64,000 nt of DNA from the human T2T-CHM13v2.0 reference genome, Homo sapiens. Under the pieces are notes generated by a model. It saw nothing but the letters and a program-made list of their open reading frames with translations, was not told the origin of the DNA and did not search any database. The stretch is from the NCBI RefSeq assembly GCF_009914755.1, contig NC_060934.1. One strand, given 5' to 3'. Positions 1 to 64,000 of the stretch are shown here, one piece after another. The position numbers were made by a program, and so were the translations under genes. Numbering within the stretch: position 1 is the first letter of the stretch; each line of letters opens with the position of its first letter.

Positions 1-129
1 TCCCGGGGGCCTACTGGGGTCAGGGATAAAGGCATAAATTCAGAACAGCATCCTCTCAGCCACCTCCACCCACGGCTTGGGCTCGCCTGGCTCTGAGGCT
101 GATTGGACGAGGCCCCCTCGTCTCCTGAC

Positions 130-229
130 CTTGGAGAAGCCAGGACTTGGCCAGGCCTCCGCAGTAAGAATGCATGGCTGAGACTGGAAAACACCAAGGA
201 ACGTGGTGCCATCACCAATGTAAAAATAT
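130..229 (-). pseudogene. Gene B exon relic with acceptor AG changed to AA
   Basis: ttttcttctccctccaa|ATAT; reads YFYIGDGTTFLGVFQSQPCILTAEAWPSPGFSK; donor AAG|gtcagg. Confidence 0.4.
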
Positions 230-2136
230 TTGGAGGGAGAAGAAAATAAGTTAAAACAGCAGCATGTTAAATGGAATATGTTAACTGTCAGCTGAAGACC
301 ATGTTCCGAAATGTTCAAGAGAGGGGTTGTGGGGACGAATGGTGGCCTGGTGGCTGATGTAACTGATGCTGAGTGACCTGGAGGGAATAACGGATGGCTC
401 AACTCATTATTCTAAGGAACAAAAAAGGAACTAACATTTATGAGGCACCTACTCAGTGCCAGCTTCCAGTGTCAACCTGTCCAGTGACTCTGTGGAGGGG
501 AGGGCTATTTATTTCTACATTGGTATAAACGATGTCAGTCTCAGAGATTAATGAGGCCCCACACCTGCTGCTGCGGCTACTGCTGCTACCGTCACTGGCA
601 CCACCACCCTGCTAACACCACGTACATGCTTTGTGAAGCTCCTCTCCCAGCAACTCTGGGAAGTACAGGCTATTATCCCGCTGTCCTTCCCTACCATCCC
701 ATGGTGCCGGGAGAAGCCCAGGCCACTGGGTGAACCTCCCAAGTCCAGGAGGCTGGTAAGTGATGGAACTGCAATGTGCATCGATGTCCCCTCCTCAGCC
801 CAAGTCCTGCTGGCACCTACCTGGAGTGCCCCTTCCGGGCCTCCTGGGGTATGAGTGGTGCCTGCACCTCCCCTAACTCCTGCTGGAGTGCTCTGCTATG
901 AGTGAACACATCAACATTTGCTAAATGAGTAACTCCGAGCAATGTGGCCTAATAGGAAGCAGATATGAACCCCGGCTGGCCTGTGCCTTTCTCTACTTTG
1001 GGTTGCTATTGAGAACGTTTTCCCCCAACTAACAGTGTGTCTTAACCTGGGTTCCCTAAAATCAAAGCCTGAGGAAAAGGTTATTGTTCAGGAAGCTATC
1101 CCAGGGAGAAGTGCGGGATGGGGAAGGAGGGATGGGAAGGAGGGAGAGCCCCACAGGGAAGCTGGATAAGCTGCCTGCTGCCCTGGGGGCCTGGGGACTC
1201 CATTTGGCCTCATGAAATGTGTGTCAGGACTGCCAGTCCTGGGATGAAAAGGGGAGGAAGGATCCCCTGGCTCCAGTCATCCAATGGCCAAGGGTGATCC
1301 CTGGAACCTTAGCTCCCCACTCTCCAGAGGGCTGGACCCATGCAGGAAACCTGAAGGGCAGGGAGGCTGATTCTTCCAGTGAGACCACAGGTACTTCCCA
1401 AGACTCTGGTGTGTGCAGGATGCTGTGCTTGACATATGGGGTGGCCTGGATGGGGTGTGTGGGTGAACAAGGGAGACAAGGCCCCCGCTCTCCTGGAGAA
1501 CCAGCCAAAGGACAGGGAGCCAACCAAGGTGGCAGGGAGAGCTCAGATGGATGGGATAACAGAAATGGGGTGGGTCAGGAAAAGCCACTCTGGGGAGGGG
1601 ATCCTCTGGCTGAGAACTCAGGAACAGCAGGGGCTGGCTTTCTTGCACAGATCTGGTCTGGGCACAAAAGGATGAGCAGGGGAGGCGGTTGGCAGATGGA
1701 CAGGAGAACTGCAAAGGCCCCGAGGTGGGAAAACTCCTGAGCTCTTCTGTGGGGCTCCGTGGGCTGAGGAGGGCAGGAGTGGGTCAGGAGCTTAGATAGG
1801 AAGTTCTGGCAGGTGTCCAGGGGAGGGAAGCAGAGGCTGGGGCCACATGGGCTGGGATGCAGGTGGTGACAGGCACCCAGGCTCAGTGCCTATCTGGATC
1901 TGAGACTCAGCAGAACTTGCTCATAAGTTGGGGGTGAGCTGAGAGAGGGGGTGGGAAGAGTCCCGGTAGTGATGAATTGAGAGGAAATTTGAGAGCATGG
2001 GGTTCAAGCACCTGGGTGTGAGTGGAGCCTAGGCAGGCAGAGGGGCCCAAGCAAGCAATGGGGAGAGGGGGTGCCCCAAGTCCCACCACACCCTGCTTTC
2101 TCTGTCTCCAGAAACTACATTTTATTATTACTATTA

Positions 2137-2380
2137 TTTTTTAAGACAAAGTCTCGCTCTATTGCCCAGGCTGGCATGCAGTGGCACAATCTCGGCTCAC
2201 TCCAACCTCCGCCTTCTGGATTCAAGCGATTCTCCTGCCTCAGCTTCCTGAGTAGCTGGGATTACAGGTGGCTGTCACCACGCCCAGCTAATTTTTGTAT
2301 TTTTTAATAGAGATGAGGTTTCACCATATTGGCCAGGCTGGTCTCGAACTCCTGATTTAGGTGATCTGCCCGCCTTGGGA
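2137..2380 (-). mobile_element. AluS, lacking the Alu 5' end
   Basis: Reverse-complement Alu consensus. Confidence 0.9.
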
Positions 2381-3106
2381 AACTGTACACTTTAGACTAA
2401 ATATAATAAATAAATAAAAATCAGTCTGTAATTGTAAGCATCAAACAAAATATGCTGGTGGCATCGCCCCACTCCCATCCCACTCCCCTAATCCATCCCC
2501 ACCATGAGACCACGTCCAGCAGCTCCAAAAATACAGATGCAGGAGTCCCGTGCGCCTGACTCTGCTCTCCTGGCTGTCCTGCCAGGCTGTCTGCTCTCCT
2601 GCCACCGAGCCCCATCCCCAATTCTGCATCACAAAACCTCCCAGAGCCAGGCTGGAGGTGGCTCCAGAACTCCTCCTTGTGGTTGGGGCAGGACCTGGCT
2701 GGCCATTCCCAGTTCCTTCCTGGAAACCTAGGATGGGTGGATGGGGATCCCCTGGGAGGATTTTTGCCTCCCTAGAGGTGTGTTCAGACGGCTTCTCCTG
2801 GCTGGGATGGAGAGAGGGGTAGGCCAGGAGGGCTGCCTGGTGGAGGCATGCTGGAGATGTAGCCAAGGCCTGTAAGGAGCCTGTAAGGGCTGGTTGGAGA
2901 AGCTGCAGCCCAAGGGAAAGTGGCTTGACAAATGGCAGAGGCTGCCAGGGCCTGTGGCTCTCCACACCCGTGTTCTACCGGCCCAATACTCCGTATCCCA
3001 GTTCTGCCCCCTCTCTGGCTAGTCACGCAGACATTTGTTGAACCACAAAATCTATAGGCATGTGAGAAACTTCCCTAATTTGATTTGGCCACCACGTATC
3101 TCTCAC

Positions 3107-3238
3107 CGACGCTCCTTCCCTCTTCACGAGGAGTTCCTGTAAGGTCAGGCAGCAGTGGGCCCTCCTCGGCAGCTGGGTGGGACCTCAGGGCCTCAGCAAA
3201 TGTCCTTCCCACTCTTTTTCACTCAAGTTCTTTAGGTT
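3107..3238 (-). pseudogene. Gene B exon relic resembling the start of an RGS domain
   Basis: Acceptor tgttgtttttataag|A and donor TCG|gtgaga; 132 nt reading NLKNLSEKEWEGHLLRP*GPTQLPRRAHCCLTLQELLVKREGAS. Confidence 0.55.
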
Positions 3239-3255
3239 CTTATAAAAACAACATA

Positions 3256-3586
3256 TAGTCAGGCACCGCTTAGTGACAGGGATACGTTCTGAGAAATATG
3301 TCATTAAGCAATTTTGCCATTGTGCAAACCCCACAGAGTGTGCTCACACAAACCTAGACAGTACAGGTACTGCACACCCAAGCTCTATGGTACAGCCCAT
3401 TGCTCCTACAGTACAAACCTGCACAGCATGAGACTGTGTGGAATACTGCAGGCAATAATAACACGGTGGGAAGTATTCATGTATCTAAACATAGAGAAAA
3501 GGTACCATGAAAATACAATACTATAATAGGATCACTGTCACATATGCAATCTATTGACTTAAACGTCATGATGTGGCACATGACTG
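3256..3586. mobile_element. Tigger3a/MER7A DNA transposon
   Basis: (c)agtcaggcaccgcttagtgacagggatacgttctgagaaat...gcacatgactg, flanked by TA. Confidence 0.85.
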
Positions 3587-3699
3587 TACTATTTTCATAA
3601 GCTGCCTCCTTCCTGGAGGCCAGGTATAAGCATCCAGACACGTAAGAAGTACCCTTGCTAGTGCTAGGATAGAAGTTTCACAGGTTCACTGTCATCCAG

Positions 3700-3870
3700 C
3701 ACCATTCCCTAGCACAACACCAGGAGGCAGCCATTCACATGGTAGTCTAAGTGCATGCGCCCCCACCAAGGCAGCCACTCTCACTGTAGTCTAAATCAAT
3801 GGTGCCCTCTGGAGGCAACATGGTAGCTTATGTGAATGGTGCCCCTAGAGTTATGTGACACGAGGGCCTA
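3700..3870. mobile_element. Palindromic hAT MITE (MER91B-like) carrying a CTCF-like motif
   Basis: gcacaacaccaggaggcagccattcacat...atgtgaatggtgcccctagagttatgtg; internal ggtgccctctggaggc. Confidence 0.5.
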
Positions 3871-4418
3871 GATGTTCTCGCATTCAAGCCTGTAGACAAC
3901 CTTCAGGAAGGTCTTATTTTTCCATTTTCTGCAGAAGGAAACTGCTCAAGCAAGAAGGCCAGAGCTAGGATTTTATGCTTTGTCTGCTAGACTCTTAGTT
4001 CAGCGCTATTCCCCTTGGCAAAGCTCACAGGGCTGGGGAGCAAAACCTGAACTCCTCCAGCCTCTCAGGGCCTCCCACGCCCCCCACCAGTACCCCAGCA
4101 AGATAGGGTTCAGCACTAATTTTGGAAAACACGCTAAAAAATGACCTTGTTCCCAAGCACCATCATCATCTTAGCCATCCACATGTGAACTTGCAGAGCC
4201 AGAAAAGCTGCCAGACCCAGGGTGACTCCTGTCCCTTCCATACACAGAGCATCACAGTAACACCTGGTTTATCTAGAAATCACCCATCTGTCAACCTCAT
4301 CCATCTAGAGTCCAAGGACACGCAAAACAATGATTGGGAAAGGCCAAACAGGTGAAGGTCCCCTATGAGCCAAACGACTGACCTTCGAGGGCCTTACTTG
4401 GGGCTTGCTGACTCTTAC

Positions 4419-4540
4419 TTTGCATACATTTCTAGCAAGTGCAGTTCACTGCTTTATGATATGCGTAAATTAGAACAGGCAGTTAAAAAAGGATTGGGAG
4501 AGCTGACAGAGGCAGCCATGCTGACATCAGGAGGTGATGG
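4419..4540 (-). pseudogene. Gene B exon relic
   Basis: Acceptor tttcctgtttcttctcttgctgtcag|C and donor AAA|gtaaga; stops in all three frames. Confidence 0.45.
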
Positions 4541-4969
4541 CTGACAGCAAGAGAAGAAACAGGAAATGCCAGGACTCAGAAAGGTTAGCCTTTTGGGGAA
4601 AGGGTGAGCAACATCAACATAAAAGTCAACCGTGCAGGCACACAGAGTGAAAAGTGAAAAGTCAGTCTCCCTCCTGCCCCACACCTCTGTGTGCTGGGTC
4701 CTCTCCCACAAAGTGGCACCTGTGAGCAGTTTCATGTGTCCTCATGGGACAGTCTCCACCCATGTATCCATGTGCTGAGGACACCAGGACAACAAGCAGT
4801 CAATCCCGAATTTGCTCACAACCTCAAGTGGGGGCGGCCACAGGCTAAAGAAATCACAAAACCTCCCATTTACTTTGTAATTCGCTTAAGGATAGGAAGC
4901 CACCAGTAACAGCCCCCACTCAGCCAGACACAGTAATTACACCGTGAGCAACTGAGGCTCGGAAATACT

Positions 4970-5007
4970 GGGGGGTGGGGGTGGGGTGGGGGTGGGGGTG
5001 GGGGGGG
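4970..5007 (+). repeat. (G4-8T)n tract with G-quadruplex potential
   Basis: Six runs of 4 or more G separated by single T. Confidence 0.85.
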
Positions 5008-5177
5008 ATCTGAACATAGAAATGCCAAGTCCCTTGCCTGAAGCCCTGTAGCTGCTGAGTCATGTGGACCTGCTTGTCTTGGAGGCACCTGCTTCTCGGG
5101 CCATCCCTGCCTTCCACTGGGATGGTCAGACTCCAAGTGTCAGGGCTCAAAGGCTGGGGTGGCCACTCTCCTTACTG

Positions 5178-5660
5178 AGGCGGGTTTTGTTCATTACATG
5201 GTAATGCTTTGAGAATCCCAAAACCACCTGTGGGACTTCAGCCTCTGGCCCAGCTTTCACCCCAGGCATATTTGGACTCCCAGGCAGAACTTCCCCATCA
5301 AAGGTCACTTTTCCTGCTGCAGTTGGGTATAACAGCCTCACCACTGCTCAGGTAGCGGCCATGTGTGCCTCATGACCAGCTGTTACTGGGGACATGTTGG
5401 GGACCTGCTGACGACAAGTGGCTATACTTTTAGAAAACTCAAAACTCCACTTCAGTGCGGCTGGCATGGCTGCCCAGCAAGGGCTGCTGTGTCCTGGCTG
5501 CCTAAGCCTTTCCCACCCGGGAGGGGGTCCCATCAGCCACTCCCAGATCCACTGTGAGGCCCACTGCAGGCCCTTGTCTTCAGGCATGGGCCAGGACCAG
5601 CAAAGTCACCTCCTTTTGGAGCCATGTCTGGCTGCCTATGCAACTCATGGGTAGGGATCC
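5178..5660 (-). pseudogene. Gene B exon relic with a degenerate acceptor
   Basis: Strong pyrimidine tract ttttttgtcttttccc without an AG; donor TCA|gtaagg; stops within the frames. Confidence 0.3.
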
Positions 5661-6257
5661 ATGGGAAAAGACAAAAAAATGGGAAGTCATCAAACCCTTT
5701 GAACAGATGGGCCCACTGCCAGGAGCTCTAGCCACACCCGCATCCTGCAGGGCCAGGGAAGGCCAAAGCAGGCTGCCCAGCCAGGCAGCTGTGTGAGGAA
5801 GGGCCTGAGGGTAAATTGTATGGGAGGCACTGCCCAGGGCAGGGTACATTCACATAGCAAAGGCTCTGACAGGTCCAGAAGCTGGGAAAGCCCTGAAACT
5901 GCTCCACTTATCCCAGGTACCACAAAATGCATTGCTAACTAACAGTGACACCAATCAACATGCCAGAAGCAAGCGTTCCTAAGGATGCCTTGTGGGTACC
6001 ACTGGGGCAGGGGAGAGAGATGCAGTTGGTGAGGATACCACTGTTATCTAATGGGAAACAGAGGTCTGCCCACAGGGGAAGGCAGAGAATGCCCGCGGCT
6101 CTGAAACTGAATGCTAAAGGCTTTATTCTCCTGGGTTCCCCCTGTTATTCTTTGCTCATTGTCAGTCCACCCAACTGTAGCTGAGCAGGCTCTGGGCTGA
6201 AGTCTGACGTCAGAGCTGGGGGTGTGGGGACAGCCATGAGAAGGGCAGTGGTCTCAC

Positions 6258-7027
6258 CTGCAGAGTGCAGCATGCCATCCTGCACTCAGCTGGCGAGCCT
6301 GGCGCAGGATGTGCTCCTGGCCAGCGTGGGGGACCAGAGTCTCTGCTGGACCCCATGGGGCATCGCTCAGGAGCACCCAGGACAGGGAGGACACCAACAT
6401 CCCCAGTCAGTGGAGCAGAGGGGACACCTCCAGCAGAGGCCAGAACAGGATGCCAGGCACAGCGGAGCTTTGTTCTGATGTCTACCATCGATGGCTGTGC
6501 AGACGCTCCATGAATGACACTGTTGTGGTATTTTAAGAAGATTCTACAAATAGCACTAACTTGGAATGGGCCTCAGAGCCAGGCTCATGAATGCTCAAGT
6601 CGAAGGCGGGCCAGCCTGGGAGCTCCAGCCAGGACAATGGGGCCTCACAGCAGAGGCAGGGCAGGATGCTGGGTGACCCTGGCCTCTTCCGGGGCTCCAC
6701 AGCCTCATTTCCCCCAGACTCGCTGGGCCCTCCCCGCACAGCCCCATCCTCCCCACTATCAGTGCCTTCCCAGAAGGTTATTGGAAAGGAGAGGCTCTCT
6801 GAATAAAGGGAGGGGGCCGTGACATCCTTTCAGTGCCTGCTACTCCGGATTTCCAGGGACTTCCAGGCTCTGAAGACGCCCGACGAGTCATGGAGGAGGG
6901 GGCACAGGAAGGAAGGATGTTCTCAGATTTTCATCAGAAATCACTTTATTAGGAGAAACTCAAAGACCTGTAGTCCCACAGTCAAGAAGTACTAACAGAA
7001 CGCTTTCCAGACAGTCCATTCTGGATA
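6258..7027 (-). pseudogene. Gene B large exon relic with an RGS-like alpha3/alpha4 segment
   Basis: Acceptor ttttctcttgtctcggctgtcttccaag|T; reads YPEWTVWKAFC*YFLTVGLQVFEFLLIK*; donor CAG|gtgaga. Confidence 0.5.
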
Positions 7028-7454
7028 CTTGGAAGACAGCCGAGACAAGAGAAAAGAATATGAATTTTGGAGTTAGTCAGCGGTGGGTTCAAACATAGCT
7101 TCACCAGCCACATCTAGGTGGCCTGGGGCAAGTTTTTTACCTCTTGGAGCCTTGATATTTTCATCTCTTTAAAACCAAGGGCATTGCACCCCCTCGTGGG
7201 GACAGCTGAGAACCCAGGGCACAGTAAGCCCTCAGCAAATGTTGGCCTCTCTTCCTCCCTGAGTGAGAGACCACTGATTTAGCGCATGAGCATGCTCCCC
7301 CCATAAAACAGTTCTGTGCTATGGCTGAAAAACACAGCAGGCATAGAAGGAACTCCTCTTGACCAAGTGAATCTGCAGACATCAGGGCAGGCAGCAGGAG
7401 CCTAGGTGGGACAACAGAGAGCACTGGGGCCTGCGGCAAAGTAGAGAGGCTTAC

Positions 7455-7493
7455 ATCTAAGCCATTTTGTCCTGTCTGGTACTTGGAAAATGT
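7455..7493 (-). pseudogene. Gene B 39-nt exon relic (TFSKYQTGQNGLD)
   Basis: Acceptor ctttcctctgttgtctcaag|A and donor GAT|gtaagc; symmetric, phase 0 matches the next exon. Confidence 0.5.
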
Positions 7494-8204
7494 CTTGAGA
7501 CAACAGAGGAAAGATCATTTAAGAAAGCGGTGCCTGACCCCACCCCTGGCACATTCTAAACCGGGCTGCAGCCATGGAGCGGCTATGCCCTCCAGCTGTC
7601 TCAGAGGTGGCATGGAAGGGCTCGGCTTCCTCCCTGCACCCTCATCCTTGTCTTGAGTAACTCTTGTATGTACTGTCTCCACCTCCACCATTTCAAAGGA
7701 AGGAAGGGATAGCACTGCTCTGTGAGTGCTATTAGTGGCCTTGCACAGTTTTGTGTGCAGAACTTGTGCTCAAGTCACACAGACTAAACTAAAATGAAGT
7801 GAGGCAGCCTTGCTCAGAGCCAAGAGCACAGGGATCCCCAGACTCAGGGGCTGTGGGTGGAGTCCTAGCTGGCCCGCTGACATGCTGTGTGGCCTTAGTC
7901 AAGTCATTTAGTCTCTTTGGACTAAAAAAAATCATCTGGAAAACGAGAAGGCTGAGCCAGGTGATCTCCATGGACCTCTCCTCCAACCCCTCCGAGGCTG
8001 TATGTTACATCTAAAAGTAAGCGTGATGCCATCATTAGCAAGAGGGGGTCAGGGTTTGAACAGCAGATGCCCTCCTTGACTCTTCCCTGGTGGCTCTTCA
8101 CTGGAATAGACCTTGCTTGTTTTTCAAACTGGACTGGAGCAGGATAGAGAGTGGCTGTTTGCAGGCAGGTGACTCCATGCATGGCACGGCAGCCAGGACC
8201 TCAC

Positions 8205-8337
8205 CAAGTTAGAAGGTGCTGGTGTCTACAAAGGACCTTGGTTGTCCTGGCCCTCATCAGGAAGATGGTGTGTGGTACTGGTGGACGCACATCCTGCACA
8301 AGTCCTGCTCTCGGTGCCTTCGTGGCACACGGCAGCC
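8205..8337 (-). pseudogene. Gene B exon relic
   Basis: Acceptor catctcag|G and donor TTG|gtgagg; retains several CpGs. Confidence 0.35.
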
Positions 8338-8605
8338 CTGAGATGCCACTCATCCAGCCAGCATGAGACTGCGGCCCAGAGAGCTCAGGCACATGCTCAG
8401 TGGCACAGCAACAGTCAGGATTTGAGCCCAGGGTGGCCTGACCCCAAGGCCATCCACGCTGCCCCTGATTCTGCACCCTCAACTCCCAAGGAGCTGCTGC
8501 TCCCTCCACACAAGCCATGTGCCCCAGAGGGTGATGCAGGCCTCTCTCCATCCGACTCTCCCTATTGGTAAACGGAGGAAGCAGAAACAACCTAATCTCA
8601 AATAC

Positions 8606-8974
8606 CTCTCCTTGCTCCAAGGTTCAGGGACTCTCTGCTTCCAGAAGTTGTTGATGCAGACTGGGTGCTGCTGGAAATCCTCAACAATGGCTCCATAGGG
8701 CCCAGGACTCATCATAACAAAGTGGCCCGTAAGTCCCCAGAAGAGGACTGGAGCGTCCATGCTGGGCCAGGCATGAATGCACCAGATACTTGATAATGAC
8801 ATCATTGACTGTTCAAGTCATAATGACTGAACAAATCCCAGGGTGGGGTTGCCTGGTCCTGAATGGCCCTGGCCTGTAAGGGTCAGCACTGAACCAGCTT
8901 GTCAAGATGAGCACTGAGTTAAAAATCCTCTCTGCCGCTTCTGTGGGCTCGCAAGTGGATCTGACTGTGACAGG
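8606..8974 (-). pseudogene. Gene B exon relic
   Basis: Acceptor gctgttcttcag|C and donor GAG|gtattt; no single frame is open across it. Confidence 0.35.
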
Positions 8975-11900
8975 CTGAAGAACAGCAGTCCCTGGCCACC
9001 TCCCCCAATTAGCCCCCAGTCTCAACAACAGCCTGAGCAGACTTAGTGGGCAGGGAGGAGGCTGCTCCAGGGACAGAGCCCTACCTCAAGAGGAACTCCA
9101 GTGGTGAGCAGGCTCTCTGCATGACTGATTCTCAGAGAGGAACCTGGATAGGCTGAAGCCACAATGGGGAAGTTTGTATCTGACCTTTAACTTCTTCCAA
9201 ACTGGATTGACTAGGGGATGTCCCAGGCCTTTTGTTGCCAGTTTCATTGGCAAATGGCATATGCTGCTTTTCTTATTGTCCTTTGGTGTTCTCCATTGCT
9301 ATTTCTCAAAGTGCACACCGGCTTCTCAGTTGTGTAGTATTAACATGAAACAGATACAAGAGCGCAGGCTCTGGTGCCAGATAGCCTATGGGAATCCCAG
9401 CTGTGGGTGGCCTTAGGCAGGAAATTGCACCTCAACTTCCTCATCTCTAAAACAGGACAATTAATAAAGTCCACTTGAGGGCTAGCATGAGGATTAAATG
9501 AACTCTACATAGAAAGTGCTTAAAACAGGGCTTGACGCATAATGTTTATGTGTTAAAAATGCTTTTATTTCAACAAAACAATACTGGTCTCATCACTTTT
9601 TAGCATTTTAACCTAAGCCTCAAGCCAAATAATAATCATTTCCATTTTGGGACATTTTCTGTGTGCTAGCAATCTTACACACAGAGGCCAATTTAACTCT
9701 TCCCTTAACACAACCTAGTGAGACATCCCAATTTACAGACAAAGGTATCCCTCTTTGGCTCAGAGAAGCATCCCATCCAAAGGCTGCACAAACAGTAGAT
9801 GGCAGAGCCAGAATTCAGAACCAGGTCAGCCCAGCTCCAAGCTTCCAGAGCTTCCAACATTTCACACTGCTTCCTTGAGACCAAGCCCTCGGGTACCTTA
9901 ACCCACCTCCATGTCACCACTTAGCATTTAGATAAAGATTAGGTAAGGGGGACAAGGCCGCATCTAGAGAAGCCTTGAGAACTTGCTCATATACCTTGGT
10001 ATGAATTCATTTCTCAAAGATTCTCATTCCTAGAGCACTGTAAAAATTTGATCTGTTTTGCAACTTCTTAAAAAAGCCCCTTTTACAGAACATTGCTTTT
10101 TCTCTCTTTCTCCCCCACCCACTCTTTTTTAATCCCCCGTGCTTCCACAGACACTGAGAGAGCATTGTCATATTTGATCTGACTCAGAGCTCACTCTGCA
10201 GGAAAAGATCTAATTCCAGGGCATTTGTCAAAAACAATCAGCAGCAATTCCTTAACATTACAGCTGCCTAAAGCTGTGATACCAATTGGGGCAAACAAGA
10301 GCTGGCCAAAACTTGCAGATCTGGGGAAGGAGATATCCACTGGGGGCTTTGAAAACCCATGATATACTCCTAGAGATCCAGAAAGCCATATGCCTGAGCA
10401 GCGCTATGCCATTGTGGAGGAAAGACGTGAGAGGGCCTCTGTCTCTCATCTCTGGCTGATTTTGAGTCCCTGCACAAGCAGGAAGGGAAGACTATGGCAG
10501 AGTCACAAACTTCCTAAGCAATGGAAGTGTGCGCCAACACACAAACATACATGTGCAAACACACTCTCCTCAAAGGGTAGAAGACTTATTGCTTCAAGAC
10601 ACTTAAGTATATTTCTGACAAATCATTGGCTGACCAATAAACTAACCAAGAGACTTGGGTGACTGCATACAACAGGGAACACAGATTTAATTCAGGAAAT
10701 TCACTAAACAAAATAGCTACAACAGCAACCTGAGGAGGGAAGGTAAATCTGATTTGCAGAGTTGCCACATTATATTATTTACAATGTCTAGGTTTCAACA
10801 AAAGATTGTAAGATACCCAAGAAAAATAGGTAAGTATGGCCCATACACACACAAAATAGCAGTCCATATAAACTGTCCTTGACCTAGATGTTATACTTAC
10901 TAGATAAAGTCTTCAAATCAGCTACTGTAAATATGTTCAAAGAACTAAAGGAAACTATGTCTATATAATAAAACATAGTGTGACAATGATGTCCCACCAA
11001 TTACAGAATGTCAATAAAGAAATAAAAATTATAAAAAGAAACAAATATAAATTCTGGAATTTAAAAGTACAATAACTGAAATACATAAATCACTATTTGG
11101 GCTCTAACAGCAGATTTGAGCTTATAGAAGAAAAAAAATCAGTAAACTTGAAGATAGGTTAATTGAGAATAGCCAGTCTGAGGTCCAGAAACTAAAAAAT
11201 AATGAAGAAAAATGAACAGAACCTCAGAAATTGATGGGACACCATAAAGTGTACCAAAATACACAAAATGAGAGTCCTAGAAGGAGAGGGGAGAGAAAAA
11301 AGGTAGAAAGAATATTTAAAGGAATGATGGTTAAAACTTCCCAAATTTGTTGAAAAAAAGAGATTTACACCTAGACACATCATAGTCAAGCTGTCCAAAG
11401 GCAAAGAATCTTGAAAGAAACAAGAGAAAATACAAGAGATTCTCATTAAAATTAACAGTTGACTTCTCATCAGAAACCATGGAAACCAGAAGGCAACAGA
11501 ACAACATTTTCAAAATACTGAAAGAGAAAAAAATGACAGTCAACCAAGAATTCTATATCCAGCAAAACCATCATTCATAAATGGAGAAGACATTCTCAGA
11601 GAACTAAAAACCAAGAATATTCAGTCCTTCGTCCTAGCTGATCAGACCTACAAGAAATCCTAAAGGGACTCCTTCAGGAAAAATAAAAGGACATTAGATG
11701 TTCATTGAAATCCACATTAAGAAATGAAGAGCACATATATAGTTAAAAATAAAAGACAAAATAAATGTATTTTTATAGCTCTTCTATTTAAAAGATAACT
11801 GCACAAAGCAGTACTTACAAAACTCCAGTAATTCATAAAGATATAATTAGTATGGCAATAATGGCACCAACGAGTCAGGCAGCAGGGAGAACAAAGTTAT

Positions 11901-12944
11901 ATTGGAGCAAAGTTTCTGTAAACCACTGAAGTATTAATCTGAACTATATTGTTTTAAATTAAGAGGCTAATTGTAATCCCCAGAATAACCACTAATAAAA
12001 TAACTAAAAGAATACCATGAAGAAACAATAAGAGAATTATATTGGTATGCTGGAAAATTTCTATTTAATACAAAAAGAAAGCAGTAATGGAGAAATAGAA
12101 CAAAAAAGATATAACATGTATAGAAAACAAATTCCAAAGTGGCTAACATAAATCTGTATTGTCAGTAATTACATTAAATATAAATGGAATAAATACTCCA
12201 ACAAAAAGGCAAAGATTGGCCAATAAATTTTTTAAATAATCAAACCATTACTGCTTATGAGAGACACATTACATTAAAAAACACAAGTAGGTTGAAAGTA
12301 AAATGACGAGAAAAGATATACCATAAAAACAATACCCAAAAGAGATCTAGAGTGGGTATACAAATATCAGACAAAATTGACTTTAAAACAAAAATGTTAC
12401 TGGATACAAAGAGGATGAACATTTTATAATGATAAAAGGGTAGTTGCAGGAGGAAGATAAAACAATTATAAACATATATGCCCCTATAAACAGAACCCCA
12501 TAATTCACATGACAAAAATAAACAGAACGCAGGAGATTTTAATAATTGTTGGAGACTTTGATATCCTACTTTCAAAAATAAAACTAGGCAGAACATCAAC
12601 AAGGAAAAAGAAGACTTGAATAACATAAGGAATCAAGCAGACCTAACATACAACTGTAGAATGCTCCACCTAATAACAGCAGCATGCACATTCTTCTCAA
12701 ATGCACACAGAACATATTTGAGGATAGACCATTTACTAAATCATAAAGTAAGCCTTAAAAATTTTAAAGGATTAACCAAAACAAAGTTTGAAAGTATATT
12801 CACTGACTACCAAGGAATGAAATTAGAAATCAATAAAAAAGGACATTTGAGAAATTCACAAATATGTGGAAACTGAACAACTCCCTTCTAAATACTCAAG
12901 AAGCTGATCATAGTGGCATCTGTGCTAGCATCTTTGGGTATTTA

Positions 12945-13114
12945 GGGGTGAGTTGGGACGTGTAGTTCCAACCATTCAAAAGGCTGAGGCAGGAAGATCG
13001 CTTGAGCCCAGGAGTTAGACGCAGCAGTGAGCTATGATTGTGCCACTGCATTCCAGCCTCAGTGACACAGCAAGACCTTAACTCAAAAAAAAAACAAAAC
13101 AAAAAACAAAAAAA
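12945..13114 (+). mobile_element. FLAM/FRAM Alu monomer
   Basis: Alu monomer with an A-rich tail. Confidence 0.75.
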
Positions 13115-13314
13115 CTAGAAAAACAATAGGAAAAATTTAAAAATCTATAAAAACAAAAGTTGGTTCTTTGAAAAAATTACCAAGTTTGACAAACTTTAGC
13201 TAGACTGACCAAGAAAAAAATAAAATTATTAAAATCAGGAATGACATAGGGAACATCACTACCAAACTTACAGAATAAAAAAGATTGTAAGGGATAATAT
13301 GAAAAAGAGTTTGT

Positions 13315-13629
13315 GGCCAGGTACAGTGGCTCATGCCTGTAATCCCAGCACTTTGGGAGGCCAAGGCAGGAGGACTGCTTGAGGTTAAGAGTTTGAGACG
13401 AGCTTGGGCAACACAATGAGACCCCATCTCTAAACTTTTTTTCATTAAAAATTAGCCAGGTGTGGTGGTATGTGCTTGACTCCCACCTACTTGGGAGGCT
13501 GAGGTAGGAGGATTGCTGGAGCCCAGAGGTTTGAAGCTGCAGTGAGCCATGATTGTACCACTGGACTCCAGCCTGGATGACAGAGCAAGACCCTGTCTCA
13601 AAAATAAATAAATAAATAAATAAATAAAC
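13315..13629 (+). mobile_element. AluJ
   Basis: Full dimer with a (TAAA)n tail. Confidence 0.9.
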
Positions 13630-16299
13630 AAAACCTATAACTGTTTGCCAACAAATTAGATGACTTAGATAAAGGAGACAAATTCCTAGAAAGGCACAAA
13701 CTACCAAAACCAACTCAAAAAGAAATTTAAAATTTGTATTACTGAACATTTTAAGAATTAATACCAAATGTTCACAAACTCTTCCAAGAAACAGAAGAAA
13801 GGGAACAGTTCTCAATTCTTCCTATGGAGCCAGTAGTCCTCCGATATCAAAAACCAAGACATCACAAGAAAACTACAGACCAATATCTCTTATAAATACA
13901 GATAAAAAATCCTCAAGAAAAACTAGCAAAATAGAATCCAAATCTACTGATGAATGGATAAACAAAATGTGGCATATTCATACTATGGAATATTACTCAG
14001 CCTTAAAAAGGAATGAAGTAGCCATACATAGATGAACCTTGAAAACATTATGCTAAGTGAAAGAAGTCAATCACAAAAATACAATATATTTATTGTATGA
14101 AAACAGTTTCATGGTTGCCTAGGCTGCAGGGCTGGGGACGAGGGGACACGGGGAGGGTTGTTTCTGGAATGAGACATGACTACCAACAGGCATGGGGTTT
14201 CTTTCCGGGGTGATGACAATGTTCTAAAATTAGATTTTGGTGATAGTTGCATAACTCTGTGACTACATTAAAAACTGCTGAATTATATAAATTCAAATTC
14301 AATTCAATTCAATTAATTTCTATAATACATGAAATATACCTCAATACAGCTGTTTAAAAGAGTCCAGTGATAGGATGTTTAGAAGAGCCGGCAAAAGACA
14401 ACTTAGGCAGGATAAGCATTAGCTACATAGCTGGCTGGGGGTGGGCGATAGGGAGAGATATTTTAGGGGTTCATTTCATTGAGGTGTTCCCCATTTTGGT
14501 TCCAGGATTCCTGGGGACCAAGGAGGGTCCCCTACAGGTACAAGGACCACAGAGTAACAAGATGAGAAAACACACCTCCAAGCCTCTTCTTCCTCTTCCC
14601 TTCGGGAGTTCAGACCTCTGAAGCTCTCTAGGAGACTTGCTGCCCTAAGGGCCGAGGTCAGGGACTTAGGGCTTCCTCAGGATTGGTTCCTCTCTGGAGC
14701 CATGAGAGCCAACCCCCTAACCCTGGAGGCCAGCAGCGTTGACCCCGGCTATGTGCTGTCGAGCCCCCACCCTCCAGCTGAAAGGCCACAGGACTCCTCT
14801 CCAAGCAGGTAGGAGGGGGTGCCGGGACTTCTCGTGTCCTGTTGCTAGGCACACCAGCAGTTCTGGGTTTCCTCAGAGAATCATCAAAGTTCAAGCCACC
14901 AGTGACCTAGAGATCATCGAGTTACGCTTGTTTCCCTCTTTCCAGATAAAGAAACTAAAGAAACTGAGGTTCTGAGTGGCAGGGAGCTGGGACGACTGCT
15001 GGCATTTCTGACAGTCTTGAGGCCTGCGTGCCTATCCCCATTGCAGGTGGGAGGGCAGAGGCTCAGAGGTGTGAGGGGGAGGCCTGGCTAGGAAATGAAA
15101 CCAAATTTCTCTGCTGGATGCTGGTTCCCTTTTTGAAAAACCCCCAGGGCTGCTGTGCAGGACACCGAGTGGAGAAGAAGTCACAAAGAGCGGCCCTTCT
15201 CAGAAATCGAGTGGAGCCAGAAGCCTCAAGTTTCAGTCTCCTGAGCAAGGCCCGCAGGACGGCAAGGCTCGACCACATCCCAGCATGTGGTTCCAGGCCT
15301 CAGATCTGTCCACGTCAGCCCACCACTGCCTTCAAAGTCAAGTCAGACATGAGGGCTGCCACCTCGCCTGGCCTCTGCCAGCCTTCCCAGCAGCAAGCAT
15401 AAGACAGAGTCTGCCCTGGCCTTCAGGGAGCTTCTGGCTCACTTAGTGAGGGAACAGATTGTGCAAAGTAATGACACATGTATATTTACACATTATGGTA
15501 AGTGTTTTAAAGGAAAAATACATAATGGCAAGTGAGCAAACAACAGGGGTCAGAAAAGGCCTCTCAGGAAATAGTGACACTTAGGCCCAGACAAACAGGG
15601 AGCAAGGTGACTTCAGGCAGAGAGAAATGAGGGAAGCAAAAGCAGGCCACGTGTGAGAGGAGGATGGGGATGTGGGGAGCTGGAGACCACATGGCCGGCA
15701 GCGTATGGCACTGAGAATCAACTGTCACTGCCACTGGAACCACTGAGCATGCAGTGAGCAAGTAGGGAGCAGTGAGACCCCGCAGGTGACCTGCACAGGC
15801 CACACTGGCTACTGGAGAAGGGACTGGAGTTGAGGAGGGTCCATGTGGGAGGCCTTGTTGGGAGAGGCCACTGCAGCAGATGGGGCTGCAGGTGCTGGCA
15901 TAGCATAGAGACAGCAGAAAGATTCAAGTGCACTTTGGAAATAGAACTGGCAGGATGTGGGGATGGCAAATTGGAGGAAAAGGATGAAATTGAGAATTCA
16001 GTTTTAGCCCGATTAGCTTTGGCCAATTTCTAGCCCAGGAGACATCCAATGGAGGTGTCCAGGGGTCAGAGGCCTGAGCCAGGAAAGTGACTAAAGATTC
16101 TGATGAGTTTGCCAGCCAGAGGGCCGAGCAAGCAAGCAAGAAGCATCAGAATGTGCAGGCCCCTAGGGACAGGAGCAGAGACGGAATGGCAGAGCAGGAG
16201 GCAGCCACTGTGCTGGCCTGAGGACTGTGGCTCCCCGAATGCTGCAGCAGAAGAGCAGAACCGGTCCTATCACCCAGTCAGTAACAGCCATGCCTCCTG

Positions 16300-16520
16300 A
16301 CCTCTCCCTCCAAGACAGAGCAGGGCACTCTGTCCCCTCATCTTGCACCAGACCAGCAACAGCATTCCTGCCCAGGTCCACTGGCCTCTGTACTCTGGCT
16401 GCTGGGCACCCCAGTGAGCCCAAGCCTGGCAGAGCCTATACTCTGTCCACCAGCAAAGGGGCACAGGGTCTGCAGGAACCCATGCCCAGAGCTCATCTAT
16501 TACAATGCAGTGATAAACAC
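16300..16520 (-). pseudogene. Gene B relic with an RGS22-like N-terminal motif
   Basis: DELWAWVPADPVPLCWWTEYRLCQ resembles RGS22 W-x3-ERLP-x-F-x4-Y-x-EYRL (from memory); possible donor GAG|gtcagg near 16300. Confidence 0.4.
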
Positions 16521-16717
16521 AGTGGACTGCCACTGGGATCTGCTGGGTGTTGGGTAACCCAACAATAGGCTGGGGCCAGCCAGCAGGTGAGCTCGATGGT
16601 TTCCTGTCTCTGCCCACACTCTGCTCTTGCTACTGTTCACAAGTACAGATTCTGTGCTAGTGTGGTGCCAGGCCACATAGGTGACAAAGTGATCCCCAGC
16701 GGCAGACCCAGGCTCAC

Positions 16718-16877
16718 CGCACCAAAGGGAATGAAATGAACTGGGCCCGAGGGCTGGGGCTCAGAGATGGATTCGGGCACAGGCCACCTGCCCAGGCTCG
16801 ACTGCCCTCAGGCCCATTTGATGGCATCTTGAGAGGAAGTGGTGTGGTGCGGAAACCAGAGAGGTGGTCTGGGGAGC
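16718..16877 (-). CDS. Gene B exon 4; the spliced frame ends at TGA 16808-16810, giving a 93-aa ORF
   Basis: Acceptor ttccccctccccctcccag|G and possible donor GCG|gtgagc; reads WLPRPPLWFPHHTTSSQDAIKWA*. Confidence 0.5.
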
Positions 16878-17942
16878 CTGGGAGGGGGAGGGGGGAACAC
16901 AGTGCCAGCAAGGCTGGGAAGCTGAGCCTTTTCTGCAGGCAGTCTGGGGCCAAGGTGGGGTTTGAGGAGGATCATAGTGTCTCCAGAGCTGTGGGTGGAT
17001 GCTGGCTTGGGCAGTGGACTAGAAGGGGCAAGGGTGAACTCAGGATGGCCAGCCAGGAAGCAGTGCCATCAAGGCGATAAGTCGAGGGAATGCACAGGTG
17101 TTGCGGTGGCCTCCAGGGCAGGAGCACAGGAGCCATCAGCCATTGGTTGTGAGAAATGAAGAAGAGGGCAGGGTCGAGAGCCAGGAAAGCAGAAGAGGCA
17201 GTGGGAGTGCGGGACTGCACTGGAGTCTAATGAGGGGCTCTGGATCTGCAGGCCGCAGACAGGCACTGCAGAGCTTGGAGAGGGAATCTCGGAGGCATTT
17301 GTTTAGAGGCAATCACAGTCATCAGGGCCTTGAGGGAGACAGCTCAGAAGGTGAACAAACTTATAGCCAAAAGCCAGCAGGGCAGGGCTGCCTTCAGCCC
17401 TGGTTCTGCTGTTCTGCTGCAGCATTCAGGGAGCCACAGTCCTCAGGCAGCCCTCAGCAGCCCAGGAGGGGCCTAAGGGGAGCAGGCCCGCAGGTGCTCA
17501 GAGCGTCAGAACTGGTCATCTGGTCCAGTGCAGATGATCTCCTTCAAGGCAGAGCCTGACAGGGGGGCCAGGATGAGTGGGGAGGAGGACAAAGGGGATT
17601 CAGGGCTGGGCACACTGTTCCCTGGTGCTGGGAAAGGAGGGGAGGAACAATGGGCAGGGCTTATGGAGCATAGACAGGGACAAGAAATTGGTCTTGTTGG
17701 TTTTGTTTTTGAATTTTTGGTTGAGCAACTCAGGCAGGTTTATGGGCTGACAGGAGTTGACGGGAGGGAGGGTGAGGATGTCGGGAAGAGCATGGGACCT
17801 GGTCATGGGCAAAACCCCAGAAGGCAAGGAAGAGCTGCTGCTGCTGAGAGCAGCAGGAAGGGTGAGGGGCGAAGAGCTCCAAAGGCAGCTGGAGATGAAG
17901 CGGTGGCAGAGAATGAGCACGTGTCAGGATCTAAGGGCCTAC

Positions 17943-18046
17943 CAGTCTGCTCCTGCCCCTCGCTGCCCTGGAACAAAGCTGACTCCATGCTGTGCTCCAG
18001 TACCACCTTCTTCCTCCAAATTTCCACCTTGGGTAACAATGCAAAG
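17943..18046 (-). CDS. Gene B exon 3 (LCIVTQGGNLEEEGGTGAQHGVSFVPGQRGAGAD)
   Basis: Acceptor tttcattttcttcag|C and donor CTG|gtaggc; 104 nt, open in frame. Confidence 0.55.
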
Positions 18047-19447
18047 CTGAAGAAAATGAAATTTGCCACCAAACAGACCCATCACAGAGCTCTAAATACA
18101 GATGCACCTGGAAACATGCCCCAGAAACAATACCCTCAGAGTTCAGACAAGTACATGAGCCCTCTGCTTTTAGAGGAGGCTTATCCTCTACAAATCAGAT
18201 CCTGCTCACTGACCTTTCAGCTTTTTGGGAGCACCTGGAACCCAGGATTTCTCTATTTGTGAAAACCTGTCTTGCATATGATATTAAGTGGGATTAATGT
18301 CACAGCATATCACACCCTCCCCTCCCCGAAAAAGGCACGCAACAATCCCTTCCCGGACCCACTGTGCCCACCTACAGCTTTGCAGCCAGCAGGAGAGCAA
18401 GGGGCTCCTGGATAAAGCCCAGGATTTGGGTTTTAAAGGCGTGATGATGACACCTACTAATGTGGCTCTGGCTCTTGATATATTTTTGCTGCTCTCTTCA
18501 TGAGATTATAGAATATTTCAGCTTTTCTGCTTTATCAAGTAGATTTTTACACAGGGACAAACATGCTAAAATGTTCTGTTGTAAGAGTTTGATTCATCCA
18601 AGAATGAAATCAATAAGAACAACTGTTGTCTTAGCTGTTGCTTTAATTGAAATGATATCAATGATTAATGGACTCTCTTTCAAGCTTTTCTTAAAAAAAT
18701 GCACATACACATCTCTAGGCTAGAGAGTCAGATAGCTCCTTAGGTGGGTGGCAAGAGCTAAACACACACATGGATACACACACAGACATACTGTGTTACT
18801 GCTATTACAACCAAACAGTTTAATGTCCAAAGCAGCATTTCTCAAAGTGTGTCCACACATATGTGTGCCATGAAATGCTCTATGAAAAGAAGGTTCCCTA
18901 GGGAAAGGTGTGGAGACCATACCTCCAATCCACCTGACTTAGCAGGCACAACTGTGCCAGTGTGGCAAAGGCTCTGTTTGCTGTGAAAAATCTTCCAAAC
19001 TTTCATAATTCCTTATGTCTAAGATTATTTGACCAAATAACCCTTCCCGTGTTTATTGCAGAACTAATTGTGAACAATGGTTCAGACTGTCCGCCACCCA
19101 GCCAGACTGGCCACATGGGTTCAAATTTGTTAAATGAGCCTGCAGCATTTAAACCCTTGGAGACTTTGTACACTAAGACATCAAACATCTGTCTTCCTTG
19201 AACCTCAGACTCTCCAACAATTGCATGGGTTCTCTCCTCCCTGCCAGACAGTGGCTGGTCATCCACTCTGGCACCACAGCGCTCCCCACCCACTTGGCCA
19301 GCTTGGCTAACTTCCATGGGCTGCAGAACCTTGTAGGCACTTCAGACTCAGTGCCTACTCCCAGGCTGCTGTGGCCAGCCATCTCTCGGGTAGGTGGGAG
19401 GGTAGGGCCCAGCTGGGGAACACTCCCAGACCAGGCTTTTTCCTTAC

Positions 19448-19503
19448 CTGGACTGGTGAAGCCAGCAGCTGGCCTTGGGGGTCCACAGCCCCAGAGGACA
19501 GAC
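19448..19503 (-). CDS. Gene B exon 2 (GLSSGAVDPQGQLLASPVQ)
   Basis: Acceptor ctcctcttgcttag|G and donor CAG|gtaagg; 56 nt, open in frame with exon 1. Confidence 0.6.
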
Positions 19504-20236
19504 CTAAGCAAGAGGAGGTGCCCCTGGCTCTCTTCTGAGGCTGCTTAATGAGTCTATGTCCTCTCTAACCAAGACTTTGCAAATCCACCCTTGCTTTTGG
19601 GACACTCTTTACCATGTTTACTGAAGAGGGGTCAGGAGAGACTAAAGCTGCTCGTCCAGGCCCTGGCGGGGGTGAAATCCTGGGCTCTGACCTGCCCTCG
19701 GGGAGCATGCAGCAAGACCTTGCCCTCTAAACCCTACTGCAGCCCTAGCTATTGTCATAGTGAAGACACCACACACAGGGCTCTCGGCCCCTGCTTCCAA
19801 GAATGAAGCCTCATGTGCAAAATTCTTTTTCATTCTTTCTACAATCAGAAGCTGAGGAAACTGTTGCTCTGGGACAATGAGAACCTTGCAACTACAGCAC
19901 TCACATTTTTCACTTGGTTTTGGTTGCAAAGAGGCTCAACCACAGATCATACCTCATAGCCAGATTAACTGGGCTCCATTTTCCCTTGACCTCTCTACGT
20001 CCTGTGTAAATGTAGGGTCCTGTTTAGGTTTTTAAATAGTTAAGTATTATATATGTTATAAGCTACTTCAAACCCTTTGTGAAACCAGCCTGTACATTGA
20101 TGGCACCATTCTCACCTGGACAAGGTCGAAGGCTGCCTGACCTTTTCTGTATCTGGATGCAGAATACACTTTTCGGAGGAAGGAAGACCTAGTGCTCATT
20201 CTGGCAGAGCCTGCCTTACCCTATATGGTTTACAGG

Positions 20237-20411
20237 CAAGGCTTCCCAGACTCACCTGGCCATAGGAGTCACTTGGGGAACTCCTTAAACACACAGTTTC
20301 CCAAGGCCTTCCCCAGAGCCTATCCAGCAGGCCAGGGTGGGGCCTGGGAATCTGCATGCTTAATAAGCGCGGCAGGTGAGTGTTAGGGTCAGGTGAGTTT
20401 AGGGAGCGCTG
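20237..20411. mobile_element. MER5-family DNA transposon
   Basis: ggtggggcctgggaatctgcatgcttaataagc core. Confidence 0.65.
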
Positions 20412-20479
20412 CAGTAAAGGGATGCACCACTATGTTCCCAACGATCAACAGGGATCATTTCAGTCAGTCAAGGGTTAAG

Positions 20480-21700
20480 TCGGCCGGGCCCCAGCCCCCG
20501 GGAGGCCGGACCTCCGGCGGCCGCCAACGTCCTAAGCGTGTTTCTGGGCTTTGGGCCCTCTCCAAGACTGCTGCATTCCTCAAGCAGCTCTGCTCGCAGG
20601 TTCCGCCGCGAGTTTTGGAAAACTCTGAGTCAGGGCCCCACCGTCCAAGTTTGTGACAGAGGCGGGCGAGAATGAATGGTCCCTCTCCCGGCAGTTAAGC
20701 CGCAGGGGCGGCGCAGGGCGCGCGCCGGGCTCGCGGTGCAGAGACCTGCGAGCGGGTCTGGGCGCCGGGGGTTCCTCCGTCCCGGCCGTGGACTTGGCGG
20801 ACCTGCAGCCGGCGCCGCGGCCAGCCCCGGGCCCTGGAGGGCGGACCCTCCCCTCGGCTCTACCCACTCCCGCCCAGGGGCCGGACCCCACCCCCACTCC
20901 CACATGGGGACCGAGGAGCCCCAGGATGCGCCCCCGCGCCCCGAGTGAAGGGGAGCCTCCCCTTCCAAAGTTAGGAGACTCAGAGGAGCAGCAGCCGCAC
21001 CTGAGCCCTTTCCAAAGCTGAGGCAGGTGCGGGCGGCCCTGGACACCCCGTGGCGAGTCCCCGAGGCGGGGCTGGCAGCCTCTGGCGGCGGCCGCAGGGA
21101 GCGGGGCGCACGTGCGCGCCGGAGTTACCTTTGGGCGCTCGCAGGTGTCCCCTCCAGTCCTTGCAGCAGCACAGCCCCATGGCAGCCGCCCGCGGCCCCG
21201 CCGCTCGGCTCCTCTCCCCGCCTGCCGCCTGCGCCCCGGGGCGGCGCGGCCGAGGTCCGGCCCACGGGCAGTGCCCAGCTGGGCGCAGGGTGCGCGGGGC
21301 CGCCGGCCCGCGGCTCCCGGGCCCTCACACTCCACCGCGGCCCCGCGCAGCGGGCATGCCGGCCTCCGGGCAGACCCTGCTAATCAATAGGAGAACGCGC
21401 AGATCGCGACCGCCGCGCCACTGCCCGCTTTTATCTCCGCGCGCCGGGGCGGCCCCGCGCTGCTCCCTGCCCTCGCCGGCGCCCTCCCCACGGCCCGTTA
21501 CTCTCCCGGGGTGCCGGGCCGCGCGCTCTCCCAGGAGCCGCCAGGGGGCGCCACGGAGCCGGGGCTGCCTCCGCCTCCCTGGGAGCCAAGCAGGGGTGGG
21601 GGGCCACACCGGCCTGGCCTCCCCGCGCAGAATGGGAAGAAGGGGCGCCCTCGCTGTGCAAGGGAGACGCCCCCAACCCCACCAGCATCCTCTGGGCAGT
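20480..21700. promoter_or_regulatory. CpG island, likely promoter of gene B
   Basis: About 1.2 kb of very high GC and CpG. GC box near 21446-21456, minus-strand TATA-like GATAAAA at 21429-21435, and palindrome GCGCACGTGCGC (E-box/NRF1-like) at 21106-21117. Confidence 0.9.
21129..21180 (-). CDS. Gene B coding exon 1 (MGLCCCKDWRGHLRAPK-G)
   Basis: ATG at 21180 in GCTGCCATGG context; donor AAG|GTAACT at 21129/21128; 52 nt, phase 1. Confidence 0.6.
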
Positions 21701-21829
21701 CATCTCAAGGGTGACTTTGTCGGGGGTGTTCAGGACCACCGAGCTCTCAGTTTCCCAGCTCACCTGTACTGTGCAGTAGTAGGAAGAGGGAGTGTTTGCC
21801 CAGGCTACCCTCAAACCTGGCGGGCTACT

Positions 21830-22095
21830 TATGAGCTGTGTGACTTTGGATAAGTCATCTCCCCTCTGAGACTGTTTCCTCACCTGAAAAGTGAGGAAAA
21901 TGATACCGGTTCAGATGCTACTTAGCACAAATTAAGAATTAAGTTATTCAAACTCTCTCTGTGCCCAGTTTCCCCACCTATAAAACAGAGAAGATAACAG
22001 AAACTGCTTCACCGGATGGTTGTGTCAATTAAATGAGTTGATATATACAAGGACTTAGAACCCAAGTGGCCTGTAGGTAAGTGTTTTGCAAGTGT
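21830..22095 (+). mobile_element. MIR fragments
   Basis: gctgtgtgactttggataagtcatctcccctctgagactgtttcctcacctgaaaa core. Confidence 0.7.
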
Positions 22096-22366
22096 GAGCT
22101 ATCATCATCATCAAGTCTTGGAGAGGATTTGGGCACTTTTTCATGAGAGTGTGTTCGGTGCAATCACCTTGGAAGGTAACATGGAAGCTGCTTTATTAAA
22201 ACTAAAAATGCTGCTGCCTTGGGAGCAAGCTCATTTCTTAGTATGCACCCCATGGAAATGTGTCCCCACATGCCCAGGAAAGTCTATGGAAGGCTATTCA
22301 TGGCAGCCTTGCTTGTGATTGCAAAAAGTTGGAACCACCAAAATGTTCATCAGTAAAAGAATCATC

Positions 22367-22755
<389 letters not shown>

Positions 22756-24242
22756 TCATGGCACTTATGTAAGACACATACCCATACTCACAAAATATTA
22801 CTATAGTGTTCACTCTGTACCATGCTCTGTTCTAGGCCCTTGGGCTTAGAAAAATATATGGGAGGAAAACAGGAAACCAAGAGTGGTTCCCTTTGGGGAG
22901 ATGGTGGAAGAAGAATGGAGTAAAGTGGGTGTCAAGAGACTTTGGCTTTTTTATAATGGCCTCATTCTGTAAAAGGAAAGCATAATCAGGTATTATTGTG
23001 TAATTAAAGTAAATAATCAATTTACTTTGATTGAGATAATTATATTTTTAGGTGTTTGGCACAGAGTAGGCTTCTTCATGTAAGGTTCTTTGTCACCCCC
23101 CAGTTCCTAGGATCTGTTCCTAACCCTGAAGCAGGGCTGTGGTCCAGCTCTGATGGCCTTGACTTGACTGGAATTTTCTCCCTCCCTCCCTACCACAATT
23201 CCATTTGGGGAGAACAGAGGTGGTCTCAGAGGAGAATCTCAGCAAGGGCAGGCTGGAAAGCAGAGGCTGCCCAAGGCACGGAGCAGAAGAGTTAAATAAA
23301 TGTGGGGGCAGGAAAGAATGACTTAGAGCAGGGAAGAGGTTTTCCCAGGAGTTAAGTCTTCATTCAAAGGAGAGATTAACAAGAGCAGGGCAGATTTCTG
23401 CCTCCCTCCCTCTCCTTTAACTCCTCAGAAAGACCAGGGTGAGGCTTCGGGGAGAGAGAAGGGTTTTCCTGCGTTAGATCCGGAAAGAAAGATGTTTTCA
23501 CTTCATGACACATAGGTGGGGGTTACAAAGAGAGAGTAACTGAGAAAAAACAGAGAGACCTGACTTCTGGTTGCTGCCAAGTCATTTTAAACAGTTTTAG
23601 CACCAGGCAAGATCACTTAGTCACAGCGGGCTTAATGAGGCCCCAGGAATTCCAAGCTAGAGCTCCCTGCATTCAGGGAGAGCATCTGCGGGGAGTGAGC
23701 CCCTCGGGTGATTGTCCAACGGCCAAGTCCTACATTTGGAAAGCAAGATTTAAAAGAAAACATCACAGCGGCCATTGTGGGCCGCTTGTTTATCTTTCTG
23801 AGAGGAAGTAGCAAAGCAGGATCGTTTCAAATGAGCCTATTATAAAGGGTCAACGTCCCCATTGAACCGTTTAAATATATTTTGGGATACTCGACTTTTC
23901 AAAGCGGCTTTAAATATCAACTCCCAAGGCAGTTCAGCAGACAAATAGGAAGGCAGGGGCTTCTTGTTTTATTGCCTTTGGTTTCACACACTTTAATTCC
24001 TAATTACACATTGTCTTTTTATAGTTTTTTAGTTGTGTGTCCTTCCTCAAGGGGGAAGGAAAATAACATTCACTATGTGTTTCCCACCATGTGCCAGGCA
24101 ACTCACAAAGGTTATCTCAGTTAACCACAGGACAACCGCATGAAGCAGATGCCATGAGATTCAATTTACAAAGGAAGAAACTAATGTTCAGAAAGGTGAA
24201 GAGACTTGCCCAAGACCAATGAGGTAGTAAGTGGCAGAGCCA

Positions 24243-24680
24243 AGATGGATGGGTGGATGAATGGATGGGTGCATGGATGGATGGATGGGCAGATGGATGG
24301 GTAAATGGATGGATGGATGGGTGGAAGGATGGATGGATGGAGTAATGGATGTTTGGATGGAGGTGTAGGTAGGTGAATAGATGGATGGATGGGTGGATGG
24401 TTGGTTGAATGGAGGTGTGGATGGGTGAATACATGAATGGATGGGTGGATGGATCGTTGATTGGATGTAGGTGTGGATAGATGAATAGATGAATGGATGG
24501 GTGGATGGATGGTTGCATGGAGGTGTGGATAGGTGAATAGATGGATGGATGGGTGGATGGATGGTTGGTTGGATGGATGGAGGTGTGGATAGGTCAACAG
24601 AATGATGGATGGGTGGAGGGATGGTTGAATGGATGTGTTCCATAGGTGAACAGAAGGAAGGATGATGGATGGTTTAATGG
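24243..24680 (+). repeat. (TGGA)n simple repeat with ~52-60 bp higher-order units
   Basis: Repeated ggaggtgtggataggtgaatagatggatggatgggtggatgg. Confidence 0.95.
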
Positions 24681-25682
24681 TTAAATAAACAGAAGAATGG
24701 GTAGTTTTCCCTAGTTAGGCCTAAAGTCATGGGCTGCGACTGGCAAAGCACCCACTTAGCATAGAATTTGTCTGAAAAATCAAATTTTCTGAACATAGCT
24801 CTGCCACCCAAATTGATGATGACCCCAAACTAACTAGAATTTAGCCAAAACATCAGGATCACATATGCTGCAAGGCTCTAGCTGTGCTCAAGCCGCCTTG
24901 CTCCAGAAGAAGGGCCAGAGGTGGGAGCCTCTAGGACATGTTTCCCAGCAGGAAGGCCAGCCTCCAGCCCACCACCAGGCACAGGGCAGAAGAGATAGAA
25001 CCAGGGGGTGGATATCCAGTGGGCACAATGGGCTCTGGGAGGAGGCTGGACACCAGCTTTGAGGACAAAGTTTCTATGGGATAGAGGCTGCCCCACTCAT
25101 CCAGAGCTCTACTTCCTGCCACTTTACTCCATTTCTCTGGGAGACCCACAGTTGGGTGGTGAGAATGTCAAGCTGTTTCTAGGGGGTGCTGCTGCTGCTG
25201 GGATCCTGAAGCCTGTGCAGCCTGAGCCCCTGGTCCCAGATATGCCCCAGGTCATTCAAGGATTTTCTTAGGAGACTCAGGACCTGCCCTCCATAGTTCC
25301 AATGCAGGAGTCTGGATTGCTCCTCCCCAGAATATCCAAGGCACCCTCACAGCACTATCTCAGGTGTGAGCTCAGCCCTGGGTAGCTCAGAGGAAGGGAA
25401 TAAATGGGAATGTACCATCTTAGCCACAAGCATAGCTTAGGGAGCCTATAATGATCATTCTTTCCTTCACTCATGTACAAATGATGACTGAACACAGCTC
25501 AATGCCTGACACAAGGCCCAATGTGGGGCGGGGGATAGGAGGTTGCCCCGGGAGCTGTAGGGGACAGAAAGCCAGTCTGCCGAGGGTGGTAAAGAAAACT
25601 CTGCAGAGGAGAATGCTTTGAGGTGGGACCTGAGCTGCAAGGAGGGGTCCAGCACCTTAGGGGACAGCACAGGAATGGTCCC

Positions 25683-26114
25683 TGATATGGTGTAGACGTG
25701 TGTCCCCTCCAAGTCTCATGTTGAAGTATGACCTCCAGTGTTGGAGGTGGGCCTAGTGGGAGGTATTTGGGTCATGGGGCTGATTCTTTATGAATGGCCT
25801 GGTGCCATCCCTGTGGCAATAAGTGAGTTCTCACTCTGGTAGTTCACATGAGGGCTGGTTGTTTAAAAGAGTATGAGATCTCCTCCTTTTTCTCTCTCTC
25901 TCTCTCTGTCTGTTACTTTCTTGCCATGGGACACATATGCTCCCATTTGCCTTCTGCCATGATTGTAAACTTCCTGAGGCCTCCCCAGAAGCCAAGCAGA
26001 TGTTAGTGCTATGCTTGTACAGCCCGCAGAACTTTGAGCCAAAATAAACCTCTTTTCCTTTTAAATGACCCAGTCTCAGGTATTCCTTTATAGCAATTTG
26101 CATGGACTAACACA
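25683..26114 (+). mobile_element. MST (MaLR) solo LTR
   Basis: tgatatgg...ggactaacaca with TSD-like gtccc/gtcct. Confidence 0.85.
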
Positions 26115-26369
26115 GTCCTCCAATGGGTGCAGTAGTATCCCATTAAGAACTTGCTCTTTACTTGGGTGGGGGGAGTCACAACATGGCATTTAGGGTAGAA
26201 GACATGATGCAGCCTGTGATTCTGACTGGCTAGCCTGGTGGCTAGAGCGAGATAGGGACTGGAAGGGGGAGACTGGAGCAGAGAAAAAGCAAAGATGCAA
26301 AAGGCATAAGCCAGGTGAGAGATGTGGGCCGAACACAGGTTGGAGGAGTTGGAGACCAGGCAGGGCAAT

Positions 26370-28582
<2,213 letters not shown>

Positions 28583-29534
28583 TGGGAAGTGATGCAAAAT
28601 CCTTATGGCTAGCACTGCCTGGCCCTGACAATGTGCCAGGCTAAGAGCTTGACATGTGCACGTTCACTTAGAATTCAGAGCAATCCTATGCATTCGATGT
28701 CATCATTATTTCCACTTTCAAGAGGAGGGCACCGAAGTACAGAGAAGTGAAGTCATTTGCACAAGGTCACAACAGCTAATTAGTGGTTAAGCTCAGATTG
28801 GAACCCAGCCCATCTTGCTTTCTAGCCTGTGATCTTAACAACTCTATGATAAATGTTTTTGGGGGAAAAGGAATGGGACTCGATGGTGAATAAGATGGCC
28901 TGTGGGACAAAGGCACACATAACTGTAGTTGAGACTTCCAGTTAAAAAAGACAAGCCCTGTGGAGTGCTGGATTGAGACCGCGGGTTATTGCTCCTAGCT
29001 TTTCAGAATAATGTCTGTCTCCTGCCAGCCCTGGCCTCTGGTAGAGGGAGCTTGTTGAAGAAGGGCGTGATGTAGACACTTTGTAGACAGCTTATCACAA
29101 AACATACCTTTGATTGGCACTAGTAACTCACGGGCATTATTTTGTTTAATTTTCACAATAGCCTGTAAGGGTGATATGTCATCAGATCCAATCTACAGGT
29201 GAGGATATGGACACCCGCCCAGGTTATGCGAGCTCTCAAGATCACACAGCTGGTGGGTAGAGGGTAGAGCCTGTCCTCCAATCTGGGCAGTCTGAACACT
29301 GCTGGTCACCTTCTTAACAACCACTCACTGCCTTCTGCCTCTTGGTGGTGAGGGTCTCATCTGGGCCTGCGTCCCTGCCCCCACCCCCTTCTCCCATCAT
29401 ATTTCTGATCTATATTAGGAGTTTGGCTAAAATTCAGTGTGCACACACACTGTATGTCCACATAACACAGACCCACAGACATTGGAATTGGAAGGTTCTC
29501 TTTTAACACAACCTCCTCATTTTTCACAAGCAAT

Positions 29535-29910
29535 TTTTTTTCTTTTTTTATTATACTTTAAGTTCTAGGGTACATGTGCACAACATGCAGGTTTGTTACG
29601 TATGTATACATGTGTCATGTTGGTGTGCTGCACCCATTAACTCTTCATTTACATTAGGTATATCTCCTAATGCTATCCCTCCCCCAACCCCCCACCCCAT
29701 GACAGGCCCCAGTGTGTGATGTTCCCCTTCCTGTGTCCAAGTGTTCTCTTTGTTCAATTCCCACCTATGAGTGAGAACATGCAGTGTTTGGTTTTTTTGT
29801 CCTTGTGATAGTTTGCTGAGAATGATGGTTTCCAGCTTCATCCATGTCCCTACAAAGGACATGAACTCATCCTTTTTTATGGCTGCATAGCATTCCATGG
29901 TGTATATGTT
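29535..29910 (-). mobile_element. L1PA 3' end
   Basis: ttattatactttaagttctagggtacatgtgcacaac. Confidence 0.92.
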
Positions 29911-30631
29911 CACGAGCAATCTCTTGAGGGCCTACTTTGCGCCAGGCACTGTAAGGTGAGTTAGTGACAAGTTGGGCCTGTCCTTATTGAACTCCAGTTT
30001 TTGCTCTGAAACAAATAGATATACAGAAGTGATAAGCAGAAATGAGGCTTCTTACACCCTCTCAAAATGTTTTATGCACTTTTAGCACAGTGCATGGAAG
30101 CCAACTGCTTTGCCTTCTGATATCTAGTTCAATCTCTGGTCAGACATATTAACAAGAACCCCTGTCCCCGTACTGACCCTCATCAACAGCATTGCTGTTG
30201 CTATTCATTTTGCAGACTCATTGTTCTGTTTTTTTTTTTTTTTTTTTTAACTAAGTATATGATTCTGGGGAAGGTGGGTATTACTCTTTTTCTGTTTGAA
30301 GCAAGCCCCATACATCTTTTTCTAGAGAAAAAGCTCTAGATCCCATAAGGACTGGTATTCTTTTTTCTTTCTGTTGATGAGACTTGTCTCATTTCTCTTT
30401 TTCCTTTGGCTTCCAGGAAGCTCAAGAAAAATTTGAAGCCTGGCTTTGGCAAATATGTAGGTCCTAACAGTCTTCATATTTGTGTTGTGGTTCATGATTT
30501 TGAGTTGCTACTTTTATTTGCATTTTCTCAGGCTCTCAATTATTTTGAACTATTGTGGTATCACTATTTTATTCTAAGTCTTCTCAATAGAGGCCATTTC
30601 AAATCCTGTGTGGAATAACAAAGGAGTAAAC

Positions 30632-30840
30632 CAGAAGTCAGTAAACTTTCTCTAAGGGGCAGATAGTAAACATATTTAAGCTTTGAGGGCCATACAGTCT
30701 CTTTAGCAACTACTCAGCTCCACCATTGTGGTGTGAAATCAACCATCGACACTACGTAAATGAATGAGTGTGGTTGTGTTCCAATAAAACTTTATGTACA
30801 ATAGCAGGTGGCAAGCCAGATCTGGCCTGTGGACTGTACT
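30632..30840. mobile_element. MER58A
   Basis: Matches consensus, including gtgttccaataaaactttat. Confidence 0.8.
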
Positions 30841-33800
30841 TTACAGTGTTTTAAAAGAATTTTAGAGCATCTGGGAAGTAATTTCCTCTTAAGTCGGGAA
30901 GTACTTGGCTTAGAAAAAAAAGGAATGGATGGGAATTCTCTCCAAGATGTCTAGTCTCCACTTCCAGGTGACAGATTGTGGAAAAGCAGCTGTGAAAGCT
31001 GTCTGGGCAGTTTGGTTCAGGAGAGGAGAGGGCCGTGCCCAGGAGGGGTCAGTCCCTGACAGAGCAAGCTGTGAGGTCTGCCAGTGAGAGTGCATTCTCT
31101 GGCACACTGGCAGTGCCCACTCCTTGGAGGGGGAGGCAGTAGGGGCAGAGCTCTAGAAGTGCCGGCCAGCCAGGTTCCCCAGCTCGGGCCAATGGGCCTT
31201 CAGCTGCCATGGATGCTGTTCATGGAAGGAATGTGTCTGCAGCTCCAAATTCCCACAGAGAAAGACAAGGGGAATCGTTGGGGAGAAATTCCTGGGCCAC
31301 ATTTTTCTTGCTGTTCATGTGGCCTGAAGCCATTGAACTTGGCCAGCCTGCCCAGGGAGGGATTTACAAAGCCCATTGTCCTTTCCCTGAAGCCTCACCC
31401 CCACCCTGCCCCCACCTGCTCTTTCCAACTTTCTTTCCTCCCCCACCCCCAGGAGAAATGCAGCATGGGAAAGAGCAGGAGGCCATGGGGCCAAGAGGGC
31501 TCTCTGTCCTTGCCATATGGACAAACACAGCAGAAGCTCCCAAAGGGGACAGGTACTTCCCAGCAGCTGTGATGACATCAGACCCTACCATGCACTCAGG
31601 GTGGGAGGCGGTCTCGGTTACCTGAGCAGGAATCACTTAGTGGCATACACGCCACTTACTGTATGCCAAGCACTGTTCTGAGCATTCTGCATAAATTAAC
31701 TCATTAATCCCTGCAAGAACCCTATCATAATCTCCATTTTACAGATGGGGAAACTAAGGCTTGAAGTGGTTAAGTGATTTATGTGGGTTCCAAATAGTAA
31801 GTGGAAAAGTCAGAATTAGAACTGAGGTGTCTGCCTCCAGGGTGATCCTTACTTTCTTACTTCTCACTTTTACTATGTGTGACCCCTCAGCTTAGCATTC
31901 TATTTACAGATATCACCTTAATGGTCTGCAGTTATAGGAAAAATTCATTTTACAAAGCATTTGCAGTCAGTCCTGCACACCTTTTAAGGCTCCCAGCACC
32001 CCCATGCTATAGAACATGAGACCCTGTATATGAACTAGGCCCATCTGGTGTCTGGTCCACTTAGCTGGGGCATAGTACTGTGCACACTGGGAGTTAACTA
32101 GTGCTCCTTGCACTGTTGCTGCTGTGGCTGCTGCTGACACTGTAAGGAGGGACCTCAGTTACCTAGAATGTGTCAGATCCTGGGTTTGTGTTTTCACTGA
32201 ATCATAAGTCATTGACACAACAACCCTGAGAATGATGTTGATAACCTCCTTTTACAGATAAGGAAACTGGGCACATCAATCAGGTAATTCATGCTTGCTG
32301 CTCTAACAGCTCCCAAATCTCAGTGGCTTAATCCCCTAAAGACTCTTCTTGCTCAGGTCACTGGCTCCTGCAGGTCAGCATGAAAAGGGAAGAGGGAGTG
32401 GGGCTGCTCCATGTGGTCACTCAGGGACCCAGGCTCCTTCTAGGACCTCAGTGTCCTCCTCTGAATCCTCTGCTGTGAGATGCAGGGAGAGGGGGCAGGG
32501 AGTTTCTCAAGGGATTTTAGGAGCTGGTGCTGACAGCAGCCTCAGAAGCCTCAGAGGTCACCTGTCACTCCTACCTGTGTTTCCTTGACCAGGGTTTAGT
32601 CATGTGACCCTGTCTTACTGCAGGGAGGATGGGAGGCGGAGTCAATCTTTGCAGCTGCAAGAGAAGCAGAGGCTTTGGCTGCCACACCGGTCCAGAGGGG
32701 TGAGGTGCTGTAAGGGACAGTCAGAACTTTTGGCACCCAAGCTGGTGCGTTGCCACCACACTGCTTTGACTGAAACTGACGCCAAAGCTATCTGAATTGA
32801 ATTCCAACTTCTACCATCTTGAAAGACTCTCAGTTCATGTGGACAACGAATGGGGTAGAAGGCCCTGAGGGTTGTCAGCATTGGCTGTGATATGAAAAAA
32901 AGAGAATGGCACATGGCAAATGCCCGACACCCTTCCCTTTCTCAGTGGAGCTGTGGCCAGGTGTGCTCACAGGTGGAGGGGCGGGAATTGGGAGAGTTTC
33001 TGCCCTGAGGAAAGGGGAGCATGGGCGCTTGCTGTGGCCACCTAGCTGTGGAAGGAGAAAGGCGCAGGATGGGGCCCGGCAGAGGCTGGCCTGGGTCCTG
33101 TTCAAAGCATAGATAGATGTTGGGGTGGGGAAGGTCCCTTGTTCCTCGGGGTTTTGCTGCAGAAACTGCAATTCTTCGAGGGTGTTCTGCCTTCTGAGAA
33201 TACCTCCACACTCTGCTCAGTCTTGAGGGGGAGGTCTCTGCCAGACGAGGGCACTGGGTTGCCCCAGGATGATGGGCACAGGGTGGTATCTTCCAAGCTG
33301 GCCTTGGTGTTGCCAATGAGAGGACAGCTGTATAGAAATAGGGGGTTGAGCCTGTGGAGCTGCCAGCAGGGGAAGGAAAGGGCTGCCAAGTCTCTGCAGG
33401 ATCAGGCAGGGGACCTTCATGCTAGAGGACAAAGTTTGCAAGCTCTTGTGCCCTCGCCACTATTTTCCGGGCTGAGTTGGCCTCAGATGGCCAGGTCAGA
33501 CCCAGCTCTACTGTTGCATAGCTCAGAAGACCACTGTCCCCCCACCTGCTAGTTACTCAGTACCAAGTTGGCTCACTCAACCTCCAGTGCCTCTGTTTCC
33601 CCACTTCCTACAGCCAGGCCTCAATCCACCCAACAGACCTCCTGTAAACCAAACCTCAAAAAACATTTTTCAGACTATGGACACCAGTTCATTAGAGGGG
33701 TCATGAAATCAATTCTGTGGGCTTTGTCTGGAATTTTTAAGAAGGAGATAGACTCACATAGGACAGAACATGCCAGAAGGCACTGCATGTAGGAACAGCG

Positions 33801-35049
33801 GTGTTTCCTGAAGCCTCAGCTTCTGTTGCCCTGGGCTCCCAGGGGGCAATGTAATGTCTATTTCTTGTCAAAAAAGTGTGAAAACACTGTGTTGGTGTAT
33901 TTGTCTCATTCCTTTCAGAAAACCTGGGCTCTTTGTGCAAATTAGTCCACAAATTTCTTTTCCTCCCCAAGCTCTCTCAACCAATCACCCCTCTTCTGCA
34001 GGCCAAAGAAGGGCACAATCTTTGCCAGGCCACTCAATAAAAAAAAAACCCCATCACCAAGGGCTGCAAAAATTCCTGTTATACAGGAATCCCAGGAGGC
34101 CGGCTGCTTTCTAGCCTTGCATTTGCATATCTAAGAGGGCCACTTAAGTGACCCTTCACAGGACAAAGAAGGTTAGCTTCTCTTAATTTTTAAAAAATGA
34201 AAAGAAAGAAATCCTTCTGGTTTCCACATTCCTTCAGGGCAGCCCTTGCGGGGTGGCTGGTCTTGCAGCTCTGCTCTGGTGCATCAGCCAGAGGGTCCTC
34301 TGCTTCTCCAGCGTTATTCCTGCCACCAGGATTTGTGGAGCCCTGCTCTGTGCCAGACATGGAAGACTGTGGACCAGAGCCCCTTCCTGGAGCCCTCTCC
34401 TCATCCTCGGGCTGTGTACATGTGATGAGGATAAGTGGCTCACATCCCTCTCCAGCCTCACTATGGGTGTGTTGCTCCTGTCCCCACATGCTCCAGCTCT
34501 GCCCCCAAGCCCATCAGGGGAGGCCTGGTTCTCCAGGATGCTGGAATTCTCAGTCTTTCCTATGCTGACTTGACGGGAGGTTCTCATGTTTATTGAGCAT
34601 CTGCTGTGTGCCAGGCACTGCTGTATTCCAAAATGTCTGCCAAGGGCCTGCAAAGGTCATTACTGTCACCATCCAGTGAAACTCAGGAAGATGAGGTGAC
34701 TTTTCAAGGTGGCGCACACAGGGGGGAAGCAGCAGGTCCTCTCCTCGGTCTCTTGGATGCCTGCAGCTCTGTTCTTCCCACCTGACCGCAGGCCTCCGGG
34801 AGCGGCACCGGAAGTCCCAGGGGCAGTGCCTCGGGCCAAGTAAATGATACAGCATGGCTGGAGCAGCATGCTGCATGGATGGAGGTGCTAGGCAGAGAGG
34901 GGGTGCAGGAAGATGGGAGACCCGCCAGGAGTGGACAGCAGGAACAGGAGCTTGGTCTTCCGGCCCCTGAGAGTGTGGACTGGATTCCAAGACTAGTGAG
35001 CATGGGCCCTGCTGCGGAGGGCCAGTGGCCCTGGCAGTGTCACTCCCAA

Positions 35050-35480
35050 TGCCACAATGGTATGAGTTTTCCATAGGGATGCCATAACTAACTCCCACAA
35101 ACTGGGTGGCTTAAAACAACAGAAACTTCTTTGGTTAGAGTTCTGGAGGCCAGAAGTCCAGGATCGCGGTGGAGCTCTAAAGGCTTGAGGGAGGAATCCT
35201 TCCTTGCCTCTTCCAGCTGCTGGTGACTTCCAGGTTCCCTAGAAACCCTTGGCTTGTAGACCCATCCCCCAGCTTCTGCTTCTGTCTTCACATGACCTTC
35301 CTCCCTCTGTGTCTCTGTGCATCCTGTCTGTCCTCTCCTCTGCTTCTAAGGACACCAACCATTGGATTTGGGGCCGCTCTAATTCAGGATTACCTCCTCT
35401 TAGCTCATTGCATCTGCATGAATTCTGGGGGACACTATTCAACTCAAGACAACAACTTCCCTTCTTTCCTAACCTTGGCC
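35050..35480 (-). mobile_element. MLT1 LTR
   Basis: ccacaaactgggtggcttaaaacaacagaaac...ctggaggccagaagtcc. Confidence 0.8.
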
Positions 35481-36290
35481 TCCCAAACTCTGTCCCCTCA
35501 ATCTCAAGTCAACAGAAAAGCATCAGGGAGAGCTATGTTCTTGGAACCCACGAAGGCAACGGACTAGCAGAAGACTCTCCAGACCTGGTGTTTTTCAGTA
35601 ATTGTAATTCCAGTTTTTGGGATTCTGGTATTCCAGAATAATGTGCTTTTGAGAAATGCTGAACTATTAGTATTTTTGTGACATGTTTTTTAAAAATTAG
35701 AACCATTTACACCTGGGAATGCACTACAGTAGGCGTTTGGATCCAGTAAAGGAAAGCTTGTTTAGAAAGCAGTTTTCTATTCTTCCACAACCCAGAAGGA
35801 GGGGAACTACGCTGCCTCCATCATGATAGAAATCTTCACTCTGCTTCAGAGACTTTCCAGCCTGGAATTTGCTCCAGGTGACACACTGGCATCTCCACCT
35901 ACCCATATTAACACTGGAGAAGATGACCACAAACCAGGAATGCTTTCTCTGAAATAAAACTAAAGCTCATGATCAAATAAAAAAATGTAGTTCCTGCCAA
36001 CAAAAAAGAAGGGAGGTTAAAATAAAAGATATCTTCTAAAGTGGGGAAGAAGAAATGGAATTACTTGAAGATGAAAAACTCAAAGGATAATATTGGAAAT
36101 TAGTTTGAAATTTAGCTTGGAACGTCTCACCATTGCCTTGACCAGCCTAGAGTAAACAAAAGGTTTCAGCAGCCGGAAAAAATGGGCACAAAAATATGCT
36201 CATGATCCAGATAACATCAAATAGTAGATTTTCATTCCAAATATTATTAGAAGTTTCTTTATCTTGTAGGGTTTAGTTCATTACTTTTGA

Positions 36291-36640
<350 letters not shown>

Positions 36641-37293
36641 AACATTTTTAACATTTATATTTCACAGATTTTTGTTTTCACTTAATGCTTCTAATATTTA
36701 CTTTTTATTTGAAATGTCTAATATTTTAGCTGAATTTTAAAATGTTAGGCATTCTGAATACCTTTCCATAGAAAATATTGATAATCAGTGTTGGTATTTT
36801 AGCAATGTAGGGAATAAATACTTGTATTCCTTCATGTTGTTTTTCTCTGGTACTGCAATTATAATGCTGTGCTAATTAGCTATTGTTAAATAGCTGTAAA
36901 TTAATTTAAATACATTGACTTATAATAAATTTTTTAATTTAAACTAATTTATAGCCTTTACCAATAACTAACCATGTGCCAAGCAACACGTTTAACATCC
37001 TACATGGAACTACTTTTGTCACGGCCATTTTTCAAATAAGGAGCCTGAAGTTTACAGGGTTCTGTGACTCGCTCTGGACCTCAGATCTGGGGAGAGGCTG
37101 AGCCGTGATTGAAACTCAGACAGTAAGACTGAGCACCTCACCCTTAACCATGACCCCACAGGACAAATAATTAAGAGTGTCAAATAAGTCAGCCAATACA
37201 TAATAACCATCATTTTCTAGCCATCTTTGCTTTTGAGTTTATTATGTGCACTAGTACACACAGACTCTAACCCCATAGAGATCAGGCAGGTAA

Positions 37294-37629
<336 letters not shown>

Positions 37630-38559
37630 TAGAAATCTATATATTTTTAGTGGGTAAAATCCTGTGCATTGAAAATATTGCATGAGCCAAACAAAATATG
37701 TCTGTGAGCCAGAATCAGCCCATGGGTAGTCAGCCCTGGCTTGCAGCTCAGTTTGCAGCCTGAGAACTAGACTCCATTTCTTGTTATTGTTGCCTCTCCC
37801 AACCATGACTTTTAGCATTCTTTCTGCTTTTGGATGATTGCTCCTTCATTGGTTTAATTTATCACGCACTTTTAAAGAACCAGGCACCTTAAAAGCAGCG
37901 CTTTGGAGCAAAACAACATCAAGGCTACTCAACCCCGGACTAGGAGTTCTTGAGGGAGGGGATCACATCTCAGGATCTCCTAGTCCAGGGTTGGGTAGGC
38001 TTGATGTTGTTTTGCTTGAAAGTGCTGCTTCTCCAATTTTAAGATGCACACAGAGCACCCAGGACAAACTGCAAGAACACAGATTCTGTTTGAGGTGGCA
38101 TGGGTGGGGCCCCAGGGTCTGTATTTCCACCAAGCTCCCAGGTGATGCTGATGCAGCTGGCCCATGGACCACACGTGCATAGGAAGAACCTACTCTGGGG
38201 AGCAGCCTATGTCTCAGAGGGTTCCTGAGCTGACAGTTGGAGGAGGCTCTGTACTTGGGTTTGGTTTCTCAGAGGTGACCTGGGTCATTCAACCCCCACC
38301 TACTAATCCCCTGCCACATTCCTCCCCACATCCTAATTTATCTAGGGATTTAGTCTAGCTGAGATCACTCATAAAGAATTTTATCTACATCTTTGTTCTG
38401 CGCTGGCACAAGCATACCTCCTCCTGCGCATCACCCCTTCCTGCCCGGTGCGCTATCACCATCTGAGGGACTTCTGTGCACATCCTTCTGTGTCTCTGTG
38501 TCACAGAACCGTGGTGCCCAGCACCAGCCTGATCTTCTTGAGCCTCCTGCTAAGAGCAT

Positions 38560-39320
38560 GACCCTGCTGAGAGTCAGCCTGGAGTCTAGATCCATGCAGC
38601 TAGCCCGCTGCAGGACAGGCGGCATCCTGGAGCCCCCAAAGGCAATGGAAGTGTCCCCCTGTGTAGAACAGGCTGTGGGGTCAGGCAGGCAGGCAGAGTG
38701 TCACACTAAAGAGAGAGGCTGGGCCAGTGCACTGGAGTATAGACCATGTTATGCACCCAGGAAGCCAAGCTGGTCCAGGCAGGCAGTCCTATTGGTGGGA
38801 CACTAAAGGCACCTTCCAGTTGGCATCATTCAAGAGATGTGGCTGAAGTTTGATCACCTAATTGGGACCCTGGCCTCGATCTGCAAGGATGAAGGTGCAG
38901 GCCACCCTCCAAGGGTGACATTACCTATTGAGCTCCATGGGGGGAGTTCAGTTAAAGGCCCCTTTGCCGTATTGGATCAGGAAGAGCCACCTGTGAAGTG
39001 TATGCTGGAGCCTTGCTATCAGCAGGTTGGACAGGAGAAGGCTGTAGGGCAGGGGCCGGGTGCTGGAGGGAAGAGCATGGCACGAGAATGTGGTGGGAGC
39101 TGTGCATGCCCAGCCCTTGGAGAAGCCACTTTCCCTCTCTGGATGTCAAGTTTATGAATGAGATGAGGACCATGATAAGATGTGCACCAAACTCACTCAG
39201 GACTTGAGCTCTGAGGGCCAGTGCATTTGCAGGAAGAGACCAGCAAGGAATGTTCGAAGGTTGTACCCACAGGATGGAGCCCAGCAGGTCAGAACAGAGG
39301 GCCACTTCCTGCATTTAAAT
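38560..39320 (-). pseudogene. Possible tyrosine-kinase-like domain relic of gene A
   Basis: Ordered degenerate motifs: GPLF, NLRTFL (39245-39262), HPA..LLLSNLLIARL (39008-39040), RWL, PWS, VTLGGWP (38905-38919), GSRMP..SC..LDSRLTLS. Spacing is shorter than canonical. Confidence 0.3.
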
Positions 39321-39336
39321 TCAGAAACTCATTGTC

Positions 39337-39510
39337 AGGGCCAGTTTCATGGCCTTTAACTAGGGCATGTGCTCAGTGACACCCTTGCCTCTTGAAGGGC
39401 TCTGCATTTAGAATTGAATGCTCTGTGGTTAGTGTCTTGAAATTCTTAATCATTCTATCTTTAAATTTGTGTTTTTTAAGTGAAGTCGAGTGGGCCAGTG
39501 GAGCGTATGC
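39337..39510. mobile_element. MER91/Zaphod-type hAT fragment
   Basis: cagggccagtttcatgg...gtcttgaaattcttaat. Confidence 0.6.
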
Positions 39511-40834
39511 TGAGGGCTGGGGCCCTTCTGCAGTCCTGCCTCCTGCTGCCTCTGCCTCCGCCTCCTGTGAGTGGGTTTTCCTGGCTCCCTCCTGCCTCCT
39601 GATTCCCAGGCCTCTGCCCCGCCTCTCCTGGCCCTGCCCAGTGGCTATTGCTGTCTTCCCCTCATGCCCAGTGGAGGCCTGACCACAGGCATGAGGAGGG
39701 CTGGGGTTGGGGTCAGGCACCCCAGAGTGTTTTGGGGTGGAGTATGCTCAGGGTCGGCAGTGCCAGTGCCACAGGGTGGGTATCTTTGTGGGGATGGGTC
39801 TGTTGCCCATCCCCAATCCAGGTGCCTAGTGCATGGCAGAGTGGAGGCTGAACACCCTTGGGGGTGGCCTGTCCACTGCAGGTGGGGTAGCAGGCTGTCG
39901 GAAGAGGAGCTGCCTGGCTGGACTTCCTTGCCCAGGTTGGTGTCTGTATGTAGAAAGGAAGGCTCCATAGGAGAGCTGGGGAGGCTGAGCCCAGGAGTCA
40001 TCTCCCTATTGGTGCCCATTTTCAGTACACCCTCAGCAGAGCAGCACGGTCCTAGTGACTGGTGGGAGAGGGACCTGGCTGCTGGTGGGCATGTATGGAG
40101 CAACTTGGGGGCCCCTGGGTGTCTGTGAGGGTCTGTTCTCACCCCTTGAGTATCCATGTGCCCAAGGGGACACACCAGCTAAATATCAACTAAAAAACAT
40201 GGTGCAGGGGCTAGCCCTAGGCCCGCACAGAGATGTGCAGCCCTTCACATCCATTTGTGTGGCCATTGAGCCCCGCAGAGTCCTCCTTCCATCACAGTGG
40301 AGAAGCTCAGAGCTGCAGGGAAGCGGGGTGGCCTCCAGGCTCCTCACTGCCTTGGGGACAGCCCTCCTGAGCACAGTGCCCAGAATCAAACACAGTCCAG
40401 GGACATCTCTCTGCATCCCAGATTCACACCACCCTGAGCACAGCCTCAGGGCCCCTGCTTCTGGGGTGGCTCACCCACTCTGCTCAGGACCAGCTAGAGA
40501 ATTTTTGGGGACTCAAGGCAAAAATAAACATGTCCTGTATTTAAAAAAAGGAAAAAAAGTGCCATTAAAGGGATTAAGTATAAAGTTTTTTTTCTTTTTT
40601 CTGCTGTCTCTTGACCTGTCAGTGAGTAGTTCTCAGACCAGCAGCACCAGTATTGTCCAGAGTTCATTAGAAATGCAGATTCCTTGACTCACTCCAGGCC
40701 TCTGGAGCCAGGGAAGGGCCAGCAGCCTGGGGGATTCTGATGCACCAGGAAATTTGAGAAGCACAGCTGTAAAGCGATGATTATTAGATTTTTTGTTTGT
40801 TTTAAAGCAACACAACTAAAAAATTAAAATCTCA

Positions 40835-41239
<405 letters not shown>

Positions 41240-41523
41240 TCACATGATGATTACAGCTGTCTTGCCAAGTAGGCAGTTTCCCTTCTACGATCAGATGATG
41301 AAAATGAAGCCCATGGGATTTAAGTTATTGGTCCAGGTTCTTTTATTGAGCAAATGGCAGAGCTCAAATGTGAATCTAGCTCTGTCTTACTCCAAGTCTG
41401 AGGCTCCCACCCCCTCCCCATCCCTGCCGTTCTTTCTTTGTTCATCCTTCCTTCTTTCTCTTTCTCCCCTTGCTTCTTTCATTTTTGCCTGTAGAGCACC
41501 TGTTCTATGCTGGTGTTCTCATC

Positions 41524-42325
41524 TAGGCCTGTGCTGTCCAATACGGTGCCACCACACATGTGGGTCCTGAGCATGTGAATGAAGCAGGTGTGCCTGAGCA
41601 ATGGAATTGTCAATTTAATTTAATTTACATTAGTTTAAAAACTGACATTCAGTTCCATTGCTGAAAAACATTTAAGTATGTTTGGAATAACTTGGGTATG
41701 TGACTCTACTTTTCAATCATACATTTTATGAAATCTAAATGCCGATCAAAGATGGCTATAGTTAATTAATATATTACATAATTTCAAATAGGAGGACAGT
41801 GAATGCTCGCAACACAAATAAATGGTAAATGCTTGAGATGGTGGATATGCTAATCACCCTAATCTGATCACTGTACAATATATGTATCAAAACATCACTA
41901 TGTACCCCATGAATATGTACAATTATTATGTGTCAATTTAAAAAATTAAAAAATTAGAATAAGTAAATATATATCAAGTACTTCCAGTGAAAATTTAGTG
42001 TCTGCATGGAAATGTGCTTTAAGTGTAAATACCAATTTAGACTTGGAAGCAAAAAAGAATGTGGAATATTTCACTAATGTTTATTTTGATTACATATTGA
42101 AATGATAGTATTTTGGAGCCAGTAGTTTAAATAAAAATACATTATTAAGAACAATTTCACTAGCTTTCTTTCCTTTTAGTTTTAAAAAAATTTTAAATTT
42201 TTAGTCCTTGTGAGTGTGTAGTAGGTGTATATATTTATGCAGATATTTTCACATGTGTACTCACTAGAAAATTTACAACCACAAACATGGCTTGCATTAC
42301 ATCTCTATAGAAGAGCGCTGCTCTA
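41524..42325. mobile_element. Charlie1/MER33-type element with an inserted L1MA 3' end (~41750-41960)
   Basis: ctgtgctgtccaata start and gagcgctgctctag end. Confidence 0.7.
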
Positions 42326-43459
42326 GGACACGATTTTGGCCAAAGGAATGATCCTGCTCAAGGGGACTCTTTCCAGGGAGCCTGCAGGAGTTTCCCACAC
42401 CTGGTCCTGTGCTGAGCTGAGAGAAGTGAGGCTAAGACAGGAGAACCCCACTGCAAAGCCAGGAAGTGTAAGAGCCACTCCCATCTCAGGGGTGGGGATC
42501 ACTGGCAAACTTCTCATCTAATTTCATTTCTGTCATTACCCATCATCTGGCGCTCTGCAGACAACCTCAGCAGGGGCTGCACGAGGTCAGGCCAAGACTC
42601 AGGCTGGCTGGTACCAGGTGCCGAGATAGGCCGGTATCAGCATCCTCCCCACTCAGGCGGCGGCTAATGTGATCAGGGATGCTCTGGGCATGTCAGACAC
42701 ACAGTATCTGTCTCCTCTGCGGAGTAATCTGTGCACACTGGCTCTCCTTCAAGGTCAGGCCTCCCTTTAAGACAGCAGGCAGCAGTCTCCTATCTGCTCC
42801 AAGGGCAGGCTGGATAAGGCCAGGCAGCTACAAGCTCCATGCCTGAGGGCGACTTCAATGACCTTGTGTAGCCATAAGACGGGCAGGAACTGGCTCCCTC
42901 TGGACAAACTTGGCTATAGAATGCCAGCTGGTGCCATTCTACTCGTTCAAGCAGACACGTCGGAGGTCACTGGGCCAGCCCTCTCGTCTTACACAGGGGG
43001 AAACTGAGATTCAGAGAAGGGAAGAAATCTAATCTGGTTGCCCTTGAGAGCTAGGGTCTGAGCTGAGTCTGGAAGCCACTTAAACAGGCCCCCAAGGCAG
43101 AGATGTTGTTAGTGATCAGGACTCCCTGGCTTGATCCTGGAGAACTTGACACATAAACTTGTAAATGCACGAAAGACTCAGGGCTCTGCTTTAAGCAGCC
43201 TGGCTTCTGCGCTGCCTCCCACAGGGGTCCCCGCTACTCCTGTGGCAGTGTGGTCTTTTCTGTCGACATTGCCAGGGTAGGGGTGGGGGCACAGAATAGA
43301 CATTGGTGGAGATGAGCATCAGACATTACAGTTCTTGTAAGCCCCTCAGTTGGTCTACCCTGAGTGATCTTTCTAACACATAGTTTTTGTTTTATTTTTA
43401 AGGATTCAAATGTACTTTACTTTTTCCATAATGCCATATTTTAATGGGCACATGGAGCT

Positions 43460-43830
43460 TTTACTTGGCATCAATTATGATTTGTGTTTTAAACAATTCA
43501 GTATGACACCAGCTGGGATGATTACTGATCTCTCCATTCCGTTAGGGGTGACCCTGGCAACAGGGCACAGATTCCATCCAATTCCAATTGGTGTTGCAAC
43601 ATAGGTCCATACGGGCAGTAGAGAAAGAGGCTCCGCTAGCTAACATGGCATTACCATACCTGTCATGAAAATCATGTGTACATTTCTGGTGGCTCTGCCT
43701 TTCCATTGTTTGCTGAATGCTTTGAACTCTGAGGTTACTTACTGTGCCGTTGGCCAAGGGAAATCCTGAAGCTAAAGATAAAAGTGTCTCAGTCAGGGAC
43801 ACCTCTATCAGAGCACTCATCACACAGCAT
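43460..43830 (-). pseudogene. Gene A FN3 exon relic
   Basis: EVSLTETLLSL..FPLANGTVSNLRVQ.../EPLS/LYC/VWTYVATPIGIG...PVARVT. Confidence 0.5.
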
Positions 43831-44214
43831 TGTGATGGGATTGGGTTGCTGTTATTAATCATAACGATTAATGATTAGAGAGCATGCAGGGAGGAGGGGA
43901 GCTTATCTAGACCAGGTACCTACTATGAGCCAGGATCTGGGTTCTCAGTGAATCCTCACCACAACCCAAGGTGCTTGGCAATATTCTCACCCCCAGTTTA
44001 TGGGACATTGAGGCACGGAGCCCTCTGTGACTTGTCAAAACCCACACAGTCCCTGAGTAGCATGGCTATGCTCACATCCAGCTCTCCCTGACTCTGGCCT
44101 GGAGAGATGGGTGGTCTGGAACAGCACTGACTAGATGCTGTGAGGCCCTTGATGTCTGTTGAGAGTGTGTGGAAAATGGGCACAAACAGGAAGATGGCTC
44201 CCAGGCTTGCCTCC

Positions 44215-44500
44215 CCAGCTCTTCCTCGGAAGCTTCCTTTCTACATGCAGACACCAGCTTGCCTAGGCAACATCTGCATCCGCGTGTGGTGTGTCTGGCG
44301 ACAATCAACCCCATGGCCCTGATTCCCATGGGACACAATGCTAGCTTTGCTACTACCATGGTCTCTGAAGACTGGTTGGAGCTGAAAACCCAAGACCTCA
44401 AAGCCATCCCTGTCCAGGCCTCCTATTGCCTGCAGGATTCCCATCTGGTGTTTGGGGAGTTGGGGGGGAGGCCCCAAGGAGCCCAGTGGGAGGGAAGGAG
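44215..44500 (-). pseudogene. Gene A FN3 exon relic
   Basis: RW...DRDGFEVLGFQLQ...G*LSPDTP/RMQM..QAGV matches the FN3 pattern L-x-P-x-T-x-Y...A..AG. Confidence 0.5.
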
Positions 44501-46499
44501 CATGGACCTCTGTGGGAGAGCAGAGAGCTTGCCAGGCCTCTGAATGGTACAGCTGGCCCCCGAGTCTCCTGACCCTGATCTTGAGAAATATGGGGCTCCC
44601 AGCCCAAAGCAGACAGGTGCTCCAGGATGGGGACTAGACCCAGGCCTCAGAGCAGCTGTGGTACCCTTCACCTCCTTCTGCACCAGAAAACAGAGCACTC
44701 TCCTCCTCCTCCTTTTCCTCAGATCCAGGGTGGCCATTCACGTCTTCCTCGGGCTAATCCTCAGCACTGCACACTCAGGTCCTTCCCCACAAGTAGGAAT
44801 TGCTCCTGAGTGTGGGGGGCCATCGGCTCGGTGCAATGTTGTTGAAAAGGCATCCCGTCCTGGCCCCTTGTCTGGCACTTGGAAAGGGCAAGGCCAATGA
44901 TGTGACACTCAGCCCTGCAGAAATACAGTCATGGACCATCTGGAGCAGTGAACATTTGACAGAGACTGGCTGTTTGTCTTCTACTCTCCCCTCTGGAAGG
45001 CACCCAAGTTCCTTTGGAGTCTCCTTGCCCCCACTAGGCGAAGTCTTGGGAGGGCTGGTCCAGATGCCAGAGTGGATAGGCCCTTCCTCACCACCCCAGT
45101 GTAGTCAGGGGTAGGCATGTAGCTTAAGCACAGATACTGAGACTTTGGGCTTTCGGCAAGTGAGCCATGCCGGGATTGCAGAGCCAGGCGAGATTCAACC
45201 TTCCCAGCACAGAGTACCACCCGCTCGCCCCTCCCAGCTCCTGGCCCCGTGACAGCCCAGCCGCTTGCCCCTTCCACAAGTGTCACTCCCATCACATCCT
45301 ACCCCCTGGTTTCTGGTGAATTTCCCCTTTGCTAGAGTTAGCCAGAGCTGGCTTCTGCAACCTGCTCCAACCAGGACTCTTAATCTCCACTCCCCCGGCC
45401 CCACCCCATTTACGGTTACTCACTAGAAAGACTTATGGTTCTGGTCTCAAGCCTGCAGCCAACCCACTTGGTTCCCTTTGATAGCACCAACCCACTTGGT
45501 TCCCTTCAATAGCATTGTGCTAATTCCAGAAGACGGATTTTAGCAATGAGTTACAAAGCTTAACGGATGACCTAATTCATCTCACCAAACATGGCCGTTT
45601 TTTGGGGACAGGCCTGCTCTGGGATCTTAGCAACTCTTTTTGCCCAGAGTGCCAAAGCAGGCCTCTCCACTCCCCACCCGCTCCTTGTGGATTTAAAGGG
45701 AGGCCTAAACTTGGCCTGGGGCTGGATGCCCACATCAGCAAAAAGCCCAGGTCTGAGAGGCCCCCAGGATCAAGTCTGCAAGGAGCAGACAGCTTTCAAA
45801 GGGCTGGGAGGGGCAGGGTTTGCCAGGCAGCTGCCCTGGCAAGACAGAAGTACCAGGTGGGCAGGACCTGGGGGTCCTTGAGTCTCAGTCCCTTTGTGGG
45901 GCCTGGCTCCTTCATGCCTGCCCCGGGGGAGCTAGCCTCAGCAGGCTGAGGAAGAGCAGGGCTCTGGGGTTAGAGCTGGCTCAAGCTGCAGTTCCACCGC
46001 TCACCGGCCCTCGGATCCCAGCAAGTTACTTAGCTTGTCAGAGTCCCAGGGGCCTTGCCTGTTAGATGGGTTAGTAGAGGTTAGTCCCAGGAGTGTGGTG
46101 AGGATAAACGTGGTGTGCTCAGCTTCATTCCTTAGAAGGAACTCAGTGAATGTTTAGCCCACTAGCACTCATACACACCTTGGTCTACAACCTCAGGCAC
46201 TCAACAAATATGATATTTGTTAGAAAGAATCATGTTAATTCTATCTCCAAGCCCTATGTTCCCAGGCTGGAAGGGAGCTGAGTCCCAGCTACTATTGAGA
46301 TGGAGGGAAGGGGTCCTCTTTGCTGTGGTCAGGCTTACATGGGGCCTGGCAATGGGATGGGCTGTTCTTGGTCCCTCCTGGTCACCTGATGTCTTTACCT
46401 GCAGTCACTTGGGGCTGGAAGCTAGGTAGCTCTCCTGCCTTTCTTGACCATGGTGTGTCTGTCTGAGGCGGGACCCTGGTGTCTGGAGCCTGCTTTCCT

Positions 46500-46736
46500 G
46501 GTGGCACCATGCCTATCACCTTCCTGGGGCATTGCTGGGGGCAGGGTGACCAGTCTAGGGGAACGCCTCTTTCCCGACCCTGTCCACATCAATTATCTGG
46601 GGTGGGAGAGCAGGAGATTTCTGCTTTCTGCTGCAGAGACCTCACCTTCCCCTGAGGCAAGTGGCCTAGGGATTAAAAAGGGCCAGGAGATCAAAGCACA
46701 AACCAGCATCTTATACATTATACGGTCCTCCTCCTC
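46500..46736 (-). pseudogene. Gene A FN3-like exon relic
   Basis: Acceptor ttattattccaag|A; GGPYNV*.../ALISWP resembles FN3 strands A-B. Confidence 0.3.
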
Positions 46737-48529
46737 TTGGAATAATAATTATTAGAATTAAAACATTGGTTATAGCTTTGCCTGCCCCCAATTAACTCAA
46801 ACCTCCTCTCACTCAGTCCGCTTGTGAGGCCCATCTCATTCACCCTTCCAGGATTCTAAGTCCCCCACTATCTCTACACCAGGGGCAGCCTCTCCACCTT
46901 GGACCCTGAGCCCACTCAGCAGTGTTTTTTGCAAGCCCTCCAGATGAGGCGGAGGCTCACTAAAGCTTGAGAACCACTGCCCGACACCATTCTCCTGCCA
47001 CAGAGGACAACTTTTCATTCTGGCAGAAAGCTTAACCTCCTGTTGCTTCCAATCCTTACATTAAATTCAGTTACCTATGTGCTGAGCGCCTTGGAACTAA
47101 GGTGTGAAGGAGACACACAGACCCCGTGCCCACTGTGCTTGCCCATTGCTGCTTCTGCCCAGCTGCTCTCCCTGATTCTTCACCTGGCTGACTCTCACTT
47201 AACCTTCAAAGAGCAGGGTCGTTGTCACTTTATCCTGGAAGTCCCATGCACTCCCTGCGTGCATTAGGGTCCCCTCCTCCAGGCTCACACAATTGCCTTT
47301 TTACTCTCCTCCTAGCCTTTCTCATCCTGTGAGTCAATGTCTGCCTTCCTGCCTGCTTCCTGAACTTGTTAATTCTGTGAGGGTAGGAAGGTGTCTTTCT
47401 TACTCCAAGGTAACAGATCATTATACAGAATGGCAGGACTACTGACTGTTCACCAAACCAGCCTTGCCTTCCTCCTGGAAAGAGGTGGACTCCATTTCCC
47501 AGACTCTCTTGCTCCGAGGTGTAGCCATGCAACTGCATTCTGGCCAATGGGCTGTGACGGGATGATGGGGCCACTTCCAGGCCTGGACCAACACATCTCC
47601 CAGGCATGATGGCCTCCTAGCATGGAAACAACTAGGATACTTTTGCAAGCCACAGGTTTCAGATGGCGAAACCATGAAATAGGAAGATGCTGGGAGATCA
47701 ACTGCCTGCCAATCACAAGTGTTCATTTTTGACTTTATATGAAAGACAAATACATTCTTGTGTCAAGATCCTGAGATTTGGGGGTTATTCCAGCAGTTCA
47801 CTTACCCTAATACAAAAAAGCTAAGCTCACTGGAGAATAAACATGAAATGGTTTTACTTTCCCAATAACTATGCCTATCACTTCCTACCTTCCCTTTGAG
47901 TCGTTGCTCACTTGGTGATTTTCCCAGGGTCCAGAGTGTGTGCCACTCTTAGTTATTCTAACAGTCTCATTAAGGATCTCTCCAATCCTTAATTCTGTTC
48001 CCTCACATCTGGTTCAAAGCTCTTTTTGTGCTGCTCCCCCAGCACTGTGGCCCTCACGGACTGGGGTGTGCTGGCATAGATAGGGGTTGCTTCTCCTAGA
48101 CTCTTCCCTGAACTGCACCCTGGGCACTGGGGTGGGAAGGAGGCAGAGGGGAAATGTAGACCTTTCTTTGCTTGCCAGGCAAGGTTGCAGTTCCCTCCCT
48201 GGTGGACGGTGTTGTGAACTGGGGCAGGGGCACCCTCCCAACCAGCTCCTCTGGGCACTGGGGATCTGTTGTGCGTTCTGACCTCAAATCTCAGCTGACT
48301 TCCTGCAGGTGGCATCTTGCCTGTCTGCCCTGCACTATGAGAATTCTAGAAAGTCTGAGGGCCCATGTCATCCTCTTTTCTCCATCAGTGCCCAGGCCTG
48401 TGGTCCCACAGAGGCTTCACATTCTGCTCCTCTTGAGAACTGGATGCTTACGGCAGGAGGTGTGCCTGGCAGAACCCCATTTGCCATCAGTCCTCAGTCA
48501 GATTTTCCTTGCCTGGGTAACCATGAAAA

Positions 48530-48842
48530 GCAAATCTTGTGTGTAAGCAACTGTCCAAGCAAGACACAAATGCCAGTCACCCTTTCTCTCAGCCTCCCTT
48601 AAACTTTATAAGTGGTTTTCCTGCGTGTCCCCGCAGCTTCAGGGAGGAGACCGTCACCTCTGCCCAAAGCAATTGCTCCCACCTCTCAGTACGCTTTATA
48701 TACTGACCATGTCGGGAAAGCAGTGGCAGGCCACAGCCACAAGAGGACAGAAGTCCCACTGGCACTAAAGCCCCCTTATAAGAGTGTTTTCTCTGTGTCT
48801 TGCTCAGTGGCTGGATGTGCAGGTTCTCAGGTGCTTTTGGAA
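48530..48842 (-). pseudogene. Gene A FN3 exon relic (clearest FN3)
   Basis: VPKAPENLHIQPLSKT...GLPLL...QYIKRTERWEQ..EVTVSSLKLRG/QEN/TTYKV; the phase-1 acceptor appears changed from AG to GG. Confidence 0.65.
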
Positions 48843-49073
48843 CCAGAGGTGTATGCTGTATCAAGTTCCAAGACCTCCCAGCCCAGATGGGAACAATGCT
48901 AGAATCTGTAGGAGGCCCCATATGGCCAGATGTCTGTGTTGGAGGGCAATTTTAGTGTGTGGCTTTGGAAGCCAGATGGCTTGGCCTCAAGCTCCACTCC
49001 TATCTAGCTGTGCTGGCTGAAAGGCTGGGGGTGGGCAACAGGGCCTGCACTTTCTGGCCCAGAACTGGCAGAT

Positions 49074-49092
49074 CTCTCCACTAGATGGCACT
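49074..49092 (+). promoter_or_regulatory. CTCF motif
   Basis: CCACTAGATGGCAC matches the core consensus CCAC(C/T)AG(A/G)(G/T)GGC(A/G)C. Confidence 0.65.
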
Positions 49093-50018
49093 CACAGTAT
49101 AATGTTTCCTCATTTTTAATTCTACTTTGAAAACATTGTCATTTTTTATACCGTTGAATTGCACAAATAGAACTATGGCTTAAAATTTACGTAGTTAATT
49201 CTAGGCATGACCTTCCTTGGAATTCTGTCACATTTCCAAGAGTTGTCAAGTTTTTCCCCCTCTTGGGGGTGCTGGTTGGAGAGTGAGGGACCCATTGTGG
49301 TGTGACCAGTACCACAGGCCAGCACAGGCATAGCCTGGAAGTGATCCGGGGTTTGTCCTCCTTCCTCATATCCTGCCCTGATTTCCTGGCCTAGGCCCAG
49401 ACCCCAGGCGGGGCTGTTAGGCTCCTTCCTGCGCCTGTTAGTTCACTGCTCACAGAGCCTGCCACCTGGCACCCTCGGAACTGTAGGAGAAGCCCCTTGT
49501 CCCCCCAGATGCACTTGCCACCCTTCACCCACCCAGCCTGGATTTCCTCTTGGTCTTTGCACATTTACCCCGGGGGCTGTGCTTGGTGCACACTGGCATG
49601 GCCCACTTGGTGATACTTCCTGCTCCTGCCCCCAGGTAACTGTGCTCAGCCTAGTGAGGATAAGTCCTTATTGTGCCTTGAGCTCAGGAAGAAAATGTCC
49701 CCAGACTCCCTAATGGCAGAGACTGACCCCTGCTCATCTCAGGGCCCTGCAAGGCTGGCTCAAAGCTGAGGTCACACGAGAGGTTTGCTGAGTTGGATGT
49801 GAATGGGTTTCTTGGCCTTCCTGTGACTGCACGTTGCTGTGGTTTAAGGTGGGTTCATCCAATCTTCTTATTCGTTTTTAGCCCCAACATGGCCTATAGC
49901 TGAAGCCTCAGTCAGCAACTGCTGTAACAGGAAGCCCACCCTTCTGGGGTCAGGCTGACCTGGGAGGGTCCAGGCTCCTGTACCTTCCAGCTGTTTGGCC
50001 TCAGGAGATTCACCTTAC

Positions 50019-50330
50019 CCCTCTGGCCTGACATCTTCATGGGCTGTGAAGGATGGGGAGCTTTGCCAGCTGCAGCCAGAACCAAGCATGAGCTTCGAGT
50101 GCAGCCTCCCAGGTCCCATCTGAGCAGGCTGATAGGAAGCATCCTAAATCCGGAGCCCCCAGTGGGAGGGGAGCAGAGGGGACCACTCTTGGGCCCCGGG
50201 CAGCACTGGCATTGTGCTCTGCTCTGCAGATAGCTGCGCCGCACTCTGCAAAGGCTGACTGGACCGCTCACCGCCCACCACCCGTCCCGCTCTCCCTGAA
50301 CTGCTCAGCAGCTGCACAAAGGCTGGAGGG
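50019..50330 (-). pseudogene. Gene A Ig-like exon relic
   Basis: GPVSLC...LPISLLRWDLGGCT; donor GGG|gtaagg. Confidence 0.3.
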
Positions 50331-51199
50331 CAGAGATGGGCAGCTCTGGGGAGCAGCTCGCAGGATCTGCAGGAACCTGATGCGCAGGCAGGCTACTGCT
50401 GCTGTGCTTGAGACAAAGGAGTTCAGGAACTTTCCTTCCCATAACAAAGTCCTTAGGCCCAGGTGGGGAAAATGCTAGAATCTGTAGGGGTCCTCAGATG
50501 GCCAGATGCCTGTGTTGGAGGGCAAGGTAAGTGTGTAGCCCAGAATGTCTGGGCTGAAGCCCCAACTCCGCCACTAGCTGTGTGTCTCTCTGGGGATTCT
50601 TTCTAATCTCCACGGTCTGTTTTTGTACAATAGGTCTGACGACATTCCCTATCTTAGAGGGATGTTGGGAGTATTGTGGGAGGCAGAATAATGGTCCTCA
50701 AAGATGTCCATCTTCTAATTTCTGGAACCTTGTGACTATGTTACCTTATATGGCAAAGGGTCTTCTCCTACCGCCCCCAACACCCCCAACACCACTGGCA
50801 AGAGTCAAATAAATTCTTGTAAATAGCTCTGACCCAGATAATGAACATGCACACAGGTGATGTCCCTTATCTGGCCTATGGAGCACACACTCAGTGCCTT
50901 TCTGAATTGATGGCTGGAGTGTGTTGACCTCTACCTTCTAGTTCTGGCCTTGAGTCACTACCCCTGTCCCCAGAGCCAGGGGCCACACCCCTCGCCTAGA
51001 TGGCAGGGCCCTGCCTACGTCACTACTTGCATTTCTTCTCTATCTGAATAGCTGAGGCCTTTTCTCCTGGTTCCACAGTCAACCTCTGTTTTCTACTCCA
51101 TACCCCAGGATCCCTTTGTTACCACCTTCTGATGTGCAGTTTTACCACAAAGATTCTTGCATTAGATGAAAAGGAATACCCAAGTGAAACCATAGGTAC

Positions 51200-51519
51200 T
51201 TGAATTTTGCACAGGCGCGTATAGTTGGAAAGGGTGTTTCTGCACTTCAACTTTTGCCTGTGCCCCTGCGAACTCTGGTATGGACAGGACAAAGGTAGAC
51301 ATGCCCCTATCCCAGGCAGGATCTTCTCATACCTGTTCCCAAAGAGCCTCTACTCATGGCCTGAGCCTGGGGTGCTCCCTCAGTGGACAGCCAATAGATC
51401 ATTTCTCAGGGTGGCTGGGGTGGCTTTACTGCTTTGCGACCAATCATAGATTTACTGGTTCACTGGGCCACAGTGAGGCCCTAGCACACTCAGTTCACAG
51501 CCACCACTTCCCAGGATGT
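51200..51519 (-). pseudogene. Gene A Ig I-set-like exon relic (clearest Ig)
   Basis: EPVNL (51447-51461), IYW (~51391-51400), GSL, DRG/VYLC (51287-51313) and AQAKVEVQ (51240-51263), in the expected order and spacing. Confidence 0.6.
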
Positions 51520-52189
51520 CTAAATTCAGCTGACACTCTTGGTACCCTTCCCAGACTCCTCAGCACTCACTGTTCCCATCACGCTGCCAGTGGTCTCCTT
51601 CCTCAAGCATCTGCAACTGTCCCTGAAGGCTGTCTCTGTCTGCAGAGTTTTGTCCATGTGAGGGTAGGCTAGAAATGTCGGTTACTCCCCAGAAAGCAGT
51701 TCTCAAGGACTTGGGGGGTGGGAGTGGGTGGGTAGAGCCCCAGCCTCACTTCTTGGATGAGACCCCTCTGAAGCCTGTTCTGCACTGTGTCCAGAAGCCC
51801 CTGTGGGAACTGAGCTAGGATGCCTGCAGCAGCAACCCACTCACTAGCATGTCTGGGCTGGCTTTCTTCCCTTCTCTGACTCCCTTCCTCATGCCAGATC
51901 CTTGTCTCAGGCTCTGCTTCTAGGGGAGGCCAAGCTAAAGAAAACACTGGCTGACAGCAGAGCCGGCCCTGCCATGTACACTGGCTTCTCTGCAAGGCAC
52001 TTTTACTTAGTGCATTAACAACGACATTGTCAAACTTGGAAGTTTAAAATATTGTTTTGTAACTGCTAACGTGACAGTAGAGCAGTTCTTTAGGAAAATT
52101 ATTCCCCTTCCTCCTGCCACATCCCAATTCTCTGCCTTGGAATTTATAATCATCCTTACCTAAATATTCTCGATCTGTGCTAGTGTTTT

Positions 52190-52581
52190 TCCCTGGCTTT
52201 ATTTCCAGGTATTGTGTTTAGATTTTCACCCTGAGATGTTCCCATTGACTAGTTTCTTTCCTTGCATTTATCGTGAATTTAAAAATCCTCGTTTCGCATT
52301 ACCCAAAAGCTCATTGTCCAGATAATTGATGGGACTTTCTAATTTCTTCCCCATGTGAGTATGCTGTCGATTTGGCCCACATTTCCGAGTCATGCCTGGA
52401 GACTGTGCTGTGGCTCCTGCGGGAGGAGTGTCACGAAGGTCTGCCCTTCCCAGGCCAGGGGCATGGCAACACCCCCACCAGGGCTGCAGAGCTGGAAGGT
52501 GCTCAGGCCTACCTGGGCTGATCTCAAAGAGGTGCTTCCCTGGGTCCTCGGGGCCAGGAGGAAGTTCAGTCACCTGTGTCC
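52190..52581 (-). pseudogene. Gene A Ig-like exon relic
   Basis: Acceptor tttatttctctacaag|G; ILTWGRN...[11 protein letters not shown]...TQYLEIK. Confidence 0.4.
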
Positions 52582-54100
52582 CTTGTAGAGAAATAAATCC
52601 CTAAAAAGGAGGCAAACACAAACACAGGGAGCATGAGATGATGGGGAGGGGACTGCTGTCGTCAGGGTCCCTGGAGAGGAGAGGTTAGGACCTGGGGCCC
52701 TCCAGGCCATGGCTGGGAAGGCTGGGCCTCAGAGAGGGGCACACACCTCCTCTCCTAGGGAGAGATGAGGCCTACTCAGAGTCCCAGGTGGATTAAGGTG
52801 GACACTGTAGTCTGCATACATGATTGGAGGAGCTCTGCCCACAGGCAGGGGGAACTCTGGAGCAGGGAGGGAGGCTCCCACCACTGGGAGCGCCTGATCC
52901 AGTGTGCCACCTAAGCCTTTCTGGGCCAGCAGGGTTTCAGGCTGGACAGGGTCAGGGAGAAGCCTGGCACTCTGGCTCCTGAGGCAACATGGGGGAAAGG
53001 ATCAACAGATCTGTGTGCGTCCAGTCCTGCCACGTCTTGGCTGGGTGAGATTTCCTTTCTTTACCAATGAGATAGGAGTCAGTTACCATGTACATGGTAC
53101 CCCACTACAGAGAGTGCCAGGTGCCTGGGGTGCATGTGTATGCATGACAGAGGGCGGCTCCACCTGCTCTCTAGTGCTGAGGTCTGGCAGCTGGGCTGAA
53201 AGGTGCAGAAAAAAAGCATGAGGTATAGGGACGGGGAGGCTGGCTTTGAGTCCCAGCCTTGCACTTCCAGGCTGTGTGACCTCAGGTAACCCGCTCAATG
53301 TCTCTGAACCTCAGTTTCCACATCTGCACAATGGGACATGTCTCAGGAGGGTCGAGATGCCAGATTCCCATGTGGTAAGTCCTACTCAAGAGAATGAGGT
53401 GTTATAACCGCTGTGATTGACCCTTCCCCAACCCCCAGGCTAGGCAGGGCCTCCTTTATCCTCCTTCTGTATGTCAGTGACTATGAGCTGTGCTGAGGCC
53501 TTTATTTCATTCATGCTTGGTTTTGCTCAACTCAGACTTGGTATGGCTTCACTACATATTTTTGGTCCTCTCAATGGGAAACGCATTTTGAACTCCATCC
53601 CTGCAACCAACTACCTGGGTTCAAATCCTGGCTCAGCTACAGGAACATTGTTCAACCTGTCTGTGCCCCAGTTTCCTTGTCTGTGAAACAGGAATAATAA
53701 AGTACTTTGTAGGGATATTTGGAGCATCAAATGAATTAGTACTTGGAAGTTCTTAGTACTTAGTACTGGTACACAGTGAGAACTGTGTAAGTGTTTGCTA
53801 AATAAATGCCTGCTATTATTGTATATAAGGGCTCCACACCTAGTGGGGCACCGCATCCCTGTGTCTGCATTTACCCAGGTGAGGGGCAAAGTCACCTGCT
53901 GTATCCAGGTCGCCTCCTGCCTCTACCCCCATGTGTACTCACAGAGTACACACCCCCAATATTTTCCAGGCAAATCCTGGCTTTCACAGGGTGATGGGAG
54001 CCTCCCATGTGCTGCTGGAATCCTGCGCTCCAAGGACACATGGAAGTGACTCTTCTCATTTAAGCAACGTTAATGTGGAAAGGCAGAACATCGTCCTTAC

Positions 54101-54434
54101 CCGCAGATGCTTGCTTTAGAGGAATTACAGCAATAAACCAGAGAACCAGCTGGTAATCTTTGTAACTGAATTGATGGTTACTTTCTTGCTAGAGAACTTG
54201 GAGCTACTGGAAATACATTAGGATAGCAGCCCCAGGATGGATAAATGTGCTCATTAGAGGGTGTGGGTGAGATCCATCACTGGCTAACGGAATGCATCTT
54301 GGGCGATTGCTGTTTCAGTAACAGAGTCCCTGTGTCATTCTAGGTACTTTGCTGTTTTTTTTCCTGTGTCCCAAAATCTGTCATCCATACAAGGAGAGTA
54401 ACAATATTGACATTGACATTGCTTTCTACTATAG
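54101..54434 (-). pseudogene. Gene A Ig-like exon relic
   Basis: Acceptor ctgcttttccatttag|C and donor CGG|gtaagg; LVW...NDTGTLLLKQ/AQDAFR(Y)Q(C>*), a DxGxYxC-like motif. Confidence 0.5.
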
Positions 54435-55387
54435 CTAAATGGAAAAGCAGTAATAGCTTCTGTTTATAAAGACTGTACTATATTCCTGGCTCTTTGCCTA
54501 AATTACTGGATTTAATGTAGAGACCCCAGAGGGGTAGACACTACCATTCCTGTCTTCCCAGACAAGCAGACAGAGGTCAGGAAGGTGATGCAACCAGCCC
54601 TGTGCCCACCGCCCACAAGGGTGTGCTGGGGACGTCAGCTCAGGTGTGCCCAATGCTGGAGCCCCAGGCTTTACTCTTTGCTTCCCTATCTTTATCATGG
54701 CAGCCACCAACTGACTTTGTTTGCAAGAAGCCACCGTGGAGAGCCAGGCTGTGACTGTGGGATCTGCTGCTCACTTCTCAGGGGAATCCCAGTGTGCCCC
54801 CCACCACTGCAGGGGCCCTAGCACTGGCCCTCGGCTGCCCAGATTCCTCTGCCTCCCACAGGTCAAGAATGTGGCTCTGGGACTGGGTGGGGGTTGGGGG
54901 CCTGGGGAGCAGAGGGAGTCTGCTCTCTGGTCCCTGGTATGACATTTGCTAAGACTGTGATGAAAAGATGTGAATGGAGTCAGAACATAGCATTCAGCTG
55001 AGACACTCAGGGTAGGTCTCAACTTTGAACGTGCCTTGGAGTCACCCCAGGGCTTGTTAAAACACAGAGAATCTGGTGTTTTGGTGGTGTTTAACAATGG
55101 GGTCTCTGAAAACTATAAAGTACCTGGATTTGGAGTGTTTGCTAACTTCAGTGATATAAATGCCCTCCCCCTCCATGGCCCATTTTATGACATCATTGCA
55201 TGTGGAGCTGAGAAGAGATGCACCATAGTGTTTGCACCACATGGATGCAATGGATGTCAGTAACCTCCAGAGCTTAAGACATAGTACGTGAAGTCATAGT
55301 ACATTAAGTTAGGAAATGATATATTTTGAATACTTTTTAACCTTTGTTTTTACTATAACTTATTTATCAGTAGATTTTTGCGATTTA

Positions 55388-55716
55388 ATGTTTTTTTTTG
55401 TTTTTTTGTTTTGTTTTGTTTTGTTTTGCTTTTTTGGGTCTTGCTCTGTGGCCCAGGCTGGAGAGCAGTGTTGCGATCACGGCTTACTGCAGCCTCTACC
55501 TACCGGGCTCCAGTGAGCCTCCCACCTCGACCTCTATTTGGGACCATAGGTGTATGCCACCATGCCTAGCTAATTTTTGCTATTTTTTAATTTTCAGTAG
55601 AAACTGGGTTTCCCTATCTTCCCCATGCTGGTCTTGATTTCCTGGGCTCAAGCAATCTTCTTGCCTCGGCCTCCCAAAGTGTTGGGGTTACAGGTGTGAG
55701 TCACACCACCCAGCCT
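55388..55716 (-). mobile_element. AluJ
   Basis: Diverged Alu with a (TTTTG)n tail. Confidence 0.85.
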
Positions 55717-56029
55717 GATTCAATTTCTAATAATGTAAGTGTTCAATCAGAATAGTGCTGGACCCCACCCTTGAGTTTCTAACCCTATAGGTCTGGGGAA
55801 AGTAGGACCATTTGCATTTCTAACCATTTTTCTGATGCTGAGAGCCCTGGGGAATACACTTTGAGAACCACTAGTCTAGGGACACTAAGGGAAGGTGGCC
55901 AGAGGATGACACCTTTTACATGAGCTCACTCAGCACCTTGGTTTCCTTACCTAGAAAATGAGGACAATAATAGTATCTGCTTCATGAGGCTGTCGTGAGG
56001 ATTAAATGATTTGATATCTGGCCCCATGG

Positions 56030-56288
56030 CCTTTGAGAGCCTGTGTTTTGCCAAGATTCTGTGCTTTAGACGCATGCAGGTCACAAGAACCAGTACCTGT
56101 TTCTGGCACCTCAGACAGTGCCCTCAACTATGAGGGTCCTGGGAATTCTTTGAGGAGCGCAAAGTGAGTGTCAGCACTTTGCCAGCTGGCCTTCCTACTA
56201 TAGTGCCAGGTCAGGGCTTAAGTGTTTGTATCTCAGAAGGAACCAGGCACACAGTTTGCACCTAGAACGGCAGTTTGCAGACGGGCAC
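56030..56288 (-). pseudogene. Gene A Ig-like exon relic
   Basis: Acceptor actctttctgtacctag|G; TAVLG...LTWHY...HFALL../RTLIVEG...RYW. Confidence 0.5.
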
Positions 56289-56554
56289 CTAGGTACAGAA
56301 AGAGTGTGCAAACTCCAGGCACATGATAGATTTCCACAAATGTTGGTCCCTTTCCCCCTTCCCCATGTGTCCGAGCTCATGTTAATTTGCTCTGTTAGGG
56401 AATTGCTCAGCCTATGTATCTAAGTTCCTCCTGAGAGGCTGCAGCTGACTTAATGCATCTCTAGCGCCATACAAATGCAGTCCATTGGTGTAAGTAGCTA
56501 ATGGACAAAGGATGTGCCATTTTGTCTGCATCTAGGAGGGCTCAGTATTTGCAA

Positions 56555-57168
56555 GTTTTAGACATTGCAAAATTGCTTTCAAAAAGTCTTTATCAAATTA
56601 TGTTTCATCAAAAGTGTATGAGAATGCCCATTTCTGTATGCTGTTCCCATTGCATGGTCATTAAGTGCTGATTGTCCTTTTAAATGGAGAATCTTATGAC
56701 ATATTTATTGACCATTTGTATTTCTTCTATTAATTCCTTGTTAACATCCCTTATCCACTTTTCTATTGGGTTGTCTTTTATTTTAACAATATATTTTATT
56801 TAACATATTTATTTATATTGGATAACCCAATATGTCAAAAAATCAGCATTTCAACAAGTAATCAATATAAAATTATTAGTGAAATAGTTTACATCTTTTA
56901 TAGTAAATCTTTGGAATCTACTTATAGCATATCAGATTTACACTGCAAGTTTTTATCAAATATATGTGATCTGTATTTCGATCTTATCAAATTTGAAGTA
57001 GATTCATGTACCCAAATTGTTTCAGATATACTGTAGTAGGTAGAATAATGGCTCCCCAAAAGATATGCCTGTCCTAATCCCTGGAACATGTGAATATGTT
57101 ATGCTACATGACAAACATTTAATTAAGGTTGCAGATAGAATTAAGTTTGCTAACCATCTGATCTTAAA
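56555..57168 (+). repeat. Left arm of ~615 bp inverted duplication
   Basis: Reverse complement of 60550-61171; near-identical ORFs 56818+ and 60696-. Confidence 0.95.
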
Positions 57169-59870
<2,702 letters not shown>

Positions 59871-59907
59871 AACTGAATTTGATTCAGTTATCAAAAAACT
59901 TTTAGAA

Positions 59908-60690
<783 letters not shown>

Positions 60691-61662
60691 GTAGACTACA
60701 GTATATCTGAAACAAGTTGGGTATGTGAATCTACTTCAAATGTAGATTTGATAAGATCTAAATACAGATCACATATATTTGATAAAAACTTGCAATGTAA
60801 ATCTGATATGCTATAAGTGGATTCCAAAGATTTGCTATAAAAGATGTAAACTATTTCATTAATAATTTTATATTGATTACTTGTTGAAAGGCTGATTTTT
60901 GGACATATTGGGTAATCCAATATAAATAAATAAAATATGTTGTTAAAATAAAAGACAACCCAATAGAAAAATGGGTAAAGGGTGTTAACAAGGAATTAAT
61001 AGAAGAAATACAAATGGTCAATAAATTTGTCATAAGATTCTCAATTTAAAAGGACGGTCAGTACTTAATGACCATGCAACAGGAAGAGCATACAGAAATG
61101 GGCATTCTCATACACTTTTGATACATAATTTGATAAAGACTTTCTGAAAGCAATTTTGCAATGTCTAAAACAACTTTAAAATAAAATGTCCTGTAACCTT
61201 GTATTGAATTTTAAGAATTTGTTCTAAGGAAAAACAAATGCACAAAAATGGATGCATAACAATCCTCAATGTAACATTTTTTACTACACAAAATGAGAAA
61301 TGACTTGTTCATCTGTCAACAGAGGAACGGTTAAATCATTTCTGGTAAGGCCATACCAGAATGAGGTACATACAAAAGGTTTCTAAGATGAATTGCTAAG
61401 AAATAAGAACACCAGAAAAATAATTTTAATACAATTCCATCCCAGTGTCTGTTACTGTCCTCTCCCCAGAGCCCACAAGTTACATGTTAATGTATAGAAA
61501 TAGCACAGAAAACTTACACTCTGGGAGGGAGTGGTGGGAATGGTGAAGGAGCTTTCATGTTTTGCCCTATAATGTTTGCATCAACGTAAAATTTAAACAA
61601 CGTTAAAGTTGAAATGGAAAGCAGTCAGCTAATTCATGCAGCACTGCCCATGCCCAACTCAC

Positions 61663-62006
61663 GGGCTGCTGCCATCTGACTACCATCATACTCTCCGACC
61701 TCATGTGCTGGGGCCAGGCCAGCCTGCACAGTGTTTCTGCAGCCCAGAATGCCCATCCATCATTTTCAGGAAACAAAGAGTGATTTCCCTCTCTCTTCTG
61801 CAAGCATTTAGGGTGACAGTCCCCTCAAGCTTCCTCAGACTGAAATAAAGTGGCAAGTACTTTCCAGGTCCTCTGATCAGGGTCTGCACACATCCCTGCC
61901 TGCAGGAAGCCCCTGCCCACATCAGGAGACTGCCATAGCTCATTTTGCAAAGAATGATCCGTCTTGGGAACAGCTCCCAGAACACCGGATGGTCTGGAAG
62001 CCTCAG
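61663..62006 (-). pseudogene. Gene A Ig-like exon relic
   Basis: Acceptor ctttattcccctggacttag|C and donor CCC|gtgagt; motifs YGSLLM...AGMC and EGTVTL(K)C. Confidence 0.4.
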
Positions 62007-62979
62007 CTAAGTCCAGGGGAATAAAGGAGATTAACAACAGCAACAGCGACAATGATTTCTACTGACATGTCTCTAGTCAGATGTCTCACACCCAGAACTC
62101 ACCCAAATCGTAAAAAGATAAGCACCCATTACATAATAAATCCGAGATCCTGTAAGACTGTCATGGAAACCTCACAGGTTTTAGCCCCAGACAGATCTGG
62201 TTTTAATCCTGACTACTGCTTAGTGATAGTAAACTTTGGGACAAGTTTAGCCTCAGTTTCTCTCTCTGTTAAATGGGGTAGTGGCATCTCCCTCACAGAT
62301 CTCTGAGAATTAAACGGGATCAAGTGAGCAGAAGGTGTGGAATGGAGCTGGGCTGTAGCAGGTACCCAGGATGGCAGCATCCTAAGAAAGGGCAGTGCTG
62401 CAGAAGTTTTGTGTGAGCTCATGACTGGGGGTCAGGGTCAGACAGGTCCTCCACCAACCCGGCTGAACCTCCGTTTCCTCCTCTGCAGTGTGGAGGTGTT
62501 TTGAGGATTTCCCCAGGTTTAGTGCCCAGTAAGAGTAAGTGCTATTGCTGTGATCATGCATTATTATAGGGCCAAGGAGTAGACTCTGTGCATGAACATT
62601 TTATAGGAGTGGGAATAGATAGAAACACTTAGAATTATTATAGGGTTTGTAATTACTGTGACATTGCCGCTTAGGTAGAACACAGACAGGTGTGTTCCAG
62701 CCTGTTCCACCAGGCTGAGGCCTGGTTTCTTTATGTGTAAAAATGAAGATATTTGTCCCAGATTTGTCACTGGGCCATCTGAGATAGAGCTGTATATACA
62801 CTAGGGGCCTATATAAATATGAATTATCATAATTATGACTTCAAAACTCATTTTGGTCACTGTATCATTTGTTTGGTCTGTTTGTAGAAACAATCTCCCC
62901 TCCCCTAATAATACCATTGCTTGTGCCATGAAATGAGGTGTGAAACAGACTTCAGTAGTCCTAGCATGGTGAAGGCAGG

Positions 62980-63826
62980 GCCCTGCTTCCTAGTGTGTGA
63001 TGACAGTCCATGGGGACCTCCTGCAGGGCCCGGGATGTCTGTAATCCTCCTATTGGCCAGCCTTTGGAGTTTGTGACAGTTTGAGGTCTTTGCAGTCTGA
63101 ATTCAGCTCTTTTCAACATGATCAAAGACTGGCTCTCTGGGAAGTCTTCATTTTTCACCTTGTCTAGGAGACTGCCTGAAGAAACAACTTCTGCAATTCT
63201 TTTTACCAAGTCTCCTGATAAAATCCTCCACAGGCAGCATCTTGGAAAATGGCAGGCATGTTTTAGAAAGCAATCGCTCAGGGTTCCCTATCTCTGTTAA
63301 CTCTGATTGGGGCCTCAGATCAATCTTAAAAACCGTTATCCACCTGACACCCAACCAGGAACTGAATGTCTCTGAGTTGTACATAAATAATACAGATCAG
63401 AATGAAGTTCAGTGCCAAGGAGGGAAGCATCCTCCTTGCTTCCTTATCACACAAGCCTGTAACCATGCCCCATGACTGTCCAGAATACAGATTTAAAAAG
63501 GCATTGTGAAAATTGGAGATAATTGAGTTCTTGGTAAAGGAACGTTCCCTCCCTAAGGAGTTGAGATACATCATTTGTCCAGCTTCTTTCCTTGCTGATG
63601 ACTTTCTCTTGAAGCTTCTTCCAACAGATTCTGCAGTAACGCTGCCACCTGTGAACCTGTGAACTCCAAATGCTCTTGTTATGATCCACAGGTCTGCAGT
63701 CAGCAGATCGGACCTGGGAACGCCCTGCTTCTTCACTGTGTCATGAGGCTATCCATGGTCCTCTTAGAAAATCTTTAGCACATGTGGTGTGCCACAGGGA
63801 CAGTGTGTTGAGGTCAGCACCATGTT
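62980..63826 (-). pseudogene. Large coding-like relic of unknown family
   Basis: Acceptor cccctgctctctgcag|A; overlapping 78-136 aa minus-strand ORFs with helical protein-like stretches (VAALLQNLLEEASRE; EDFIRRL/VKRIAEVVSSGSLLDKVKNEDF). Confidence 0.3.
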
Positions 63827-64000
63827 CTGCAGAGAGCAGGGGCTTTGAACTCAGAACACCGGCTCCCTGCACCCTCCCTATCCCTCCCAACTGGCCACAG
63901 CCCCTAAAGCTCTTACTTTCAGTGTTGCACAGCTCAGGCCCTGAGCCTGTGGAAGTCCAGCTGGGAGCCATGAATGAGCCCAGGGCCTGGGGCCTGAGAC

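What the first reader, a model, noticed from the sequence alone, without database searches (positions are those of the whole stretch)
16808..21180. Surviving spliced 93-aa ORF with an N-myristoyl/palmitoyl signature
Exons 21129-21180, 19448-19503, 17943-18046 and 16877 onward all have intact GT-AG sites. They splice in frame to MGLCCCKDWRGHLRAPKGLSSGAVDPQGQLLASPVQLCIVTQGGNLEEEGGTGAQHGVSFVPGQRGAGADWLPRPPLWFPHHTTSSQDAIKWA*. Met-Gly followed by a Cys cluster is the established dual-acylation membrane anchor. The 5' end of the dead gene could persist as a lncRNA or a membrane-targeted microprotein. If the 16718 donor is used, the stop lies ~90 nt upstream of a junction and would be predicted to trigger NMD.
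Basis: partly seen in the sequence, partly recalled or inferred. Interest (0 to 1): 0.7.

Follow-up and report, generated by a model that had tools for sequence, protein, structure and literature searches.

The report
ARHGAP22 alternative first exon, not microprotein
The Met-Gly/cysteine-cluster start codon is real, but it opens an annotated alternative first exon of the living gene ARHGAP22 and reads on into its RhoGAP exons, while the three further "exons" that make the 93-residue peptide are no better than chance.

Summary
The four minus-strand segments have AG/GT flanks and join to a 93-aa frame, with TGA at 16810-16808, 90 nt before the 16718 donor.

The interpretation mostly fails. Exon 21129-21253 is an annotated alternative first exon of ARHGAP22 (hub table), not the remnant of a dead gene. 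It lies in a CpG island. Its only ATG (21180) has G at -3 and +4, and its coding part ends in the same phase as canonical exon 52513-52600.

Joined to the next canonical exon, 44 kb downstream at window -23163, it gives an unbroken frame of 624 or 608 aa (68.1 or 66.4 kDa). That frame runs through the end of the PH domain, a complete RhoGAP domain and the coiled coil. This fits the published PH-truncated isoform p68RacGAP.

The three extra "exons" appear in none of 39 RefSeq transcripts. Two are open in all three frames. Their codon usage matches intron, and their density equals background. Chains of 93 aa or more arise in 22-30% of control placements.

Dual acylation of the real isoform is plausible but untested. 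I found no paper describing it.

The parts
21129..21253 (-). Annotated alternative first exon of ARHGAP22: 5' UTR 21181-21253 plus the coding part.
   Evidence: The hub table lists exons 21129-21225 and 21129-21253 of other ARHGAP22 transcripts. The exon holds one ATG only. Its donor after 21129 scores at percentile 99.1.
21129..21180 (-). Coding start of the PH-truncated ARHGAP22 isoform: 17 codons plus 1 nt. It encodes Met, Gly2, Leu3, Cys4-6 and Lys7.
   Evidence: There is G at -3 and +4 around the ATG. The segment ends in phase 1, like canonical exon 52513-52600. Joined to the exon starting at window -23163, it reads open for 624 or 608 aa.
20400..21799 (.). CpG-island promoter around the alternative first exon.
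   Evidence: GC is 0.61-0.81 and CpG observed/expected is 0.40-1.01 in 200-nt bins. The flanks have GC 0.41-0.56 and o/e 0.13-0.27.
19448..19503 (-).
   Evidence: The splice sites are strong, at percentiles 98.9 and 99.9. There are no stops in any of the 3 frames. It is not in any RefSeq transcript (hub table).
17943..18046 (-). Candidate pseudo-exon 3 (104 nt).
   Evidence: The acceptor is at percentile 99.6 and the donor at 95.6. There are no stops in any of the 3 frames. There is no Pfam match at E up to 1. It is not annotated.
16808..16877 (-). Candidate terminal segment of the 93-aa frame, with TGA at 16810-16808.
   Evidence: The acceptor is at percentile 99.8. The stop is placed. There is no Pfam match. 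It overlaps the RefSeq 'enhancer' features 16254-16843 and 16844-17430 (hub table).
52513..52600 (-). Canonical ARHGAP22 coding exon, used here as the phase reference.
   Evidence: Its 88 nt are open only in frame 0 and end with 1 extra nt. That is the same phase as the coding part of the alternative first exon.

Best explanation
The ATG at 21180 is the start codon of an alternative-promoter isoform of the live gene ARHGAP22. Transcription starts in a CpG island near 21225-21253. The 52-nt coding part of the first exon (17 codons plus one base) is spliced across a 44-kb intron to the next canonical exon, which starts at window -23163 (chr10:49328837 in this assembly). The frame then runs through the last helix of the PH domain, the whole RhoGAP domain and the coiled coil, giving 624 or 608 residues. 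This isoform therefore lacks most of the PH domain and carries a 17-residue private N-terminus. That N-terminus has Gly2, three cysteines at 4-6 and Lys7, which makes it a plausible but untested N-myristoyl/S-palmitoyl anchor. Segments 19448-19503, 17943-18046 and 16877 onward are intronic pseudo-exons. Their open frame is a by-product of G+C-rich, stop-poor sequence and of free choice among GT-AG sites. Shown: exon annotation, phase match, continuous frame, and domain content. Inferred: use of the same downstream acceptor by the annotated transcripts, identity with p68RacGAP, and acylation.
For: The hub table lists exons 21129-21225 and 21129-21253 as exons of other ARHGAP22 transcripts, and no annotated exon lies between 21129 and the window start. 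One search shows a single ATG in the exon, a phase-1 end that matches canonical exon 52513-52600, and a CpG island. Searches show the next exon accepts phase 1 (acceptor score 10.9), and the chain of 7 downstream exons is open for 607 codons up to TAA. One search gives per-exon Pfam hits. The PH hit covers profile positions 80-104 of 105 (E 5.1e-5). The RhoGAP hits cover positions 1-44, 51-90 and 117-147 of 148 (E 3.5e-10, 1.1e-11, 2.9e-9). One search gives 68.1 kDa for 624 aa and 66.4 kDa for 608 aa. Passages of PMC4059726 and PMC4049857 describe a PH-truncated short isoform, p68RacGAP, expressed in endothelial cells. Several results argue against the extra exons. One of 13 allowed paths reaches 93 aa, while others reach 55-90 aa using other frames of the same segments. 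Controls reach 93 aa or more in 21.8%, 29.9% and 26% of trials. There are 120 equally good candidate exons on the minus strand of 144 kb, or 4.33 per 5.2 kb against 4 here. Codon-usage score is -0.28 bits per codon, against a median of -0.27 for 500 random stop-free intronic stretches. Six of 7 held-out true coding chunks score 0.28-0.87.
Against: I saw no transcript data. That the annotated transcripts join 21129 to the exon at -23163 is inferred from the absence of other annotated exons and from the phase match, because the hub table gives coding parts for one transcript only. I chose the search windows for the downstream exons by eye, from translations that I recognised. The PH hit (24.2 bits) is just under Pfam's cut-off of 25.1. 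One of 7 true coding chunks scored -0.21 on the codon test, so that test is weak for 76 codons. The p68RacGAP paper (Aitsebaomo 2004) is not held, so I did not see its N-terminus.
Confidence: 0.85

Rival explanations
1. A transcript from the same promoter uses the three unannotated exons and is translated into a 93-residue, lipid-anchored microprotein, or persists as a lncRNA.
For: The frame exists. The splice sites score at percentiles 95.6-99.9. It is the longest of the 13 paths allowed at that stringency. The ATG context is strong.
Against: None of 39 RefSeq transcripts uses these exons (hub table). Chains at least this long arise in 22-30% of controls. Two of the segments are open in all three frames, and codon usage is intron-like. 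The translated segments have no Pfam family. If the 16718 donor is used, the stop lies 90 nt before a junction, which predicts decay.
Confidence: 0.05
2. The segments are occasionally included as poison exons in ARHGAP22 transcripts from this promoter. Inclusion gives unproductive, NMD-targeted mRNAs and no stable protein.
For: The sites are as strong as those of annotated exons. Lengths of 56 and 104 nt (160 nt together) shift the frame relative to the exon at -23163, and the frame then meets the TGA at 16810-16808.
Against: The exons are not annotated (hub table). Such candidate exons are as frequent everywhere in this 144 kb, with 120 on the minus strand. Most intronic pseudo-exons are not used, which is general knowledge and was not tested here.
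Confidence: 0.1
3. The alternative first exon acts only as a 5' UTR, and translation of these transcripts starts at a downstream in-frame Met. The Met-Gly/Cys peptide would then never be made.
For: No direct evidence. I have seen no protein-level data for this N-terminus.
Against: It is the only ATG in the exon and the first in the transcript. It has G at -3 and +4 and is in frame with the whole downstream coding sequence.
Confidence: 0.04

Closest known systems
p68RacGAP, the PH-truncated short isoform of ARHGAP22/Arhgap22 (Aitsebaomo et al. 2004; seen only as cited in passages of PMC4059726 and PMC4049857)
   Same: The PH domain is lost or truncated, while the RhoGAP domain and C-terminal coiled coil are kept. 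The predicted mass of the 624-aa form is 68.1 kDa.
   Different: Identity is inferred, not shown. The original paper is not held, so I did not see its N-terminal sequence and species. The passages I read do not mention lipidation.
HK1S, the sperm-specific hexokinase 1 isoform (PMC4736023, abstract and passages read)
   Same: An alternative promoter or first exon replaces the usual N-terminal targeting module with a short private N-terminus. That N-terminus has Gly2 and a nearby Cys, lacks Ser/Thr at position 6, and was shown to be myristoylated and palmitoylated.
   Different: HK1S has Gln3 and one Cys at position 5, and its acylation was shown by experiment. Here position 3 is Leu, there are three Cys at 4-6, and nothing has been tested.
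Src-family SH4 motif Met-Gly-Cys (PMC2200018, abstract passage read)
   Same: Both have an N-terminal Gly2 with cysteines in the first ten residues. From recall only, Fyn and Fgr also have Cys at 6 followed by Lys.
   Different: Cys3, which that paper calls necessary and sufficient in the Src-family context, is absent here, where position 3 is Leu.
Intronic pseudo-exons
   Same: Segments 19448-19503, 17943-18046 and 16877 onward have good AG/GT sites and no annotation, and they occur at background density.
   Different: Nothing distinguishes them from the other 116 such candidates on the minus strand of this 144 kb, except that they follow a real coding first exon.

Membership tests
ARHGAP22 protein isoform (RhoGAP family) | The start codon is in frame with a RhoGAP domain. 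| tested here: met
   The frame is open for 17 + 607 codons. Pfam RhoGAP hits cover positions 1-44, 51-90 and 117-147 of 148 in three of the downstream exons. A fourth exon, expected to cover about positions 91-116, was not scanned.
ARHGAP22 protein isoform (RhoGAP family) | Intact N-terminal PH domain. | tested here: not met
   Only PH profile positions 80-104 of 105 remain after the private 17 residues. The exon at 52513-52600 and all exons upstream of it are skipped.
NMT substrates (N-myristoylation) | Gly at position 2 after the initiator Met. | tested here: met
   Translation of 21129-21180.
NMT substrates (N-myristoylation) | Classical Ser/Thr at position 6 (Met-Gly-x-x-x-Ser/Thr, as quoted in PMC4736023). 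| tested here: not met
   Position 6 is Cys. PMC4736023 states that Ser/Thr6 is neither sufficient nor critical, so this does not exclude modification.
NMT substrates (N-myristoylation) | Myristate incorporation that is lost in a G2A mutant. | not testable with these tools
   This needs metabolic labelling. ARHGAP22 was absent from the readable supplements of 3 myristoylation papers. The files of a fourth could not be read.
Src-type dual-acylation motif Met-Gly-Cys | Cys at position 3. | tested here: not met
   Position 3 is Leu and the cysteines are at 4-6. The motif definition comes from the abstract of PMC2200018.
Real coding exons (for 19448-19503, 17943-18046, 16811-16877) | Present in annotated transcripts. 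| tested here: not met
   The hub table of 39 RefSeq transcripts lists no exon there.
Real coding exons (for 19448-19503, 17943-18046, 16811-16877) | Frame-specific openness and coding-like codon usage. | tested here: not met
   There are 0 stops in all 3 frames of two segments. The codon score is -0.28 bits per codon, against an intronic median of -0.27, and 52.6% of 500 random stretches score at least as high.
Real coding exons (for 19448-19503, 17943-18046, 16811-16877) | Cross-species conservation of the frame. | not testable with these tools
   No vertebrate genomes or alignments are on hand.
NMD target (50-55 nt rule, recalled) | Stop more than about 55 nt upstream of the last exon junction. 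| tested here: met
   The stop is 90 nt from the junction after 16718. This applies only if that donor is used.

The most novel reading that the evidence does not exclude
The alternative promoter of ARHGAP22 swaps one membrane-targeting device for another. Most of the PH domain is replaced by a 17-residue N-terminus that is N-myristoylated on Gly2 and S-palmitoylated on one or more of Cys4-6. This would give a constitutively or reversibly membrane-tethered Rac GAP, possibly the endothelial p68RacGAP. My searches found no paper stating this (listings only).
Probability: 0.4. Interest if true: 0.45.

Novelty: already known. Interest (0 to 1): 0.2.

Why it matters
The finding as filed, a surviving microprotein from a dead gene, would be misleading if carried forward. 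The gene is alive, and the start codon belongs to an annotated ARHGAP22 isoform.

One modest, testable idea remains. The PH-truncated isoform may reach membranes through a lipid anchor instead of its PH domain. That would bear on where this Rac GAP acts in endothelial cells.

The case also shows how easily GT-AG chains produce open frames. With loose site thresholds, one script chained a 4337-residue "ORF" through 76 kb that is mostly intron.

Tried and rejected
- **Dead-gene reading:** rejected, because the hub table and searches show a live gene with an intact downstream frame.
- **Pfam scan of two pseudo-exon translations:** 0 families at E up to 1. These are short peptides, so this is weak evidence.
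- **Pfam scan of the 29-aa translation of exon 52513-52600:** 0 families at E up to 10, so I could not confirm by Pfam that this exon is PH sequence.
- **First threshold run:** One search replaces it.
- **Unconstrained 'longest ORF' dynamic programme:** it did not recover the gene structure and gave a 4337-aa artefact. It was replaced by a search restricted to seven windows that I chose by eye.
- **Literature:** ARHGAP22 with 'myristoyl' found 4 papers and with 'palmitoyl' 13 papers. I saw listings only. No title concerns lipidation of ARHGAP22, but I did not open these papers.
- **p68RacGAP paper:** not held under PubMed id or DOI.
- **Supplements:** those of PMC4550359, PMC10696250 and PMC12858966 hold no ARHGAP22. 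Those of PMC6317481 could not be read. bioRxiv supplements are closed, so the human myristoylome tables of 10.1101/2021.06.22.449375 were not seen.
Full report
**The observation**

On the minus strand, the ATG at 21180 opens a 52-nt segment that ends at 21129 and is followed by GT. Segments 19448-19503 (56 nt) and 17943-18046 (104 nt) are each flanked by AG and GT, and an AG precedes 16877. Joined, they give a 93-residue frame that ends at TGA 16810-16808. The stop lies 90 nt before the GT that follows 16718.

**What the first exon is**

The hub table lists 21129-21225 and 21129-21253 as exons of other ARHGAP22 transcripts. The exon lies in a CpG island: 20400-21799 has GC 0.61-0.81 and CpG observed/expected up to 1.01, while the flanks are at 0.13-0.27. 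It holds a single ATG, with G at -3 and +4.

Its coding part is 17 codons plus one base. Canonical coding exon 52513-52600 is open only in frame 0 and also ends with one extra base. Both exons therefore hand the same phase to whatever exon follows.

**Where the frame goes**

The window's genome is held, so I fetched the 80 kb downstream of the window.

- An acceptor at chr10:49328837 (window -23163, score 10.9) accepts phase 1 and reads into recognisable ARHGAP22 sequence.
- I searched seven windows, chosen by eye around such translations, for the best-scoring open chain.
- That gave seven exons of 177, 208, 133, 74, 122, 880 and 229 nt. They are open for 607 codons and end at TAA.
- With the 17 private residues, the isoform is 624 aa (68.1 kDa). 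With a weaker alternative donor 48 nt earlier in the first of these exons (score 3.7), it is 608 aa (66.4 kDa).
- The 16-residue difference matches the 714- and 698-residue forms mentioned in PMC3429473 (passages read).

Pfam scans of four single exons gave these hits:

| Exon | Pfam family | Profile positions | E-value |
|---|---|---|---|
| First downstream exon | PH | 80-104 of 105 | 5.1e-5 (24.2 bits, just under the cut-off of 25.1) |
| Second | RhoGAP | 1-44 of 148 | 3.5e-10 |
| Third | RhoGAP | 51-90 of 148 | 1.1e-11 |
| Fifth | RhoGAP | 117-147 of 148 | 2.9e-9 |

The ATG at 21180 therefore starts a PH-truncated, RhoGAP-complete ARHGAP22 isoform. The gene is not dead.

Passages of PMC4059726 and PMC4049857 describe such a short, PH-truncated isoform. 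They call it p68RacGAP and say it is expressed in endothelial cells. The 68.1-kDa prediction fits that name. The original paper is not held, so the identity is inferred.

**Are the three further 'exons' more than chance?**

I used a rough splice-site weight matrix, with consensus frequencies from recall.

| Site | Percentile |
|---|---|
| Annotated acceptor at 52600 | 99.3 |
| Annotated donor at 52513 | 99.1 |
| Annotated donor at 21129 | 99.1 |

The 5.2 kb after 21129 holds 5 acceptors, 16 donors, 4 candidate internal exons and 13 allowed paths. One path reaches 93 aa, and the others give 29-90 aa. One of these gives 90 aa by reading the same two segments in other frames.

Controls at the same stringency reach 93 aa or more at these rates. 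The placements overlap, so they are not independent.

| Control | Trials | Share reaching 93 aa or more |
|---|---|---|
| Virtual first exons, minus strand of the window | 147 | 21.8% |
| Virtual first exons, plus strand | 147 | 29.9% |
| Dinucleotide shuffles of this stretch | 300 | 26% |

Further results point the same way.

- Equally good candidate exons number 120 on the minus strand of 144 kb. That is 4.33 per 5.2 kb against 4 here, and 43.2% of 347 sliding bins hold 4 or more.
- Two of the three segments have no stop in any frame, so their openness carries no information.
- A codon-usage score trained on the true downstream coding sequence gives -0.28 bits per codon for the 76 extra codons.
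- The median for 500 random stop-free intronic stretches is -0.27, and 52.6% of them score at least as high.
- Held-out true coding chunks score 0.28-0.87 in 6 of 7 cases and -0.21 in one.
- The 17 codons of the real first exon score +0.28.

The translated segments match no Pfam family. None of the 39 RefSeq transcripts uses them (hub table), and the last one overlaps RefSeq 'enhancer' features. With loose thresholds, a script chained a 4337-residue frame through 76 kb of mostly intron, which shows how little a GT-AG chain proves on its own.

I had no RNA-seq, CAGE, Ribo-seq or vertebrate alignments. Low-level inclusion of these segments as frame-breaking poison exons therefore cannot be excluded.

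**The acylation motif**

The private N-terminus has Gly2, Leu3, Cys4-6 and Lys7.

- Gly2 is the absolute requirement for N-myristoyltransferase.
- The classical Ser/Thr at position 6 is missing. PMC4736023 (passages) states that it is neither sufficient nor critical.
- That paper shows a close parallel. The sperm hexokinase isoform HK1S gains, through an alternative promoter, a private N-terminus with Gly2 and Cys5 and no Ser/Thr6, and it is myristoylated and palmitoylated.
- The Src-family motif Met-Gly-Cys (PMC2200018, abstract) is not met, since position 3 is Leu.
- From recall only, Fyn and Fgr carry Cys6 followed by Lys, as here.

Dual acylation of the real isoform is thus plausible. I put it near 40%. 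It is untested.

My searches for ARHGAP22 with 'myristoyl' (4 papers) and with 'palmitoyl' (13 papers) gave no title on the subject. I saw listings only. ARHGAP22 is absent from the readable supplements of three myristoylation papers. A fourth paper's files could not be read, and bioRxiv supplements are closed.

**Verdict**

The sequence facts are confirmed. The microprotein and dead-gene reading is not supported. The start codon belongs to a known, annotated alternative first exon of ARHGAP22.

What remains of interest is a modest hypothesis. The PH-truncated isoform may trade its PH domain for a lipid anchor. Interest is 0.2.

Noticed in passing
window 29538-30005 (-): The annotated exon of other ARHGAP22 transcripts behaves as an alternative terminal exon. 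It has a strong acceptor at 30005 (percentile 99.2), no donor, and AATAAA 15 nt before its A-rich end. Read from canonical exon 52513-52600, the frame stops after 24 codons, which would give a protein that ends inside the PH domain. Most of the exon is repeat-masked (29525-29913).
   Followed up: partly
L007 (chr10:49328661-49328837, window -23339 to -23163): The first exon downstream of the window has two in-frame donors 48 nt apart, scoring 3.7 and 7.3. These account for a 16-residue difference between ARHGAP22 isoforms, matching the 698- and 714-residue forms mentioned in PMC3429473.
   Followed up: partly
window 21428-21435 (-): A TATA-like octamer lies 182 nt upstream of the annotated exon start at 21253. 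That is too far to serve that start site, and it sits just beside the RefSeq 'silencer' feature 21472-21551.
   Followed up: no
window 21325-21357 (-): An upstream ATG is in frame with the ATG at 21180, but it is closed by a stop codon at about 21327-21325. It lies outside the annotated exon, so it cannot extend the isoform's N-terminus.
   Followed up: partly
L002-L009 (chr10:49272001-49352000, minus strand): With loose splice-site thresholds (acceptor at least 5, donor at least 3.5 on the rough matrix), a longest-frame search chained 52 'exons' into a 4337-residue open frame through mostly intronic DNA. This is a caution for every spliced-ORF finding made by eye.
   Followed up: yes
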